Notes under the pieces: model-generated
Database searches by the model: none
The model's input: only the letters and a program-made list of their open reading frames with translations
What the model was told of the DNA's origin: nothing
Translations under genes and position numbers: made by a program
Shown: positions 1 through 64,000 of the stretch, one piece after another
How the letters are laid out: every line of letters starts with the position of its first letter
Numbering within the stretch: the stretch's first letter is position 1
Origin: a virus
Taxonomy: Duplodnaviria; Caudoviricetes
IMG/VR virus record: IMGVR_UViG_3300033498_000048
Location: 160,001 to 224,000 of that record
Direction: 5' to 3' (one strand)
DNA: 64,000 nucleotides

Positions 1-247
1 CAGTGATTGTTTTTCCCTTTCTGGACATTTCAACTAATGTTCCCATTGGAAGGGTTTTATGGGCTGCTGTCATAGCATTTTGATTAAAACGTTCACAAGT
101 TCTTCCGTGCTTAGTTTTAATCTGATGTGCTGTACATCTACCATGAAACCCTGGACCATACCAACTTACCAATGCTGAGTCTGCGTTTGCATAAAAACTA
201 GCTAGAGCTAGGGTAATTAATGTGGTATTCTTTAGACATTTTAACAC
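1..247 (-). CDS. RlpA-like lytic transglycosylase (DPBB fold), 3' end runs off the window
   Basis: Not in the ORF track. Manual translation gives a signal-peptide-like N-terminus, then VSWYGPGFHGR...ERFNQNAMTAAHKTLPMGT, the RlpA signature. The GTG start at 247 is tentative. Confidence 0.8.
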   Translation of the reverse strand, partial: MLKCLKNTTLITLALASFYANADSALVSWYGPGFHGRCTAHQIKTKHGRTCERFNQNAMTAAHKTLPMGTLVEMSRKGKTIT

Positions 248-887
248 ACTTTTCGATTCTTTTGTCATCTATTTTTCTCTTAAAGACTTGTGGAAGTCCA
301 CCTCTAACCGAAATTAATACGACTAATTGTGTACATGATATTCCAGTTACTTCGTAAAGCATCATAGCATAAAAGCAACATTGTAAAAAATACGACTCAA
401 TATCTTCAGCCTTTTTTTCACGTCTAGCACTTTTAAAATCAATAATACTCAAGACCCCTTGATAATAGCCAATACAATCTGTACGTCCAGCAATCTTTAG
501 GACATCAGAATATAGTGGCAATTCAAGTGAGATAGCTTCCACTTTTTTCATATAAATCAAAAGATTTCTATACAATTCAATTGCAATGTCATTAGTGGAA
601 ATTAAATGGAAGTCTCCATTTAAATGATGTTCCAATAACTTGTGCATATTTGACCCTAGTTCCGTAGACTCTTTTGTAATTCTATCAGCTTCGGAACTAC
701 CAACTTTTTTTCTCCAATCATCTAACCAAGTTTTATCGGTCATTTTGGACAAGATAGTAGTAACAGATGGATATTTGTTTCCATCTGGGGTAGTATAAAG
801 TCTTTCTCCAATTAAGTTAGTACAATCAGAAAATCTTGCAGCATACGCTTTTGAATAAGATAATATTGTTTCTTTAGTGTTCTTCAT
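198..887 (-). CDS. PD-(D/E)XK exonuclease (T4-like phage exonuclease, Cas4-like fold)
   Basis: RLYTTPDGNKYPSVTTILS, GSNMH, IAGRTDCI, IIDFKSA and YFLQCCFYA motifs. Confidence 0.8.
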   Translation of the reverse strand: MKNTKETILSYSKAYAARFSDCTNLIGERLYTTPDGNKYPSVTTILSKMTDKTWLDDWRKKVGSSEADRITKESTELGSNMHKLLEHHLNGDFHLISTNDIAIELYRNLLIYMKKVEAISLELPLYSDVLKIAGRTDCIGYYQGVLSIIDFKSARREKKAEDIESYFLQCCFYAMMLYEVTGISCTQLVVLISVRGGLPQVFKRKIDDKRIEKCVKMSKEYHINYPSSS

Positions 888-1019
888 CTGATTTAACTTT
901 TACTGTGATATTTTATGTGGACTTCACATAAACCCAATATATTATTTACGTCACAACTTCTTCATAAATCACCTCCATTTGCATAATTTACTACAATCTG
1001 GTTTCGATGTCAACAACTT

Positions 1020-1274
1020 TTAATAAGTTGTAAAATCAGACCCTGGATTTGACCTTGATAACTTGTTAATAAAGGTTTGCCAATCTCCGTGTGGTTTTAT
1101 GTGTCCTAATCTAATAGGGTCTCCCATTCTATTTCCTTTAGTGTGTATTTGTTTAACTAATGTAATCTCACACATTGGACATGGTTCGGATTCAGGCATT
1201 TTATAATCAACCATCTTTAGTGTGCGTTCAAAGATATATTCACAATTCCCGCATTGATACTCATATAGTGGCAT
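1020..1274 (-). CDS. FmdB-family zinc-ribbon protein
   Basis: MPLYEYQCGNC...CPMC N-terminus. Confidence 0.75.
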   Translation of the reverse strand: MPLYEYQCGNCEYIFERTLKMVDYKMPESEPCPMCEITLVKQIHTKGNRMGDPIRLGHIKPHGDWQTFINKLSRSNPGSDFTTY

Positions 1275-1451
1275 TTATTGTCCTTGTATTAATTGCATTT
1301 ATCTATCGCCTTTCTCTATTTGTGGCTATTTCTGATATTTGTGCTTCCAGTAACTTTATGGTGTATTGTAATTGTACATTGTCTGGAATCTGTAATATCA
1401 AATCATTTAACTTATTAACGTGATATTGCATATCTTTAATCTTATCTGTTG

Positions 1452-1667
1452 TCATTCTAATTCTAGTGTCAAGCTATCACATTTAATGGTTTTAAACTTT
1501 CCAGTCAATAGACTTAAAACCACTACACAGAAATATCCATTCGGATTCATGGCTGGTTCAGATGTAATTAAATACCTAGTTTCATCATTATCAATTTTAC
1601 AAACTTTCTTTATTAACATTAACATTCTCCAATTTAGTTGCAATGTCATAATATTTATACGCAACAT
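1452..1667 (-). CDS. hypothetical protein
   Basis: ORF co-directional with neighbours; start uncertain. Confidence 0.35.
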   Translation of the reverse strand: MLRINIMTLQLNWRMLMLIKKVCKIDNDETRYLITSEPAMNPNGYFCVVVLSLLTGKFKTIKCDSLTLELE

Positions 1668-1797
1668 CTTCTTTCAATAACATTGATTGTATGTTAGATA
1701 ATTCAATCAATTCTTTACGAGTTTCTTCCAATTTAATATTCAATTGTGTTTGAATATTGTCAATTTCACTATATAACGATTTAATGTGTAATACCAT
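1597..1797 (-). CDS. hypothetical coiled-coil protein
   Basis: ORF with heptad-like composition. Confidence 0.4.
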   Translation of the reverse strand: MVLHIKSLYSEIDNIQTQLNIKLEETRKELIELSNIQSMLLKEDVAYKYYDIATKLENVNVNKESL

Positions 1798-1877
1798 TAA
1801 TCTTTCGTAGTCCGAATAGTTCCTATGTTTTAACGTCTTTATTGCTTGTTCTTTGTTGTTAATTTTCTTAGCTCCAA

Positions 1878-2653
1878 AATATCAACAGGTTAGCACTTGC
1901 AAACTGGTATTAGTTATATAACTGTTCCAAGTGCTAACTCATTGATTATGTTTAAAAATATAAAACCACCACTAATACCAGTTTGCAAGTGCTAACCTGT
2001 TGATATTGGATGACCATTCTTGTTCAATTATTAAGAATCAATAACATAGCACTTGGAACAGTTTACTAATTAACCAACACCTGTAAGTGCTAACTCATTG
2101 ATTCTTAAACATTCAGTCTAATTAGCACTCGTGGAACTGGTCTTAGTTGTATAATCGTTGCAAGTGCTAACTCATTGATATTATTAGGACACAATCATTC
2201 CGAATTAAATCAATAGGTTAGCATTTACAGATTGGTCTTAGTTATATAACCGTTGATATTTGATTACCATTCTTGTCAATTATGAAGAATCAATGAGTTA
2301 GCACTTGCAACGTGTTAGTAATTACCTAACCGTTATAAATGCTAACTAACTGTTTATTAAGCATTTTCACCATAACCTAACTAAATCAATGAGTTAGCAT
2401 TTATATGGGTGTCTTAATTATATAACGGTTGCAAGTGCTAACCTATTGATTCTTAATACCAACATAAAACTCCAGTATGGACTGATATTAACCATTACTA
2501 ATTCGTTAATATTACCAACGCTTCTAGTCAATTATTTTGAATCAATGACTTAGCACTTGGAACGGTTATATAATTAACTAACTGCTCCAAGTGCTAACTT
2601 ATTGATTTAATTGAGTTTGTGTGATTGTATATGAATCAATGAGTTAGCACTTG
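1878..2653. repeat. Cluster 1 of 66-bp palindromic elements (about 6 full units plus 3 partial)
   Basis: ATCAAT(G/A)(A/G)GTTAGCA(C/T)TT(G/A)-N28-(C/T)AAGTGCTAAC(T/C)(C/T)ATTGAT at 1881-1946, 2037-2102, about 2122-2179, 2289-2354, 2385-2450 and 2541-2606. Partial units at 1971-2007, 2209-2255 and 2635-2653. Confidence 0.95.
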
Positions 2654-2709
2654 GAACAACTAACCAATGAACGACTAAATACCACATACCACATAATTGG
2701 ATAACTTGG

Positions 2710-3189
2710 ATGATAATAAATTTTGATACTGTCACGTTGATATTTATATTCATATTAATTGAATATATCATATACAATTGTATTAAGAGTAAGAATGATA
2801 CAATTCCAGACTGGGATAGAAAGTGTATATGGAAAACAAAAGTAAAAAAATTGGTTAAGGTTGTTGATGGTGATACATTTACAGCATTCGTGGATGGACA
2901 TCATCCAATTGACAATAAACCAATTGGAATTAGAATCAGGGGAATAGATACTCCTGAAATGAAATCGACAGACGAACACACTAAAAGACTAGCAATAGAG
3001 GCTAAAGAAGTTGCTATGGGTGTATTAACTAAGTCCAGAAAGATTGTGCTATATAACGTAAGCTTAAATGACAAATATGGAAGGATGTTAGCGACTGTGT
3101 TTTGTGATGGAATAGATTTAGCCAAACTTCTTCTTAATAGAGGACTGGCTAAACCTTATTTTGGAGGAACTAAAGAGGATTGGGATTAA
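2710..3189 (+). CDS. thermonuclease (SNase family) with N-terminal membrane anchor
   Basis: KVVDGDTF, IRIRGIDTPE and DKYGRMLATV motifs. Confidence 0.9.
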   Translation: MIINFDTVTLIFIFILIEYIIYNCIKSKNDTIPDWDRKCIWKTKVKKLVKVVDGDTFTAFVDGHHPIDNKPIGIRIRGIDTPEMKSTDEHTKRLAIEAKEVAMGVLTKSRKIVLYNVSLNDKYGRMLATVFCDGIDLAKLLLNRGLAKPYFGGTKEDWD

Positions 3190-4589
3190 TTTAGTGCAGC
3201 AAATTTGTTTTTCGGTTGCTGTGGAGTTGGTTGTTTACTATAATTGTGATTAGACACATTTTTTTGTTCTGAATCCATAACGTTATAGATTCGCTGGAGC
3301 ATTAAATCTAAACCTAATAGGAATTTTGAATTGGTGTTTTTATCACCATATCTGTTTTTTAACTGTTTTCCATGAATTTGATTTAATGCCACCAATTCTT
3401 CTGTTTGTGCTAGTGCTATGGCAAAATCCATAGTTGCTGCTACTGCAAGCGATTCGGATATATCAGACATTTCAGCATCCGTAGAACTTTGTGCAGCCCT
3501 ATTCAATTGGAATGCAGACCAACCCACAACATCTAACTCAATGAATAGTCCACGAACTTCTTCCGCAACTGCTTTTAAGTAAAAATAACTAGATGTGTTA
3601 GCTGCCTTTAATCTATAGCTTCCAACTAATCCAAGATAATCAACTAAAATTACTTTTGGGACAAAATTTTGTTTTAATTTTAAATCATTTAATAGTGATT
3701 TAAAGTGCATTACATTTGCAGACCCTGGAGGATATTGTTTTACTTTTATGCGTCCAAAACTAGATTCTTTTATCCTATCAATTTTGGACATATATCTAGT
3801 TCGACCATATTCAGCAAATGAATTTATTGGAATACCCAATACATTAGCATCTATCCGTTTCAATATTTGTTCTTCACTCATTTCCAATGATATGTATAAA
3901 ACATCGTAACCGAGTTTAGCATACATTCCAGCTAAGTAACATAAACTCAATGTTTTACCAACATTTATTCCACTTAATACTATGTTTAATGTTTTACTTT
4001 CAACTCCACCATTTGTAATTGTATTCAAAATGTTTATATCAAATGGGTGTTTGGACAATGGTTGTGTATAATAATCCCAACGTGCATTGGCATCATCTAA
4101 GAAATCCATTCCAACCTTAGTATCAAAACTAATTGATACTGCGTCACGAAGCATATCTGGAATCATAGTTGGTGGAGTTGTTTTATCATCTCCATCGTAT
4201 ATATTAATAGACTTCATAATAGCATTGTAAACGGCTTTATCTTGACAAAACTTTTCAGCTTGTTTTGCCAACCACGCAAAATCGCTAGGGGTTTCAATCT
4301 TGTGAACTTCCCTTACGATGTTTTGAGCTTGAGTCAATTCAATGTCATTTAACTTTGTATTCCGTAAATCAATTAACAAAGTTGTGGCATTTGGTTTTGT
4401 TTGATATTTGGAAATATAGCCAGCAATTGTTTCAAAAACTATTCTTTCCAATTTATCGTGGAAATACTCTGGTTTAATAAACGGTAATGCTTGTCCAATA
4501 AATTCAGTGTTTGTTATCAAACTTCCCAATATCAATTTTTCTGTTGATATATCCATACATAATCCTATTATAATTATTAAATAAAACAC
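3186..4589 (-). CDS. gp41: T4-like replicative DNA helicase (DnaB family)
   Basis: SGINVGKT Walker A, YISLEMSE, RIKVKQYP, ILVDYLG, QLKNRYGD. Likely start at MDISTEK. Confidence 0.95.
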   Translation of the reverse strand: MFYLIIIIGLCMDISTEKLILGSLITNTEFIGQALPFIKPEYFHDKLERIVFETIAGYISKYQTKPNATTLLIDLRNTKLNDIELTQAQNIVREVHKIETPSDFAWLAKQAEKFCQDKAVYNAIMKSINIYDGDDKTTPPTMIPDMLRDAVSISFDTKVGMDFLDDANARWDYYTQPLSKHPFDINILNTITNGGVESKTLNIVLSGINVGKTLSLCYLAGMYAKLGYDVLYISLEMSEEQILKRIDANVLGIPINSFAEYGRTRYMSKIDRIKESSFGRIKVKQYPPGSANVMHFKSLLNDLKLKQNFVPKVILVDYLGLVGSYRLKAANTSSYFYLKAVAEEVRGLFIELDVVGWSAFQLNRAAQSSTDAEMSDISESLAVAATMDFAIALAQTEELVALNQIHGKQLKNRYGDKNTNSKFLLGLDLMLQRIYNVMDSEQKNVSNHNYSKQPTPQQPKNKFAALN

Positions 4590-4626
4590 AATTGGATATT
4601 TAACTTATTCCAATTGTGCATATACA

Positions 4627-6108
4627 TCAATCTATTTCATCTTCAATAACATCAATTGGAACAATACTACTTCCAAATAAATTCGCAGTTGATAATTTAA
4701 AATTGTCAATTACCCATTTTTTAAATGTTGGATTGTCTAATATCGGTGTCCAAAATTCAGAACAATCCGTTTCTTTTAATCTCCATTTTTTAGCTTCAAT
4801 TTCACCTGTATCAAATACTCTTGAATACCAACCTTGGACTGGTTTAATAACAAGCCCTGATTGTAACCCTAACTCAATCAATCCAGTGTAAGTCGATAAT
4901 CCACCATCAAATTTAACTGTAATCGGAATCTTTGATTTCTCTATAACTACTCTTGATTTCTCAACATTTACCACAAAATTATGTCCAATTAATTCTGTTC
5001 CATCTTTTTCTTGTTGTCTACCGATAATGAAAATTGTATCTGCGGAATAATATGGACCCGTATTATGCGTTACAACTCCATTTTCCAAAATATAATGTTC
5101 AGCTTCATAGACTGAAATATCATAAACTGGCAATTTACCAACTATATTAATTGATTTGACAATCCTTCCACTTGTTTTACCAATATACCCATTTGTTGTA
5201 ACTGGAGTATCAATTTTTAAATTTTTTGCCTCTGTCCAACCATCAATTGTTAAAAATGAATGATTGTTTGAACAAGTGACACTATATCCATCATCAAATT
5301 GAATCTCATAACATTCTGGAATGCCAATATGTAACGTATCAGGATTCCATATTGAAGTAACAACTTTATCACCAATCGCAGTTCTAACCTGTTCACCAAC
5401 TTTAATGTTTTGTATTTCTTTAAGAGTGTTGTCCGACATTTGAAGCTTTGTTCCCGACACTAAACAACCTCCACTAACAACTGCTTTTGAATAGATTTCC
5501 TGTGTTTGATAGATGTGTGCCACGATAACACATGGAATGTTCTTTATTTTCATATATGGAGTAATAATTCTAAAAAATGATTTAATCTGTTTAGCTCTGC
5601 TCATATCAGCAACAGATTTTTCATCTTTAGCATCATCAACTTCTTTTTTGGATGCTATATTTCCGATTGAGTCCACAACAAAGATTACTTTATCACCCCG
5701 TTCAATTCCTTCTAATTGGTTTACCATATCGAACTTCAATTCTTCCAAATTCAGGATTGGAATGTGCATTACTCTTCCCATATCAATTTCCAATGAATTG
5801 AAATAGTCTTTAGAAGTACCAAACTCACAATTGTAAAACATTAATACAGACTCAGGATATTTGTCCATGTATTTTTTAGCCATTATCAGGGAAAACATTG
5901 TTTTAAATGATTTCGATGCACCTGCTAATATTGTGATTCCAGGTGAAAAGCCACCATCGACATCTCCCGATAACAAAATATCGAGAGATGGAATCCCAGT
6001 GTGTACGACTTCAGTTTGATTAAAAAACTTAGAGTCCTTTAATATTTCCGTTGCTTTAATTGTTGAATTGCTTTTCAATCTGTCCATCAAGCTTGTTTTT
6101 GTAGCCAT
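4627..6108 (-). CDS. uvsX: UvsX RecA-like recombinase containing a cis mini-intein
   Basis: GASKSFKT Walker A, VVDSIGN, DMSRAK, TGPYYSADTIFIIGRQQEKDG. Confidence 0.95.
   Translation of the reverse strand: MATKTSLMDRLKSNSTIKATEILKDSKFFNQTEVVHTGIPSLDILLSGDVDGGFSPGITILAGASKSFKTMFSLIMAKKYMDKYPESVLMFYNCEFGTSKDYFNSLEIDMGRVMHIPILNLEELKFDMVNQLEGIERGDKVIFVVDSIGNIASKKEVDDAKDEKSVADMSRAKQIKSFFRIITPYMKIKNIPCVIVAHIYQTQEIYSKAVVSGGCLVSGTKLQMSDNTLKEIQNIKVGEQVRTAIGDKVVTSIWNPDTLHIGIPECYEIQFDDGYSVTCSNNHSFLTIDGWTEAKNLKIDTPVTTNGYIGKTSGRIVKSINIVGKLPVYDISVYEAEHYILENGVVTHNTGPYYSADTIFIIGRQQEKDGTELIGHNFVVNVEKSRVVIEKSKIPITVKFDGGLSTYTGLIELGLQSGLVIKPVQGWYSRVFDTGEIEAKKWRLKETDCSEFWTPILDNPTFKKWVIDNFKLSTANLFGSSIVPIDVIEDEID
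5062..5466 (-). mobile_element. mini-intein (135 aa, no endonuclease) in UvsX
   Basis: VVSGG|CLVSGT...TCSNNHSFLT...VYDISV...ENGVVTHN|TGPY. Removal restores SGGTGPYYSAD. Confidence 0.95.
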
Positions 6109-6140
6109 TATTTGTTCCTATAATCCATATCACACAACAA

Positions 6141-7205
6141 TCATATATTGGTTTTAAATTTAATTAATGAGCTTACTGGACGTAAACTACTAACTTCTTT
6201 TTTCTTGGTCTTAGGTTTAATTATATGTTGAGGTTCAACAACTGTCAATTCAGTAGTTTGTTTACGGAATTGATTTAAGTTATTAACTTTAACTGGACTC
6301 CAATTAACTAAATTTGTAAAACTTTCCAATGGTTTTAAGAATGTTTTATTGAATTGGGTTTCTTTATCAACATATTTGTCTAATCCAAATTCCTCTAACA
6401 ATTCATCTGTAAATGCTATTGCATTATTTAATGTTGGATTTTGTTTGATTAAATATAAATATCTAACTTTCATTCCATTGGTAATTAATTGATATTCTTT
6501 ATCTAGTCCATATTTAAATAACTGATTATTGTAGGTTAGGCTAGCTTTGACTTGGACTGGAGTTCCAGACTTCCACGAAAATTTGTTTCCATGTAAACCA
6601 ACATCACTCCAACCACCAATGTCATTTACTCCAGTTGGCTTTGCTATATCATACAAATCAAGCTTAGGGTACGCAGCTTTAAATGATTTAACACGTTGCT
6701 GTAGGTCAGCCTCAGTTCCGTTTAATATTAGCTTAAAACAGGCTTCCAGTTCATTTTTGACTATATTTGGAGTGCTTGTTCGAGCTGTTTCAACACCAAC
6801 TGACTTTAATTTTGGTTCCGCATAACGGACATTTTCATTGTCCCAAACTTGTAAAATGTAGTTCTTTTTCGCTCTCCAAATACCCCTATCACAAATCACT
6901 TCACGTTTCATCTTTAGTGTATTATCAATTGCGTTTAAATAATTTGATAATATCGCAAATTTTTCATCTATAAATGGAGTAACCACTTCATCCGAAAATT
7001 TACTTAAATAGTCCACAATAGTATTAGTTGGAGTGTTTTGTGGAACAACTCTTTCTATTAAATTATTTAATTCTAAATACGAGGAATTATGTAGTAATAC
7101 CCCATTACCAAAAAAGTTGTGACAATCAGCAACTTCAATATCATATACCCATTCTTCTTGTATTCCCAATGATTCGATTGTAAAATTATTTGTTTCTACA
7201 AGCAT
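6141..7205 (-). CDS. gp43: DNA polymerase gp43 C-terminal piece, preceded by a 40-aa C-intein
   Basis: After HN|S come family-B polymerase motifs MKREVI, KKNYIL, KSVGVETARTSTP. Confidence 0.95.
   Translation of the reverse strand: MLVETNNFTIESLGIQEEWVYDIEVADCHNFFGNGVLLHNSSYLELNNLIERVVPQNTPTNTIVDYLSKFSDEVVTPFIDEKFAILSNYLNAIDNTLKMKREVICDRGIWRAKKNYILQVWDNENVRYAEPKLKSVGVETARTSTPNIVKNELEACFKLILNGTEADLQQRVKSFKAAYPKLDLYDIAKPTGVNDIGGWSDVGLHGNKFSWKSGTPVQVKASLTYNNQLFKYGLDKEYQLITNGMKVRYLYLIKQNPTLNNAIAFTDELLEEFGLDKYVDKETQFNKTFLKPLESFTNLVNWSPVKVNNLNQFRKQTTELTVVEPQHIIKPKTKKKEVSSLRPVSSLIKFKTNI
7086..7205 (-). mobile_element. split intein C-fragment (40 aa) of gp43
   Basis: MLVETNNFTIESLGIQEEWVYDIEVADCHNFFGNGVLLHN|S: intein blocks F and G. 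Confidence 0.95.
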
Positions 7206-8241
7206 TAATATTCTCCTGTATTCTTTTTATTTCGGTTTCAAAAAAATTGATATAATCTGTTTCCCATATTATATCTACATAATATCCCAGTGAGCGTAAA
7301 TGGTTATTTTTTATGATGTCATTATCCCATATTTGTTTTGAATTAAGGCTTTTGTTATATGGGTTTGGAGTATCACTCTCGATAAACATTTTTGGATTGG
7401 CGTGAAATACATCACCATTAAACTCTAAACAATATTTAATATCAGTAATTACAAAATCATACTTAAAATATTTAAATTGCTTAGACTCTGAAACCATAGT
7501 AGAACCAAATTCATTTTTATGTTCAGCAAAATAACAATGTTCCCTTTCGACTTCTGTTAAAATATTATCGTAAATGTTCCAACATAAATTTTGGGACATT
7601 TTAGATGCGAATGTGTGTACAGAAGAAATGTAACGGTCATATCTAATCATACCATCAAGTTCACCATACCTATTAATAAAGTTTTGAATTGTGTTAGCCT
7701 TTTTGCTACAAACATCGTTATATTTTTTAACACCATCAGTATTACCGTATTTTTCAATATAATATGGTAATACCTTTCCATTATATTTTTGTTTATCGCA
7801 ATAACTTTTCCATTTTTTATGACCTACGGTTTCACCATATCTTAAAATCATATTATCTAATGTAACAGCTCTCGATTTGTTAAACTTTAAAAAATCAAGT
7901 TCGGTCATTCCAAATTTTTCTTTTTTATATTCAAATGAATTGGTATTTGCTTGCTTATCACAATATGACTTCCACTTTTTACTACCTAATTGATTACCAT
8001 ATCTTAATATCATATTGTCCAACGTTTGGCTTTTTTTAGTTCTTAATAACAAACATCTATCTAATAAGTCATCATGTAATATATTACCATCCATAAATCC
8101 AACAATATACCCACAAATTGATTGTATGGACCAGGTATTATCTAAAAAATGTTTCTTTATTCTTAAATACTCTGATAAGTAATATTCTTTATTAACATTA
8201 CCATCTAACTTCAATTTAAAATCTTTAAAATTAACTACCAT
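7186..8241 (-). CDS. free-standing homing endonuclease (Vsr-like/DUF559-type C-terminal nuclease) between the gp43 halves
   Basis: Repeated (L/E/N)(R/K)YG units, then YDFVI...CLEFNGDVFHANP...LRSLGYYVDIIWETD. It lies between IntN and IntC. Confidence 0.8.
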   Translation of the reverse strand: MVVNFKDFKLKLDGNVNKEYYLSEYLRIKKHFLDNTWSIQSICGYIVGFMDGNILHDDLLDRCLLLRTKKSQTLDNMILRYGNQLGSKKWKSYCDKQANTNSFEYKKEKFGMTELDFLKFNKSRAVTLDNMILRYGETVGHKKWKSYCDKQKYNGKVLPYYIEKYGNTDGVKKYNDVCSKKANTIQNFINRYGELDGMIRYDRYISSVHTFASKMSQNLCWNIYDNILTEVEREHCYFAEHKNEFGSTMVSESKQFKYFKYDFVITDIKYCLEFNGDVFHANPKMFIESDTPNPYNKSLNSKQIWDNDIIKNNHLRSLGYYVDIIWETDYINFFETEIKRIQENINACRNK

Positions 8242-8297
8242 GTCACTGCCTCGTGTCTGTATAAAAATATATTTATGTAGACCTGAGGCAGTGACAT
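8240..8297 (-). promoter_or_regulatory. RBS-sequestering hairpin with an internal late-promoter-like motif upstream of the endonuclease
   Basis: 13-bp perfect stem ATGTCACTGCCTC/GAGGCAGTGACAT contains the GAGG SD and reaches the ATG. CATAAATA (minus strand) lies at 8270-8277 inside the loop region. Confidence 0.75.
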
Positions 8298-8298
8298 A

Positions 8299-10647
8299 TT
8301 ACTTCATCAACTTGATAAACTTGTCTGTACTAATAACTTCAGTTGGTTTAATTGAAATGTTTTTTCCATCACGGTTTACTATTAATGAATGGTCTGCTGT
8401 ACAAATAATTTCAGTTCCATCTACTGTAATTTTAAACAATTCTTTTTTAACTTTGTGAGCCATAACGTATTTTATTGGATTTACAACTAATTTCCCGTTA
8501 ATATCTACTCCATACGCATTTAGATTAAATACTGGTTTAACGATATTGTCAATTTCATTTTTTACTGGAATTGTATTAATTGAATCAAATAAATTCCCTA
8601 TTTTCATATCACCACAATCCATTGAAATTACCGTATCACCAACAACGGAATCTGTATCGGAATAGATGACATAATCAACTCCATTAGTTTTAAACCTAGA
8701 ATTTAAAAACTCGTTTAATCGTTTAGCAATGTATAAGATTACAAGTTGTCCAGTTAGTGTAATACCTTCCGCCATATCATTTGAAGAATATCTGAATCCA
8801 GCGTTTCCACAAGACCCATAACACGAGTTGAGTGCTAATTTTAGGGCTATTTGCATAGCTTCGTGGAATGCCGAATCAGTATATAACTTTTCCAATTCGT
8901 TCTTCAATTCAGCATCCATTAAGTTTGCTAATTTAGTAGTACCACGTTTAGACAATTCGGTTTTAATGAGTTCTATTTTTTTATCAGCAGCTATTCGCAT
9001 CGTTTTATGCGAAACACGGTCATTAAACATTTCAGTGATAATTTCTGGAATGATACCAATTTTATCTTTTGAAAACATTGCCCCATTAGCTGCCATAGCA
9101 CAATTCAGCTTTTTTAAGTGTGCTGTATCTACATTTAAATCAATTAAATCTTCCACTAAATTTCCAGTAGCAGTCTTAACTAATGTTTCATAACTCACGT
9201 TTAACATTCGCATTATTGATGGATATAATGATGTTAAATCAAATGCGACAACCCATTTATATAAACCTGGAATTGGCTCTTTAACAAATGCTCCAGCATA
9301 TCCATCACTTGATTGTTTTTGTGGAGCGGGTGGGATTTGTATTCCTTTTTTTCTAAGTGCGTTATAAACTAAACATTCCCAGTTCTTGACTTGTCCAAAT
9401 ATTTCAGATTGTTTTACTTTACACATATACGCGATTGTTAATCCAATGAAAATGTAATTTAACTTCGCGTCCAACTTTCTAGGCAACCTAACGTCTTGGG
9501 TGTTATATTCTACAAATTTATTATAAGCATACTCTTTAATGTAATTATCAATCGTGAAATAAACATCAATCAATTCATTAGCATTTAGTTTATCCAAATC
9601 AACATTTAATATGTTAATATCAAATTTAGTTGTTTGGATGTAATCTAATTCAATTGGTAATTCTTTTCCATATTGTTGTTGGACACGTTCTTTAAATCTA
9701 CCAATTTTTAATATTTCTAAATCATTGTTTGATTTTAATGCTTTTTGGGATAGTATTCCATTATATAAATTGTGTAATGAACCAAATTCTGAATAATCAA
9801 CCTTCCGTTCTGATAATTCGACTAATGCAATATTATCTAATGAATAACTCCCAAGCTTTTGGGTACTAAACTTTTTATACATTTCGATATAGTCGTATGG
9901 AGAAATACCCAATATTTTATATCCCTTTTTTAAATTATCTAATTCAATTTCGGATATAACATTTCTAGCTTTTTTGTAAAATGGACTCAATCGGTCAGCC
10001 CACTGTTTACCCAATACTTTTTTTATTCGATTGATGATATAGGGAATATCAAATTCATTAATATTGAATCCTGTTATAATATCTGGTTCTATTTTAATCC
10101 ACTCATTAACGAATGTCATTAATAAATGCCGTTCATCGTCACATTCAATATATAATTCATCTGGATTACAATGACCAGTAAATGTTTTAGTTCCAATCGT
10201 TATATAGGTTGTATTATGTGCAAACGTTGCAAGTGTGATACTTGTTACTTCATTATCAGCAACATCTGGAGGTGAATATCCAAGTACAACATCAAATGCA
10301 ACTTCAATATCAAAGTTTAAAATGTTAATCTTTGTTATATCAAACTTTATTAAATCTGGATATTCAGTTGCAATGAATTGATGTGCTAAACTTGTTTGTC
10401 CGTGTATTTGACGATAGTTTCTGTTTTTGCGAATGTACTCATTAGTTTCTTTGACACTATTGAATCGTATGCTTGATAGTTTTTCACCCATAAATCCAAT
10501 TGCATCACCTTTACCCCTGTCACTTGGTACATATAAAACAAATGGGTAATTTTCTAATATTTCAGTCTGTCTTTTTTCTCCATCAAAAAACCTATGGAAT
10601 ATCTTATTTTCTTGCACTTCAACCGATGTGTAAAACTTTTCTGGCAT
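8299..10647 (-). CDS. gp43: DNA polymerase gp43 N-terminal piece ending in an N-intein
   Basis: Exonuclease motifs FDIEV and GFNINEFDIPY; polymerase motifs FDLTSLYPSIM, KLALNSCYG, YSDTD; then the intein N-fragment. Confidence 0.95.
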   Translation of the reverse strand: MPEKFYTSVEVQENKIFHRFFDGEKRQTEILENYPFVLYVPSDRGKGDAIGFMGEKLSSIRFNSVKETNEYIRKNRNYRQIHGQTSLAHQFIATEYPDLIKFDITKINILNFDIEVAFDVVLGYSPPDVADNEVTSITLATFAHNTTYITIGTKTFTGHCNPDELYIECDDERHLLMTFVNEWIKIEPDIITGFNINEFDIPYIINRIKKVLGKQWADRLSPFYKKARNVISEIELDNLKKGYKILGISPYDYIEMYKKFSTQKLGSYSLDNIALVELSERKVDYSEFGSLHNLYNGILSQKALKSNNDLEILKIGRFKERVQQQYGKELPIELDYIQTTKFDINILNVDLDKLNANELIDVYFTIDNYIKEYAYNKFVEYNTQDVRLPRKLDAKLNYIFIGLTIAYMCKVKQSEIFGQVKNWECLVYNALRKKGIQIPPAPQKQSSDGYAGAFVKEPIPGLYKWVVAFDLTSLYPSIMRMLNVSYETLVKTATGNLVEDLIDLNVDTAHLKKLNCAMAANGAMFSKDKIGIIPEIITEMFNDRVSHKTMRIAADKKIELIKTELSKRGTTKLANLMDAELKNELEKLYTDSAFHEAMQIALKLALNSCYGSCGNAGFRYSSNDMAEGITLTGQLVILYIAKRLNEFLNSRFKTNGVDYVIYSDTDSVVGDTVISMDCGDMKIGNLFDSINTIPVKNEIDNIVKPVFNLNAYGVDINGKLVVNPIKYVMAHKVKKELFKITVDGTEIICTADHSLIVNRDGKNISIKPTEVISTDKFIKLMK
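8302..8649 (-). mobile_element. split intein N-fragment (116 aa, Ser1) of gp43 at the YxDTD motif
   Basis: YSDTD|SVVGDTVI...IICTADHSLIV (block B TxxH). Splicing restores YSDTDSSYL. Confidence 0.95.
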
Positions 10648-10648
10648 A

Positions 10649-10963
10649 TTAAATTAACTCCATTATTATATTCTTTATTATATCACCATGACATTTAAAC
10701 GGGGCGCAACAACACTCTAACAAGATTGTAATATCTGGGTTTAACCGTATTAGGTTAATGATACGATTAATTTCAATGGATTGTTGCGATGCTTCATTTA
10801 ATAACTTTTCTTGTAACCAATACTCATATAATTCTAGGACATCTTCTCTGGTATTGTTATCGTCTATTGGATATGGATTACCCAACACAGTTGGACGCAT
10901 AATATTAATGCGTGTTCCACTGCGAACCTTAGATTTGAACTTATTGATTACAATTATATTCAA
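10649..10963 (-). CDS. DUF4326-like protein
   Basis: RPTVLGNPYPI...LECCCAPFKCHGDII. Confidence 0.8.
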   Translation of the reverse strand: MNIIVINKFKSKVRSGTRINIMRPTVLGNPYPIDDNNTREDVLELYEYWLQEKLLNEASQQSIEINRIINLIRLNPDITILLECCCAPFKCHGDIIKNIIMELI

Positions 10964-11247
10964 GTCAATATCATTCCACCATTATTTGGGACAATTAGAC
11001 CAGTTCCAAATTGTTTATTGTAATAATTTAAGATGTCTGTGATTGGAGTAAATGGACCAGCAATTATATCTTTCGATTGTATTGTTATTTCATTTTCAAT
11101 AAAAAAGTTTAATATATTAGCGAGTCCAGTTTGTTCGCCTTGTGAAACAATAGTAACTGGATTCTTAACCCTAATTGATTCTACATTAGTTTCAACTACT
11201 TCACCCATAATGACTCCGATATGGGTCATATAACATTGTACATTCAT
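10960..11247 (-). CDS. small Sm-like fold protein conserved in T4-like phages
   Basis: IMGEVVE...IRVKNPV pattern and position next to gp43. Confidence 0.55.
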   Translation of the reverse strand: MNVQCYMTHIGVIMGEVVETNVESIRVKNPVTIVSQGEQTGLANILNFFIENEITIQSKDIIAGPFTPITDILNYYNKQFGTGLIVPNNGGMILT

Positions 11248-11249
11248 TT

Positions 11250-11867
11250 TTATGCTCCTGTGTGACCTAAGCCACCTTTTCTGTTTGTTTTTAATTTCGG
11301 TCTATCTTTTAATTCTTGGAACGTGTGCTGATTATATTCTACAATTTCAGCTTGTACTAGCCTTGAATCTTGTAAAATGTGTTGTTTAACTGCTGTCGTG
11401 TTTGTAATTAATATATAAACTGGTTCAACATAGTCCTCATCAATATACCCAACACAATTCGACAAATTTATTCCATTTTTAATAGAAACACCACTTCTTG
11501 AATACAGTTTCATAACGAAACCTTGTGGAATATCAAATATTAAATTTGTTGGGATAATTGCCCTATCTCCAGGATTTAACAAGACTCCAACCATATTATT
11601 AACTTCTATGTGATGTCTAACTGACCGTTGGATTTCAACATTCATTTCATCATAAACTGTAACAGTTGGTATTCCACCAAAATCGGTATATAAATCAAAA
11701 CAACCCGATTTTAATGTTCCGTATTTTGGAATTTTAGCACTATCACTAACTTTAAACACACCAACACCCTTTGGTACTGGACAGGTGTTTGTGTTGGGTT
11801 CAAATAATAGTTCCCCCAAATCGGTTACTTCTGGTTGAGTTGTTTTGCCTTTTTTAACTTCTGTCAT
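11250..11867 (-). CDS. dut: trimeric dUTPase
   Basis: SGCFDL, YSRSG, GYIDEDY, RLVQAEI, RKGGLGHTG. Confidence 0.92.
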   Translation of the reverse strand: MTEVKKGKTTQPEVTDLGELLFEPNTNTCPVPKGVGVFKVSDSAKIPKYGTLKSGCFDLYTDFGGIPTVTVYDEMNVEIQRSVRHHIEVNNMVGVLLNPGDRAIIPTNLIFDIPQGFVMKLYSRSGVSIKNGINLSNCVGYIDEDYVEPVYILITNTTAVKQHILQDSRLVQAEIVEYNQHTFQELKDRPKLKTNRKGGLGHTGA

Positions 11868-12327
11868 GTCTTTCTCCTACGGTATATTTTGACATTAATT
11901 TCCATTGTGATTTCTCACTATATGATAAAACGCACAATTTAATTTTGTTTGTGTTGTTTTTTAATACACTCAATGGAGTAATCAATTTCCATTGCATTAA
12001 TAACTTTGATATGTTTTTTAATCTATCAATATCATCGTGTGAAACGATGGTTTTAGATGTTTTTCCATCCAATAGAAACAGGTGTTTGAAGTGTACAATA
12101 AAGTATCTTCCTTGTTTATGTAAAAGGTGACAAGATTGCCACAATATTGGAACACCATTTACATCTTGATAATATGATACAACTCCCATCCTTGTAAGTG
12201 TTTCACACACTTTTAGGAAATCGTCCGTACTTAATGGTGCTACTTCAATAGCAGTTCTTAAGATATTCAAATCATTATTGGTTATCACAATTTCTCCATT
12301 ATTTAATTTTTTTATTAACTTTGCCAC
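11854..12327 (-). CDS. regA: RegA translational repressor
   Basis: CETLTRMGV, QSCHLLHKQGRYFIVHFKHLFLLDGK. Confidence 0.95.
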   Translation of the reverse strand: MAKLIKKLNNGEIVITNNDLNILRTAIEVAPLSTDDFLKVCETLTRMGVVSYYQDVNGVPILWQSCHLLHKQGRYFIVHFKHLFLLDGKTSKTIVSHDDIDRLKNISKLLMQWKLITPLSVLKNNTNKIKLCVLSYSEKSQWKLMSKYTVGERHDRS

Positions 12328-12715
12328 CCTCTAACAATAATGAGTCCAAATAGGACTCATGTTGTTTTAATATTGGCACAACTTCTTTTGCTTTAGTGTA
12401 TGAATAACCATACACTCGCTGTATTTTATCAATTAATACTGTATCGTCAATATTTTTATTCCACTTGGAATACCGTTTTCGTTTTGGTATAACATGGAAT
12501 AAAAATGTGTATTGCATTTGAATGTCCATTTCAAATCTGATATTCAATTCATTCACAAGTAAAGCCGTATCTCGATATTGAGATAGTGCTTTATTAATCA
12601 TAAATGGATTATACTCAGCAGTTAATTGTTCTTCAATTAATTCTGTTTTTCCATTTGTGATATTGTTCACAATATCAAATAAACCTAAAGATGGTTGGTT
12701 GTCCAATGTACTCAT
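12299..12715 (-). CDS. gp62: clamp loader small subunit
   Basis: YNPFMINKALSQ...KRKRYSKW...YGYS; synteny. Confidence 0.9.
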   Translation of the reverse strand: MSTLDNQPSLGLFDIVNNITNGKTELIEEQLTAEYNPFMINKALSQYRDTALLVNELNIRFEMDIQMQYTFLFHVIPKRKRYSKWNKNIDDTVLIDKIQRVYGYSYTKAKEVVPILKQHESYLDSLLLEGGKVNKKIK

Positions 12716-14106
12716 TTGAACTCCAAATCCCGCATTAACTCGGTTAGCATTGCAACTATATTCAATTCTTTATCGGAAACAAAGTTTGACTTATAATCAT
12801 AATCTGATAACGTTAGTACCAATTGTGGTAACGAACTTGGAATAACATAATCTGGGGCTTTAAGATAAATTGCTCTTGATAATGTCATTTGGGAATTGTC
12901 TAAATTACTAACAACCCATTTTCTAACCTCGTTCCATTTACTGGGGTCTCTTAAATATGTAAACAACTCATCAATATTAGCATCTGATAAACTTGTTAAT
13001 ACGAGTTCGTCCAACCTGTTATTGACCATTGATAATTGTTGTAACGTTGTTGTGATTTTTCGCATATCTGGAAAATGCGTTGTTATTACCTTCGCAACAA
13101 CATTCCTATCATATTCAACTCCCTCATGGTCTAATATTTCTAGCATTCTTTTTTCAAGTGGGAGTATCACTTCCATTTTTTCAGCTTTAGTAAGTGCAAA
13201 GTCAACAACTGCACACCTACTTTTTAATGGACCCATAATTCTATTGCTAAAATTGGCAGTCAATATAAACCTACAGTTTGCACTATAGGTTTCCATAAAG
13301 TTTCTTAATGCAGGTTGTGTGCTATTACAATTGTGAGCTACTACACCATTTTCCAAAATGAAATTGTGATTATCATCATTAGTAGTCAAATCATAAACTG
13401 GTAACATTCCCAATGATTCCATCGACACAATGGTTTTTGTTTTTCCATTGGAATCAACAAGCTTATCACCAATTTTGATACCATCCTTTTTTTCTGATAC
13501 TCCACAATATCCATTTATTGATTCAATGGTGTAAAAAGGATGGTCTTTTGTGCAATACATTCTTGAATAATCATCAAATTGTACAATGTACACTTCGCCT
13601 ATTCCCGACTTGAATACGAATGCTTCTGCTGTGTATTGTTCACCTGTTGTTGTGTTATATGATAATATATTAACTGTTTTATCATAAATTGAATCAAATG
13701 ACTTTAATTCTGGAACACCATCTATATTCACAGTGTAAATATGTTGGTTTCCAGCAAAACAATTTAAATAATCGGCTTCATCTAATAATACTACTTTATA
13801 TCCACCTCTATTCTTCATACTAACGGTGCTAGCATAACGTTCAATCGTAGTTCGGAGCGTATCAATGTTCCCATCTTTCGAGGCATTGATTTCCAGTAAG
13901 TCAATGCCCATATCACTACACAACGCTCTTGGAATTGTGGTTTTTCCAACACCCTGATAACCAGTGAACAACATATTTGTTATTTGTCCACTGTCAATAA
14001 TAGCTTGAAAATAGTTTTTTAATCTCGATGGTAAAATAACATTAGCCATCGTTCTTGGACGAAACTTCTCAGCCCAAAGTGGTTGATTCGGAGTAATATC
14101 CAACAT
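12712..14106 (-). CDS. gp44: clamp loader large subunit with a cis mini-intein
   Basis: LWAEKFRP, GYQGVGKTT, LLDEADYL, SRC. Confidence 0.95.
   Translation of the reverse strand: MLDITPNQPLWAEKFRPRTMANVILPSRLKNYFQAIIDSGQITNMLFTGYQGVGKTTIPRALCSDMGIDLLEINASKDGNIDTLRTTIERYASTVSMKNRGGYKVVLLDEADYLNCFAGNQHIYTVNIDGVPELKSFDSIYDKTVNILSYNTTTGEQYTAEAFVFKSGIGEVYIVQFDDYSRMYCTKDHPFYTIESINGYCGVSEKKDGIKIGDKLVDSNGKTKTIVSMESLGMLPVYDLTTNDDNHNFILENGVVAHNCNSTQPALRNFMETYSANCRFILTANFSNRIMGPLKSRCAVVDFALTKAEKMEVILPLEKRMLEILDHEGVEYDRNVVAKVITTHFPDMRKITTTLQQLSMVNNRLDELVLTSLSDANIDELFTYLRDPSKWNEVRKWVVSNLDNSQMTLSRAIYLKAPDYVIPSSLPQLVLTLSDYDYKSNFVSDKELNIVAMLTELMRDLEFK
13330..13761 (-). mobile_element. mini-intein (144 aa) in gp44
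   Basis: DEADYLN|CFAGNQ...CTKDHPF...VYDLT...ENGVVAHN|CNSTQPALR. Confidence 0.95.
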
Positions 14107-14121
14107 TATATAACCTCAATA

Positions 14122-14775
14122 TTAAGATTCTAGTGAAATGAAATATTCAAGATGTCCAGATTCAGATACAAATCTTGACATATCCCCAACATCCACAATA
14201 TAGTTTTGTGGAATTAATTTTAAGTATTGAATTGCAAGTTCAAATGAAAACTCACCTTGCATCTTTTTATTAAAATCAATTTCAATTAATAATTGATTTC
14301 CACTTGGATCCAACTTATTAAACACTTTTAATCCATCATTAGTGATTGCTAGGTGGGATAATGATAGGATGCTTGATGTCTTTAATATCTGTTCTAACAC
14401 TTCTTTTGTTAGTAAAAATGACACACTTTTTTGTTCTTCAGTCATTTCAATATCAACTGTCCACCCAGAGTTGAGTATTAAATTTTGAGGACTTGGAACA
14501 TACTTAACAGTATTTTTACCCTCAGAAATATTAAACGGAATATGTGACTCTGTGAATGTTATTTCTGGGTCATTAAAAGTGCTTAACGTATTCAACAGCT
14601 CAGATAATTCAAAGATGTTGAAGTCTACTGGAAAGGTTTCCTCGATATACGCTGTAACATATATGTGGTCTAATACTGACATTGTTTTTATCACATTTCC
14701 AGATTTGAATACGATTCCTGGATTTATGGTATTAAGATTTTTTAATATATCTCGTGTTGCTTTGCTCAATTTCAT
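14122..14775 (-). CDS. gp45: sliding clamp
   Basis: MKLSKATRDILKNLNTINPGI...FNIFELSELL; synteny. Confidence 0.92.
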   Translation of the reverse strand: MKLSKATRDILKNLNTINPGIVFKSGNVIKTMSVLDHIYVTAYIEETFPVDFNIFELSELLNTLSTFNDPEITFTESHIPFNISEGKNTVKYVPSPQNLILNSGWTVDIEMTEEQKSVSFLLTKEVLEQILKTSSILSLSHLAITNDGLKVFNKLDPSGNQLLIEIDFNKKMQGEFSFELAIQYLKLIPQNYIVDVGDMSRFVSESGHLEYFISLES

Positions 14776-14797
14776 TGTTTATTTCCTGTGTTAATTG

Positions 14798-16528
14798 TTA
14801 AATTGTATTTCCTTCAATCATTTTAGAATACCCATTTTCTTTTCCGAATGCTATTGTTGATTTGAACATATCGACCCATCTATCTGGTGAGTGACTAATA
14901 ACAAACACATTGATATTGTTTAATGAATTTAATAAATCAATTAAGGAACTTGTTCCATCTTCATCTAAACTACCGTCCAATATTTCATCAAAAAACAAAA
15001 CATTGCACGACATATTATTTTGCAATTTGGCAATATCTAACCACGTCATTAATATTGCTAAATCTATTCTAAACTTTTCACCTTCACTAAAATTGAAATA
15101 ACTAATTTCATCCATTCCCCTAGCCAAAATTTGTTCATTAAAGTTTTCATCTAATACAAATGTTGCAAAAAAACCCAAGGTCTTTAAATGTGAGTTTATA
15201 ATCGAATTGATTACTGGAATAAACTCTTTAATAATTGTTCGTTTTATTCCAGTATCTTTTAAAATTAAACTAGACACATCATATTGTACCGATAAATTAT
15301 CAAATTCTGATTTCTTAGCATTTAAGTTATTATATTCACAATTCAGTTTTTGTAAAGTGTTATATTCATCATCAAGATTAGTTAATTCTGGACGTGAATT
15401 TTTCTTCAAATTCATAAGCTTTTTTATTGCCTGTTCTTTCTCAGAAATTTGAAATTTAGCTTTATCTATTTTGTTTTTAATATCTTCATTTGTCAATAAT
15501 TTATTATTGATGTCTGTTAAATATGCACTTAGTCCAGTACTTTTTTCAGTCAATTCAGTTAAAGTATTATGTAATTGATTTATCTTTAAATTCAACCCTT
15601 CAACTTTATTGTACTTCGTTTCATCTGTAATGTCCTGTGAACAAGTTGGACAAATATTATTGGAATTAAAAAATGCAATATCAGATTTAACTGTTCGAGT
15701 TTTCTCTTCCAATTTAAACTTATATTCTCCAAGTGTTGATAGCTTGGATTTTGCTTTATTTAATTCGGTAATATCTACAGATATAAGCTGGTCAATCAAT
15801 ACACCAATATTAGACCTCATGTTATGTAGTTCTGATTCCATATCCTTAATATCTGTTTCAATCTTTTGAAAATGATTCTTACTTTTAGATTCATTTTCTT
15901 TTTCCATTTTTGATATATGGGATTCCATCAATGAAATTTTTTCTTTAAGTATTAAAATTTCATTTTTTAATTGATGTGATGATTCTTTTAATATAGATAC
16001 ATTATTTCTATGGACATCATTCATTAATCCAAATATATGTAATTGGAGCATATCCTCAATAAACTTTCTACGGTCATCTGTTTTTAACTGCATGAATGAA
16101 ACATATGTTGCTTTACCTAAAACTACAATTTGAGTAAAGGCATTGTAATTGAAATGCAAAATATCAGATTCCAATATTGTTTGGTAATCTCGTACAGTGG
16201 ATGATTGGTCTAATAACACACCATCTTTCCATATTTCAAAAACTTGTGGACAACCACCTCTAACAACTTTAAAGTTTACACCTTGTGTTTCAAATTCTAT
16301 TTCACAAAGTAAGCCTTTTTTATTTTTATAATTGATAATTCCAGTTTTGTTAATTTTTCTGAAAGGTTTTCCAAACAATGAATATGTCATAGCATCCAAC
16401 ATTGTTGACTTCCCACCACCATTTTTACCTTGGATTAAGGTTGTTTTATGGCGATTTAGTTCAATGTACGTCCAATCATCCCCAAAACTTAAAATGTTTT
16501 TATATCTAAGATTTTTAAAAATAATCAC
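14798..16528 (-). CDS. gp46: recombination ATPase (SbcC/Rad50-like)
   Basis: GKNGGGKST, CPTC hook, FSEGEKFRIDLA, FFDEILD, SH. Confidence 0.95.
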   Translation of the reverse strand: MIIFKNLRYKNILSFGDDWTYIELNRHKTTLIQGKNGGGKSTMLDAMTYSLFGKPFRKINKTGIINYKNKKGLLCEIEFETQGVNFKVVRGGCPQVFEIWKDGVLLDQSSTVRDYQTILESDILHFNYNAFTQIVVLGKATYVSFMQLKTDDRRKFIEDMLQLHIFGLMNDVHRNNVSILKESSHQLKNEILILKEKISLMESHISKMEKENESKSKNHFQKIETDIKDMESELHNMRSNIGVLIDQLISVDITELNKAKSKLSTLGEYKFKLEEKTRTVKSDIAFFNSNNICPTCSQDITDETKYNKVEGLNLKINQLHNTLTELTEKSTGLSAYLTDINNKLLTNEDIKNKIDKAKFQISEKEQAIKKLMNLKKNSRPELTNLDDEYNTLQKLNCEYNNLNAKKSEFDNLSVQYDVSSLILKDTGIKRTIIKEFIPVINSIINSHLKTLGFFATFVLDENFNEQILARGMDEISYFNFSEGEKFRIDLAILMTWLDIAKLQNNMSCNVLFFDEILDGSLDEDGTSSLIDLLNSLNNINVFVISHSPDRWVDMFKSTIAFGKENGYSKMIEGNTI

Positions 16529-17598
16529 ATATCTCTCCTTGAATTATTAACTGCTTCGGTATAAATGTCAGAAAAATACAATGACAGTTTGTCCTTATTA
16601 ATGTTCACACTATCTACATTATTAATAAATTGATTTATTTTATCAATAGTTGATACTGGTTGTGGAATCACATCAACGTTTGTAGTGCCAATTAATTCTT
16701 TTACTTGTTCGCGTTCTTGTATATCAACACTATATGACACACTTGTTATTTTGTCAACAAACAAGTCCAATAGCTTCCTGTTCACAGAACTTAATGAGTT
16801 TATCATTATCTTAACTACTTTATTGTTAAATTGCTCATAATCATATCCAACAATATCAATCGAATCATTAAAATCAACAATCTCATAAACATTAATTGTA
16901 TTTTCTATAAGTTCTAATTTCATGTTCTTGGTATCTAAGATTGTAAAACCTTTTTTAACTTTGTAATCGCCCCAATTAGTTTGATTGGTATTACCAATGT
17001 ATGTGATTATTCCATTTGTAGATGGAATATGAAAATGTCCACTTAAAACCATATTAAATCTATTAAAAATTGAAGGGTCAAGTCCACTGTTACTTGGTTG
17101 TCCCCTACTAACCTCAAATGATTTAATTTCAAAGTGTCCACCAATAACATCAGCTTCAACTTTGTTTAACCAATCTATACTATCTTCATAATTACCTGAA
17201 TGAATCCAACCAATTAAACCAATTTTAATTCCATCATATTCAAACACCTTATGGTTATTAACAATTTCAATGTTTGAATATGAACCTAACAACAAATCAA
17301 TGCTATTAATCGAGCTGGTGTTTCTATAAAAAATATCGTGATTCCCGTAAATCACCTTGACATCCAACTTCAATTCGAGCATTCTATCTAAGAAGTGTTT
17401 TTTTGTATGGTGTAATATGTAAAAGTTAATATCCTTTCTACGTTCAAATATATCACCAAGCATAATAACTTTTTTTATTTTATTTTTTATAATGTATGGA
17501 AAAAACACTTTATCAAAAAACTCAACCAAGTTATTCATGTAATATGGACTATTAGACCTTGCTCCCCAATGAATATCAGTTATAAATGCAACTTTCAA
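16525..17598 (-). CDS. gp47: recombination nuclease (SbcD/Mre11-like)
   Basis: TDIHWGAR, LGDIF, GNHD, GHFE, SGHFH. Confidence 0.95.
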   Translation of the reverse strand: MKVAFITDIHWGARSNSPYYMNNLVEFFDKVFFPYIIKNKIKKVIMLGDIFERRKDINFYILHHTKKHFLDRMLELKLDVKVIYGNHDIFYRNTSSINSIDLLLGSYSNIEIVNNHKVFEYDGIKIGLIGWIHSGNYEDSIDWLNKVEADVIGGHFEIKSFEVSRGQPSNSGLDPSIFNRFNMVLSGHFHIPSTNGIITYIGNTNQTNWGDYKVKKGFTILDTKNMKLELIENTINVYEIVDFNDSIDIVGYDYEQFNNKVVKIMINSLSSVNRKLLDLFVDKITSVSYSVDIQEREQVKELIGTTNVDVIPQPVSTIDKINQFINNVDSVNINKDKLSLYFSDIYTEAVNNSRRDM

Positions 17599-17599
17599 A

Positions 17600-17791
17600 T
17601 CATACCTCCTTTTCGATTAACATTTCGTACATCTTTTTAACACAATCAAAACACAAATGTATATGTGAACTTTGTCCTCTGATTGTGTACCAACTTACCA
17701 TTTCTTTACCTCTTTCAATTTTAGTATCACATCCCCGACAAATCGCAACACGTTCAGCTTTTCTAATTTCGATTCCATTATATCCAGGCAT
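17600..17791 (-). CDS. small zinc-finger-like protein
   Basis: ICRGC...HLCFDC. Confidence 0.55.
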   Translation of the reverse strand: MPGYNGIEIRKAERVAICRGCDTKIERGKEMVSWYTIRGQSSHIHLCFDCVKKMYEMLIEKEV

Positions 17792-17794
17792 ATA

Positions 17795-18265
17795 TTAATA
17801 CTCTTGGTTGTACCATAAAAACGCATTATCCCGATTCAAATCACAAGTATCAGATTCTTGCAATTCATACATTTCGTGTTCTAATGCAAACATTTTAGAT
17901 TCCTTAGCTGCAAATGTTTTCTTTTCCCGTTCTATTCTACGCAAAAAAGCCCTCCATATAACCATCGTAAAGTAGCTAAACGGTTGTGAACTTTTTAATG
18001 GGTCAAATGAATCAATTGCTTCAATTGCATTTACTATTCCATCTCCAACCATATCTTCTTTATAGGTATAATTGACAAAATTATATTTGTTACTTAAATT
18101 CGTTGCTATTTTAATAAATATAGCTCCAATTTTTTCTGGAACTCTAGGTTTTTTTAAATCATTATTTTTAGCATATTCCCTAGCGGAAACATATTCTTTT
18201 AATAATTCCAAAAAATCCTTATTGTTCACATAATTAATGGGTTCCCTCTTCATTGTTATTTCCAT
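17795..18265 (-). CDS. gp55: late-transcription sigma factor
   Basis: NYVNNKDFL, IATNLS, NYTYKEDMVGDGI, PFSYFT, AFLRRI. Confidence 0.95.
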   Translation of the reverse strand: MEITMKREPINYVNNKDFLELLKEYVSAREYAKNNDLKKPRVPEKIGAIFIKIATNLSNKYNFVNYTYKEDMVGDGIVNAIEAIDSFDPLKSSQPFSYFTMVIWRAFLRRIEREKKTFAAKESKMFALEHEMYELQESDTCDLNRDNAFLWYNQEY

Positions 18266-18333
18266 ATCCTAAATTAAAACTTTAAAGTAAAACTTACATA
18301 TTACTCCACCATCATGTGTTACCACATCTTTTG

Positions 18334-18362
18334 ATTATATAATGACATCGTTAAACTGTCAA
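18334..18362 (-). promoter_or_regulatory. sigma70-type promoter driving the replication operon
   Basis: TTGACA-N17-TATAAT perfect match on the minus strand. Confidence 0.8.
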
Positions 18363-18400
18363 TTTAACTAAATATGTAATTTATAAAGGTTGATTACAAA

Positions 18401-19048
18401 ATGAAAAAATGGAAAATATCAAACGATTGTTTAGATATTATTAAACAAGAAAGTCCTTATTATCAAACACCAGTTTTATTAAATACATTAGAAGTTTTCC
18501 CTTCTAGGCATATCCATGTTTTAGGACATAACATAACAACGTATGTTTGGACTCCACACCGTTCAACTGACCGATATACTGTCCAATCAAGTTTAAAACG
18601 CTGTGAAAAACTACTTAATGACCAATTGAATGATTTACGTCCAAAGTTTAAAGAAATTGCAGACCAAATAAATCAAAATCAAATTGATGCAATAGCAAGT
18701 TGTCTACAAAGTATGTGGATTGAATTAGAGTCGGAACATACTATCATTGATGAGTTTCTTAAAACCCGTTTTTTTAAATCAATGAAAATAGACAAATTTG
18801 AAAGAGCTTCAAATGACCTAAGCAATCACACATCATTTTATTTTCCTAGATATTATCCAGAAGAAGTTGTGCGGGATAATGATAAAAACGAATTGGGAAA
18901 ACGCAGACGAAAAGAGTGTAGACTATTTGACACAACGCAAGAAGAAGCTAAAAGCAATCTACCAGATTCAAATATGTTTGCGTTGGCTAAAAAAATGAAA
19001 AACCCAAAAGAACGTGCTAAGTTTATCAAGCAATTTATGTCAATTTAA
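18401..19048 (+). CDS. hypothetical protein
   Basis: 215-aa ORF with no recognised motif. Confidence 0.6.
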   Translation: MKKWKISNDCLDIIKQESPYYQTPVLLNTLEVFPSRHIHVLGHNITTYVWTPHRSTDRYTVQSSLKRCEKLLNDQLNDLRPKFKEIADQINQNQIDAIASCLQSMWIELESEHTIIDEFLKTRFFKSMKIDKFERASNDLSNHTSFYFPRYYPEEVVRDNDKNELGKRRRKECRLFDTTQEEAKSNLPDSNMFALAKKMKNPKERAKFIKQFMSI

Positions 19049-19061
19049 TTGGAACTAAAAT

Positions 19062-19562
19062 ATGTCTGAACTAAAAAAAGGTACAACAGGGAATAATTAC
19101 AATCTAGCGATGGGTACGAATTATAAATTCGAGCTACATGATGCTGGAGCTGAATCCTTTAATTATTTTATTCAAGATGCTATTATTCCTGGATTAGCAA
19201 TGGGTTCAATTGAAGGTGCGTATCAAAATGAGCAAACCTTTGTTCCAGGGAATAGAATTGATTATGAACCATTTAATACCTCATTTATCGTATCTGAAGA
19301 TTTTGATAACTATTTTTTTATATATGATTGGTTACATAAAATGCGTGATATTGAAACTCCATTTAAACATACCAGAGATGGAACATTACACATTTTTAGT
19401 AACAACAAAACTTATAATTTAGAAGTTAGGTTTTTTGGTATGTTTCCAACTAGCTTAGGTGAATTATCTTTTATGAGTAATACACTTTCAACCGAGCCTT
19501 TAATCTGTATGGTATCGTTTGCATATGAATGGTTCGAGATTTACAATAAAGACAGAGTTTAG
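19062..19562 (+). CDS. gp3: tail tube terminator / tail completion protein (gp3-like, gp19 fold)
   Basis: IIPGLAMG...PGNRIDYEPFNTSFIVSEDFDNY..IYDWL. Position upstream of uvsY/uvsW as in many T4-like phages. Confidence 0.8.
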   Translation: MSELKKGTTGNNYNLAMGTNYKFELHDAGAESFNYFIQDAIIPGLAMGSIEGAYQNEQTFVPGNRIDYEPFNTSFIVSEDFDNYFFIYDWLHKMRDIETPFKHTRDGTLHIFSNNKTYNLEVRFFGMFPTSLGELSFMSNTLSTEPLICMVSFAYEWFEIYNKDRV

Positions 19563-19599
19563 TAGTATTATCAAAGCTCATTACTGTCAATCATTACAA

Positions 19600-20220
19600 A
19601 TCAATAGGTTAGCACTTGATACCGTTAGGTAATTAATATATCGTTCCAAGTGCTAACCAGTTGATATTTGATTACATTCTTGTCAATTATTAAGAATCAA
19701 TGAGTTAGCACTTACATTGGTCTATTAATTATATAACAGTTACAACTGCTAACCTATTGATATTATTAATACTACATCACATCCAATTAAATCAATGACT
19801 TAGCACTTACAACGGTTATATAATTAATAGACCAATGCAAGTGCTAAGTCATTGATTCTTGATAACCGATATTATGTCCAACCAAGTGTTAGCTATAACT
19901 GTCAATTAAATATAAATCAATAAGTTAGCATTTGGAACAGTCTTATAATTAGTAAATGGTATCAAGTGCTAAGTCACTTGACTTAAAATGAATTAGACAA
20001 CTTCACTATTGGTTCTAAAATGATTAGAGCATTACCAATCATTCTCAATTTTAACCGATTTACCGTTGGTACTAAGAATCAATGACTTAGCACTTGCATT
20101 GGTCTGTTAATTATATAACCGTTGTAAGTGCTAACCTATTGATTTTTATTCACTGTCAATTAAATATAAATCAATAAGTTAGCATTTGGAACAGTCTTAC
20201 TAATTAACCTTATGCTAATC
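19600..20220. repeat. Cluster 2 of 66-bp palindromic elements (5 full plus 1 partial)
   Basis: Units at 19600-19665, 19696-19761, 19791-19856, 19916-19981 and 20078-20143, partial from 20170. 48-bp direct repeat at 19898-19945 and 20152-20199. Confidence 0.95.
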
Positions 20221-20223
20221 ACA

Positions 20224-20252
20224 TTGACTATTTTTTGATTCGATAATATAAT
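20224..20252 (+). promoter_or_regulatory. sigma70-type promoter upstream of uvsY
   Basis: TTGACT-N17-TATAAT. Confidence 0.7.
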
Positions 20253-20279
20253 ATAAAATTAACTTATGGAGTTATAATA

Positions 20280-20705
20280 ATGGAATTGGAACAAATACAA
20301 ACCGAAATACAACTTGATAGTGTATTAAATGAAACTAAGCTTGATACTGAAAGTTTAAAGATTCCTATGTTACATTCAAAATGGTACAACTATTTAATAT
20401 TTGAAGCTCAGACATTAAAAAGGGTTGAACGAACATTTAACAAAGTAAAAAAGGCTAGAATTGAATATTATTTAGGGAAAGCTCCAGATGAAGTATATAA
20501 AGAACACCCTAAACCATACAATGTGTTAAAACAGGATTTAGAGTTGTATTTGAGTGCTGATGATGAATATCAAGTTCAACAAGAGTTGATAACTAACCAA
20601 CAAATCAAAATTGATTTAATTGAGCAGTTTTTAAAGCAAGTTTCGCAGCGTTCATTTAATATAAAAAACGCAATAGATTTTATGAAGTTTAAAAGTGGAT
20701 TGTGA
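20280..20705 (+). CDS. uvsY: UvsY recombination mediator
   Basis: LDTESLKIPMLHSKW...YYLGKAP...R.FNIKNAIDF. Confidence 0.92.
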   Translation: MELEQIQTEIQLDSVLNETKLDTESLKIPMLHSKWYNYLIFEAQTLKRVERTFNKVKKARIEYYLGKAPDEVYKEHPKPYNVLKQDLELYLSADDEYQVQQELITNQQIKIDLIEQFLKQVSQRSFNIKNAIDFMKFKSGL

Positions 20706-20983
20706 TGGATAATATAATTAAAAAAATAAATCACATCGTAACAATTGTTGGTGATATAGACTGTTATAATGATGAAATATTAATACAAACATTCCAAGAT
20801 GAATTTAACAACGATAAAGTATATGCTATTACCTTACAATTAGATAAAGCTTTTACGGAATTATATGCTAATGGAAAACCAGTAAATAAGTTATATATTA
20901 ACTATTCAGATTTAGAATATGTAGTATTAGAACAATTACTAAAATTCTCAGAAACCTATATGGATTTATACTATGAAAATTAA
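20702..20983 (+). CDS. hypothetical protein
   Basis: ORF coupled to uvsY. Confidence 0.55.
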   Translation: MMDNIIKKINHIVTIVGDIDCYNDEILIQTFQDEFNNDKVYAITLQLDKAFTELYANGKPVNKLYINYSDLEYVVLEQLLKFSETYMDLYYEN

Positions 20984-20991
20984 AAGGGATT

Positions 20992-21762
20992 GTGATGAGT
21001 AATATCATACTCCACAATGGAGATTGCTTTGAGGTGTTTCACAATATTCCAGATAAGTCTATCGACTTGATATTAACGGATTTACCTTATGGAAAACTAT
21101 CTTGTAAATGGGATATAGTAATTCCATTTACAGTTATGTGGGAAAACATAAACCGAGTCATTAAACCAAACGCTGCTGTTGTTTTGTTTGCAAGCCAACC
21201 GTTTACTAGTTTATTAATTACTTCAAACATTAAGATGTTTAGGTACGAATGGATATGGCAAAAAAACACGAGTGGAAGTTTTGTATTGGCAAAAAAACAA
21301 CCAATGAAGTATCACGAGAATATTTGTGTGTTTTATAATAAACAACCAACTTATAATCCAATTTTCGAGCAATACGCTGAATCAACTAAGATAAGGTTTC
21401 CAAATAATGGACACGTTAATTGCGACAAACTTGTAAACTCAAACAGTTTCAATAACATCCAATCAATAAAACGGGTTAAGGGTGCTGAAATGCTAATGAG
21501 TCGTGGAACATATCCAAAAAGTGTTCAATACTTTAAAGGTGTTCACAATGGAAATAATACTAGGTTACATCCATCACAAAAACCTGTTGATTTGTTAGAA
21601 TATTTAATAAAAACATACACAAATGAAGGCGAGCTTGTATTAGATTTTACTATGGGTAGTGGGTCAACTGGAGTTGCGTGTAAAAATACAAATAGAAACT
21701 TTATCGGTATAGAAAAGGATGAAGATATTTACAACACAGCAAACAATAGATTAAAGGATTAA
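20992..21762 (+). CDS. orphan N6-adenine/N4-cytosine DNA methyltransferase (beta class)
   Basis: TDLPYG, HPSQKP, VLDFTMGSGSTGVAC. Confidence 0.92.
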   Translation: MMSNIILHNGDCFEVFHNIPDKSIDLILTDLPYGKLSCKWDIVIPFTVMWENINRVIKPNAAVVLFASQPFTSLLITSNIKMFRYEWIWQKNTSGSFVLAKKQPMKYHENICVFYNKQPTYNPIFEQYAESTKIRFPNNGHVNCDKLVNSNSFNNIQSIKRVKGAEMLMSRGTYPKSVQYFKGVHNGNNTRLHPSQKPVDLLEYLIKTYTNEGELVLDFTMGSGSTGVACKNTNRNFIGIEKDEDIYNTANNRLKD

Positions 21763-21764
21763 AG

Positions 21765-23252
21765 ATGATAATAATATCAAAGTTAAATGAATTGTATTTA
21801 AAAGTAGATTCGGACGATAGGGGAGTATTAAGAGAAATATCTGATAAGTTTTCATTTATGGTTCCAGGGTATCAATATTCACCACAATATAAAAATGGAG
21901 TTTGGGATGGTAGAATTAAACTCTTTAATGTTAATTTGAGAACTCTGTATTCAGGGTTATTAATGGATTTAATTGATTATTTAAAGTCTGAAAATTATCA
22001 ATTTGATATTTCAGATAAGACAATCATCAAATCACAAACATTGGACTCTGAATTTGATATATTTAAGACTGATGTCTATAACTATACCAATATGTCAGTT
22101 GAAGGTATATACTCATATCAAATGGAAGCATTAATTAAGTGTATATTCTATAATAAAGCCTTGATACTATCCCCCACTGGGTCGGGTAAGAGCCACTTAA
22201 TTTATTTGTTAGTTAGATTTTTATTACAACACTTGGAGCGTGATATTTTAATTTGTGTTCCAACAACAGCATTATGTTCCCAAATTATTGATGATTTTGA
22301 TGATTATGTTGTTGATGATTGGATTGCATATGATAATTGTCATAAAATATACAGTGGACAAGATAAAACATCTAATAAACGAGTTGTTGTTTCTACCTAC
22401 CAATCCTTAGTAAAAATGTCGAGTGACTATTTTAATAAGTTCGATGCTTTAATTGTGGACGAAGCACATCAAGCTGATAGTAAAAGTATTATTAGTATAA
22501 TTGATAATATGGCACACGCTCCATGGAGATTCGGTTTAACTGGAACTTTGAATGGAACTAAAATACATGAATTATGTTTGCGTGGGTTGTTTGGTCCAAC
22601 AATCAAAACAAAAACAACTAAAGAGTTGATGGATATAGGTGTCTTAGCCAAATTGAAAATAGTAGCATATAAGTTAAAGTATTCAGCAGATGATAGGAAA
22701 TTAGTTAGAAAGTTACATAGCGAATATCAAACTGAAATAAAATGGATACTAGAAAATGTTAATAGAAATTCATTCCTAATTAATAAAGCGTTTGAAACAA
22801 CAAAAAACACATTAATATTATTTAATATGTCAGAGCATGGAAAAGAATTATTGCGAATTGCAAATGATATGAATGCTAATGGTACTAAGCAAATATTTTT
22901 TATGAATGGAAATACCAAAACAGATGAACGGGAAGAAATTCGTAAAAATTTAGAATTAATTAATGATGCGATTCTAATAGCATCTTATGGAGTATTTTCA
23001 GTTGGAGCTAATGTTAAAAACATTGACTTTGTGATGTTTGCACACCCGTATAAAGCTAGGATAAGAAACCTCCAGAGTATTGGAAGGTCAATTAGAAAAA
23101 AAGACGGAAAAGACTTTGCAACATTAATAGATATTGGGGATGATTTAACTCAAAATAAAAAACCTAATATCACATATTCCCATTTTACATCAAGGTTGAA
23201 AATTTATACAGCAGAACAATTTGATTACATTATAAGTGAAGTCGATATGTAA
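21765..23252 (+). CDS. uvsW: UvsW SF2 helicase
   Basis: WDGRIKLF, SPTGSGKS, VDEAH, GLTGT, QSIGR. Confidence 0.95.
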   Translation: MIIISKLNELYLKVDSDDRGVLREISDKFSFMVPGYQYSPQYKNGVWDGRIKLFNVNLRTLYSGLLMDLIDYLKSENYQFDISDKTIIKSQTLDSEFDIFKTDVYNYTNMSVEGIYSYQMEALIKCIFYNKALILSPTGSGKSHLIYLLVRFLLQHLERDILICVPTTALCSQIIDDFDDYVVDDWIAYDNCHKIYSGQDKTSNKRVVVSTYQSLVKMSSDYFNKFDALIVDEAHQADSKSIISIIDNMAHAPWRFGLTGTLNGTKIHELCLRGLFGPTIKTKTTKELMDIGVLAKLKIVAYKLKYSADDRKLVRKLHSEYQTEIKWILENVNRNSFLINKAFETTKNTLILFNMSEHGKELLRIANDMNANGTKQIFFMNGNTKTDEREEIRKNLELINDAILIASYGVFSVGANVKNIDFVMFAHPYKARIRNLQSIGRSIRKKDGKDFATLIDIGDDLTQNKKPNITYSHFTSRLKIYTAEQFDYIISEVDM

Positions 23253-23269
23253 ATACAAAAATATTCGAT

Positions 23270-23277
23270 TATAAATA
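23270..23277 (+). promoter_or_regulatory. T4-type late promoter
   Basis: TATAAATA followed by an AGGAG SD. Confidence 0.8.
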
Positions 23278-23297
23278 CTATCTTTTAGGAGTAAGAT

Positions 23298-23588
23298 ATG
23301 TCTCAAAAAGTATTTGAATTGGCTAAAAATGGTCAAGAATCAGGTGTTGTTTTTATCAATTTGGTTAAAGTTGTGAATCCAACACCAGTAGTAGGAACAT
23401 CTACGGTATTAAACCCTGTAGCTCCTACAACTACAGTTTCTGCTGTTGATGGTATTGGTTTCAAAAACGAACAAGCAGATGCTGCATTATCGTCTTTTGC
23501 ATTTGATTCAGTGAACGGTAAAGTTTATATCAAAATCGCTAATACTCATGCAGCCACAGATTGGAAAGAATTGACCCACGCTGCCTAA
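23298..23588 (+). CDS. late hypothetical protein (possible virion component)
   Basis: Late promoter, strong SD and downstream hairpin. Confidence 0.65.
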   Translation: MSQKVFELAKNGQESGVVFINLVKVVNPTPVVGTSTVLNPVAPTTTVSAVDGIGFKNEQADAALSSFAFDSVNGKVYIKIANTHAATDWKELTHAA

Positions 23589-23599
23589 TCCTTAAAATT

Positions 23600-23630
23600 G
23601 GTGGGCATATCAGTTATCGTATGTCCCACC
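23600..23630. terminator. hairpin terminator between convergent units
   Basis: GGTGGGCATA...TATGTCCCACC. Confidence 0.55.
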
Positions 23631-23849
23631 TATTCCACAATAATGTTAAGTAATCTTTTTTGTGGTTTTAAGTTTTTTACAATATATTTAAACACATCAT
23701 CATACGAATAATGTACCTTAGTGCTACCTCTGATTGTATAATATGTGTCGTTACCATATACATTTTCCTCAATAATGTATTCACCTTCAGAATCTATTAA
23801 TGTTTTACCATCACGACTTAACCCAATTAAATATAGTTGTGTTTTTCAT
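23630..23849 (-). pseudogene. probable frameshifted small gene
   Basis: ATG at 23849 closes after 12 codons. Removing one A from the A5 run gives an open frame of about 70 aa, MKTQLYLIGLSRDGK...IIVE*. Confidence 0.3.
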
Positions 23850-24426
23850 ACTCTTTAATTGTTTTTTTGTACACATCAACTATTGCTATGATACCTGCAT
23901 CTGTTAAATCCCTTGTTCCAATTCCAGCATAATTTAATGATAATATTGGAATCTCACATTCAATATACCTATTATATATCCAATTATACCACAATTCAGA
24001 TATACAATCAAATACAAAAACTTCTTTATTGTTAGCGATAGCCATTTCAACAGCGTAACCAGTTCCACCATCAACTGTTACTTTATTTGATTTTGATTTA
24101 AATCCGCGACTATTAGTATTCCCTGGAATAACAAGTCGACTAATTGCTAAAATCCTAGTTGAGTTTTTAACTTGAAACCAGTTCCGACCCAATAAGCTTG
24201 AATACTTATCTGACCAATTTCTACCTAAAACCTTTGCTGCTTTTTTAGCATGATTAATACCTTCGGCAATGTCAGTGTCAGATAATAATTTGTTTCCAAG
24301 TGGAGTTCGTTTACCATGATAATAATGAATGTGGTTAATAAATCCCATATCACGACCTATTATGTCCCAAGCCGAATCTGCACCAGTTGCTCCACCAGAG
24401 TAATTCGTATAATTATGTTGCATCAT
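23827..24426 (-). CDS. SLOG/DprA-like Rossmann-fold protein
   Basis: SGGATGAD, GGTGYAV, YAGIGTR. Confidence 0.75.
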   Translation of the reverse strand: MMQHNYTNYSGGATGADSAWDIIGRDMGFINHIHYYHGKRTPLGNKLLSDTDIAEGINHAKKAAKVLGRNWSDKYSSLLGRNWFQVKNSTRILAISRLVIPGNTNSRGFKSKSNKVTVDGGTGYAVEMAIANNKEVFVFDCISELWYNWIYNRYIECEIPILSLNYAGIGTRDLTDAGIIAIVDVYKKTIKEYEKHNYI

Positions 24427-24673
24427 GTAGTTGAGTCATTGATTGATACCAAAGGGCGATTGGACGATTCCAGACCGTTAAATCATTCAATCTCTGATAT
24501 ACAACTGTTGGTGGATATTCGTCCAACCTGCCTGAATTTAAGTTTGATAGTAAAAGCACGGTATATGTTGAACCATTTTTATGAATCCAAGTCGAACCTA
24601 TTTCTGGATTATTCATCTTTAACCTCCTATAATTATAATACGCCAAATTAACACAATAATAGTATAGTGTCAA
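24413..24673 (-). CDS. DUF1653-like small protein
   Basis: WIHKNGSTYTV...VVYQRL...WNRP. Confidence 0.6.
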   Translation of the reverse strand: MTLYYYCVNLAYYNYRRLKMNNPEIGSTWIHKNGSTYTVLLLSNLNSGRLDEYPPTVVYQRLNDLTVWNRPIALWYQSMTQLHDAT

Positions 24674-24675
24674 AT

Positions 24676-24891
24676 GTCAACAAGTTAGCACTTAGGACAC
24701 ATTAAGTTATTCATTGTCAATTATTATAAATCAATAGGTTAGCACTTACATGGGTGTATTAATTATATAACTGTTCCAAGTGCTAACCTATTGATAGTGT
24801 TATCATTCATTATCAATTATTATAAATCAACAAGTTAGCACTTGGAACGTGTTAGTAATTACTTAATGAGTGTAAGTGCTAAGTCATTGAT
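24676..24891. repeat. Cluster 3 of 66-bp palindromic elements (2 full plus 1 half)
   Basis: 24730-24795 and 24826-24891; half arm at 24676-24694. Confidence 0.95.
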
Positions 24892-24896
24892 TGTTA

Positions 24897-25601
24897 CTAC
24901 TTGCTTAATTTATATATTCCATTAACAAGTGCTAATACTAACTTTACATTTGTAGACATGGGCCAAGGGAAAGTAAGTCCAGTTAATTTACCAGTAGCAA
25001 ATAACAACAGCATTCGAGTTCCTTCTGGTCCACCAAATAATGTTGGTAAATCATAATCACCCTTTACTGCTTTGAGTGCAGATGATAAATCCATATCATA
25101 ATTTGCGTTACCAGTTGATGTACCACCATCATCAAGGAACATCCAAAGCAATAAGCCACCAACAACAACCCCACCAACTTTTTTCAGTGCTGGATGCTTA
25201 ACTAAAAAATCTTGTAATTTTTTTAATTCATTATCTGTCCATTTAACAACTTTTGTTGACGCAACATAATCAGCAATCTTTAATTGTAAATCGGTATATA
25301 ATTGGAATCCAGCTTTTAATTTACTGTATAACATACCAAGACTAAATTTGATTTCCCTAAAAAACTCAAATATTTTTTTGTTTTTACAGGCAACTAATAA
25401 ATCTTGAACACGAGTCTTGGAAATCTGTGCCAATTCTACAAAAAACCAATATTTTTCTTTAATCGCGTCCGTCAATTTAACAAGCTCAAACTCAGTTAAA
25501 AGTTTACCGTTTTCCATCTCAAGCAATCTAATCGCTTCAGAATATGACGCAAAATCTTGGTCATATTCATATTGTTCTAGGAACATCTCAAATGTTAGCA
25601 T
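24897..25601 (-). CDS. putative internal virion protein with capsid-targeting-like N-terminus
   Basis: MLTFEMFLE; TATAAATA at 25626-25633; hydrophobic segment VGGVVVGGLLLWMFL. Confidence 0.6.
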   Translation of the reverse strand: MLTFEMFLEQYEYDQDFASYSEAIRLLEMENGKLLTEFELVKLTDAIKEKYWFFVELAQISKTRVQDLLVACKNKKIFEFFREIKFSLGMLYSKLKAGFQLYTDLQLKIADYVASTKVVKWTDNELKKLQDFLVKHPALKKVGGVVVGGLLLWMFLDDGGTSTGNANYDMDLSSALKAVKGDYDLPTLFGGPEGTRMLLLFATGKLTGLTFPWPMSTNVKLVLALVNGIYKLSK

Positions 25602-25695
25602 ACAATATACCTTATTAAATTCAGGTATTTATATTGCTAGCATTTATATTTGTGTTGTGTTACAATGTGCAAATTGTTTAATTAGGTAGGTTATT

Positions 25696-26337
25696 ATGTT
25701 AGAAATTACAGTGAATGCGGATGTTAGGAATTTTAAAGTTGGAGATGAGTTTAAATTCCAGTTTGATAATGGTTGCAGTGTTATGGTTGGTGAAAATGGT
25801 AGCGGGAAATCAACTATCACAAATGCTATTAGAGGACATTTCATGTCACTCGATAAAGCAAAAGGTGTTGGGAATAGCTTAAATAACTATGACATTGTAA
25901 CCTTATCTAAATCGTTTGATGTAAAAACTGATTATGATTATTGCTTTGTTATTGATTTTCACCTAGATAATCCATTAGCATCAAACAACGCATACGATGC
26001 TGTTGAGTTTTTGATGAATGGTGGATATGCTGTTAAAGATAAGTCACATGGAGAATGTAGTCTACATATGTTGGGTAAACTATTACAACAACTTGACAAT
26101 TTTAGAGCTATTAATAAACTCGCTAAGATTTTGTTGATATTGGACGAACCAGAAAGTGGTATGTCCATTAAAAAACAATTCAAATTGGCAAGTGTTATGA
26201 TTCCTGGAATCATAAAAAAACACAATGTTGATATGTTAATTATTACTCACAACACAATTATTACTTCAAGTGTTGAAACTGTTTTTGATATGGAAACAAA
26301 ACAAATAGTTCCTGTTAATGACTATATTTATAGTTGA
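25696..26337 (+). CDS. ABC/AAA-type ATPase
   Basis: GENGSGKST, SHGE, ILDEPESGMS, ITHN. Confidence 0.85.
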   Translation: MLEITVNADVRNFKVGDEFKFQFDNGCSVMVGENGSGKSTITNAIRGHFMSLDKAKGVGNSLNNYDIVTLSKSFDVKTDYDYCFVIDFHLDNPLASNNAYDAVEFLMNGGYAVKDKSHGECSLHMLGKLLQQLDNFRAINKLAKILLILDEPESGMSIKKQFKLASVMIPGIIKKHNVDMLIITHNTIITSSVETVFDMETKQIVPVNDYIYS

Positions 26338-26343
26338 TATGAT

Positions 26344-26382
26344 ACACGCTCTAATTGCGATATTCAAGCCATTAGAGCGTGT
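26344..26382. terminator. bidirectional hairpin terminator
   Basis: ACACGCTCTAAT/ATTAGAGCGTGT between convergent ORFs. Confidence 0.6.
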
Positions 26383-26390
26383 TGTCATAA

Positions 26391-26720
26391 CTATCGTCTT
26401 TTAGGATAGATAGACTCACCAGTTTCGTGAGGTAATTTGGCTGACGTTTTAACTACGACAGCATTAATATATCCAACTTTTTTAATTAAAATTGTGTTAA
26501 TAACAGCCATATCATCTGGTTCTGATGATATGATTGTTACTGCAACGGTATCACGTTCATCAACATATTCGATTTTTGCTGATGATAAGTCTACTCCATA
26601 ATCACCTAATTCAGATTTAGAATTTTTAAATAATGTATTGGTCATATAGAAACAATACTTCATTTGTACTGATTCGGTCATTTTTGTGTAGGCATTAAAA
26701 CTAATGTGTTTAATTGACAT
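26391..26720 (-). CDS. hypothetical protein
   Basis: ORF with SD and GATAAATA upstream. Confidence 0.55.
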   Translation of the reverse strand: MSIKHISFNAYTKMTESVQMKYCFYMTNTLFKNSKSELGDYGVDLSSAKIEYVDERDTVAVTIISSEPDDMAVINTILIKKVGYINAVVVKTSAKLPHETGESIYPKRR

Positions 26721-26784
26721 ATTAATGTTCCTTAAATATAATTATTTATCAATTGTAATATTTTAGGTAGAGGTGTACTAAACC

Positions 26785-27039
26785 ATGTTATACAAAACAA
26801 CTAATTGTGTATTAAAAATGCAAATCAATGGAGTTTGTCATAGTGCATATTGCACTACGATGGGAAAGGGTATGAAAATTAAATTGGTAATAATCAAATC
26901 AACACATGAAAAAATGCTTAAAAAAGCAATTGCTGCTTATAATAAATTACATTTATCTATAACAATCAACAACGAACAATTGTGGTTTGATGTTGTCAAG
27001 TTTGATAGGAACATTCCAATAGAAGAGTTAAGCCTATGA
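26785..27039 (+). CDS. hypothetical protein
   Basis: ORF with GAGG SD. Confidence 0.5.
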   Translation: MLYKTTNCVLKMQINGVCHSAYCTTMGKGMKIKLVIIKSTHEKMLKKAIAAYNKLHLSITINNEQLWFDVVKFDRNIPIEELSL

Positions 27040-27068
27040 TTGACACAAAATTAACTTCGTAGTATATT
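27040..27068 (+). promoter_or_regulatory. sigma70-type promoter
   Basis: TTGACA-N17-TATATT. Confidence 0.6.
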
Positions 27069-27103
27069 TCGTTAATTCTAAAATTTTAAACGGAGGTTAC
27101 TGA

Positions 27104-28267
27104 ATGATAAGAAAAACGGTAAAAAACTTACATGGCAACGAAGTGTGGGCTGACAAAAGGTATATTTCGATTGATTGCCCTGAAGACCATTGGAAAAATA
27201 TGCCAGATTTCAAAATAAAACCATCAACTGTGTATTGTGCTATATCATTTGAGTTTGAATCACAAGATGATGTACAAACATTTGCCAATACTATAGGACA
27301 AACAATCCACCCTGGAACAAAATCAATATGGCATCCTAAATTAAATATCGGTGATTTTTCAAAAGTTAGATATGTTTCAAATCGTGAACCAGAAAATTCT
27401 ATGAAATATCCAATTTATATTCCATCTAAGGGACGACATAAAAACAGATTAACATCCGACACTCTAATCAAAATGGGTATTAAGCATTATATAGTGGTTG
27501 AAGAATCTGAATATGATTTATATCTTAAAGTATGTAATCCAGATTTTGTAACAGTATTGGTTATTCCACAAAGCTATTTTGATGAATATGAAACATTGGA
27601 CGATTTAGGGTCAACAAAATCAAAGGGACCAGGACCAGCAAGAAACTTTGCATGGGAACATTCAATTTCAATGGGACATAAACGACATTGGGTCTGTGAT
27701 GATAATGTTCAAAATTTTTATCGACTTAATAATAGCAAACGTGTTATTGTTTCAGATAGTGCGATATTTAGAGCAATGGAAGACCATGCTGATAGTTATG
27801 AAAACGTTTATATGTCTGGTCCACACTATCGTTTTTTTGTTCTTCCAAATAAAATCCGTTCTCCATTTTCAATTAATACTAGAATTTACTCTACAAACTT
27901 GATTCTAAATGATATTCCATTTAGATGGCGTGGTAGATATAATGAAGACACGATTTTATCGTTAGATATTTTAGCATCTGGGAATTGTACGTTCCAATAT
28001 TATGCGTTTTTGAGTGGTAAAGTCAAAACTCAATCGATTAAAGGTGGAAACACAGATGAGTTCTATTCAAAAGAAGGGACTAAACCGAAATCACAAATGC
28101 TAAAAGATGTTTACCCAGACATCACAGACGTGGTGTGGAAATTCAATCGGTGGCATCACATCGTTGATTATTCCAAATTTAGAGGCAACAGATTAAAAAC
28201 AAATATTGACTTTGTTCCAAATATCAGTGACAATAACTATGGAATGAAATTGGTGGAAATAAATTAA
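27104..28267 (+). CDS. GT-A fold glycosyltransferase, TET-associated/GREB1-like type, with fused N-terminal domain
   Basis: YPIYIPSKGR, WVCDDN, NTRIYS, WRGRYNEDTILSL. Confidence 0.75.
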   Translation: MIRKTVKNLHGNEVWADKRYISIDCPEDHWKNMPDFKIKPSTVYCAISFEFESQDDVQTFANTIGQTIHPGTKSIWHPKLNIGDFSKVRYVSNREPENSMKYPIYIPSKGRHKNRLTSDTLIKMGIKHYIVVEESEYDLYLKVCNPDFVTVLVIPQSYFDEYETLDDLGSTKSKGPGPARNFAWEHSISMGHKRHWVCDDNVQNFYRLNNSKRVIVSDSAIFRAMEDHADSYENVYMSGPHYRFFVLPNKIRSPFSINTRIYSTNLILNDIPFRWRGRYNEDTILSLDILASGNCTFQYYAFLSGKVKTQSIKGGNTDEFYSKEGTKPKSQMLKDVYPDITDVVWKFNRWHHIVDYSKFRGNRLKTNIDFVPNISDNNYGMKLVEIN

Positions 28268-28429
28268 ATGACTACTAGAAAAATATTAATACGTTTTGCA
28301 TCTCAAAGTGATGTGGATGATTTTATCAAAAAAACTGGCATTAACATCAATACTAAAATGACACGATGCAAATATGCTCCAAAACTATCATTAAAGCGTT
28401 TCATTAAACGAAAAACTGAGGAAGTATAA
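28268..28429 (+). CDS. small protein resembling the N-terminal domain of the preceding glycosyltransferase
   Basis: Manual translation MTTRKILIRFASQSDVDDFIKKTGININ..., compared with ISFEFESQDDVQTFANTIG in 27104..28267. Confidence 0.5.
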   Translation: MTTRKILIRFASQSDVDDFIKKTGININTKMTRCKYAPKLSLKRFIKRKTEEV

Positions 28430-28653
28430 TGAAAACTAAAGTTGTATTTAAAATTCTTGAAGGTAATGTAATTGCATTGTTTCCAGATATTCGTGAAAGT
28501 GGCAATACAATTCTCAGTTATATGCACATCGGTCAACATAGTGCAGCAGCTAGATGTTGGTTATATGAATTAGTTGATGCCACTGTTGCACAATATAGTC
28601 AACTCAAAAAAGAGTTAATTAGTATTGGGTATGATTTACAGCTAATTAATTAA
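28429..28653 (+). CDS. hypothetical phage protein
   Basis: VIALFPD...SYMHIGQHS...YSQLKKEL.SIGY. Confidence 0.6.
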   Translation: MKTKVVFKILEGNVIALFPDIRESGNTILSYMHIGQHSAAARCWLYELVDATVAQYSQLKKELISIGYDLQLIN

Positions 28654-28670
28654 TGTGTTAAACATTTCCA

Positions 28671-29021
28671 TTGGAAATGGCTTTAATTGACAGAATGGAG
28701 CTTGAAATGTGCGATTTAAAAAAAGAGTGTAGTGTGTTAAATGATGTGCTTAAAGAGCAGCATTTTGGGTTAAGTTTTTACGATACCCATTTTGATATAA
28801 TCCCAGAATTAAAGTTGTTTAGGGTGATAGATATTGCTATAGCTGCATACACATTAGATAGTGCAATTAATTATTATAAAAAGCATATAGGTGTTGATGT
28901 TGACATTAACGATGGAGACGTGTATGAAATTTCTAATTCTCAGATGGACAATTATGTTGGTGTGACACTGAAGTCCAAAACGGCAAAAGAGTTTGATTTT
29001 TTATTTAGGTGGGAGATATAG
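28671..29021 (+). CDS. hypothetical protein
   Basis: ORF in operon. Confidence 0.55.
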   Translation: MEMALIDRMELEMCDLKKECSVLNDVLKEQHFGLSFYDTHFDIIPELKLFRVIDIAIAAYTLDSAINYYKKHIGVDVDINDGDVYEISNSQMDNYVGVTLKSKTAKEFDFLFRWEI

Positions 29022-29024
29022 GTT

Positions 29025-30188
29025 ATGTTATACATTCCAAGTCAATTAAGAATTGGTTATAGAAATGATGGTGAATCATATAATGGAAAGCTAGGTTACA
29101 TCATACACATGGACAATAGAAAAACAGTTCCTAATGGGTGGGAAAAATGGAGAAATAAAGATATACACCCGATGGATATTCAAAATGTTCCAACCACTGG
29201 GTTTAAATTAGGTAAGGCAGTTGGTGGTGGACGCTCGTGGAATGCAAGACAAGATTGGGTTAGGGTTTATGACCCAAGAGGTTTTGAATTTGAAATATCG
29301 GTTGATAATTTATTGATTATATTGGGAAGCTCCAATAGTATCCATAAAGAATTGGAAGGTGAATTTGTTTATTCGTGGAATAGACAGCAATTAGTATTAT
29401 TACCAGTAGATTCAATTGAATACCGAGATGCTATGTTAGATACTATGGTTGTAACGAGTGGTAAAAAGTTCAAAAAAACAGATTTGATTATTGGACACAC
29501 ATACACGTTTAAAAACAAAAAACAATATGTGTATATTGGTAGCGATTATAATACACATAGGTTTTATGACACAACTAGGATTGATAATTCTAGGGATAGA
29601 GTTAAACTTGGTCTTGACTTTTTTGACTATTTCTACGAGACAACATCACTAACACAACTGTTGTACATATCAGATACTATTGATGATAATTGGACTGAAT
29701 TATCACACCAAATGCAATTTTCACCAGTTTTTCACGTTTGTACTTCCGTAGAGGAAGTTGAATTTGATACTGAAAACATACCTGAATTATTGGAATATAT
29801 GTCTACAGGTAAATCAATTAGACTTAATTTTCAACCAATTCGAGTTAAATGTAGTAATAAGACTGTATTTGGTCCAATGGAGATAAACTTAAAAGGCAGA
29901 TTGGACTGTGTTAAAACATTGATTCCATGGGATTATGCTATGGTTAATCCAGATAGAGAAGTATCAGATGGTGTTTTTGAATTTAGATTCCCAACGGAGT
30001 ATTGTTATAAATTCAAATGTGAACCATTATTTACCAAACAGAATGTACATTACAATGTAGTAACACTTACACTAGATGAATTAATATCGAAATTTTATGT
30101 GGTATATTTAAAACATAATTTATCTAACGGTAACTATTATTATAGTGGAAAGTTAGATAATAGACGGAACAATAATTATGAAAATTAA
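29025..30188 (+). CDS. conserved hypothetical protein of large phages
   Basis: GKLGYII...WEKWR...NVPTTGFKL...RVYDPRGFEFEISVDNL. Confidence 0.65.
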   Translation: MLYIPSQLRIGYRNDGESYNGKLGYIIHMDNRKTVPNGWEKWRNKDIHPMDIQNVPTTGFKLGKAVGGGRSWNARQDWVRVYDPRGFEFEISVDNLLIILGSSNSIHKELEGEFVYSWNRQQLVLLPVDSIEYRDAMLDTMVVTSGKKFKKTDLIIGHTYTFKNKKQYVYIGSDYNTHRFYDTTRIDNSRDRVKLGLDFFDYFYETTSLTQLLYISDTIDDNWTELSHQMQFSPVFHVCTSVEEVEFDTENIPELLEYMSTGKSIRLNFQPIRVKCSNKTVFGPMEINLKGRLDCVKTLIPWDYAMVNPDREVSDGVFEFRFPTEYCYKFKCEPLFTKQNVHYNVVTLTLDELISKFYVVYLKHNLSNGNYYYSGKLDNRRNNNYEN

Positions 30189-31419
30189 TAAACTTGAAAT
30201 TCAAAATTTCAAATGTATTGAAAATGCTACAATTAAATTTAATTCCAGTATGACAGTTTTAATTGGTGATAATGGAACTGGTAAAACAACAATATTAGAT
30301 GCGTTGTCTTTTGTATTGGGGGCTTTTTTAACTGGGATTGATGGAACTCCAAAACGACCATTAAAAACAACTGAGAAAAGACAGATTCACAACAAAGATG
30401 TTTTTGTAGTTCAATTGCCACTTAGAACAACTGTCCAGTTGTCGCTATTGGGTGAAGATTATTGTTATTACTTACAATCGACTAAAGAGAGTGGTAATCC
30501 AAGCTATATTAATGCAAAAAAGTTAATTGACAAAGCAAAAGAGTTGACTAAACAAGTTAGGTTTGGAGTTGGAGTTAATTTGCCATTAATGGCTTATTAT
30601 AATACTACATTTGAACACAAAAACAAAGAAGTCGCATATGCAAAAATGACATCACGCTTAATAGGTTACGATGATTGTTTATTTCCAGAGGTTGTATCTT
30701 ATAAATTTTTAAGTTGGTTTAAAACATTTGAAGATTCTAAATTAAAATTTAATAAAGATGATGGCTTATATAAAGCCTTTACTAATGCTATTAGTAGTAT
30801 GATTCCTGAATGGAAAAACATTCATTATAATTGGAAAGAAGATGATATTGTTGGACAATTAGACAATGTTGGTTGGACATCTTTTAGAATGTTAAGTGAT
30901 AGTTATAAACACATTATTCGCATTGTAGCTGATATTGCTTATCGTGCAATTAAATTAAACCCTCACTTAGGCATCAATGCTGTTACAGAAACAGAAGGTG
31001 TTGTTTTAATTGATGGAATTGATACACACTTGCATCCCAAATGGCAACGAGCAGTGGTTTCTGGTTTTAAAAGAACGTTTCCCAATATTCAATTTATTGT
31101 TACGACACATTCGCCACAATTGTTAAGCAGTGTTCATAAAAACGATATATTTATCTTAAAGGGTAATAAATTACATCAACCATCCAGTAATCCGATTGGT
31201 CGAGATTCCAGTGATATTTTGGCTGAAATTATGGACATTACTAAGCGTCCTGATGATATTCAAAAACTATCCGATAACTATTTTTCTTTACTGAATAAAA
31301 AATTATTTGAAGAAGCTCAAGAAGTTCGTAACCAACTGTTGGATAAATTAGATAGCAAAGACCCTATTTTTATTAGAGCAGATGCAATGATGACACGATT
31401 GCAATTGTTGAAAAAATGA
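30178..31419 (+). CDS. PtuA-like (Septu/retron-effector type) ABC ATPase with altered catalytic motifs
   Basis: GDNGTGKTT, LSDSY, VADIAYR..KLNPHLG, LIDGIDTHLHPKWQR, QFIVTTHSPQ. Confidence 0.85.
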   Translation: MKINKLEIQNFKCIENATIKFNSSMTVLIGDNGTGKTTILDALSFVLGAFLTGIDGTPKRPLKTTEKRQIHNKDVFVVQLPLRTTVQLSLLGEDYCYYLQSTKESGNPSYINAKKLIDKAKELTKQVRFGVGVNLPLMAYYNTTFEHKNKEVAYAKMTSRLIGYDDCLFPEVVSYKFLSWFKTFEDSKLKFNKDDGLYKAFTNAISSMIPEWKNIHYNWKEDDIVGQLDNVGWTSFRMLSDSYKHIIRIVADIAYRAIKLNPHLGINAVTETEGVVLIDGIDTHLHPKWQRAVVSGFKRTFPNIQFIVTTHSPQLLSSVHKNDIFILKGNKLHQPSSNPIGRDSSDILAEIMDITKRPDDIQKLSDNYFSLLNKKLFEEAQEVRNQLLDKLDSKDPIFIRADAMMTRLQLLKK

Positions 31420-31543
31420 CATATTGTGTTGTTATAATAGCTTGGACACACCGACAATCACTGGAGTTAAACGATATGTGAATAATACTGTCATAGTGTG
31501 TCCAACAACAAAACGTTGCTTAGAACTAAAATAAAAATATGTT

Positions 31544-31975
31544 TTGACAACGTTTTTTAAACCTATTATAATACCACGCATTAGTTACACCAACTGTGAG
31601 AAGAATATGAGTACAACTTTACAAGCACTAGACAGATTGATTAAATGTCACGATTCATTAGCATATCCAAACAAACCACATAATAGTCCAGCAATAGATA
31701 ACGAGTTAATTGAGCTGTTTAATAATGATGCTAGTTATTATGCAGTTGATATTGATGCTATTAGAGATGGAAGTTATTTTGGAAGACAATGTTCAATTGC
31801 ATTTTCAGAGTCTCCAATTATGGGAACTTCAATTGAGCTTGAAATTGCTTGGGATAATACAAATATTGCTGTTTATACTGCTAACCATAATGGTTATTGG
31901 GTTGCACCATACACAACTAATAAAAACGTATTAAAGGCTTGGAAACAGTTTTTAAAGAAACATTTATTCATTTAA
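31544..31975 (+). CDS. hypothetical protein
   Basis: ORF; start may be internal (MSTTLQ). Confidence 0.55.
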   Translation: MTTFFKPIIIPRISYTNCEKNMSTTLQALDRLIKCHDSLAYPNKPHNSPAIDNELIELFNNDASYYAVDIDAIRDGSYFGRQCSIAFSESPIMGTSIELEIAWDNTNIAVYTANHNGYWVAPYTTNKNVLKAWKQFLKKHLFI

Positions 31976-32136
31976 TTGGAGATATATCATATCACTAACC
32001 ATTTGAAATCACTGTCAGTAAAAAGCTAATGCCAAACTTAGGTCTGACAATTTAACATATAATGGGATTGGATTTTTCGATTCGATTTATCTTGGTGCTA
32101 TTAAACACTTAAATCCAGCAGCTACAGACGAACAAT

Positions 32137-32373
32137 ATGGCTGATGTGTATTTAGGATATATACCAGATTTAGACGTTTTTGTATCAGTATGGGACTTAT
32201 ATGATGATAATACTTTGGGTAATGTTGTGTTTATAAAATTTATTGGTATTGGAAATGCAAAGGTAACTAAATTGCTTGATTTTGGAACATCAGTGTATAA
32301 TAAAGATGGGAGCATATCGATACTTGAAAAAGAACTACACAACGATACGATAGTTGATTTTAAATTGGACTAA
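32137..32373 (+). CDS. hypothetical protein
   Basis: ORF. Confidence 0.45.
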   Translation: MADVYLGYIPDLDVFVSVWDLYDDNTLGNVVFIKFIGIGNAKVTKLLDFGTSVYNKDGSISILEKELHNDTIVDFKLD

Positions 32374-32376
32374 GCT

Positions 32377-32625
32377 ATGAAACAAATAACAAAATATTTA
32401 CAAGAAACATTACAATTAATTCCAGATTGGGATTGTAATGATTACTATTATGGTGACTCAAATATAGAAGTTTTACACGATAAGGTTTGGATATGTATTC
32501 AGCATATATATGGAGCGTATGTTGTTTTGATAGCCCCAATTAATGAAGCAGCTATAAAGAAAACATTACAAACCGAGGAAGATGTTATTGAATTATTTAA
32601 TTCTGTTTCACTAATCATTTCATAG
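32377..32625 (+). CDS. hypothetical protein
   Basis: ORF. Confidence 0.45.
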   Translation: MKQITKYLQETLQLIPDWDCNDYYYGDSNIEVLHDKVWICIQHIYGAYVVLIAPINEAAIKKTLQTEEDVIELFNSVSLIIS

Positions 32626-33301
32626 TCCATATTGGGTCAGTAAACACTAAATGAATTTTAGAGCCATTGTATCGCATCATAATATTATTTCCATGTACAT
32701 CTGGTTTAAACTTTTTGAACAATGGCTCTAACAATCTAAGTGCATTTTTTAATTTTGGGTCTGGAGTATTAGTCATCATTAATTGTCTATAATTTGAATC
32801 TTTAAATCTATTCCACATTGTTTTTATTGGGTCATAATAATCTTCAAATTCAATATCAGTTGGAACCAACCCTAAAACTTGTAACATCTTCAAAACTCGT
32901 TCTGGTTCAAAATCCTTAATACTGTTTAGTTTTTCCATTGAAATTAATAATATTTGTTTGCCCTTATATTGTTTATATTCTAAGTTTTGTTGTAGGAATA
33001 TAACATCTTCTGCTGATAATTCAGCACGGTCATATAGTTTAAATCCACGCACTATTGGAAAATATGGATTATCTTGATGGTTAGAACACAATCGTAGAAA
33101 CTGAATTGATGGGTCATTATCTCCAACAACATTAACAACTTTTAAAACCGAGCTAGGTTGCGACTTCATTGAATATACAGTTGATTGTATGCCTGTTCCT
33201 AATACTTCCATATTAGGATTATTGAAGACTCCTGTTATTGGCTTATTTGACTTTGGAATCTCAATTTTCTTTTCTTTTAAGAATGTGTTAAATGTTAGCA
33301 T
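32615..33301 (-). CDS. protein kinase-like enzyme with capsid-targeting-like N-terminus
   Basis: MLTFNTFLKE; LGTGIQSTVY (Gly loop), VLKV, MEKL (hinge), DVHGNNIM (catalytic loop), FTDP. Confidence 0.75.
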   Translation of the reverse strand: MLTFNTFLKEKKIEIPKSNKPITGVFNNPNMEVLGTGIQSTVYSMKSQPSSVLKVVNVVGDNDPSIQFLRLCSNHQDNPYFPIVRGFKLYDRAELSAEDVIFLQQNLEYKQYKGKQILLISMEKLNSIKDFEPERVLKMLQVLGLVPTDIEFEDYYDPIKTMWNRFKDSNYRQLMMTNTPDPKLKNALRLLEPLFKKFKPDVHGNNIMMRYNGSKIHLVFTDPIWTMK

Positions 33302-33303
33302 AG

Positions 33304-33770
33304 TTAATTCGGTGTTAAAAAATAATATGTATCTTCATTGTCATCAACAACCTTATCTAATTTCAGTCCAGGTATAAATTTACTAGCACTATTTGACAAT
33401 CTACTATATAACTTTACCCGACTAGGTTCATTATTAGCAGCACATAATCCAACATGATTAACATTGCCATTAGATTTCAAATATTGTCTGATTGCATCAA
33501 ATACAATTGAAAATATGTAAATTGAATCTGTGCCTGATGGTAACAATTTTGCTGTGAATTTTCCATCTTTATCGGTTCTATCAAATGATATATGCAAGTA
33601 GTTGTATCTGAAACTTTTTAGATTTTTCATGGAAAATAAAAGATACTCGAATTGTGTATTCTCCATCATCGTAAGAATATAGGGTAGAATCGCTACTCTT
33701 AATTTCGATAGAAAATTTTATGTCATTTGAATTTCATTTCTTTCAAATATTCATTGAACGGTAATATCAA
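33304..33770 (-). pseudogene. frameshifted third paralog of the EPSRVKLY family
   Basis: The C-terminal part (track ORF 33304..33669) aligns with 34297..34827. The N-terminal LPFNEYLKEM and a middle segment lie in other frames. CATAAATA at 33783-33790. Confidence 0.55.
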
Positions 33771-33791
33771 CTCAAAAATAATTATTTATGT

Positions 33792-34280
33792 TTAGTTACA
33801 TTTCAACAGATAATATTCATTATAATTGAAAGTTTTTTCTACTGAGTTTAAGTTGCGACTAAATTTTGTGATGTTTTTATATATTCTGTCATATAATTTC
33901 ACCCTGGATGGTTCATCTGCATCAGCCGAAAAAACAATATAATCGTGGTTTTTTGATTCAATTGAAATTACTTGGGTAACTAATGAAAGGATAATATATT
34001 CGCTATTATTGCTGTTGGTGATTTCGTATTCACCATTTGTTGAAAATTCAACTCCACAAACACGTTCATTATCCGAAAATCGTTTATTAAATATGTCGTT
34101 AAGTAAATTTATATCCATGCCAAAAAACTTAACTTGGATTATGATATTCCCATTCAATGGAATATCATAATTTATATGTCCATACTTAACATATCTTTTA
34201 AACTTAAAACCATTCAGGTTGTATCTGGTTAATGTTACCTCGGAAATATAATCTTTAAACTTTAACATTTTATTGTCCAC
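33792..34280 (-). CDS. EPSRVKLY-family protein, putative internal virion protein
   Basis: MLKFKDYISE; FSADADEPSRVKLYDR. Confidence 0.65.
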   Translation of the reverse strand: MDNKMLKFKDYISEVTLTRYNLNGFKFKRYVKYGHINYDIPLNGNIIIQVKFFGMDINLLNDIFNKRFSDNERVCGVEFSTNGEYEITNSNNSEYIILSLVTQVISIESKNHDYIVFSADADEPSRVKLYDRIYKNITKFSRNLNSVEKTFNYNEYYLLKCN

Positions 34281-34296
34281 ATTTGTTTTACGAATG

Positions 34297-34827
34297 TTAC
34301 TTGGAAAGGAAATACCATTTAGCCGAGTGACTGTTAATTATTCTCTTATTAGTGAATCCAGTTAAATATTTTTCTGCCTGTTTAAAAAACCTATCATACA
34401 ATTTTACTCTGCTAGGTTCACTAAAGTCGGCTGAAAACTCAATAGTTTCAACTTGTGAATTACCTTTTAAGTATTGTCTTAATGCCTCTAGTACGACTGA
34501 AAATATTGTAATAGCAGCACCACCACTTGGAATAATACCCCACCCTTCTTGGTCATCTCGCTTAAACGTAACATCCACCATATTTTCAATGAAAACTGGT
34601 ACATCCACCATATTTTCAGTGGAAACTGGTGCATCCATATGATAATCTTTGTATTTTTTGAAAAAACGGAAGGTTATCTTTAGTGGTATATCACCAATGT
34701 AACATTTGTAATAGGTGTTATTACCTGCTGATGTAATGGTAAAATCCATTTCCACACCAAGACTGAACGACATTTCATCCAATTTGTGTTGTTGTGTTAA
34801 TATAAACTGATTAAATGTCTTCATCAT
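34297..34827 (-). CDS. EPSRVKLY-family protein, putative internal virion protein
   Basis: MKTFNQFI; FSADFSEPSRVKLYDR; TATAAATA at 34845-34852. Confidence 0.65.
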   Translation of the reverse strand: MMKTFNQFILTQQHKLDEMSFSLGVEMDFTITSAGNNTYYKCYIGDIPLKITFRFFKKYKDYHMDAPVSTENMVDVPVFIENMVDVTFKRDDQEGWGIIPSGGAAITIFSVVLEALRQYLKGNSQVETIEFSADFSEPSRVKLYDRFFKQAEKYLTGFTNKRIINSHSAKWYFLSK

Positions 34828-34931
34828 ACTAACCTAAAAACTATTATTTATATTAAATCATTTCAATATTATGTTGACTTGAGTAGCTTGTAGGTGTAAA
34901 TTGCACACAATAACAACAAAGGGCTTTAATC

Positions 34932-35297
34932 ATGTATGAAATTATTGTAGCAGTTGAACAAGGACACGATGGTGATGACCAATCAGAATTTCCAATAGAA
35001 ACATTGGAAATTGACCAATCAAAATCTTTAGATGAAGCTAATGAAAATGTACGCAGGATAAAAGCCTATGATGATTTTGCAGCTATCCACAACCATCCTC
35101 ACATATACAAAGATGAGTTAAATACTCCTCGACCAGATTGTATGACCGAAAATGGTGATTTATTATTGGTGTCTGGAGGTAAAATTGTGGTTGTACCATC
35201 ATGTGAGGTTGGCTTTGGTGGATATTATGATTGTATTATATCAATTGGTATATCGCTTCCATCAAATTTAAGAAAGGCATCGCAATCTAAAATTTAA
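34932..35297 (+). CDS. hypothetical protein
   Basis: ORF after a TTGACT promoter-like site. Confidence 0.55.
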   Translation: MYEIIVAVEQGHDGDDQSEFPIETLEIDQSKSLDEANENVRRIKAYDDFAAIHNHPHIYKDELNTPRPDCMTENGDLLLVSGGKIVVVPSCEVGFGGYYDCIISIGISLPSNLRKASQSKI

Positions 35298-35317
35298 CTA
35301 TTCTTACAGGATAAATC

Positions 35318-35593
35318 ATGTCAAAAATAAAAATTCACACAATTAAAAAAGTTACAACATCGAGAATAAGCAACAGTCCAGACCGTGAATATACACAAGA
35401 GGGTACACTTGCCGAACTGATAGAGTATTATAGCTATACACTAGAAACGGGTAGAAGTTATGGACATGAACGTGGAAATAAAAAGATTAATGTTAAACCA
35501 AAAACAATAGGTACATTAATCACAAACCTCAACAATGCTGTAAACAACGTAGCCTCAGACGGGTACTCAATGACAACTTATGAATTAATCTAA
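35318..35593 (+). CDS. hypothetical phage protein
   Basis: ORF with AGGA SD. Confidence 0.6.
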   Translation: MSKIKIHTIKKVTTSRISNSPDREYTQEGTLAELIEYYSYTLETGRSYGHERGNKKINVKPKTIGTLITNLNNAVNNVASDGYSMTTYELI

Positions 35594-35956
35594 TTGGTTG
35601 TGAGTTATATTCCATAGTAAGCTCACAATCAGTAATATGTATTAAACTAATAATCGGATTGGTTTATTGTAACCATGCAATGTGTTATTAGACAAGTCTG
35701 TGGTATTTACACAAAATACCTATTCCAATATAAAAACATCCAAGTTCATTATACGCTCAATAAATTTTGAATCTACAATTAACACTTTAAATATTCTAGG
35801 TTTTTTGAATATGTGCGAATTAATATTTTCATAGTTCGCATACAATCATCAAAAGAATCATATTGTCGTAAATATTGCGATTCCATACTCAACGTATATT
35901 CTAGCGAGCTAAGTTCTGTAATATCTTTATTAACAACTTTTCACGATGTTTATCCA

Positions 35957-37240
35957 TTAATCACATCTTGGAATCATACCTCTTATCCAATGTAACTCTG
36001 GTTCCACTTTATTCCTATCAATAGAATATGTTTTAATACCATCATTCCAAAATTCTTTTTTAGCAGCATTCGGTTTATTTTTCTTTAATCTTGGTTTCAT
36101 TCCTTTAATCCAATGTGATTCTGGTACGTCATCAACCGAAATAAAATAGTTTTTAATTCCATCGTTCCAATAAACCATTTCACCTGCTTTACGTTTTAAA
36201 TCCGAATTAACATTCCTTTCTAATCCACCCTCATTCCAACCATCTCCAGGATGTTCTTTAAATTTCTTAGTGATAATCCCATTATTGTAAGATTTTGACC
36301 CAATGTTAGCCTGTTTAGCTTTAATGGCATTCTCAATGTACATTCTAGTTAAAGCCTCAGTTTTTTTAGCTCCAAGGTTTAATAGCTTGACATCTGGATT
36401 ATCAGTAGTAGTCCAACCATAAGGTGTAATTCCATCTGGGTGATAATAAAATTGTTTTCCTGACATTGCTTGTGAGTGTTTCTTTTTTTCTATTACAAAT
36501 CGGTATTCACGGCTTTCTGAGTCCAAATATGGCATCCACCCTTGTGCTAAATATTCGTTTAAATCTATTTCATTAATTACAAACTTCTTATCAATATCAA
36601 GAAAGTACAATTTAATCTTTTTTAGATTATCTTTAGCGTTGCTCATTAATTGTTTGGATTCATTGGACATTTTATATCCCATATTATTTCCAACTAAATT
36701 TAGTTTTTTAATTAACGGACTATCTGTTTGTAAATAAAAACGATTACCAAGCTCGTCTTTATAAGTTGACTTATTCTTATGGAATTGTGAATGATATTTT
36801 TTTAGTGGAACTCTAATACTAGCTAGGTATCTTATTTGGACACAAGTAGGGATTAATCTATATGATAGTCTTGAATTGGTATTAGAATTGAAATTATATA
36901 GCATACAAAATAACGCATTAGTTTGTGAACCTTTATATGTTTTGTGTAACAATATGTGAGCTATAATGTGTTGTCTTGATGTTAGTTTAACTTTATTCCA
37001 ACTATGCAAATTGAAATTGGAATATTGTGGAAATAAGTCTTTTGCTTTAGGGCAAATGTGATGATATTCAACGTAATCATTTACATTTAACGATTCGTTA
37101 GCAATTTTACAATGATTTATTAATTTGATATATCTATTAAGATAATGTGAATTGTGTTTTTTTGAACTTAGAATGGTTTGTATGTCTTCCATTAATAACT
37201 TCCGTTTTAGTTTAGTGACTATACCGTAATTATAACACAA
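35957..37240 (-). CDS. free-standing HNH homing endonuclease with NUMOD-like C-terminal repeats
   Basis: EYHHICPK...NKVKLTSRQHIIAHILL; repeated (Y/W)N(D/N)GI units. Confidence 0.8.
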   Translation of the reverse strand: MCYNYGIVTKLKRKLLMEDIQTILSSKKHNSHYLNRYIKLINHCKIANESLNVNDYVEYHHICPKAKDLFPQYSNFNLHSWNKVKLTSRQHIIAHILLHKTYKGSQTNALFCMLYNFNSNTNSRLSYRLIPTCVQIRYLASIRVPLKKYHSQFHKNKSTYKDELGNRFYLQTDSPLIKKLNLVGNNMGYKMSNESKQLMSNAKDNLKKIKLYFLDIDKKFVINEIDLNEYLAQGWMPYLDSESREYRFVIEKKKHSQAMSGKQFYYHPDGITPYGWTTTDNPDVKLLNLGAKKTEALTRMYIENAIKAKQANIGSKSYNNGIITKKFKEHPGDGWNEGGLERNVNSDLKRKAGEMVYWNDGIKNYFISVDDVPESHWIKGMKPRLKKNKPNAAKKEFWNDGIKTYSIDRNKVEPELHWIRGMIPRCD

Positions 37241-37244
37241 AAAT

Positions 37245-37276
37245 AAGCCTGTAAAGACGAAAAACTTTACAGGCTT
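37245..37276 (-). terminator. intrinsic terminator after the major capsid gene
   Basis: AAGCCTGTAAAG/CTTTACAGGCTT stem followed by ATTTTTG on the minus strand. Confidence 0.75.
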
Positions 37277-37303
37277 GTAAGTTATTGATTTACAACAACA
37301 ATT

Positions 37304-38485
37304 CTATAAAAGATTTGAAACTTTTATTTTCCGATAATATACGTTTTGATTAGCACTTAAGCTAGTGAATGGATTAGCGATAATCCCGTAACGGGTTTTG
37401 AAACCGATAGCAGGTTGGAACGAATCCACGCTAGTAGCTCTAACCATTTGCAATGGAACATAAGGACAATAGAACACACCTGCGTCATAAGCATTTGAGC
37501 CTTTATAGCCAACAACGTATGAATCTGAGCCTAAATATGGATCCACATATACTTTATACCGACCCATTTGACCAGCATAAGTAGTACCAGTAACATCGAC
37601 TTCTAGTGCAGTATTAGCTTGGAGGTTAGGGTTATAATCTAACAATCCAGCCATAACTAGAGCAGATGCAATATCAGCACCAGTAATTAAGATATTACCT
37701 TTACCACGTCTGGTTTCTGCTGCGATAGCATTAGCATCGCGTTCAATAGCAAACAATAGCCCTTTATACCGTTCTAAAGACCATCTACCATCTGAATCAG
37801 CTTGGAGGTTAAATGTACCAGGAACACCTGTCCATTGCGCTCCAGGTTTAGCAACAGAATAGATTTTACGGATAACTTCTCTGTTATTTTCAGCGATAAT
37901 TTCAGTGGATAAAATATTGCTTAATTCATTTTCGGCATCTAAACCATGTAAAGCTCTTAAATCTTGTGCTAACTCCATTGAGTAGTCAGCTCTTAATTGT
38001 CTAGTTTGTGCTGTAACCGAGGTTTTCTCGATTGTCATTGACATACTATTCCAAGCATCTGCTTCGCCATCTGCTGTAACTTTACCAGTTCCTGTTGAAT
38101 ACAATGGGTCGTATGGGTCTGTACCAACTTGTGTACCTGCTCCAGAGAAAGCAGAATCGGTTTCTTGGAACAATGCTTCAGCACCAGTTTTATTTGTGTA
38201 TCTAGCTCGCATAGCAAACACTAAACCAGTTGGACCAGTCATTGGTTGTACACCACAAACATCATAAGCAATTAGTTTTGGAGCCATCCGTCTTACCAAT
38301 GAGATAAGAATAGGATTCCATTGGTCTACGTTTCCAGTGTTAGATACGTTTGACACTTCATTCAAAAATCGTTCTTGATTTTCTAATAATTGTGCTGTTA
38401 CTTTTCTTCTATGTTCATCTAAAATAGGAGCAGCCTTTTCAGTGTTTAAAAGTCTATCCCATTTTTCAACTAATTGTGAACTCAT
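37304..38485 (-). CDS. gp23: major capsid protein
   Basis: LISLVRR.MP.LIAYDVCGVQPMTGPTGLVFAMR, YCPYVPLQM, GFKTRYG. Confidence 0.97.
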   Translation of the reverse strand: MSSQLVEKWDRLLNTEKAAPILDEHRRKVTAQLLENQERFLNEVSNVSNTGNVDQWNPILISLVRRMAPKLIAYDVCGVQPMTGPTGLVFAMRARYTNKTGAEALFQETDSAFSGAGTQVGTDPYDPLYSTGTGKVTADGEADAWNSMSMTIEKTSVTAQTRQLRADYSMELAQDLRALHGLDAENELSNILSTEIIAENNREVIRKIYSVAKPGAQWTGVPGTFNLQADSDGRWSLERYKGLLFAIERDANAIAAETRRGKGNILITGADIASALVMAGLLDYNPNLQANTALEVDVTGTTYAGQMGRYKVYVDPYLGSDSYVVGYKGSNAYDAGVFYCPYVPLQMVRATSVDSFQPAIGFKTRYGIIANPFTSLSANQNVYYRKIKVSNLL

Positions 38486-38517
38486 TTGTTAAATCTCCTA
38501 AAAGTTTTTAATTGTTA

Positions 38518-38525
38518 TATTTATA
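38518..38525 (-). promoter_or_regulatory. T4-type late promoter
   Basis: TATAAATA upstream of gp23. Confidence 0.85.
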
Positions 38526-38543
38526 ATTTAATTGAATTTGGAT

Positions 38544-39578
38544 TTACTTAAAACAATTAATATATCTGTTCATTTTGTCATGTTCCGAACCAGTGTTATT
38601 GGTAGGTGTAGTATTTACTTCATCAAACAAAGCCATTTTGATTATAGTTTCTGTATTGGATTCATTGATTAAACGTTTGTTAGTGTTAGTGTTAGCTTTG
38701 GCAACTGTTCTTGTTGGAGGTGAAACAACTTCTTCAATCATCAATTCAACACCACGCTTATATTCAGAATCATTTGAGAATCTCATATTTTCAACTAGAC
38801 TTTCAATTTTTTCTTTTTGTGTGTCAGTTAAATTTCGAGTTGTTTGTTCCAAAACCAACTTTCTATTTAATTCAGAGTTTTTACGTTTTATATTTGCCAT
38901 TTCAAGTAATACTTTATTATGCTCTGTAATACTTTCACCTAATTTGTGTTTTACATCATTGACAGTATTATCTGGATTCAATTGAAATAAATGTCTTGAA
39001 AAGGTTTCTTGTATATCAGCAAATACAGATTTCATATTTCTATAATCAACTGATTCAACCATAGCTTCCATGTTTTCAGAAATGAAATGAGAAACAACAT
39101 AATCCAAATATTGGTCAACTTCGTCAGTCAAGCTTTCAAGTACATATTCACCATAAGATTCAGCAGCTTCTGATAACTTTTGTTTTTCAGCTTCATATTC
39201 AGAACTTAAGTATTGTCCATACGCTTCTGCCTTTTCTGATATTGTTTTCTCAACATATTTTCCATAAGCATTTGCTTGTTCGGTCAATTTAGTGTGTTCC
39301 GATAACGCATAATCACTATATTCAGAAATATTGCTTTCTAAACCATTTAACTTGGAATCATATCCATTTTTAACATAATCTCCATAGGATTCACCTATTT
39401 TCTTTAATCGTTCAACTTCCTCTGTTAAATTGTGTATAGTTTCCTTATAAATGGATTGTTTTTCGGCAACACGTTCAGTTATAGCGGATTCTACCATTAA
39501 CCTTAAATTAACAAGAACATCATCTGAAAGATTGTTCTCACCTAAAAGTTGAGATACTTGTTCCTTTGTTATACTCAT
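38544..39578 (-). CDS. gp22: prohead core scaffold
   Basis: Coiled-coil, VDQYLDYVV, LTDTQKEKI, MNRYI; synteny. Confidence 0.9.
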   Translation of the reverse strand: MSITKEQVSQLLGENNLSDDVLVNLRLMVESAITERVAEKQSIYKETIHNLTEEVERLKKIGESYGDYVKNGYDSKLNGLESNISEYSDYALSEHTKLTEQANAYGKYVEKTISEKAEAYGQYLSSEYEAEKQKLSEAAESYGEYVLESLTDEVDQYLDYVVSHFISENMEAMVESVDYRNMKSVFADIQETFSRHLFQLNPDNTVNDVKHKLGESITEHNKVLLEMANIKRKNSELNRKLVLEQTTRNLTDTQKEKIESLVENMRFSNDSEYKRGVELMIEEVVSPPTRTVAKANTNTNKRLINESNTETIIKMALFDEVNTTPTNNTGSEHDKMNRYINCFK

Positions 39579-39589
39579 TTACATACCCC

Positions 39590-40249
39590 TTATTTAATAT
39601 TTGTTAAAACATAATCAAAGATTTGTCTTAAACCTTCGGTGTTTAATTGATTATTTCTACTCATGGTATTTATAGTTTTTTTGATTTCAGATTCGTGTTC
39701 TATTAACGAACCATTATTCCAATACCATTCTTTATTTTCCATTAGACCAGAAACTAAAGCGTCTGGAGCAGATGGGTCTGAAACAATATCAGCTGCTGTA
39801 ACTAGGAAAAAATCATCACATACAACTTTAACACCATTTTTTTCAGATAATGAACCCAAGCCTCTTGATGATACTCCAATTTGTACATTATCTTTCAGCA
39901 ATCCTTGAACAATTAAACCATTGGGTGTATCTAAAATTAAAGCTTTCCCTATATAATTATCACCATCTTCTATTAAACTAATAATTTTGTGTGATGCGTT
40001 TTTATAAGAAACAACTGGGGAATCAGGATGTTCCAATTCCCCACAAGCTCTATTGGTATTTACAAACTCTTTGATGTATCTCTGAACTTCATTTTTCATT
40101 ATATCTTTTGGATATAATCTACCATTCCGATTTTTAATATTAGATTGTAAGAATATTCCCCCAATATAATATCGTTTTAATCCAACTTCATTTTCTTCAA
40201 TTAGTATGTTAGTTGAGTCTAATTCAGTAGATTCTCTTAGTAATTTCAT
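39590..40249 (-). CDS. gp21: prohead protease
   Basis: GIFLQSNIKNRNGRLYP, GELEHP, GVSSRGLGS, DIVSDPSAPDA. Confidence 0.96.
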   Translation of the reverse strand: MKLLRESTELDSTNILIEENEVGLKRYYIGGIFLQSNIKNRNGRLYPKDIMKNEVQRYIKEFVNTNRACGELEHPDSPVVSYKNASHKIISLIEDGDNYIGKALILDTPNGLIVQGLLKDNVQIGVSSRGLGSLSEKNGVKVVCDDFFLVTAADIVSDPSAPDALVSGLMENKEWYWNNGSLIEHESEIKKTINTMSRNNQLNTEGLRQIFDYVLTNIK

Positions 40250-40258
40250 GTAAATTCC

Positions 40259-41068
40259 TTAACGGTACAATCCCATTTTTGCGCCCTTTTTACGAGTTTT
40301 TGATGCTTTCATAGCGGAACGATGTTTCTCAGATGAACTTTTGCTAGCAGCCAATCTTTGCATTTTTTTAGATGCTAATCTGGAAGCCATTTTATCTGCT
40401 CCAGTTTTAGTTGCTAACTTGCCATTTACGACCTTTTGGTTTTTACCGTGTTCTAATCGTTTTATGACCTTTCCACCTGCACCTAAATGACGACTAATCT
40501 TTTCGTCTAGGTGATAAGATTCACCCATCCAATCTTTCCATTCCATATTATCGACTTGTGCGCCCATATCAAAAGAGCCATCATCGTATGGAAACAAATC
40601 TACTGTGTAATTATCATATTCAGTTTCATCTATAACTCCAGTTATATCTGGGTTTAATTCAATGTCAAAAGTAAATGTATAATTACCATCATCATCAATG
40701 TCATCAATATCGACTTCAGTTGAATATCCTTTAAGTCTATCATTATAAGTTGCTCTCAATTCATAATCATAAACATCATCATCGGAATCAAGATAATCTG
40801 CAAAATCAAAAGCAGCTTGTTTATTCCTCAAATGTAATTCAATTATTCCATCTACATATGAACCAGAATCTGAACCGAAACCTCTAGCTGCAACTTGTAT
40901 TCTAGTAACAACTTCCATTTCTTCATCGGTATAAACTGACCCCTCTGTTATTGTTCGAGCTTTGCGAACCAATCTTTTTTCCAATTCACCTCGGATAGTG
41001 CTGTTAAATTCAATAGAGTTATTTTCTCTTAAATGTTTTTTAACATAATCTTTAAATTGTAGTAACAT
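40259..41068 (-). CDS. prohead core protein (gp67/gp68 position)
   Basis: Between gp20 and gp21; acidic core and basic C-terminus; TATAAATA at 41100-41107. Confidence 0.65.
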   Translation of the reverse strand: MLLQFKDYVKKHLRENNSIEFNSTIRGELEKRLVRKARTITEGSVYTDEEMEVVTRIQVAARGFGSDSGSYVDGIIELHLRNKQAAFDFADYLDSDDDVYDYELRATYNDRLKGYSTEVDIDDIDDDGNYTFTFDIELNPDITGVIDETEYDNYTVDLFPYDDGSFDMGAQVDNMEWKDWMGESYHLDEKISRHLGAGGKVIKRLEHGKNQKVVNGKLATKTGADKMASRLASKKMQRLAASKSSSEKHRSAMKASKTRKKGAKMGLYR

Positions 41069-41110
41069 ATTGTCTCCAGTGTAATATTAATCATTAATAT
41101 ATTTATAAAA

Positions 41111-42610
41111 TTATAATTCAGCTTCAGCAGCAATTGCATCAGCTTCTTCTTTTTGTTTGGTCATGTCTTCAATTTGTTTATCTGTGTATTTTAAAACTGT
41201 TTGTAATATCCATTTATAATCAAAATACTTACCAACGTATGGATCCATACTATCAATCAATCCAACTCGATTTGCTAATATCTCTGCTTCTTTATATTCA
41301 ACAAAATTATTATCTTCAGCATATATCCACTGAATTTGATTCTTCATAGTATTCCAATCATTTTCAGTTATTATATTTTTTAGTAACAATTGGCTTTTTA
41401 ATAAATCACCAATGATTCCATTAACAAACCGTTGTCTCAATCTATCAATAGACTTTTTAAATCTATATTCATCCCTATCAATTTCAACTGAACGACCAAA
41501 CATAAATGGGATTGCGCCATCCCTAGAAAAACGATTAAACGGAACACTTAACGATTTAAAAAACTTATCTTTAAAATACTCGACATCTTCTGTTACTCCA
41601 AGGTTTTCGCCTCCAGGTAATGTTTCGATTTCAGTTCCCTTACCATCACGTCTGGGAAGCCAAAAGTCTTCAACCATGCTTAATATATTTTTTCTATCAA
41701 CTATGTTTCCAGTTTTACTATCATAAACTAACTTGGTTTTAAAACGATTCATCATATCGTGAACGTATTGCTCGGCTTTGTTTTTTGGTAAATTACCAAC
41801 ATCAACGTATATAATTCTACGTTCTGGAGCGCGAGCTACTCGATATATAACAAGACTATCTTCCATTAGCTTTAAATTATTATATGGACCAATTGCTTTA
41901 TATAAGTATCCGATTACATCTCTTGTTTTTTTATTATACAGACCACTATCACAATATGACATGGAATCTGCTGATATTTTTAATCCAGAACCCAATTGAA
42001 CTTTCGATAATGTGTTAATATCATCATACCTTTCAACATAAACAAAATACTCAATTATTTTGTTAATATCTACAGTACCATTTGCGTCTGGTTGTGGAAC
42101 TTCCCTAATCTTTTTAATTTTTAATGGGTCTATTGGAATTATCTTTCTTATTCCAGATTTAGGGTTATCTTGGTCAAGTATTTTATAGATAAACAATCTA
42201 CCATCAATATACCAATCCATGAACAAATTAATTCCAGTATTATGAAAATCAATTATATTATATAAATTAACAAATTCAGTTTTTATTTTATCTTGTATAG
42301 TGGTTGATATGTCACAATCTGGTAAGAACATAATATCAAATGCTCGTTTTCCAACAACATCAAAGATAAACACTTCATTTCTTATTTCAGTTAATGCTAA
42401 ATCGACATCAGCCATTCTAGCCATATTGCGATAAGTGTTAATTAATTCGACTTCTGACTCTGGTATAGTAACTAAATTATAATCTTGAGCTACTATACCA
42501 TTCCCAGCTGCTCCAACCATTTCAGTGGACGGGTCATTTTCTAATTGAAATGTTTTTAATATTTCTTTTTTTGTATCTTTTTTATTAAATACCCAACCAA
42601 ACAATTCCAT
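41111..42610 (-). CDS. gp20: portal protein
   Basis: WYIDGRL, LMEDSLVIYRVARAPERR, EDFWLPRRDG, LPGGENLG; CATAAATA at 42638-42645. Confidence 0.97.
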   Translation of the reverse strand: MELFGWVFNKKDTKKEILKTFQLENDPSTEMVGAAGNGIVAQDYNLVTIPESEVELINTYRNMARMADVDLALTEIRNEVFIFDVVGKRAFDIMFLPDCDISTTIQDKIKTEFVNLYNIIDFHNTGINLFMDWYIDGRLFIYKILDQDNPKSGIRKIIPIDPLKIKKIREVPQPDANGTVDINKIIEYFVYVERYDDINTLSKVQLGSGLKISADSMSYCDSGLYNKKTRDVIGYLYKAIGPYNNLKLMEDSLVIYRVARAPERRIIYVDVGNLPKNKAEQYVHDMMNRFKTKLVYDSKTGNIVDRKNILSMVEDFWLPRRDGKGTEIETLPGGENLGVTEDVEYFKDKFFKSLSVPFNRFSRDGAIPFMFGRSVEIDRDEYRFKKSIDRLRQRFVNGIIGDLLKSQLLLKNIITENDWNTMKNQIQWIYAEDNNFVEYKEAEILANRVGLIDSMDPYVGKYFDYKWILQTVLKYTDKQIEDMTKQKEEADAIAAEAEL

Positions 42611-42658
42611 AAATTAATCTCCAATGTATATTACATCTATTTATGGTTTAATTTTGAA

Positions 42659-43213
42659 TTAAGTTGTAGTAGTAGTTTTCCACCAGTTAAATGCGAATGA
42701 CACCTCAAATTCTTCAACTGAGTTGTTGTTTTCATATCCCAATTCAATTGAACCTAAGCTAGTTGGAAATATTTGTTCAACTGTGTAGGTTTTAACTATA
42801 TTCCCCTCACGGTCTGTTTGTGATACAGCAGCAGTTGAATAATAATTAGATGGATTCATCCAACCTGGAATCGCAATATTACTTTCATGTCCATTAATTC
42901 TATCCATCCACTTTTCAAATGTATCTCTAACAATAAAATCGGTATCATTGATAACAGTTATAGTCCAATCTTCCCAAGTCCTATCACCTGCAACTTTTAC
43001 TTCACGTCCCATATATGGAACAGTTACTGCTTCCATTGTACTACTAGGAATGCTAGTGGCTTTACAAGTAAAACCTAATTTTGTTGGTGCGTATGCCGAG
43101 TTTACCTTTTGTGGAAATGTTAAAATCACTTCATATCGGTTTGGTCTAGCTCCACCACCTTTGAAGTTTGATACGAAATCCGCAACTCGTGGACTTTGTG
43201 TTACAGTAGCCAT
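42659..43213 (-). CDS. gp19: tail tube protein
   Basis: GGARPNRYEV, VKVAGDRTWEDWTITVINDTDF. Confidence 0.96.
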   Translation of the reverse strand: MATVTQSPRVADFVSNFKGGGARPNRYEVILTFPQKVNSAYAPTKLGFTCKATSIPSSTMEAVTVPYMGREVKVAGDRTWEDWTITVINDTDFIVRDTFEKWMDRINGHESNIAIPGWMNPSNYYSTAAVSQTDREGNIVKTYTVEQIFPTSLGSIELGYENNNSVEEFEVSFAFNWWKTTTTT

Positions 43214-43274
43214 GTTTACTCCTTTATTTTGATTAAGGAACGATTAATCAACGTTCCTTAAACGTTAAATTTAA

Positions 43275-45539
43275 TTAAGCGACTTCATCAAACGAAATAC
43301 CTGACTTCGTAGCAACAAAGTTTAGTGTTATGTAATTAATACTTCTAGTTGGTTTAATCAAGATAGTAGCAATAAATTCACCTGTATCGACAACTTCTGG
43401 AGTATTATTGCTTTCATCACAAATTATTTTATATTCATAAATTCCACGTCTACCTTGAACTTCTCGTAAGAATGGTTCTACAATACCAACAAATTGAGTT
43501 CTTGAAAATCTATCATTAAACTCAAATAATTGGTAATTCGCACCTTTTGAAATAGTCAATTCTAATGCAATGAATAAACGTCTAACATTAATCCATTGAA
43601 ATGCACTCGCTTTAGCTTGTAATGTTTTATCACCAAATAATATAGTACCTTCACCTTTAAATGAAACTACTGGGTTAATGTTGTTTGGGTACAAACCATC
43701 CCTAGATTCTTTACTTGGATTATAAGCTAAACTAATAACATTTTTAATTTGACCCCTATTAAATCCAGCTGGAGACCACCATGAATCAAAGTCTTTATCG
43801 ACTAATGCACATAAACCAGCAACATCGGCATTTAATGGAGTCCATGTAGATTGACCAGTCCATTTATTGAATTGTAATTTCCAACCTGAATCCATTACAG
43901 CATAACTAGATGACCTATTAATCAAGTTACGTTTTGCTATAATTGCCAGTTTCGCATCTAATTGGTCTAATCCACGACATTCGTCCAAACTTGGACTAAA
44001 AAATGCAATACAATCTTTTCTAACTTCACAAATATTATCAATAACGTGTTGAATAACTAAATGGTTTGCATCACCCAATATCATCAAACTTGCTGATACT
44101 TTATCAGCATCTTTAAACATATTCCAGCCAGCAATTATATCGTCCGTTGTAATAGTTGTATCATTTGTTCCATTAGACAATTTAACATCATAATGTGATA
44201 ACAATGATTGGAAATTAACTGGAACATCACCAACTGGGTCAAAACAAGGTGTTCCCCACAACGCAGACGTATTATTGAAATTATTTAAATCAGACGTTGA
44301 CATTACAGCAGTTGCAATTGCACCAGTACCATTTCCAGTTATAGTTATTACAGGAGTCGAACCAGCAATATAACCAGACCCTGGATTTGTGATAGTAATT
44401 GCTGTAATTATTCCACCTACAATTACTGCCTCTGCTGTTGCTGGAATACCAGTAATTGGTATGTTGGTTCCAACAATATAATTAGATGGAGGTGCTATAT
44501 TAATCGTTGCTCCAGTATAGCCAGTTCCACCATTTGAAACACTAATTGATGATACACTGACATTACTATCTGAATATGTTAATGTAGCTGTTGCTCCAGT
44601 GCCTCCACCACCTGTCAATTGAATTGTAGGAGCAGATGTATAACCAGAACCCATATTTGTGATAGTGATTGAAGTAACTGTTGTATCATCAACTCCAACC
44701 TCAGTTCCCAAGTGTGCTGTTGCTATTAAACCAGTACCTGACCCACCAATAAAAGATACTACTGGAGCTGTTGTATAACCTGTCCCTGGATTTGTTATCG
44801 TAACTGTTCCAGATATAGACCCAGCTGGATTAAAATATGATGCTCGTGGTTTACCTAAGTATCTAACATATTTTGAGTCTTTGTTAATTACTGAGCCATA
44901 AAAACTAAAGGAATTATCTAAGCCTTTAGCATCAATAGATTTGCTTAAAAATTGGTAAGATTCAAGGACTTTACCTTTAGTGTTTGAGAATGTTCCAAAC
45001 TCATCAATAACAACGATATGAACTTCGTCATTGGTTGCTCCGATTGCTTTAGCGTATTCGCTAGTTCCTGGAGCGAAACTAAACAATGATTTATATTTCC
45101 AATTATGGAAAGTATGTGAGTCAGCTATACTAACTCGAATACCATTGCCTCGTCTTCCAGGATATATCGCTGCAAACTCAGCACTTGAATTTTGTAACGA
45201 TTCTTGGATTAAAAAGAAATGGCTTGAATTTTGTATTTGAACACCTGGACCATATGCAGTAGCATTTAAAGAATCTGTTACTACTCTAACCAGTGTTAAA
45301 TTTGATGAATAGTCTAGGAAGTTTGCAGCAGTAAACCACGATACCGTATTTTCAGGTGATGGTGTGTTGAATATTCCAACCAATTCTTGTTGTTTTGTTA
45401 CAGTTTTTAAATCAAATGCGGGACCCCAGTCAAACTGACCTACAACAGCTCCACCACTTGTACTAACTGCCGAATCGTATCCTGATAAGTTGTTTTCGTG
45501 TATCGACACTCCAGGGCTTAATCTATCTTCAGCACTCAT
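43275..45539 (-). CDS. gp18: tail sheath protein with a repeat-domain insertion
   Basis: LSPGVSI, GQFDWGP, WWSPAGFNRG, INVRRLF, IKPTRSINYI. Confidence 0.96.
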   Translation of the reverse strand: MSAEDRLSPGVSIHENNLSGYDSAVSTSGGAVVGQFDWGPAFDLKTVTKQQELVGIFNTPSPENTVSWFTAANFLDYSSNLTLVRVVTDSLNATAYGPGVQIQNSSHFFLIQESLQNSSAEFAAIYPGRRGNGIRVSIADSHTFHNWKYKSLFSFAPGTSEYAKAIGATNDEVHIVVIDEFGTFSNTKGKVLESYQFLSKSIDAKGLDNSFSFYGSVINKDSKYVRYLGKPRASYFNPAGSISGTVTITNPGTGYTTAPVVSFIGGSGTGLIATAHLGTEVGVDDTTVTSITITNMGSGYTSAPTIQLTGGGGTGATATLTYSDSNVSVSSISVSNGGTGYTGATINIAPPSNYIVGTNIPITGIPATAEAVIVGGIITAITITNPGSGYIAGSTPVITITGNGTGAIATAVMSTSDLNNFNNTSALWGTPCFDPVGDVPVNFQSLLSHYDVKLSNGTNDTTITTDDIIAGWNMFKDADKVSASLMILGDANHLVIQHVIDNICEVRKDCIAFFSPSLDECRGLDQLDAKLAIIAKRNLINRSSSYAVMDSGWKLQFNKWTGQSTWTPLNADVAGLCALVDKDFDSWWSPAGFNRGQIKNVISLAYNPSKESRDGLYPNNINPVVSFKGEGTILFGDKTLQAKASAFQWINVRRLFIALELTISKGANYQLFEFNDRFSRTQFVGIVEPFLREVQGRRGIYEYKIICDESNNTPEVVDTGEFIATILIKPTRSINYITLNFVATKSGISFDEVA

Positions 45540-45845
45540 ATCTACTCCTTTAATAAGTATGTTTAATATTTTTATATTTATTAATTATCATATTTTGATT
45601 GACATTAATATGGAAATTGTTTATGATACTTTCATCTTAATCCAACTTGGAGTCATAATGAGTTTAACATACACACAAAAAGAACACTACAACACATCAA
45701 AGATACTATTAAACATAGATATGTTCCAATTGTAATTAAGTATAATAAAGCTACAATTAGAGCATTAGACCATAAAGGATATTTGAAAGTGAATTATGCC
45801 ACTGGGGTTATTACAACAACAGATTTGGGAAATGAACCAATTTAA

Positions 45846-46934
45846 TTATGTACCATCGCTGAAGAATCCAAATATTAAATGATTGGATTCTTCATTGTTT
45901 AAATAATTTTCACGCATTGACATTCTAGTGTCTAAATTTGTTAAATCGTAAAAATAGTCTTGACTTGTTAGCCATGCAAATATAACTAAGGTCATTACAA
46001 TATCATCGTGTTTACCACGTTCAGCTTCATAGGAAGTTCCCTTCTTAATAAACATAGTCAACTCTGTAATTGTATTGTAATCTACTAATTCTAAGGTATC
46101 ACTTTCAATTAGATTTTTTAATGTACTACATCCTATTAATTTGGTCTTTTTAGTTTGTCTTATTCCAACAATACTTGAATCTGTTATTATCGTATCTCCC
46201 TGCTTAGATTTTGATGTTAGCATATTTTCATATTCATATTCATAATACAATATGTTTGCTACTATTGTTCCAACACTATTGGATTCAATTACAATATAAG
46301 CATCATTATACTTTTTCGAGATGTGATATGATTCATCTGCAAACATAAAAGGAACAATTTGATTGTTCCTATAAACAGCAACTTGTTTATATCGCTTCTC
46401 AGTGACATCAATTATTGATATTACAGAATAGTCTTTGCCCATTCCCTCAGCAACATCAATAATTGAAATGTACGAATTACCTTGAATTGGATGCTCATAA
46501 ATGTATAAAGAATCGTTGATAACTTCTAATGGTTGTTTGTGGGTTAATTGTTGTAATTTCTTACCTGATATTAATGTACCAGAACTTCCAAGGAAATTAC
46601 AATTGTGACTGAGTATTCCATTAGTGTAATAAACACTATCTGTTCCAACATCAATTAAATCATACATTTCAATTGGAACATCTATCAGCTCTTTGTCAAT
46701 AACAAAACAACCATCCATATTAGTATCAACAAAATCACCTATAACCAACTCAATTGCCGTTTTTATTCCATCAATGGTAACTAATGGATGATTATCAGAA
46801 CATACCAAGTTAGTTCCATTAGAAAAACTTAACTTGATTTGCCTATCTTTGTTAATTTTATTAATCCCAATAAACGGTTCAAACCCATTAGGTGTTAAAA
46901 CTGTTAATTGTAAGTTGTTTGTTAATGTTGTCAT
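45846..46934 (-). CDS. gp17: terminase large subunit piece C (IntC-2 plus nuclease domain)
   Basis: After SHN|C come CNFLGSSGTLISG, DVAEGMGKDYS, IESN, HDDIVM. Confidence 0.95.
   Translation of the reverse strand: MTTLTNNLQLTVLTPNGFEPFIGINKINKDRQIKLSFSNGTNLVCSDNHPLVTIDGIKTAIELVIGDFVDTNMDGCFVIDKELIDVPIEMYDLIDVGTDSVYYTNGILSHNCNFLGSSGTLISGKKLQQLTHKQPLEVINDSLYIYEHPIQGNSYISIIDVAEGMGKDYSVISIIDVTEKRYKQVAVYRNNQIVPFMFADESYHISKKYNDAYIVIESNSVGTIVANILYYEYEYENMLTSKSKQGDTIITDSSIVGIRQTKKTKLIGCSTLKNLIESDTLELVDYNTITELTMFIKKGTSYEAERGKHDDIVMTLVIFAWLTSQDYFYDLTNLDTRMSMRENYLNNEESNHLIFGFFSDGT
46602..46934 (-). mobile_element. atypical split intein C-fragment 2 (111 aa), AceL-TerL-like
   Basis: VLTPNGF...LVCSDNHPL...MYDLIDV...YYTNGILSHN|C. 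Confidence 0.92.
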
Positions 46935-46949
46935 TATTATTCCATATCG

Positions 46950-48299
46950 TTATATGACATTGCAATTCAATCTATTATTTGTTGGATATACTGAAACCTT
47001 ATCAATAACATGACTATCAATTATTATTGAGTGTATTGTTCTTCCTATAAACGATTGTTTGTTTAGCCTTTCAACATATATTTTAACCCCGTTTTGCGAC
47101 TCGACTGATTTCTTCAATCTGTGTTTTAGTGGACTCTTTAATACCATGCAATCACTCGTAATTCCATTATACAATTCAATTATTTTATTTAATATTTCAC
47201 ATCCAATTATACTTTTACCAACAACTATTGGAATAGTTAAATTTGAATTAAATGCTAAACTAATAGCAGCATCATATATTAAATTGTTTGATATTTCAAA
47301 ATCGCGAGTACAATATTCTGGAGTTTGACTATTGTTAATTAATTGATATAAATCTCCAAATGTAATATTGTTACAAATTGAATTTTCGGATTTAATTATA
47401 ACTTCGGTATTAGCGGAACAACAATCATATTCTTGTGAGAAATTTTGTGTCCCAATATTACTTTCGGTTGTTTGTCTCCACGCTTCATCGCGTTCTGGGT
47501 GGTCATACCACAAATATTTACTCCTAACAAACTCATTTCTACCCTGTTCAGATTCAATCCACAGTTTGTAAAACAAATTCATACCTTTTGGAGTAGACGT
47601 GATTATCACCTTAGTTGTTTTTCCAGATGATATTACTGGGTAGGTTGATTCAAAAAATTCAACATCATTGTCAATATGGGCGAACTCATCACAGTAGAGT
47701 GTTCCAACTGATTTACCCCTGATGGAACTTGATGATGTTGCTGCACTAAAACACTTTGAACCATTCGCCAGTGTGATACTTGTTTTGTTCCAAGTTACAA
47801 CTCCAGGTTTTAAAAACCAAGGCAACTCCTCAAACATCTTACATAAACGGTCTAATATTTCTGCGGAAGTAGCTCCCTTATTTGCTAATATTCCAATCGA
47901 CTTATTACTATTGAATATTGCCTCATATAACAAATAGGCTGCTGCTGTTGTTGTATTGTGACTTACTATTCCATTTGAATAATATTGGTGTGATTCAGAA
48001 TCAACTTCAACATCATACATATTCTCGTATTCAGTTGTATTAGTAATTGATATTACTTTTGATGTACCGTTAATAGTTTTAATCACATCACCAATTATTA
48101 AGTCTTTAACAAATACTTCGGAATTGTATTCTGACATTACTATATGCGTATCTGCACACTCTAATTTTGCTCCACAATCAAACTCAACAACCCATTTTTC
48201 ATACGGAACAGTTTTCATTACATTTGTACAATTTACCCAACCTTCTGGGGTAAATACTTCCCAATCTGTAATTGGAATAACCCTCTCAAACTTCCTCAT
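46950..48299 (-). CDS. gp17: terminase large subunit piece B (IntC-1 + ATPase core + IntN-2 + extra tail)
   Basis: SHN|TTTAAAYLL, ILANK, IRGKSVGTLYCDEFAH, STPKGMN, FSQEYD|CCSANT. Confidence 0.95.
   Translation of the reverse strand: MRKFERVIPITDWEVFTPEGWVNCTNVMKTVPYEKWVVEFDCGAKLECADTHIVMSEYNSEVFVKDLIIGDVIKTINGTSKVISITNTTEYENMYDVEVDSESHQYYSNGIVSHNTTTAAAYLLYEAIFNSNKSIGILANKGATSAEILDRLCKMFEELPWFLKPGVVTWNKTSITLANGSKCFSAATSSSSIRGKSVGTLYCDEFAHIDNDVEFFESTYPVISSGKTTKVIITSTPKGMNLFYKLWIESEQGRNEFVRSKYLWYDHPERDEAWRQTTESNIGTQNFSQEYDCCSANTEVIIKSENSICNNITFGDLYQLINNSQTPEYCTRDFEISNNLIYDAAISLAFNSNLTIPIVVGKSIIGCEILNKIIELYNGITSDCMVLKSPLKHRLKKSVESQNGVKIYVERLNKQSFIGRTIHSIIIDSHVIDKVSVYPTNNRLNCNVI
47334..47423 (-). 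mobile_element. atypical split intein N-fragment 2 (about 30 aa)
   Basis: CCSANTEVIIK...NITFGDLYQLI parallels short TerL-type IntN (C..xT.V...I.DLY). The end coordinate is approximate. Confidence 0.85.
47955..48299 (-). mobile_element. atypical split intein C-fragment 1 (115 aa)
   Basis: EVFTPEGW...LECADTHIV...MYDVEV...YYSNGIVSHN|T. Confidence 0.92.
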
Positions 48300-48837
48300 T
48301 TATGATTCCATTTATCAACTTCAATGTATCACATTGGTCACTAGGTGTGTCATTATTTACTAATATAGTATTAGCAAAATTTGATTTTAATATATTGCGT
48401 ATTTTAGTTTTTCTACCCTTTAAGAATGTTTGATTTTGGTTACTACCTCTATCCAAATACCGTTTTTCCAAGTCTGTTGATTGTAAACATATAATATGTA
48501 AGGTTGTGTTTGCAATCTTAGAATAATACTCGAATAAACTAGATGACGATAACCTATCCCCTTCAAAAATAATTGTTGAATTTGTATTAATATCATCTAT
48601 TATAAATTCTTTAAATACTGGCATTACATTCATAGCCAACTTGTCTGTTCCAGAAAATGTTTCTGTTGGATTAGAGTAATCGCCAACTATTTTAACAACA
48701 CCAATATCATGGTACTTAACCAATTTCATATACTTCTTCATATCGGTTACATCAACGTTCAATGATTCAATTAACCGTTTCATTAAAGATGTTTTCCCAG
48801 TTCCAGGCTCGCCTATTATTGCTATCATTTTTTGCAT
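48286..48837 (-). CDS. P-loop kinase of the 5-hydroxymethyluracil DNA kinase type
   Basis: IGEPGTGKT, FSGTDKL, IIFEGDRL; adjacent to the aGPT-Pplase gene. Confidence 0.75.
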   Translation of the reverse strand: MQKMIAIIGEPGTGKTSLMKRLIESLNVDVTDMKKYMKLVKYHDIGVVKIVGDYSNPTETFSGTDKLAMNVMPVFKEFIIDDINTNSTIIFEGDRLSSSSLFEYYSKIANTTLHIICLQSTDLEKRYLDRGSNQNQTFLKGRKTKIRNILKSNFANTILVNNDTPSDQCDTLKLINGIINEEV

Positions 48838-49973
48838 ACAAATCCCCTAAGTGATTGATTGTTTGTTTTGTAATAAGTATCATTATAATCATTTTTAAAA
48901 CAATCGTGTTCAAAGTTCAACATTACAACTTGACCCGTGTTCCTAAAATGATTTTGTTTGTCCTTGTGTACACCTTTACATCTTGGGTTATATTCAAATA
49001 GTAAATACTCAGGTAAGCAATTATGTCTAATATTCCAGAATAAATCAAAACGTTTATTCCATTTAATTTCAGCATATTTTATTCTATCGTGAAACATATC
49101 ATTATACACATTTGGATAACGTCTATTTTTCCTATACCACGATTTGTAGCAGCACAAGGTTGATTCTAATGTAAAATAATTTACATCATTAATATAATTT
49201 TCTTCCTTGAACCTACCAATACATTCGCTTAACAGTACACCACCTTCAATTGTTAATGCTTCAATAATACCTTTATCATATTTACCATCAAAATCTGGAT
49301 TAGATTGTGAATGCCAATCTAAATCGTCACGCCCCAATACCTTGCACAAACCATTCCTATGTGATTTACTACCATTCAAATCATGTAAAAACAATGAACT
49401 ACAGCAAATATTTAAGCCTATTATTTTCAAATATTCTAAATATGAAAATGTCGATAGTCTCCCGAATAAGTAAAACTTATCAATTACAGTTTTCCATACT
49501 GTATCAAAATTATCAAATTGGTTGTCGGTATTGCACATTGATGTGAAAAAATTATGTTGAGTATCGTATTTAGAGATTATTTCTTTATAATTTAGAATCA
49601 TATTCTCTAATTTATTTTTTACATATCTCCTATCTGTATCCCAACCAAACTTAGTATAGTTTTCTCTGAAAAAAACAGAAAATTTGTCAATATCGAGTGT
49701 GTTAAAATCACTAAAATTCTCAAACAAAATCCATGATGTAATAATATTTTGACAACAACCATTTAAAAACACCAACCAATATTGCTGCTCTATATTTAAA
49801 TTGTGTATTTTAATTAACTCTGGAATGACATAATACACTGCCCCAGGGTGTGATTTATATTTTAAATGGAATTGATAAAACCTAATAAATGTTTCACGCC
49901 GATATTTGTGTTCCCTGAAATCAGAACCAACAACCAAGTTTGAATCATTGTTGCTGTTAATTTTAAATACCAT
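48825..49973 (-). CDS. aGPT-Pplase2 / amino acid:DNA transferase-like protein
   Basis: DTDRRY, FGRLSTFSYLEYL, SKSHRNGL, FTLESTLCCYK, RRYPNVY. Confidence 0.8.
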   Translation of the reverse strand: MVFKINSNNDSNLVVGSDFREHKYRRETFIRFYQFHLKYKSHPGAVYYVIPELIKIHNLNIEQQYWLVFLNGCCQNIITSWILFENFSDFNTLDIDKFSVFFRENYTKFGWDTDRRYVKNKLENMILNYKEIISKYDTQHNFFTSMCNTDNQFDNFDTVWKTVIDKFYLFGRLSTFSYLEYLKIIGLNICCSSLFLHDLNGSKSHRNGLCKVLGRDDLDWHSQSNPDFDGKYDKGIIEALTIEGGVLLSECIGRFKEENYINDVNYFTLESTLCCYKSWYRKNRRYPNVYNDMFHDRIKYAEIKWNKRFDLFWNIRHNCLPEYLLFEYNPRCKGVHKDKQNHFRNTGQVVMLNFEHDCFKNDYNDTYYKTNNQSLRGFVCKK

Positions 49974-51375
49974 AATTTGTTCCTGTAAAATATTGTAATA
50001 TAGGTTTATGATATTGCTCTAACCAATCTTTGCCATTATCTTTAGTTAGTAAGAACTCATACCACTCCCTAGCACATTCATAATTACCATCTTTTTCTAT
50101 TATATTACCAAAAGAATTTGTTCCAACTCCATTCCAACCTTTGATATTTGAATTGTTTTTCCTCAACTCAACAAATTCTTTTCGGGCTTGCTCATATTCA
50201 TATGTGCCTAGTGATAACATCCCTTCATGTAAAAATGCTATCACACTAACACGTTCAGCATCGGGTTCATGTAACACTATCTCAGTATTACCATGTAAGC
50301 CTTGCATATTATTGATTAATAGTAAATCGCGGGGTCTAATATCAATTGCATATCCAATTTCAGGTAATACTAAATGTCCACCAGAATAATTATCATTTTT
50401 GGATAATACACATAAATTAGCAAAACCTTGTTCCATGTTTGCTGGGTCATAATGTGCTGAGGTTCTGAAATTTTTATTTACAGTAATAGTGGTAAATGGT
50501 GTGTTAGGTACAATGAACTTATTATCTATTTTATCACAAGCTGCTAGTTGATTAGCATACCTAATTGGTAATAACTCTTTGAATAATTGTGCCAGCCTTT
50601 CTAAAAATGGAAAAGATAATTTAAATTTTTCATAGTTGTTTTTTGTGTATGCCGTTTCACGCCCAAACGGAATCCTTGGGTATCTATCATAATATCCAGC
50701 AACCCCAGAGTTTACAAAGTTTGCGTATATTGTTTTTGATATGTACGATTTAACCAATTTACAATTATCTACAATAGTTGTAAATTCATATTGTCCAGAC
50801 TTAATTGTACTAATTAATTCAAAATACCACAATTCAAAATTAAAATTATTTATAATAACTTTATTAGATATGTAAACTTTATCGGTATATTCTGGTTCAC
50901 TTTTATACACCTCAAATATTGATTCCAACTGTAATATTGTTTCAGTTGTAATTCTTTTACAATTAATTAAAATATCCAGTATAGAAAGTTCTTGTTTTGT
51001 TGCTCTGACCCTATTACCATGTAATCTAGTGTTTATTTTTCCACTAGCATTACCTCGATTATCTGTTGGAACTGCTGCGTCAGCCAACCCATCATACCCA
51101 GATTCAACTTCAGATTGAGTGAATGCGTTTTTTCTAAACTTGAATAGTATGTATTTTTCTGGATTTGAATTAACACACCTAATACAATCATCTTTTGTTT
51201 GGCAGTTATTACCTTTAGCATATTTTAATAACCCTCCAGGGTTACAAGAATCATATAGATATAAGTCGGTATCTTCAGTTATTAATGTGTGGTATGATGT
51301 ATCATCTAACCACTCCCTAACCAATTCTTGTTTGTTAGTATAATCTTTAATTGTTAAAACTATTTGTTTAACCAC
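49963..51375 (-). CDS. TET/JBP-family 2OG-Fe(II) dioxygenase
   Basis: TPFTTITVNKNFRTSAHYD (HxD), GGHLVLPE, LHGNT, RVSVIAF; GATAAATA at 51409-51416. Confidence 0.85.
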   Translation of the reverse strand: MVKQIVLTIKDYTNKQELVREWLDDTSYHTLITEDTDLYLYDSCNPGGLLKYAKGNNCQTKDDCIRCVNSNPEKYILFKFRKNAFTQSEVESGYDGLADAAVPTDNRGNASGKINTRLHGNRVRATKQELSILDILINCKRITTETILQLESIFEVYKSEPEYTDKVYISNKVIINNFNFELWYFELISTIKSGQYEFTTIVDNCKLVKSYISKTIYANFVNSGVAGYYDRYPRIPFGRETAYTKNNYEKFKLSFPFLERLAQLFKELLPIRYANQLAACDKIDNKFIVPNTPFTTITVNKNFRTSAHYDPANMEQGFANLCVLSKNDNYSGGHLVLPEIGYAIDIRPRDLLLINNMQGLHGNTEIVLHEPDAERVSVIAFLHEGMLSLGTYEYEQARKEFVELRKNNSNIKGWNGVGTNSFGNIIEKDGNYECAREWYEFLLTKDNGKDWLEQYHKPILQYFTGTNYGI

Positions 51376-51505
51376 ATCAATGCTCCTTGTTTTTGTGTAT
51401 TGTTGTAGTATTTATCACAATAATCAAACGCAACATTTATATTTACACTACCACAACAGTCTGCTAAAATTGTACATTTAAACGTATTAATTTGGAGTCA
51501 TCATT

Positions 51506-52063
51506 ATGTTTGGATTTATTGTTTCGGTATTGTTATTTGTGTTTTTATATTTTATGATACCAGATGATGGAGTAACTATTAAACCAGATGATGGAGTAAC
51601 TATTAAACCTGATATTGGAATATTTGAATCTGATTTAGATTGTATAAGTGAGGCTATTTACTTTGAAAGTAGGGGTGAACCAGAGAGAGGTCAACAACTT
51701 GTTGCGTGGTCAATTATCAACAGAAGTATTGTAACTGGATTAAGTATGTGTGAAGTGGTACATTACCCAATGCAATATTCATATAGGAATTGTATTAATC
51801 CAGATACAAACAAACCTATAAACGCAAAAGAATGGAACAAGATATTGAACAAAGTTTGTCCAGTATTAGTAATGTCGGATTTACAAAGCAAAGCAAACTC
51901 AGAAAGAATTGCAATGGAAGTTTTAGATGATTATAACTTACATGGAGCAACAGAAAACACAACACACTTTCACCATATTCGATTAGGTGGAGTTCGATAT
52001 GGTGGAACAAACTCACAACTTATTGGAAATCAATTGTATTATTCAGCTCCAGACGCACTTTGA
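51506..52063 (+). CDS. SleB-type cell wall hydrolase with N-terminal membrane anchor
   Basis: CISEAIYFESRGEP..GQ.LVAWSIINR...QYS. Confidence 0.85.
   Translation: MFGFIVSVLLFVFLYFMIPDDGVTIKPDDGVTIKPDIGIFESDLDCISEAIYFESRGEPERGQQLVAWSIINRSIVTGLSMCEVVHYPMQYSYRNCINPDTNKPINAKEWNKILNKVCPVLVMSDLQSKANSERIAMEVLDDYNLHGATENTTHFHHIRLGGVRYGGTNSQLIGNQLYYSAPDAL
51560..51607 (+). repeat. perfect 24-nt tandem duplication (PDDGVTIK x2)
   Basis: CCAGATGATGGAGTAACTATTAAA occurs twice in tandem. Confidence 0.9.
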
Positions 52064-52073
52064 AAAATACAAA

Positions 52074-52102
52074 TTGACAGAAATCAGCTTTAGTCATAAA
52101 AT
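52074..52102 (+). promoter_or_regulatory. sigma70-type promoter
   Basis: TTGACA-N17-TAAAAT upstream of the primase-helicase gene. Confidence 0.7.
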
Positions 52103-52198
52103 AGCTTTAGCGAATGAGTATTAAATATATAATGAATGGAAGTGAACAAATACCCATGTGTTTAACCTTAAACCTTAAACTTTTGGATTGTAGATATA

Positions 52199-55096
52199 AT
52201 GGAAACAAGAACCTATACTCAAATATTGGAATTAGATGATTCAACAATTGCCAATAAAGCTTCAATGTGTGGAATCAATTGGGCTAATATCAGAAACTTA
52301 ATTATTCCACAAATTAACATGACCTTTCAAACTGATATTGAACTATCTAAAAAAGATAAAGGACGTGTTAAAGCTTGGATTCAATGTAAACAAGATGATA
52401 ACGGTAATTCATATCCGTTAATTACCTTCAATAATTTTAACGATGGTGGTATCAGTGAAACATATACTGGTATCACTGCTATACATGGAAAAAACAATAC
52501 TAAAAAAACACAATTAAATATCAATCCAGTCGTACAACAGCCAACACAGGCAACAAATCAATTGGACACTTATAACGAATTTCATTCTATATTTGGTACA
52601 CTTCCAACGGTATCAATCAATGATGTTACTTATTTAAATAATAAGGGATTATCAATGAAAGAAGTTCCGAATACATTGGATTTAAGACGTGGAGTTGATA
52701 GTTATAATAAAAAGTTTATTGCATTTCCATTGGTTAATGTACACAATGAAATTGTAGGCTATCAAAAAATCTATGATAAGAAATTCAAACACGGAAACAA
52801 ATTAAAAGATAAAATTGTAGTATTTAAACCAAACACAAAAAATGGTAGTTTTGCAATATTGGGAACAATTACCCAACACACGAAAGTCATTTATTTGTGT
52901 GAGGGTTTAGCAACAGCATTATCAGTTTATGAATCAACTAAAGTTCCAACTATCATTTGTTTAGATTTGGGTAATGTCCATAATGTAATGCAATTATTCA
53001 ATAGCCACGAATTGATATTGGCTATTGATAATGATTATAATTACATCCACGATACACTCGAAAACTTACCACACAATGCTAAAATCATTTTACCAACTTT
53101 AAATGATATGGGAAAATGTGATTATAATGATGTGTATGTTAAATGTGGAAAACAGGAAGTTAAAAAACAATTACTATTCACACATAGTTATATTAAGTTG
53201 AATAGTAAGAGATTAGACATTAATGGATTCAATAGTGGAGTAACCTTAATTAAATCGACATATGAAACAGGAAAAACCTATAATTGTATTCAATATGTCC
53301 GTAAAAATTCAAAATTGAGTGTGTTATATATTGCACATTTAATATCATTGTGTGACCAAGCTGCTACTAAGTTTGCTATTAAAAGTTATAGCAAAGTTAA
53401 ACAGGTTAGCAATGAAAAAAGAATGAGTATTTGTATCAATTCATTGTACAAGATTATTAAGAATAATGTTGTTCCAATATTTGATATTTTAATTCTTGAT
53501 GAAATTGAGCAATTACTTGAAAGACTTGCTAATTCAAGAGCCACCGATATAAGAAATAAGGAAATGATATTCCAAGTATTAGAATATCTTGTTAAAAACT
53601 GTCGACAAGTAATTTGTCTGGATGCTGATTTGAGTAAAGTAACACTTGATTTTATAGAAGCTATTAGAAATGGTGAATCATTCACAATATATGATAATTC
53701 ATATGTACATAAGAAAACGATGTATGTGTATGAGTCTGCTGAGGAAATAATCGAATTAACACAAGAAGCTGTTAATGCAAATGTTCCAACACTGTTTTGT
53801 ACAAACACGCTTAATAGAAGTGAAACCGTGTTTGAACAAATACAATGCTCAAATAAACGGGTAATTAACTCTAAAACTACATCAACGGATGATGTAATTG
53901 AGTTTTTAGAAGACATTGATGTTCATTGTCAACAGGATTTACTAACAATTTGTAGTCCTTCAATAAGCACTGGAGTTAGTATAGAATCTGGACATTACAA
54001 ACTTAATACTGGAATATTTGTTCATAATGTTAATACTCCATTAGATGTATTACAACAATTGGAACGTGATAGAAGAACATTAGACAAACACATTTTTATT
54101 AGTCCATATTCTAATAAAATTGACAATCCTAATTATTCAGATGCAACAGATTTCACATTAAAAATGATTAGTGCTAATGGTGAAATCGTCCATAGAAATA
54201 ATAATTATTCAAAACTGGTTAATAATGTGAATAATAAAAAGATTAAATTAATGTCAAACTTTAAAGGAACATTGTTAGACCTTGCTATAAGTAAAGGCTA
54301 CAATATCATAATGGTTGAACCCAAAATAACTCCAGAAGAAAAAACACGCATAAAAAACGAACAAAAACAAATAACCGAAACACTTGAAAAGGAAAGAATT
54401 GAAATGATTGTCACTTCTAATAAAATTGACGATGAAACATATTCTAATCTTAGGGATTTACAGATTATTACGGAAGATGAACGAGCTGAAATGTCCAGAT
54501 TTGAAATGGAAACATTTTACAACAAAGATATTTCAGAAAAATTAGTTAGATTTGATAATAAGGGTAAAACCAGAAAACAAATTAAATTGTTGCGTTTACT
54601 TAAACAAAACATTGACACAATAAAAGATAGACAGAAGTGGGCATTTAAAGATGTATTCATGGAAGATGTGGACTATAGCTATCTTAGATATACTTTGTAT
54701 TCCAAGTTATTCCACCACATTGGAATTGATATAGACACAATGCAAGTAATTAAAGAACAATATTCCCATAGTGATGCTTTAGATTTTTATAATTGGGTTG
54801 CAAAAAATAAATCAGCATTTTCAGTTGTTTGGTCTATACCAGATGAAAGTAAATTTAGTGCAAATCCGTTTAAATACATTGGCAATTTATTACAAAATTG
54901 TGGACTAAAACAATCCCGAAAATACCAAAAAGTAAATGGTGAAACTTTTACATATTACCAAGTATCACAAGCCTCTATTGACTCACTTGTGCAATATGTT
55001 AATAAATCAGTTGAACCAGGAACTGAAACAAAAAAAGATGTTCCCGTAAAAACAAAAAATAAGTTTGATGTACTAAACAATTCGACTCAATTATAA
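52199..55096 (+). CDS. TOPRIM primase fused to an origin-binding-protein-type SF2 helicase (plasmid Rep-like)
   Basis: LCEGLATALS...LAIDND...DYNDV (TOPRIM); KSTYETGKT, LILDEIEQ, ICLDADL, CSPSISTGVSI, QQLERDR (SF2). Confidence 0.75.
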   Translation: METRTYTQILELDDSTIANKASMCGINWANIRNLIIPQINMTFQTDIELSKKDKGRVKAWIQCKQDDNGNSYPLITFNNFNDGGISETYTGITAIHGKNNTKKTQLNINPVVQQPTQATNQLDTYNEFHSIFGTLPTVSINDVTYLNNKGLSMKEVPNTLDLRRGVDSYNKKFIAFPLVNVHNEIVGYQKIYDKKFKHGNKLKDKIVVFKPNTKNGSFAILGTITQHTKVIYLCEGLATALSVYESTKVPTIICLDLGNVHNVMQLFNSHELILAIDNDYNYIHDTLENLPHNAKIILPTLNDMGKCDYNDVYVKCGKQEVKKQLLFTHSYIKLNSKRLDINGFNSGVTLIKSTYETGKTYNCIQYVRKNSKLSVLYIAHLISLCDQAATKFAIKSYSKVKQVSNEKRMSICINSLYKIIKNNVVPIFDILILDEIEQLLERLANSRATDIRNKEMIFQVLEYLVKNCRQVICLDADLSKVTLDFIEAIRNGESFTIYDNSYVHKKTMYVYESAEEIIELTQEAVNANVPTLFCTNTLNRSETVFEQIQCSNKRVINSKTTSTDDVIEFLEDIDVHCQQDLLTICSPSISTGVSIESGHYKLNTGIFVHNVNTPLDVLQQLERDRRTLDKHIFISPYSNKIDNPNYSDATDFTLKMISANGEIVHRNNNYSKLVNNVNNKKIKLMSNFKGTLLDLAISKGYNIIMVEPKITPEEKTRIKNEQKQITETLEKERIEMIVTSNKIDDETYSNLRDLQIITEDERAEMSRFEMETFYNKDISEKLVRFDNKGKTRKQIKLLRLLKQNIDTIKDRQKWAFKDVFMEDVDYSYLRYTLYSKLFHHIGIDIDTMQVIKEQYSHSDALDFYNWVAKNKSAFSVVWSIPDESKFSANPFKYIGNLLQNCGLKQSRKYQKVNGETFTYYQVSQASIDSLVQYVNKSVEPGTETKKDVPVKTKNKFDVLNNSTQL

Positions 55097-55257
55097 ATCA
55101 ATAGGTTAGCACTTACAACCGTTAAGGTATTATATAACTGTTCCAAATGCTAACTCGTTGTTTAATATACATAAAGTTGTAAGGTATATAAATCAATAGG
55201 TTAGCACTTACAAGTGATAGTTAATTATAAGACCAGTCAAAGTGCTAAGTCATTGAT
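55097..55257. repeat. Cluster 4 of 66-bp palindromic elements (2 units)
   Basis: 55097-55162 and 55192-55257, starting right after the stop codon of the primase-helicase. Confidence 0.92.
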
Positions 55258-55475
55258 TATTACATCATTGTCAATTATAACTGTATTTGGAATAACAATG
55301 ATGTAAATTACTTCTAAAGACCGATAATGGAGCAACTATATGTGACTATGTAAAATGTTTTTCGTGCGATAAAACACACTGGAGTGCAAATTAATGATGT
55401 TTTGTAGACTCAAGAATCATATTGATTCGGTTGAGAATACCCACACGCCTTAAGCAATTGAATCACAAGTTCGAG

Positions 55476-55504
55476 TTGACATTATAATACGAATTGTGTA
55501 ATAT
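55476..55504 (+). promoter_or_regulatory. sigma70-type promoter
   Basis: TTGACA-N17-TAATAT. Confidence 0.6.
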
Positions 55505-55533
55505 AACGTCAACTAAACCAACGGAGTATAAAC

Positions 55534-55722
55534 ATGGAACTAAAATTATACGTTTTGCGACACATAAGTGGAGCTTATATGACTAAATCAGGTGATGTTA
55601 ATAGAGGCAATCAAGCAGATATGGCAATATATACTAAACGACATTTTGCAGAGGCAAAGTTAAGACGGAATTTCACAGTGATTGAATTTGATGCACAATT
55701 AACTGAAGTAGGGATGAGTTAA
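55534..55722 (+). CDS. hypothetical protein
   Basis: ORF with GGAG SD. Confidence 0.55.
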   Translation: MELKLYVLRHISGAYMTKSGDVNRGNQADMAIYTKRHFAEAKLRRNFTVIEFDAQLTEVGMS

Positions 55723-56394
55723 ATGCGAATCATTAGACCTAATGGAATTACAGATTTATATGATTGTATGGCTGGTGTGTGTGGTATAGACCCATTAGTT
55801 ACATTAAAACACAAATCAAAATTTGACAAATGTACAATCACATCGAAAGGTGGCTTTAAATTACAAAATTTTAATTACATAAACAATATAGAAAATCCAA
55901 AAACAAGGACACAAATATATTACACTATTGTTGTTTGTGGAATACCATATGTTATTAGAAAACGTTTAATTGGCTATGAACGTAATACTTGGTCTCCAGA
56001 TAGACCAATGTTCGATAAAATGGTTATATCAAAAGAAGAGTTTTTGATGGAATTTGATAAACCATCATCCAAAATTGTTGATTATGCTGAATCACTAGAG
56101 AAGTATTCTCAACATTGGGTTGATTTTCATAAATTTTACAATTATCCAATTATGTTGTTAGAAAGCGAAACCTATGATAAAGTTAGAAGTGAATACAATT
56201 CAACTGTAAGTAGTGTTGTTCCTATGCTTAATGACTTTAAGTTCGCTCGTGTTAAATCCCCTATGGAATTATATCTCGAAATTCAAAGTTTTATGTTACA
56301 ATTGAAAAATACAAATGTTCCAGTGATTTTATCTGACTCCGACTTAGCAATTAAACACGGATTCAACAAACAGTCATTTAGAAAAAGAAAATGA
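55723..56394 (+). CDS. hypothetical phage protein
   Basis: ORF ending in the ..KHGFNKQSFRKRK pattern. Confidence 0.6.
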   Translation: MRIIRPNGITDLYDCMAGVCGIDPLVTLKHKSKFDKCTITSKGGFKLQNFNYINNIENPKTRTQIYYTIVVCGIPYVIRKRLIGYERNTWSPDRPMFDKMVISKEEFLMEFDKPSSKIVDYAESLEKYSQHWVDFHKFYNYPIMLLESETYDKVRSEYNSTVSSVVPMLNDFKFARVKSPMELYLEIQSFMLQLKNTNVPVILSDSDLAIKHGFNKQSFRKRK

Positions 56395-56468
56395 TAATGG
56401 CAATGTTTCCATTGGAAGCTAACAGAAAATAAATCAGTTGACTAAATACTTAATTTTTAATAGGAAAA

Positions 56469-56950
56469 ATGATGAAAACGTTTAAGCAATTTCTAGGTGA
56501 AGCAACAACAAGTTCATTCGGTATTTTTGACACAAAATACCTGGGTGTCAACGATGCTGAAAAAACAATTAGTGCAAACTATCCTGATAACCTTAACATA
56601 TAAAAGGTATCGAATTTTTCGATACGATTTATATGTCTGATATTATTAGAAAGGCTAGTGCTAAGTTGGACAAGTCAGGTCAAGAATCATATTTAGGTTA
56701 TTTACCCAAAGAAGATTTGTTCATATCAGGGTGGGACACATGGTCAGATGATGAGGAAGATGATTATAGAGATTTTAACCCCACCGAATCATTTAGTGGC
56801 AACTTAGCATTTGTTAAGGTAAATGATAAAGGTGTTGCCAAAGTTATTAATATCTCTGGTGACGCTGGTGATATGATGTACGGGAGTGGTGGTTCACTAA
56901 GTAAATTAAAGAAAGAATATCCTAACTTAGTTAATATTAGATTAGATTAA
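56469..56950 (+). pseudogene. frameshifted capsid-targeted protein (56469-56603 plus 56633-56950)
   Basis: MMKTFKQFLGEA... stops after 44 aa. Removing 2 nt at AACATA-TA-AAAGGT joins it to IKGIEFFDTIY-MSDIIRK of the next ORF. Confidence 0.55.
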
Positions 56951-57109
56951 AATTGGGTTAGTTTGATGTACTTACGCATTTAACGTAATGTCTATCAACG
57001 AATTAGCAAATGGTAGCAGAATCTCGACTGTGAAAATTTAGTCCAACAAAAGAAGACTATGTAATTTGATTATACACAATTGATATTTTTATATACCTCC
57101 CTTACAATA

Positions 57110-57175
57110 AACAACGAGTTAGCACTTGGAACGATTATGTAACTAATACCAGTTTCCAAGTGCTAACTCGTTAAT
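57110..57175. repeat. Cluster 5: single 66-bp palindromic element
   Basis: AACAACGAGTTAGCACTTG-N28-CAAGTGCTAACTCGTTAAT. Confidence 0.9.
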
Positions 57176-57198
57176 TTCCAACTAATACATGGGGACAA

Positions 57199-57600
57199 AT
57201 GATGGCAGTATACACAGCTTCACAATTTGATGAAAAACTATTATTATCGACAATTAAAGCTATAGATTTTGTTAAAGCTGGAGGTGATATTGATGATTTT
57301 GATGGAATAGTTCATTCTAGCTTATCAGATAAACTAAATGATATTATTAATAGGCAAGAATTATTTTATATTATTCCAATTAGAAACACATGGGAAAAGA
57401 AACAATCTAACACTTTGAGCATTTTAAATGATACTATAACATTGTTACGATATGCTATGTTTACATCGGACTTATCTTGGAAAGATTTTAAAAAATTTGA
57501 TGTTGAAATGGCTGATTGTATCAGAAGTTGTGATAGAGAATATATAATTCAATTGTGTGTTAAATGGCTTCTATTTGCAGATTATTATGATTGCAATTAA
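57199..57600 (+). CDS. hypothetical protein
   Basis: ORF. Confidence 0.55.
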   Translation: MMAVYTASQFDEKLLLSTIKAIDFVKAGGDIDDFDGIVHSSLSDKLNDIINRQELFYIIPIRNTWEKKQSNTLSILNDTITLLRYAMFTSDLSWKDFKKFDVEMADCIRSCDREYIIQLCVKWLLFADYYDCN

Positions 57601-57624
57601 CCTATTATCTAATAACCAAGAATC

Positions 57625-58203
57625 GTGAACACTAGAACTAGAATACAAACATCGAATAACTCATCAATCAATATCCACAAACAATTTTTAAATAATGATA
57701 CTGTTACATTTCTAATAAAGTATTATAAAAAATTACCATACTTCCAAGATAATTACAATTTTAATGGAAACATTGTTCAATCGCCAAGGTTGATTTGTTA
57801 TATGGGAGTTAAAAACTATTTTTACAGTGGAATTAACCATGTTCCAATTCCATTCGATAACATCACTAAAACACTATTGGATTTAATTGTGAAGTTATAT
57901 CCATACCAATATAACGGGTGTTTGATTAATTATTATAGAAATGGTAACGATTCTATTGGAATGCACACGGATAATGAATCGTGTATTGATTTATCCGTTC
58001 CAATTATAAATCTATCATTAGGTTCAAATCGAACACTAATTGTAAAGGATATTAAAACAAATGAAAAACACAAAATTCTAATGGAATCTGGTTCATTAAT
58101 TGGTATGATTGGTGATTTTCAACAAGATTGCATACACGGAATTGCAAAAGAAAAGAATATATTAACTCCTAGAATATCTATAACATTTAGAAGATTTAAA
58201 TGA
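57625..58203 (+). CDS. AlkB-family 2OG-Fe(II) dioxygenase
   Basis: LINYYRNGNDSIGMHTD, NLSLGS.R, HGIAK, RISITFR. Confidence 0.92.
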   Translation: MNTRTRIQTSNNSSINIHKQFLNNDTVTFLIKYYKKLPYFQDNYNFNGNIVQSPRLICYMGVKNYFYSGINHVPIPFDNITKTLLDLIVKLYPYQYNGCLINYYRNGNDSIGMHTDNESCIDLSVPIINLSLGSNRTLIVKDIKTNEKHKILMESGSLIGMIGDFQQDCIHGIAKEKNILTPRISITFRRFK

Positions 58204-58204
58204 A

Positions 58205-58680
58205 TACACTCATAAACACTACGATATATCAGCTAGACAGAGTTTATCTCTTTTGTTTCCGCGAGTACCACAACATAAGTTACTATATGAGGACGACACT
58301 ATTGCTAGAATTTGTTTTAGCGATAGTATATCTGGATGTTTAAGTGCAATCTCTGATAAATCACCTTGTTTATATGTTTACAAGGTGGCACACGTTTATA
58401 AAAATACAAAATTTGTTTCTGATATTCCACAGTCACACAATTAAGCGAAATGGCTATTGGAATAAGCAATCGCGACCTAATAAAATATGAACGGGTTGAT
58501 GATGCACATATAACTAATGAGGTTTGGGTATGTGAACCAGTTGGGTTAAAATTGATTGGGGAGATTGTATTATGTGGAAGCTATACATCAATTCTAACAC
58601 ATAGATTTAATAATACAAAATATGATGAAAGTTGTGTTTCCAGATTTCATATTCAAAAATCAAGTCAACCTGAGATATAA
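58205..58680 (+). pseudogene. probable frameshifted phage gene (track ORFs 58253..58444 and 58450..58680)
   Basis: PRVP...EDD..RIC.S.SI.GCL.AI and V.DA..T.E.W are motifs I recall from one phage protein family; here they sit in different frames. Confidence 0.4.
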
Positions 58681-58716
58681 ATATCATATCACAGTTAATA
58701 TTAATTAGGAGCAACA

Positions 58717-60309
58717 ATGTCATTTAGTACATTTAAAGGTTTTTTAAAAGAAGGTAGAGTTTCGTTATATGAAGCAATTAGGTTGGGGGATTTCAACAAA
58801 GCTTCTGTAATAATTGGCAAATACATAACACGGACAGTTTGTAAAACGTTTTGTTTACCCGAACCAGAGGTTGTTAAAAGTCGTGGAAAAGAATACATTG
58901 GAATTAGATATTTATTAGATGATGATAGGTCAATCAGATTAAATTGGCTTTCATCTATATCAGCAGCATCTAATCTAGTATCATTCGATTACTGGGATGG
59001 TAGTGGAGCAAAACAATTATTTCCGTCCCATCACATTGAGTTTGATGTAGACCAACAACGAACCCTAGTTAAATCATTGCCATTTATTAAAGATTTTTTG
59101 AATGGAAAGATTAAAGATAAGTCTGGATATTATGTTGATGATGATACTCTATCTGAATCACATAAAATAATTGATACTACGTTTTTGTCGGAGGCTGTAG
59201 TAACAGAAGATGATATTGTATATTCTATAAAAGGTATTATTGATGGATTATCACAAGGTGAAGACTTCTACAAACAATGCAAATCTCCAGATAGGTTGAA
59301 GTTGTATGGTAAGAATATGCGGAAAGTACAGGGGGCAATTAGAGAACTATATCCAATATTTTCCAAGTCTAAATATCCAATTGATAAACTATCAGATATT
59401 GATGTTAATTTGATATTAGATTCTGTTTTGGGTAGAAATGGTAAATCTACAACTGACGGAATAGATTTAATTAAATTTGATGTAACCCCTGGAACGCCAG
59501 AGGTTAGAGTTCCACAAGATAGTACATTAACCGATGTTGAAATTGAAAGAATCTCATATGAAGACCAATTAGAAGATTTAACAACATCAATTGGCTTACT
59601 ATTGGCAGGAGCATCACACGGATTGTTTATTACTGGCAGAGGTGGTACTGGTAAATCTGTTACTGTCAAACAAGCCTTGAATAATAATGGATTACAAGAA
59701 GGTGATGGTTATGTCAAGTTGAAAACAACTGCTACAACAGTTGGTATATATCAATTGTTATACAAATATCGCGACTCTGTGTTATTGTTTGATGATTCAG
59801 ATTCAATATTTACTGACCAAGCAACACGAAACATTTTTAAGGCTGCTACTGAGTCTGGTTCAGAAAAAAGAATGTTAATGTGGGACAAAAAATCTAGTGA
59901 TATTGTTGATTCTGATATATACGATGAAGATGACCCAGAATTTGATAGCAAATATCCAAATCGGTATGAATTTACTGGAAAAATAATATTCATATCAAAC
60001 CTTGAAATGGACAAAGTTGACCCAGATGGTGCATTGCGTACCAGAGGTAATATTTTCAATATATCGGCAACTAATGAAGAGATATATGAAAAGGCTGCAA
60101 AGATTATTATGTTCATTCCGTTGCGAGTTAATTACAATTTAGACAAACCAAAACGGTTAGAGATTCTTGAAGCTTTTGCTGCAAAAAAACGTATGGTAGA
60201 TACAGCAGACCTTAGAACATTTGAGCGAGCGTTAAATGATTCTGCTGCAATCTTATTGCAAGGTGGAGATGATAGTAAATGGAAAACGTGGATAATTAGA
60301 TACTGTTAA
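58717..60309 (+). CDS. AAA+ ATPase with capsid-targeting-like N-terminus
   Basis: MSFSTFKGFLKE; GRGGTGKS, LLFDDSD, IIFISN, ALRTR; TATAAATA at 58676-58683. Confidence 0.8.
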   Translation: MSFSTFKGFLKEGRVSLYEAIRLGDFNKASVIIGKYITRTVCKTFCLPEPEVVKSRGKEYIGIRYLLDDDRSIRLNWLSSISAASNLVSFDYWDGSGAKQLFPSHHIEFDVDQQRTLVKSLPFIKDFLNGKIKDKSGYYVDDDTLSESHKIIDTTFLSEAVVTEDDIVYSIKGIIDGLSQGEDFYKQCKSPDRLKLYGKNMRKVQGAIRELYPIFSKSKYPIDKLSDIDVNLILDSVLGRNGKSTTDGIDLIKFDVTPGTPEVRVPQDSTLTDVEIERISYEDQLEDLTTSIGLLLAGASHGLFITGRGGTGKSVTVKQALNNNGLQEGDGYVKLKTTATTVGIYQLLYKYRDSVLLFDDSDSIFTDQATRNIFKAATESGSEKRMLMWDKKSSDIVDSDIYDEDDPEFDSKYPNRYEFTGKIIFISNLEMDKVDPDGALRTRGNIFNISATNEEIYEKAAKIIMFIPLRVNYNLDKPKRLEILEAFAAKKRMVDTADLRTFERALNDSAAILLQGGDDSKWKTWIIRYC

Positions 60310-60329
60310 TCCGTGTTTGATATATAATT

Positions 60330-61097
60330 GTGAAATGGAGACATGATGTCTCCATTTCACATATGGGGAGAATAAGAAAGATGAAAGTTTACAATGTAGA
60401 TTGTTTAGTTGGAATGAAAGAAATTGAAGATAGCTCGATAGACCATATAATATGTGATTTGCCATATTTTCAGGTATTAAAGAATGATTGGGACAATGCG
60501 TGGAAATCAGGACAAGAATATTTAGGATGGATAAATCAAGTAATATTAGAATATAAGCGAATTATAAAGCCAAATGGAAACATAATATTGTTTGTGGGTC
60601 GCCAATATAGTCACAAGATATGTTCAATGTTGGATTTACATTTCACAGAGAAACGAGTCATAATATGGTCAAGAAAGCGAAACTTAAATAACTCTAGGGG
60701 AAAGGCATTATCTAGTGGATATGAATTGATTTTATATTATTGTAATGGTGTTAATGGAACATTTAATAACATAAAAATAAAACGTGAATCTAATAGAAAA
60801 GAATACACCACTGGAATATTAAAGGATGGAGTTAGTTTATCGGATGTATGGGATGATATTCCAGCATTACCTCACAATTCAAAAGAAAAATTAAAACATC
60901 CATCACAGAAACCAATTAGATTAATCCAACGAATAGTCGATTTATTTACCAATGAAAATGATATTATATTAGACAATTGTGCTGGAACAGGTACTACTGG
61001 AATAGCGTGTTTGAATGGTAATAGAAAGTTCATATTGATGGAATCCAACAAAGAATATTGTGATATAATAAATGACAGAATTACTGGCACAGTGTAA
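60330..61097 (+). CDS. second orphan N6/N4 DNA methyltransferase (beta class)
   Basis: CDLPYF, HPSQKP, ILDNCAGTGTTGIAC; true start probably MKVYNVD. Confidence 0.92.
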   Translation: MKWRHDVSISHMGRIRKMKVYNVDCLVGMKEIEDSSIDHIICDLPYFQVLKNDWDNAWKSGQEYLGWINQVILEYKRIIKPNGNIILFVGRQYSHKICSMLDLHFTEKRVIIWSRKRNLNNSRGKALSSGYELILYYCNGVNGTFNNIKIKRESNRKEYTTGILKDGVSLSDVWDDIPALPHNSKEKLKHPSQKPIRLIQRIVDLFTNENDIILDNCAGTGTTGIACLNGNRKFILMESNKEYCDIINDRITGTV

Positions 61098-62205
61098 AGA
61101 ATTGCTTAATGTTTCTAATAAGTATAATTTAGCCTCGGCTGCAAAGCACATTAAGCTTGATGTAATTAAAGCAACACAAGCATTTCCAGATAAAATAACG
61201 TTATCACAAAGAATACGAGCTATTGCTGACAATAATGCTTGTATTTGTCCATATTGTGGAAAGGTACACGGTAATCCATATCGAGATTATTGTAATCAAC
61301 AATGTTACACAAAACATACAACAGCTAATGCTATATCCAACAAAATCAATAAACTAATTCAAGCAGGTGAAATAAAATATGCTGGTTTAGTTGAAGGTGT
61401 CGATTATCTTGTTTGTCAAGTTTGTGGATGTAAGTGTCAAGATGTAGGTAAACATAGTAAAATCCATGGATTATCTGCTACAGAATATAAACTAAAATTT
61501 GGCATTAAGAAAACTAAAGCTGATATTATTTGTAAATATGGAGCAGATAATCCAGGTTATCAACATGGTGGGAAGTTTTCTAAATGGTCAAAGAATTACA
61601 TCCACGGTTATGACGAAGTTGCTCATAAAGAGTTTAAAGAAAAACAGTCTAAATGTAGGACAAACAACCCAACCAATCATTTTTCTAGGGCGCACTATTC
61701 TAGCGATGCTGAATATAGTAAAGCTCAATCCAGAGGATTAGATTATTTTATTAGAAAATATGGCGATGCTGGAATTGATAAATGGCATAATAAAAATATG
61801 AATATGCAGGTATCTCAACCAATTATGTCTTTTAAATCTTTGTGGACAAATAGAAGTGAGGTTTTAGGACATTTCTACATCCTTAAAATATCAACTGATA
61901 AAATAAAAATCGGAATAACAACAAGAAAGGTGGTGAAACGGTATTGTAATAGTGTTGATGTGATAGTTGATTTAGAATGTACAATATCTATAGCATTTAT
62001 GATTGAACAATTAACAAAACGACAATTTATAAACTTTTTAATTGATAAAAATGATGCTGTAACTGGATTTGGGTGGACAGAAACATTTAACATTAATTGT
62101 TTAGAACCGATGTTGAAATCAGTCGATACTTATGTGAATAATACTGATATGTTATCGACTGATTTCAAATCAACATTTAAGTTGAAATACCCTGACCGTT
62201 TTTAA
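61072..62205 (+). CDS. putative free-standing homing endonuclease (Zn-finger N-terminus, GIY-YIG-like C-terminus)
   Basis: CPYC, CQVCGC...HGLSATEYK.KF; FYILK...IKIGITTRKVVKRY...E.F. Confidence 0.65.
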   Translation: MTELLAQCKELLNVSNKYNLASAAKHIKLDVIKATQAFPDKITLSQRIRAIADNNACICPYCGKVHGNPYRDYCNQQCYTKHTTANAISNKINKLIQAGEIKYAGLVEGVDYLVCQVCGCKCQDVGKHSKIHGLSATEYKLKFGIKKTKADIICKYGADNPGYQHGGKFSKWSKNYIHGYDEVAHKEFKEKQSKCRTNNPTNHFSRAHYSSDAEYSKAQSRGLDYFIRKYGDAGIDKWHNKNMNMQVSQPIMSFKSLWTNRSEVLGHFYILKISTDKIKIGITTRKVVKRYCNSVDVIVDLECTISIAFMIEQLTKRQFINFLIDKNDAVTGFGWTETFNINCLEPMLKSVDTYVNNTDMLSTDFKSTFKLKYPDRF

Positions 62206-62299
62206 TACTTAGATTGAACAAATCTACAATTGTAATTTCCTCAATGGTATTTGTAGATTTGTTCCTGATTGTTAGTTTTGTTTCTGGTGACACACATTT
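62177..62299 (-). CDS. gp17: terminase piece A exon 2: Walker A Lys plus 39-aa split intein N-fragment 1
   Basis: Not in the ORF track. Manual translation K|CVSPETKLTIRNKSTNTIEEITIVDLFNLSIKNGQGIST*. Confidence 0.9.
   Translation of the reverse strand, partial: KCVSPETKLTIRNKSTNTIEEITIVDLFNLSIKNGQGIST
62216..62264. other. 14-bp perfect inverted repeat inside the IntN-1 coding sequence
   Basis: GAACAAATCTACAA / TTGTAGATTTGTTC, just past the stop of the opposite-strand endonuclease. Confidence 0.7.
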
Positions 62300-62609
62300 C
62301 AATATCTTCAGTGATATTCGCTAAATATCACCCGTTTATTAGACTGCTTTAGCTTTTCGCTAAATGTTGAGACTATATCTTAGTGTTTAATAAACACCCC
62401 TAATGTTTCGAGATTGCTTAATCCCTACGGCATATTGCCTAGTCGTTGAACTGCTTCCAGTGTGGTTACATTCCACTTAGGAAACTAGCTGCTGATTTAC
62501 CAATTCTTGATATTGTCACTGTGTTGTATTATTTCTAATACAATTGAGTAATCAAGACTCTAAGGTTGTTCCAGCAATTAAAAAGGTTTTACATGGGCAA
62601 GTTCATCCC
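62300..62609 (-). ncRNA. group I self-splicing intron (310 nt, no ORF) in the terminase gene
   Basis: P AATTGCTGGAA, Q AATCAGCAG, R GTTCAACGACTA and S AAGATATAGTCT in order. P1 AUGGGU/GCCCAU has a U-G pair at the 5' splice site; terminal G. Splicing gives in-frame RQMG|K. Confidence 0.93.
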
Positions 62610-62924
62610 ACCCATTTGTCTTGATAGTAAACATAAATTAAATCTATTTTCCTGGAAAGATTTAATCATTTTTTGTTGATATGGATATAATTTAAATTTA
62701 ACTAAACCTTCATCTAAGTTTACGATATAGACATAGTTTTCAATAAAGTAAATTATGTCAGTGGCACATTTGTAAATTTCCCTAATTTGGTCTTCAGTGT
62801 ATGATAATAGAGTTCCAGCCTTCATAAGTTTTGTATTTCCGTTGTAACAAAACTTATCTTTGTTTAGTGTTGGGGAATCTTCTACTGTTTTATGTGTGTT
62901 TATAGGAACTATTTGAGTTTCCAT
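62610..62924 (-). CDS. gp17: terminase large subunit piece A exon 1
   Basis: YNGNTKL, EIYKCATDIIYFIENYVYIVNLDEGLVKFKLYPYQ...RFNLCLLSRQMG; ATG at 62924 after a GGAG SD. Confidence 0.93.
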
Positions 62925-62956
62925 GTTTGTGTAATCTCCAAATAACAATATTTAGC

Positions 62957-62985
62957 TTGACAAAGGCATTGATGTTAATTATAAT
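62957..62985 (+). promoter_or_regulatory. sigma70-type promoter, divergent from terminase piece A
   Basis: TTGACA-N17-TATAAT perfect match. Confidence 0.8.
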
Positions 62986-63020
62986 TTCTATTAATACATG
63001 ATGCTATTGGAAATATAAAA

Positions 63021-63236
63021 ATGATGCGTAGAACAGAGGTTATAAATGGAGAATTGTATCGTCCAACGATATACGAATTGTCTCGTGGAATCAACGTTGA
63101 GGTGTGGGACGATTTTAACAATTTATATACTGCGAAAGTGATATTGTTTGTTAGTTACCCTAAAAACAGAATCTTAATTGATGATGGAACATTACAACAT
63201 TGGGTAGCATTGAACAAAATCCACAAAGTGGTTTAA
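63021..63236 (+). CDS. hypothetical protein
   Basis: ORF. Confidence 0.5.
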   Translation: MMRRTEVINGELYRPTIYELSRGINVEVWDDFNNLYTAKVILFVSYPKNRILIDDGTLQHWVALNKIHKVV

Positions 63237-63604
63237 TAATGCAAATGAGTAATTCTTATATTGTCTTTGAATTTAAAGACTTGAAGGGCAACCTAGCAAC
63301 ATATTTTAATTCGGTTGAAAAAATGTATGCTGCTGGGTATATGAAAAATAATACCACATTAAGGTCTGCTATGACAGTCCAAGAACTTAAGAACGAATTA
63401 GAAGACATTGAAGTGTGGAGACACGATAATAACTATGTTGGGAACACAATTGATATGATTCCCGATATTAAACCAACGCACAATTATGATTGGATGGGGA
63501 ATATATTAAATGCACTATTGTTAATTGGTACATTAATTTTCATATTGTATATGGTAGATAATCCACCACCAAACGTTGTTGTGACGCACAAGACTGGACA
63601 ATAA
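63200..63604 (+). CDS. hypothetical membrane protein
   Basis: C-terminal hydrophobic helix; start probably internal. Confidence 0.55.
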   Translation: MGSIEQNPQSGLIMQMSNSYIVFEFKDLKGNLATYFNSVEKMYAAGYMKNNTTLRSAMTVQELKNELEDIEVWRHDNNYVGNTIDMIPDIKPTHNYDWMGNILNALLLIGTLIFILYMVDNPPPNVVVTHKTGQ

Positions 63605-63606
63605 TT

Positions 63607-63948
63607 ATGGAACATGAAACAAGTATAAAAATCATAATCGGGGTAATCTTAGGTGTATTGTGTTTAATAGCAGTTCAACAGCATTGGATTTCTGGAATAT
63701 TTAGTTATATCATGTCGTTTGTAACTGAAGACTTTACTATGAGATTCACATCGTATATTCCAGATATTTTAATATTATTATCATTCATTTTAATGGTAAT
63801 AGGAATAATTCATTTAATTCAATATTATATATCTGCAACGATAATTTGTGTATTAGCAATAGCCTTAATCACTGGATATTACAAATATGATATGAATAAA
63901 AGCCACAAACCAGTTGAATATACCACAATCACAAGTCATGGTAATTAA
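63607..63948 (+). CDS. hypothetical membrane protein (about 3 TM segments)
   Basis: Hydrophobic stretches. Confidence 0.6.
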   Translation: MEHETSIKIIIGVILGVLCLIAVQQHWISGIFSYIMSFVTEDFTMRFTSYIPDILILLSFILMVIGIIHLIQYYISATIICVLAIALITGYYKYDMNKSHKPVEYTTITSHGN

Positions 63949-63976
63949 ATATAAATAACAATATTTAGGAGTATTA

Positions 63977-64000
63977 ATGATGACCACATTAGGTATTGAT
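63977..64000 (+). CDS. start of a late gene running off the window
   Basis: TATAAATA at 63950-63957, AGGAG SD, MMTTLGID... Confidence 0.5.

Follow-up and report, generated by a model that had tools for sequence, protein, structure and literature searches.

In Salmonella phage ViI, which carries 5-NeOmdU, and Pseudomonas phage M6, which carries 5-NedU, 5hmdU is made before replication by a ThyA-type dUMP hydroxymethylase and is then converted by kinase and amino-acid:DNA transferase (AADT) steps, with tailoring of the adduct by a PLP decarboxylase, to which M6 adds a radical SAM isomerase. A different arrangement was described by Lee et al. (Nucleic Acids Res 2021/22, PMC8989533), who reported metavirome contigs encoding a TET_JBP dioxygenase, a kinase and an AADT without a hydroxymethylase and inferred that thymine is converted to 5hmU within DNA. 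O'Toole et al. (PNAS 2026, PMC13229309) showed thymine dioxygenase activity for phage enzymes and noted that these are linked with GATases, P-loop kinases and AADTs. In this literature, the oxidation step has been shown in one body of work and the kinase and transferase reactions, starting from pre-made 5hmdU DNA, in another (PMC13229309, PMC8989533). Phage 5mC dioxygenases that occur with a C5-methyltransferase (C5-MT) and a glycosyltransferase belong to the same enzyme superfamily (Burke et al., PNAS 2021, PMC8256090). The original prediction for the locus studied here implied a novel pathway, and its account of known systems omitted the work of Lee et al. and O'Toole et al.; that novelty was not borne out. 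The pathway design had already been predicted in 2021 and was partly proven in 2025-26, and the operon is a new, clean example of it. We know of no reconstitution of the full dioxygenase-kinase-transferase route.

The window analysed is a 64,000-nt stretch of DNA (positions 160,001 to 224,000 of IMGVR_UViG_3300033498_000048) from the genome of a T4-like phage, which is 305,782 bp long and complete (direct terminal repeats; CheckV 100%). The phage is uncultured, and a search for near-identical DNA in cultured phages gave no match. The cassette spans window positions 48286-51375 on the minus strand and consists of three intact ORFs: a dioxygenase (49963-51375, minus strand, GTG start, 470 aa), an AADT (P0002; 48825-49973, minus strand, 382 aa) and a kinase (P0003; 48286-48837, minus strand, 183 aa). 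The dioxygenase and AADT ORFs overlap by 11 nt, and the AADT and kinase ORFs by 13 nt. Because the kinase stop overlaps by 14 nt the start of the downstream ORF, a terminase large-subunit piece with the ATPase domain and intein halves (46950-48299, minus strand; Pfam Terminase_6N, 3e-23; weak Intein_splicing match), this piece is apparently part of the same late operon as the cassette. The next downstream gene encodes the nuclease-domain piece of the terminase large subunit (45846-46934, minus strand; Pfam Terminase_6C, 1e-16).

A late-promoter-like octamer, GATAAATA (51409-51416, minus strand), lies 34 nt upstream of the dioxygenase start and matches the T4-type late promoter TATAAATA at seven of eight positions, with G replacing the first T. 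There are only 10 copies of the GATAAATA octamer genome-wide. The genome is depleted of TATAAATA (45 sites versus ~119 expected from base composition), and 23 of these 45 sites are intergenic with a co-oriented ORF starting no more than 80 nt downstream, mostly at 11-52 nt; the 34-nt spacing in the cassette is typical of these well-placed sites. A homologue of the late sigma factor gp55 is encoded in the genome, as detected by tblastn, and a Shine-Dalgarno sequence, AAGGAG (51383-51388, minus strand), is found 7 nt before the GTG. The predicted organization of three overlapping genes behind a late-promoter-like site is therefore borne out by the ORFs, their Pfam matches and GATAAATA.

The cassette is similar to clusters reported by Lee et al. 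(PMC8989533, Fig. 2 sequences 22-25), in which TET_JBP, 5-HMUDK and AADT genes lie side by side with no dUMP hydroxymethylase and no nearby source of 5mC. Unlike those clusters, which are contig fragments and often carry extra tailoring genes, the cassette in the window is minimal, is placed in a late operon with terminase and belongs to a complete genome, so that absences are testable genome-wide. The order dioxygenase-AADT-kinase-terminase is shared with cultured mycobacteriophages such as Prince (PQ184799), whose cassette reads ParB, thymidine hydroxylase, AADT, kinase and terminase, the dioxygenase being the gene annotated "thymidine hydroxylase". Identity to P0002 is 36-39% for actinophage AADTs such as that of Prince. 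The dioxygenases of the two phages are barely alignable (pairwise E 0.002), that of Prince having 324 aa and that of the window 470 aa, and the window's enzyme falls in another family, phrog_24024.

The first gene of the cassette encodes a predicted 5-methylpyrimidine dioxygenase (TET/JBP, 5mYOX). The protein matches Tet_JBP PF12851 over residues 232-384 (88.7 bits, cut-off 34.9, E 3e-25; 91.6 bits in a six-frame search of the genome) and belongs to the family phrog_24024 (E 2e-106). The Fe/2OG residues H308, D310 and H361 of the HxD...H triad and the 2-oxoglutarate-binding R375 are invariant in 37 homologues, and a Cys-rich insertion is present at about residues 42-70. In an AF2 model (mean pLDDT 81), the best structural match was TET2 (Z 19.8, 264 aligned residues, rmsd 3.6), followed by NgTET1 (Z 18.9), compared with a best Z of <=14.2 for AlkB/ALKBH-family chains. 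The modelled fold is thus TET-specific rather than that of a generic 2OG oxygenase, while a sequence search of solved structures matched TET2 only weakly. A C-terminal helical extension is present at residues 407-470, with helices at 384-464 following the last core strand of the model, and the extra length of the protein is modelled as insertions together with this extension. The idea of a ParB-like domain fused at the N terminus was rejected; Pfam was blank for residues 1-235, and residues 1-406 of the model align throughout with the catalytic domains of TET2 and NgTET1. N313, which lies three residues after the Asp of HxD at a position where at least 90% of family members carry Asp, was dropped as a substrate marker; it did not track gene context.

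T4-like phages carry a large, ParB-less family to which the dioxygenase belongs and which in cultured phages is mis-annotated as "SNF2 DNA repair protein". Of 86 related viral loci, ~37 have an AADT adjoining the family's dioxygenase and ~30 the kinase family of the window, and ParB is absent from all 86. No PF02195 match was found in the window's genome at E up to 1, and the Prince ParB used as a query (tblastn, HMM) had no match there. Among its relatives, the cassette is particular in its minimal make-up, the whole genome being free of tailoring enzymes, and in being placed with terminase rather than behind helicase. Like the ParB-dependent clade C1 (e.g., 5mYOX176/ParB176) and Prince, the family is tied to thymine hypermodification machinery and has a dioxygenase predicted to extend past the last core strand, but both the window's genome and the related loci lack ParB. 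Like the ParB-independent clade C2 (5mYOX89/97, about 290-300 aa), it has a dioxygenase that stands alone, without a neighbouring ParB gene, and some of its members adjoin glycosyltransferases, as those of clade C2 do. However, with about 445-470 aa and a C-terminal extension, it differs from clade C2 as described, and such an extension has been reported only for the ParB-dependent subclass (PMC13229309).

The second gene encodes a protein of the AADT class, formerly named aGPT-Pplase clade 2. It matches PF18724 (ADDT) at 81.2 bits (cut-off 26.2, E 1e-22), is 51% identical to the AADT of related locus L067, and has 31% identity (E 1e-26) to the serine:DNA transferase ViI gp247. E270 and C274 are kept in 39 of 42 aligned AADTs, and the E-x-x-L-C-x-x-K motif aligns with the Glu/Cys region of M6 gp51 and ViI gp247, in both of which Glu and Cys are essential (PMC8989533). 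BLASTP places E270 and C274 opposite the motif's Glu and Cys in M6 gp51. A search of solved structures by sequence gave no match to the AADT. The nearest characterized enzyme uses serine, at an identity of only 31%; we know of no published rules for amino-acid donor specificity.

The third gene is predicted to encode a kinase of the 5-hmdU DNA kinase type, a distant homologue of the proven 5-HMUDKs. Its match to PF18751 (Ploopntkinase3) is marginal, at 31.1 bits against a cut-off of 27, or 4 bits over (E 2e-7), and its family motifs are conserved, including Walker A (G9-x-P-G-x-G14-K15), D65, E92-G-D94-R95, R126 and R130. An HMM of the kinase family matched the Prince kinase at 1e-18 and, in single-target searches, the proven 5-HMUDK M6 gp54 at 4e-7 and ViI gp243 at 5e-6; pairwise BLAST with M6 gp54 covered the N-terminal 58 residues only (E 4e-4). 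Searching solved structures by sequence gave generic P-loop matches only. The name of small terminase subunit, suggested by phrog_800, was rejected for P0003 given its Walker A and kinase-family motifs, and the label was further discounted by the fact that the proven kinase M6 gp54 itself carries the RefSeq name "terminase small subunit".

The absence of a dUMP hydroxymethylase and of a C5-MT, originally noted for the window, was found to hold for the whole genome. No ThyA-type dUMP/dCMP hydroxymethylase was detected in the complete genome by Pfam with working controls or by HMMs against six-frame ORFs, and tblastn of the genome with M6 gp58 and the Montesquieu hydroxymethylase gave no homologue. 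The same held genome-wide for a ThyA-type dCMP methylase and for a C5-MT, the latter sought by Pfam, by tblastn with a C5-MT from a related locus and by HMM against six-frame ORFs. The search for a thymidylate synthase recovered no ThyA-type gene but a ThyX-like one, which is putative, atypical and two-domain (437 aa), with its signature split between the halves (QESSTRY near residue 86, RHR near residue 296). A dUTPase-family gene is also present, and the usual route to dTMP is dUTPase plus ThyX; by their sequences, these two genes point to a normal dTTP supply. A genome without a ThyA-type hydroxymethylase, C5-MT or ParB and with ThyX-like and dUTPase-family genes therefore offers thymine in DNA as its sole abundant substrate.

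Tailoring functions were absent as well. The genome was searched by tblastn with every gene cluster adjoining the dioxygenase in the 86 loci, which gave no homologue of a GATase, amidoligase-like protein, GNAT, FkbM methylase, inositol-phosphate-synthase-like protein, epimerase or phosphatase, or of a TAGT or GT1 glycosyltransferase. The genome likewise contained no tblastn homologue of the M6 PLP decarboxylase, radical SAM isomerase or clade 1 aGPT-Pplase, and thus differs from M6 in lacking its hydroxymethylase, decarboxylase and isomerase.

Collectively, these data argue for fully post-replicative thymine hypermodification (T to 5hmU to 5-phosphomethyl-U to amino-acid-thymine), which we regard as the best reading and as probably correct. 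The proposed mechanism, in which 5hmU made on DNA by the dioxygenase feeds the kinase and transferase, is the reading best supported by the genome-wide absence of a hydroxymethylase and C5-MT. The three-gene cassette would be transcribed late, jointly with terminase. The Fe(II)/2-oxoglutarate dioxygenase would then flip thymines out of DNA and hydroxylate the C5 methyl to give 5hmU, probably in some sequence contexts only. By homology to M6 gp54 and the ViI kinases, the P-loop kinase would transfer one ATP phosphate to form 5-phosphomethyl-dU. Homology and conserved catalytic residues suggest that Cys274 of the AADT would add to C6 with departure of the phosphate, Glu270 would serve as the acid, and a free amino acid would attack the exocyclic methylene to yield the amino-acid-thymine conjugate. 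Because the genome lacks its relatives' decarboxylase, radical SAM isomerase, GATase, amidoligase, acetyltransferase and glycosyltransferase, the final base is probably an un-tailored amino-acid adduct. The likely benefit would be the shielding of packaged DNA from host nucleases. We infer both the substrate choice and the full pathway for this dioxygenase family. Several points weigh against this reading: the nearest relative of the dioxygenase (L011, 45-48% identity) adjoins a glycosyltransferase, not an AADT; some ParB-less clade C1 enzymes are inactive in E. coli, and a sub-clade of the family occurs with C5-MT and glycosyltransferase genes, as considered below; the kinase clears its Pfam cut-off by only 4 bits; and the promoter-like octamer departs from consensus at its first base.

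The C termini of the family bear on how its members might be held on DNA. A tail of the form SLE[D/E]FF(G) ends 85 of 87 members of the dioxygenase family and, within the same loci, 38 of 40 DNA polymerases. This polymerase-type tail is also found on 14 of 16 neighbouring glycosyltransferases and 17 of 37 AADTs, compared with none of 165 helicase, UvsX, kinase and GATase proteins. Variants of the tail co-vary within loci; in L035, for example, the last residues are DLFG in the polymerase, DLFA in the dioxygenase and NIFG in the AADT. On the DNA polymerase, the tail is of a putative clamp-binding type. In the window's phage, the tail of the polymerase is altered to SL-I-K-F plus four residues, and the terminal sequences are SL-R-G-F plus four residues in the AADT and IL-Q-Y-F plus seven residues in the dioxygenase. 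The gp55 tail of this phage was rejected as support for a clamp-binding motif, being unlike the polymerase tail. We tentatively raise the possibility that the dioxygenase represents a third subclass of thymine dioxygenases (T4-like phages, about 445-470 aa, ParB-less) that may be held on DNA by the clamp gp45. ParB is itself a DNA-sliding clamp. If this possibility holds, a swap between ParB and gp45 would account for the inactivity of lone ParB-less enzymes in E. coli.

It is unlikely that the dioxygenase is inert alone, requiring a DNA-bound partner, or that the cassette is a decaying remnant, with little or no modification in either case. Some ParB-less clade C1 enzymes are inactive on T and 5mC when alone in E. 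coli (PMC13229309), the genome lacks ParB, the branch leading to the window's dioxygenase is long (1.72 substitutions per site), and the C-terminal tail of this enzyme has diverged from the family consensus. However, none of the three ORFs is disrupted, the catalytic residues that were checked are all conserved, and the genes overlap each other and the essential terminase behind a good ribosome-binding site.

A cytosine pathway, in which the dioxygenase would oxidize 5mC to 5hmC, the kinase would phosphorylate it and the transferase would add an amino acid to the C5 methyl, appears quite improbable. In principle, AADT chemistry, with Cys attack at C6, suits either pyrimidine, and characterized thymine dioxygenases oxidize 5mC too in vitro (PMC13229309). 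Burke et al. (PMC8256090) proposed phosphorylation of 5hmC for contigs with a C5-MT, TET, P-loop kinase and aGPT-Pplase, and the context of the 5mC dioxygenases in that work is exactly the one (C5-MT, MazG, dioxygenase, TAGT) found in one sub-clade of the window's family. This sub-clade comprises five related loci (L003, L004, L006-L008), in which a TET-associated glycosyltransferase (TAGT) is present in 5/5 and an adjacent PF00145 C5-MT in 4/5, and the family may for this reason also serve 5mC pathways. Unlike those systems, the window's genome has no C5-MT, glycosyltransferase, or ThyA-type dCMP methylase or hydroxymethylase, which would limit the substrate to sparse host-made 5mC, and in ~80 of the 86 related loci no C5-MT lies next to the dioxygenase.

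Highly improbable is a pre-replicative origin of 5hmU from an unconventional enzyme such as a ThyX-like hydroxymethylase, with the dioxygenase left to further oxidation or site-specific marking: the ThyX-like ORF is indeed atypical and its function putative, but the dioxygenase is translationally coupled to the AADT and kinase, the three co-travel in dozens of hydroxymethylase-free loci, ThyX and dUTPase make up the usual dTMP route, and we know of no ThyX-family hydroxymethylase.

The probable post-replicative thymine hypermodification by this operon leaves the existing picture of how such pathways are built unchanged. Its main value is as a clean test system, in a complete genome without known alternative sources of 5hmU or 5hmC and without known tailoring enzymes; since all known alternatives are absent, the three genes should suffice to convert plain thymine in DNA to an amino-acid-thymine base. 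Beyond the operon itself, the analysis points to a large, mis-annotated dioxygenase family of T4-like phages that may depend on a sliding clamp.

The window covers positions 160001-224000 of the genome of an uncultured T4-like jumbo phage from a microbial-mat sample (305,782 bp, ~31% GC). The record carries direct terminal repeats, and its completeness is rated at 100%. As the original prediction had described, three overlapping minus-strand ORFs were found, encoding a TET/JBP dioxygenase (P0001; 49963-51375, GTG start, 470 aa), an amino-acid:DNA transferase (AADT, P0002; 48825-49973, 382 aa) and a P-loop kinase of the 5-hmdU DNA kinase type (P0003; 48286-48837, 183 aa). These genes overlap head-to-tail by 11 and 13 nt, AAGGAG lies 7 nt ahead of the GTG, and each gene is present in a single copy in the genome. 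The best reading of this cassette, and in our judgement a likely one, is a three-step pathway in which the dioxygenase would convert T in DNA to 5hmU, the kinase would convert 5hmU to 5-phosphomethyl-dU, and the AADT, via Cys274 and Glu270, would replace the phosphate with an amino acid to give an amino-acid-thymine. All three steps rest on homology, on the conservation of catalytic residues, on the linkage of the genes and on what is absent genome-wide.

P0001 matched Tet_JBP at 88.7 bits (cut-off 34.9), and a match to phrog_24024 spanned its full length. The iron triad and 2-oxoglutarate arginine (H308, D310, H361 and R375) were invariant across 37 homologues. Over its residues 1-406, an AlphaFold model made from the alignment of these homologues (mean pLDDT 81) could be superposed on human TET2 with Z 19.8 and an rmsd of 3.6 across 264 residues. 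The match to Naegleria TET1 was similar in score (Z 18.9), whereas AlkB/ALKBH-family oxygenases scored clearly below the TET matches (Z at most 14.2). Because the model aligns with TET folds over residues 1-406, the N-terminal 230 residues are predicted to be TET fold with insertions, and a separate N-terminal domain was ruled out on the model. A Cys-rich insertion of ~19-25 residues (C44, C58, C64 and C67; 51166-51252, residues ~42-70) is absent from the four homologues aligned residue-by-residue. It may form a small metal-binding loop, in a part of the model where confidence is low (pLDDT ~50).

P0002 matched PF18724, the amino-acid:DNA transferase family, at 81.2 bits (cut-off 26.2) and was 31% identical to ViI gp247, a serine:DNA transferase. 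Its E270 and C274 correspond to the Glu and Cys whose mutation kills M6 gp51 and ViI gp247. P0003 contains a Walker A loop and narrowly passed PF18751; its family profile matched the proven 5-hmdU DNA kinase M6 gp54 (E 4e-7) and a mycobacteriophage kinase (E 1e-18). The PHROG label "terminase small subunit" for P0003 was rejected, as it traces to a RefSeq mis-annotation of M6 gp54, which carries that label at L093:13686-14249. That the dioxygenase is inert without a partner, or that the cassette is decaying, is unlikely: some ParB-less enzymes of clade C1 of the phage T-dioxygenases have been reported to be inactive, but the genes here are intact and their residues conserved, which argues against decay.

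The original prediction had noted that the window lacks a dUMP hydroxymethylase and a C5-methyltransferase, and this absence was found to extend to the complete genome. A Pfam search of the complete genome detected no ThyA-family protein, a family that covers dUMP and dCMP hydroxymethylases (controls positive in 10 of 14 genomes), and the complete genome likewise contained no C5 cytosine methylase and no ParB. When M6 gp58, the Montesquieu hydroxymethylase, a C5-MT from a related locus and Prince ParB were used as queries, tblastn of the genome gave nothing below E 0.6, and the corresponding profiles gave nothing significant in six-frame ORFs. The only thymidylate-synthase-like gene found was ThyX-like (437 aa; genome 129701-131014, L002:817-2130, minus strand), ~29 kb before the window; a dUTPase-family protein is also encoded. 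Because of these absences, together with the ThyX-like and dUTPase-family genes, thymine would be made normally and would be the sole abundant 5-methylpyrimidine in the DNA. A cytosine version of the pathway is accordingly quite improbable, as any source of 5mC is absent. An unconventional pre-replicative source of 5hmdU, such as the ThyX-like protein, is very improbable indeed. This protein is atypical: the Thy1 profile matches no more than residues 39-210, and the signature pieces, QESSTRY around residue 86 and RHR around residue 296, fall in different halves. The absences and conserved residues instead support the mechanism originally proposed, in which the dioxygenase would make 5hmU on DNA to feed the kinase and transferase. 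No homologue of any tailoring gene that accompanies the cassette in relatives was found in the genome, and the product of the three-step pathway is probably an un-tailored amino-acid-thymine. The cassette is minimal, within a complete genome without alternatives.

P0003 shares a 14-nt overlap with a terminase large-subunit piece that carries Pfam matches to Terminase_6N and intein traces; next comes a nuclease piece and, beyond it, the tail sheath gene. Late co-transcription with terminase would mean that replicated DNA is modified before it is packaged or as packaging proceeds. The T4-type late promoter motif TATAAATA is rarer in the genome than expected (45 sites versus ~119); half of the sites are intergenic, where intergenic sequence makes up 12% of the genome, and these lie mostly 11-52 nt ahead of a co-oriented ORF. 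This placement looks like that of T4-type late promoters, and the gp55 late sigma factor is encoded in the genome. Upstream of P0001, GATAAATA (51416-51409, minus strand) is spaced 34 nt from the gene, in line with the TATAAATA sites. Its first base, however, is non-consensus. The earlier description of this site as late-promoter-like is fair for what is a putative promoter. A perfect TATAAATA also occurs inside the P0001 coding sequence (50847-50854, minus strand), 874 nt upstream of the AADT start, and could be a chance occurrence or an internal late promoter.

Lee et al. (PMC8989533) described contigs in which genes for a TET_JBP protein, 5-HMUDK and AADT lie side by side and a dUMP hydroxymethylase is missing, and concluded that T is turned into 5hmU in DNA. 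Oxidation of T by TET89 was found by Burke et al. (PMC8256090), who also listed kinase and aGPT-Pplase neighbours. ParB-independent and ParB-dependent phage T-dioxygenases were demonstrated by O'Toole et al. (PMC13229309), who state that the ParB-dependent enzymes have consistent links to GATases, P-loop kinases and AADTs. The cassette is therefore a further example of a pathway already published (Lee et al., O'Toole et al.), and the novelty implied by the original prediction does not hold.

The P0001 family was found in at least 361 IMG/VR loci, of which 80 were compared together with 6 more. Most of these 86 loci belong to T4-like phages in which the dioxygenase gene comes after those for UvsX and the gp41 helicase. 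Downstream lie GATase, amidoligase-like or GNAT, AADT and kinase genes; FkbM methylase, AADT, inositol-phosphate-synthase-like and kinase genes; TET-associated or GT1 glycosyltransferases with an epimerase; or a block of uncharacterised genes. Only one sub-clade has a C5-MT together with a glycosyltransferase. These contexts were intermixed on the dioxygenase tree, a quick tree with SH-aLRT support and no bootstrap. The dioxygenase behaves as a stable "primer", and it is the chemistry encoded downstream that is exchanged. P0001 occupies a long branch beside the glycosyltransferase-linked locus L011, and the closest AADT to P0002 is that of L067 (51%), whose layout (dioxygenase, x, AADT, kinase) is near-identical to that of the window. 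A myo-inositol-1-phosphate-synthase-like gene lies between AADT and kinase in many relatives (L040-L043, L064, L074 and L088), and another lies near the dioxygenase of Caulobacter phage Cr30 (L092:12284-13465); this gene hints at an inositol-derived DNA adduct. Cultured carriers of the family include Cr30 (L092:6992-8320), Stenotrophomonas phage DLP6 (L091:6992-8338) and Synechococcus phage S-CBWM1 (MG450654, 3861-5123), in all of which the gene is misleadingly labelled "SNF2 DNA repair protein".

The nearest cultured phages with an AADT are mycobacteriophages such as Prince, whose genomes begin with ParB, "thymidine hydroxylase", AADT, kinase and terminase, the order of the window plus ParB. 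The Prince dioxygenase (324 aa) is barely alignable with P0001; mycobacteriophage dioxygenases are often given the misleading labels "queuine tRNA-ribosyltransferase" or "oxidoreductase". In the present phage the cassette no longer lies with the replication genes but has been relocated to the operon of the terminase, a placement that converges on the mycobacteriophage arrangement. No ParB was found among the 86 related loci; the P0001 family lacks ParB throughout, and its members exceed the characterised enzymes in size.

In this phage the family B DNA polymerase (gp43) is divided between two ORFs (region 6141-7205, 7186-8241 and 8299-10647, minus strand), with intein-splicing matches at the end of the N piece and the start of the C piece, and looks like a split intein; the 351-aa ORF between the pieces has a weak restriction-endonuclease-like match. 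UvsX (4627-6108, minus strand) is 493 aa versus ~356 aa in relatives and, with an Intein_splicing match at residues 247-300, probably carries a mini-intein. With inteins in UvsX, terminase and polymerase, the phage therefore appears unusually intein-rich.

The C-termini of dioxygenase, gp43, AADT and TAGT ORFs were surveyed in the related loci (L011-L090 and L003-L008). The terminus SLE[D/E]FF(G) was present in 85 of 87 family dioxygenases and 38 of 40 DNA polymerases of the same loci, as well as in 14/16 glycosyltransferases and 17/37 AADTs, and was absent from all 165 helicase, UvsX, kinase and GATase sequences. Within a locus, variants of the tail change together. The known sliding-clamp epitope is formed by the acidic-hydrophobic C-termini of T4 gp43, gp55 and gp33 (PMC2988020). 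In this phage the tails of the polymerase (6141-7205; SSLIKFKTNI), the AADT (QSLRGFVCKK) and the dioxygenase (ILQYFTGTNYGI) have all diverged to an (S/I)LxxF-plus-extension form, and SLxxF occurs within the last 14 residues of just 7 of its 475 ORFs. The resemblance is suggestive rather than conclusive, and we tentatively propose that the P0001 family may use a clamp-binding tail. That the clamp takes the place of ParB in tethering the enzyme to DNA is possible but rather doubtful; if true, the P0001 family would be a third subclass.

Follow-up and report, generated by a model that had tools for sequence, protein, structure and literature searches.

A probable group I intron one codon away from an atypically split intein in the Walker A codons of a phage terminase gene encoded in three pieces

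Introduction

How could a phage produce an intact terminase large subunit (TerL) from a gene in which the ATPase's most conserved loop, the Walker A motif, appears to be interrupted at adjacent codons by a group I intron and by an intein whose own halves are encoded in distant genes? The question is raised by a terL locus within a stretch of viral DNA of 64,000 nucleotides (the window, bases 160001-224000 of a 305,782-bp IMG/VR virus record).

Terminase genes are known hosts of each type of element. A group I intron interrupts terL of Lactobacillus phage LL-H. Others have been reported in the TerL gene of Bastillevirinae phage SIOphi (PMC11878797) and in the Jug jumbo phages (PMC12880540). A fractured terminase gene, in which a split intein with a short N-terminal (IntN) and a long C-terminal (IntC) fragment is accompanied by a free-standing endonuclease, was described from metagenomic data (Dassa et al. 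2009, PMC2677866), and atypical split inteins, with published IntN fragments of 25-37 aa, have been developed as GOS-TerL, AceL-TerL and Cat. Collaborative homing, described for the ORF-less intron of cyanophage S-PM2 psbA and the endonuclease F-CphI (PMC6083498; reviewed in PMC3984707), shows that an intron can be associated with a nuclease encoded outside it.

Results and discussion

The record is bounded by direct terminal repeats and has a completeness rating of 100%, and the ~306 kb genome is that of a T4-like phage. Its terL consists of three cistrons joined by two split inteins, with IntC1 14 kb from IntN1, and all terL pieces are, with the intron, on the minus strand (Table 1). Exon 1 of the first piece matches terminase large subunit family phrog_5989 (E 2e-25). 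Piece 2 (48299 to 46950) encodes IntC1, extein 2 as far as QEYD and then IntN2, and piece 3 (46934 to 45846) encodes IntC2 followed by extein 3. Extein 2 matches Terminase_6N (E 2.7e-23) and T4 gp17 structure sequences (E 4e-36), and extein 3 matches Terminase_6C (E 1.4e-16). In the HMMER alignment the first extein residue of piece 2, Thr116, falls at gp17 T167, so that ligation of TTTAAAYLL to the N-extein would restore SRQMGK-TTT, a Walker A motif of the gp17 type. Across the whole genome there is one match to Terminase_6N, one to Terminase_6C and one copy of the N-extein; the phage therefore depends on the three-piece terL, the predicted mature product of which, after both protein joins, is 534 aa long.

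Table 1. Features of the terL locus, in window coordinates.
Feature	Position	Strand	Description
terL piece 1, exon 1	62610..62924	-	105 codons, T4 gp17-type N-terminal part, ends SRQMG (GGT)
P1 helix	62593..62615	-	exon AUGGGU and intron GGG paired with internal guide CUUGCCCAU
Group I intron	62300..62609	-	310 nt, no ORF; RF00028 match; only copy in genome
P4-P6 domain	62488..62579	-	P 62579-62569, long P5abc arm with GAAA tetraloop, Q 62497-62488
Catalytic core around P7	62371..62451	-	R 62451-62440, P3 3' strand, P8 62397-62383, S 62381-62371
Walker A Lys codon AAA	62297..62299	-	sole extein codon of exon 2; T4 gp17 K166 by alignment
IntN1 and stop	62177..62296	-	39-residue N-fragment of atypically split intein; Cys1, block A only
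Perfect 14-bp inverted repeat	62216..62264	.	21-nt loop; inside IntN1 codons, immediately beyond the stop codon of the convergent nuclease gene
Free-standing homing-endonuclease-like gene	61072..62205	+	377 aa; Ros/MucR-type zinc fingers, putative T5orf172/GIY-YIG-like C-terminal domain
IntC1	47955..48299	-	115 aa, block B CADTH, end ...YYSNGIVSHN
terL extein 2	47424..47954	-	177 aa, begins TTTAAAYLL, ATPase core
IntN2	46950..47423	-	begins CCSANTEV, then unexplained ~120-aa tail, stop
IntC2	46602..46934	-	111 aa, block B CSDNH, end GILSHN
terL extein 3	45846..46601	-	251 aa, begins CNFLGSSGTL, nuclease domain

The first piece is interrupted within the P-loop itself. Exon 1 ends ...AGA CAA ATG GGT with its final T at 62610, and the intron divides terL between the Walker A Gly and Lys codons (SRQMG/K). 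Exon 2 then supplies the Lys codon, the TGT codon of intein Cys1 (62296-62294), 38 further codons and TAA (62179-62177). A preliminary description of this sequence had placed an intein N-fragment next to a group I intron in the Walker A codons, and the two do adjoin there, at a spacing of 3 nt; the ATG GGT exon end, the 310-nt intron with its P, Q, R and S elements and P1 U-G pair, and the single Lys codon before Cys1 are likewise all present. The spliced ORF would encode 145 aa (...SRQMGK-CVSPETKL...IST, stop). Read through without splicing, the frame gives SRQMG-GMNLPM and stops six codons into the intron, at the stop codon noted in that description, and only the GGT/AAA joint restores the SRQxGK that is uninterrupted in ~110 relatives. 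Exon 2 by itself offers TTG as its only start option, with no clear ribosome-binding site ahead of it. The earlier view that splicing would be needed to make IntN1 fused to the N-extein thus holds, given that the unspliced frame stops and that exon 2 has only the TTG.

The same TTG (62302-62300) is the basis of an alternative in which no RNA is spliced and the locus yields two products, a 111-aa protein ending GMNLPM and a separate MK-IntN1, the N-terminal domain then acting non-covalently. The TTG is in frame directly before the Lys codon, a 41-aa ORF is predicted from it, and two related loci (L087/L088) contain a similar MGK-IntN mini-ORF. Such an arrangement would nevertheless cut the P-loop between G and K onto separate chains, it would initiate at a TTG without a recognisable ribosome-binding site, and it leaves aside that the intervening 310 nt are a bona fide group I intron. 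We find it barely credible.

That the intervening sequence belongs to this class was indicated by the covariance-model search that the preliminary description had proposed, in which Rfam Intron_gpI (RF00028) reached 56.1 bits, above the gathering score of 50 (local search, E 1.7e-13). Searching the whole 306-kb genome with the same model returned this match only (E 1.7e-14), and no second copy or paralogue of the intron was found in that genome. A default-filter Rfam scan of the whole window at the gathering threshold returned nothing and missed the intron; we reject that null result as a sign of its absence and attribute it to a filter artefact, as both the local and the genome searches find the intron. 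The Rfam alignment also places P1 wrongly into the exon, and its reported span of 62347-62649 is not the true boundary. The intron begins GGGAUGAAC and ends GAUAUUG, with G 62300 as its last base. U 62610 forms the U.G pair of P1 with G 62598, at the 5' splice site. Beyond the domains listed in Table 1, hairpins at 62439-62429 (P7.1) and 62425-62410 (P7.2) follow the 5' strand of P7 and precede the 3' strand of P3, and by their position the architecture looks like that of subgroup IA, as judged with the general model. P8, P9 and a 9-bp P9.1 are followed by the final G, completing the helix set P1-P9.1. The folding z-score is -3.58, and none of 100 shuffled sequences folds as well. The longest stop-free stretch inside is 33 codons, and the intron therefore encodes no endonuclease. 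Inspection revealed no convincing P10 pairing with the 3' exon.

Searches at the nucleotide level indicate the company that this intron keeps. In blastn against a phage collection parts of the core match intron-bearing regions of large and jumbo phages of Staphylococcus, Pseudomonas and Bacillus, and an exact 23-mer of the S-P9 region has no match in viral contigs. A 20-mer that runs from the guide through the joining segment to the 5' strand of P3 had six chance matches in metagenome contigs and one partial lead (L098), rejected as an intron-bearing locus on finding that Rfam detects no intron in it and that it has no S element.

Closer relatives were reached at the protein level, where a search with the unspliced 119-aa ORF recovered two truncated relatives ending at the same Gly (P0005 and P0006). 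The first is 84% identical, and its contigs (L083/L084) carry a homologous 305-nt intron at exactly the same joint, between GGT and AAA TGT. The L083/L084 intron is identical to that of the window at 263 of 310 positions (85%), the length differences being confined to the P1 loop, the P6 tip and the P8 loop; the L083 copy has an identical guide sequence and scores 52.4 bits with Rfam. RNAalifold detects four compensatory pairs between the window and L083 introns, and hand-curated helices comprising 82 pairs contain five compensatory, six one-sided and two broken pairs, modest support in that this covariation is drawn from two distinct intron sequences only. Both broken pairs are U.U mismatches in distal P5c of the L083 copy. 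The second relative, P0006, has a 79% identical N-extein that also breaks off at this Gly, and from its read-through peptide an identical guide can be deduced in another frame.

These comparisons bear directly on whether the intron might be a decayed, non-splicing relic, leaving piece 1 dead and the virus either defective or reliant on a TerL lacking its N-terminal 106 residues. The lack of a clear P10 pairing could be read in this way, as could the assembly of the genome from a metagenome and the outcome of a search of sequencing runs, in which the locus turned up in no RNA run. Set against this are the intact core scoring above the Rfam threshold, the substitutions relative to L083 that preserve pairing, and an exon 1 that is 84% identical at the protein level between the intron-bearing lineages and free of stops. 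Nor is the allele confined to one assembly, as contigs from four other metagenome runs of different studies cover the intron at 98-100% identity, and contigs of those four DNA runs contain no intron-less joint. As the genome also has no other source of a Walker A SRQxG segment, a dead piece 1 is highly unlikely, and we retain the reading in which the intron is functional.

IntN1 shows the pattern CxxxxTxL beginning at Cys1 and aligns with IntN fragments of relatives. Exon 2/IntN1 alone as query returned nothing in a word-based protein search, in a HMMER search against 1.84 billion representatives or in the PDB, because forty residues are too short. IntC1 has blocks B (TxxH), F and G, a terminal HN and a Thr+1 nucleophile, and matches VidaL (E 8e-6) and CatC (E 3.5e-5) in the PDB. 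Intein 2 has Cys at the +1 position, and the tail of IntN2 matches no Pfam family. Site 1 and site 2 inteins are 30-35% identical to each other, against 46% between the site 1 inteins of the window and of a relative (L085). The intact catalytic residues, together with the single-copy terL, lead us to infer that both inteins would splice in trans. The 14-bp inverted repeat within the IntN1 codons is not conserved in L083.

The free-standing nuclease-like ORF converges on exon 2, overlapping it by 29 nt. The window protein has no match to the Pfam family T5orf172/MUG113, whereas its full-length homologues (31-37% identity) match at E 1e-6. Its ESM Atlas lead stands at 0.82, and the AlphaFold model is poor (pLDDT 62); Foldseek against the PDB found nothing, and the ORF has no PHROGs family. 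Members of this nuclease family share an N-terminal Ros/MucR-like zinc-finger region, followed by a C-terminal nuclease domain that is T5orf172/MUG113 (GIY-YIG superfamily) in some members and DUF559/Vsr-like in others. Such modular exchange of nuclease domains is the typical pattern of homing endonucleases. An IMG/VR search with the family retrieved 36 loci, of which ~33 present, on one strand, a terL N-extein running through ...RQxG-K-Cys1 into IntN, the nuclease gene, IntC1 and extein 2. The G, K and Cys1 codons are contiguous in every one of these fractured genes and none has an intron; the nuclease therefore goes with the intein and not with the intron. In the window the nuclease gene does not lie directly between IntN and IntC on their strand, as in a fractured gene, since it is on the strand opposite terL and lies 12.8 kb from IntC1, with other genes in between. 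The window thus looks like a rearranged derivative of a fractured gene, comparable to the published 'dislocated' stage. In the intron-bearing sublineage the nuclease gene is inverted, and in addition piece 2 has moved 14 kb away in the window; in L083 the nuclease gene is reduced to a 63-aa remnant.

Wider comparison allows the order of these events to be read. RQxGK[ST] runs without interruption in about 76 of 80 other relatives. L085, whose N-extein is 54% identical, carries the two split inteins in a terL of three neighbouring genes and lacks both a nuclease gene and an intron. In L085, in L087/L088 (53% identical N-extein) and in the ~33 loci (L099-L134), RQxG-K-Cys1 is contiguous with the split intein, without an intron. 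In L037 and L043-L045 the same P-loop is occupied by a full-length intein bearing LAGLIDADG motifs. The only other lineage with an inverted nuclease gene is L087/L088, in which the same codons are broken by a different insert, 41 nt long and 6 nt further upstream, ahead of the mini-ORF described above; translational bypass or frameshifting across this insert was considered and rejected, as there are no matched take-off and landing codons that would restore SRQMGK. Divergence between the window and L085 is alike for intein and extein (46% identity for IntC1 at site 1, 54% for the N-extein), and the intron is confined to alleles whose N-exteins share 79% identity or more. This comparison thus shows, at the level of sequence, an old and widespread intein cassette and a late-arriving intron, inserted into an intein-bearing allele in one recent sublineage.

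As to the closeness of the two elements, it had been suggested initially that either one, once inserted, would destroy the target of the other's endonuclease. We see no support for this in the locus, because neither element encodes an endonuclease and the neighbouring nuclease belongs with the intein. A broader proposal is that the adjacency has been selected. In one version the intron, by splitting the left half of the Walker A homing site, would confer immunity to endonucleases directed at the P-loop, the candidate attackers being the resident, putatively T5orf172-type nuclease or the LAGLIDADG inteins of relatives, and the 41-nt hairpin insert of L087/L088 would be an independent solution to the same problem. 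In another, GTP-dependent splicing would time the supply of IntN1, metering it against IntC1 such that the three-piece terminase would be assembled only late in infection or when energy is plentiful. The free-standing nuclease gene lies only 95 bp from the 3' end of the intron, a different insert occupies the same codons in the other nuclease-inverted lineage, full-length LAGLIDADG inteins do occur in this P-loop, and collaborative homing by ORF-less introns and free-standing endonucleases is documented (PMC3984707), all of which would suit such selection. However, the ~33 nuclease-bearing alleles manage without an intron, their site being already interrupted by the intein cassette, and the nuclease gene has decayed in an allele (L083) that retains the intron. 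We therefore regard a selected adjacency as unlikely, and on grounds of parsimony the 3-nt spacing most likely reflects the preference of both element types for the most conserved codons of the gene rather than any functional coupling. An RNA-guided route of intron insertion is conceivable, as the guide needs only AUGGGU.

Taken together, the evidence makes it likely that 62300-62609 is a working, ORF-less group I intron interrupting the only terL of this phage, and that its three-piece TerL would be rebuilt by RNA and protein splicing; we infer these activities, for the intron RNA and for both inteins, from their sequences. In the assembly that we propose, GTP-initiated self-splicing would join GGT to AAA, the 5' site being specified by the P1 U.G pair and the 3' site by G 62300. 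The spliced mRNA would be translated into a precursor comprising the N-extein of 105 aa, Lys and the 39 aa of IntN1. IntN1 would then associate with IntC1, part of a second polypeptide encoded 14 kb away, and trans-splicing would reconstitute the Walker A motif as SRQMGK-TTT. The second atypically split intein would finally join the third piece, at QEYD-CNFLGSS, to complete the TerL polypeptide.

Both types of element are already known; what appears to be new is an intron and a split intein stacked this closely, not a new kind of element. The combination of RNA and protein splicing has a precedent in Bacillus prophage SPbeta, where bnrdE/bnrdF contain introns and an intein in the gene and both splicing reactions are needed. 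There the elements occupy separate sites and the intein is contiguous and splices in cis, whereas only 3 nt separate them in the window, where a split intein would splice in trans. Among the papers searched, none describes an intron placed a single codon from an intein junction, nor an exon made up of one extein codon and an intein fragment.

Many features conform to the known split-intein terminases. As in the fractured terminase, GOS-TerL, AceL-TerL, Cat and VidaL, the host gene is a gp17-type myovirus TerL, and like other atypical split inteins, intein 1 pairs a short IntN (39 aa, block A only) with a long IntC (115 aa, blocks B, F and G) that is homologous in sequence to CatC and VidaL. 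The gene lying between the intein halves in relatives encodes a GIY-YIG-superfamily or a Vsr-like nuclease, both described by Dassa et al. 2009 (PMC2677866). Departures from the fractured terminase are the group I intron 3 nt upstream of the first intein codon, the inversion of the nuclease gene, and intein halves separated by 14 kb and by at least 12 genes. Unlike the known split-intein terminases, the window also has two such inteins in one gene. Intein 1 has Thr+1, in contrast to the published Cys+1 of GOS-TerL and AceL-TerL, and therefore may occupy a site other than theirs; intein 2, with Cys+1, may be an allele of those inteins.

The intron likewise resembles those of SIOphi (PMC11878797) and the Jug phages (PMC12880540) in being of the self-splicing group I type and in residing in the terminase gene of a large phage. 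With S-PM2 psbA and F-CphI (PMC6083498) the locus shares an ORF-less intron and a free-standing nuclease gene within ~100 bp, but the nuclease family of the window is tied, in the ~33 intron-less loci, to the split intein.

At this locus the reconstitution of an essential, single-copy enzyme would take one round of RNA splicing and two of protein trans-splicing, with the intron and the first intein converging on the most conserved loop of its ATPase. In this phage two atypical split inteins with short IntN fragments, a type valued for protein labelling, also coexist naturally. More generally, this is a natural case of selfish elements stacked on one hot spot, in which the order of invasion can be read from a comparative series of ~110 uninterrupted alleles, ~33 in which the intein and nuclease cassette stands alone, and a single sublineage to which the intron has been added. 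Whether such elements compete for a shared homing site or protect it could be studied at this locus.

Insertions in and around P-loop codons

In L087/L088 terL is split at the same intein site, and the nuclease gene is inverted as it is in the window. Here terL piece 1 carries no intron, but the codons for SRQ are separated from those for MGK by a 41-nt insert, which breaks the gene 6 nt before the position where the window has its intron. This insert contains a 13-bp perfect hairpin and an in-frame TAA TAA, and SRQMGKC is regained once exactly 41 nt are taken out. It may divide the gene into two cistrons, be bypassed, or represent a mini-element. In other relatives (L037 and L043-L045) a contiguous intein occupies the same Walker A loop, no more than two codons away from where the split intein sits. 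The L009 terL has SRQMGKT intact, and its frame loss may reflect a further insertion or intron elsewhere in the gene.

An intein C-terminus (...GICHHN) also shows in the AAA-type ATPase homologue of L083, an intron-bearing relative, where it immediately precedes TGKT in the ATPase's own P-loop; the P-loop of the window counterpart is unbroken (GRGGTGKS). In the capsid-like gene of L098 the first 30 nt of the insert include the CTTGCCCATGTAAAACCTTTT guide module of the window intron, and the insert holds an antisense ORF with LAGLIDADG motifs. Rfam identified no intron in this insert, so its kinship with the window intron is an unconfirmed lead.

Features of the window and its relatives
Feature	Location	Strand	Details
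Tail after IntN2	window 46953-47330	-	~120 aa, up to stop
Tet/JBP dioxygenase, amino acid:DNA transferase (ADDT) and P-loop protein cluster	window 48286-51375	-
Perfect 14-bp inverted repeat	window 62216-62264		within IntN1 codons, just beyond stop of converging nuclease gene
Homologue of window 530-aa AAA-type ATPase	L083:8475-9197	-	window counterpart 58717-60309 (+)
Contiguous full-length intein with LAGLIDADG motifs in terL	L037:3226-4900; also L043-L045		SRQSGKDL-C...THN-SESSCAYLF
terL relative with frame loss	L009:3340-3900		after ...PLWLKP, AT-rich stretch
Further terL piece 1 with broken P-loop codons	L087:4682-4937; L088:1168-1700	-	N-extein 53% identical
Capsid-like gene broken by insert	L098:2068-3330		break after ...CAA TTA ATG GGT

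Surroundings of the terL pieces

The IntN2 tail of the window matched no family and has no counterpart in L085, an intron-less relative with two split inteins, whose IntN2 is 30 aa. Directly upstream of terL piece 2 is the adjoining dioxygenase, ADDT and P-loop cluster, which looks like a DNA hypermodification module. The inverted repeat, which may form a 3' hairpin of the nuclease transcript, is not kept in L083, where the nuclease gene is decayed.

Fractured terL in IMG/VR

The canonical fractured terL is present in about 33 IMG/VR loci (L099-L134), split at Walker A GK|T and with a one-strand gene order of N-extein-K-IntN, free-standing zinc-finger nuclease (T5orf172 or Vsr-like) and IntC-extein. 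This arrangement is far more widespread than the one GOS locus that was published in 2009.
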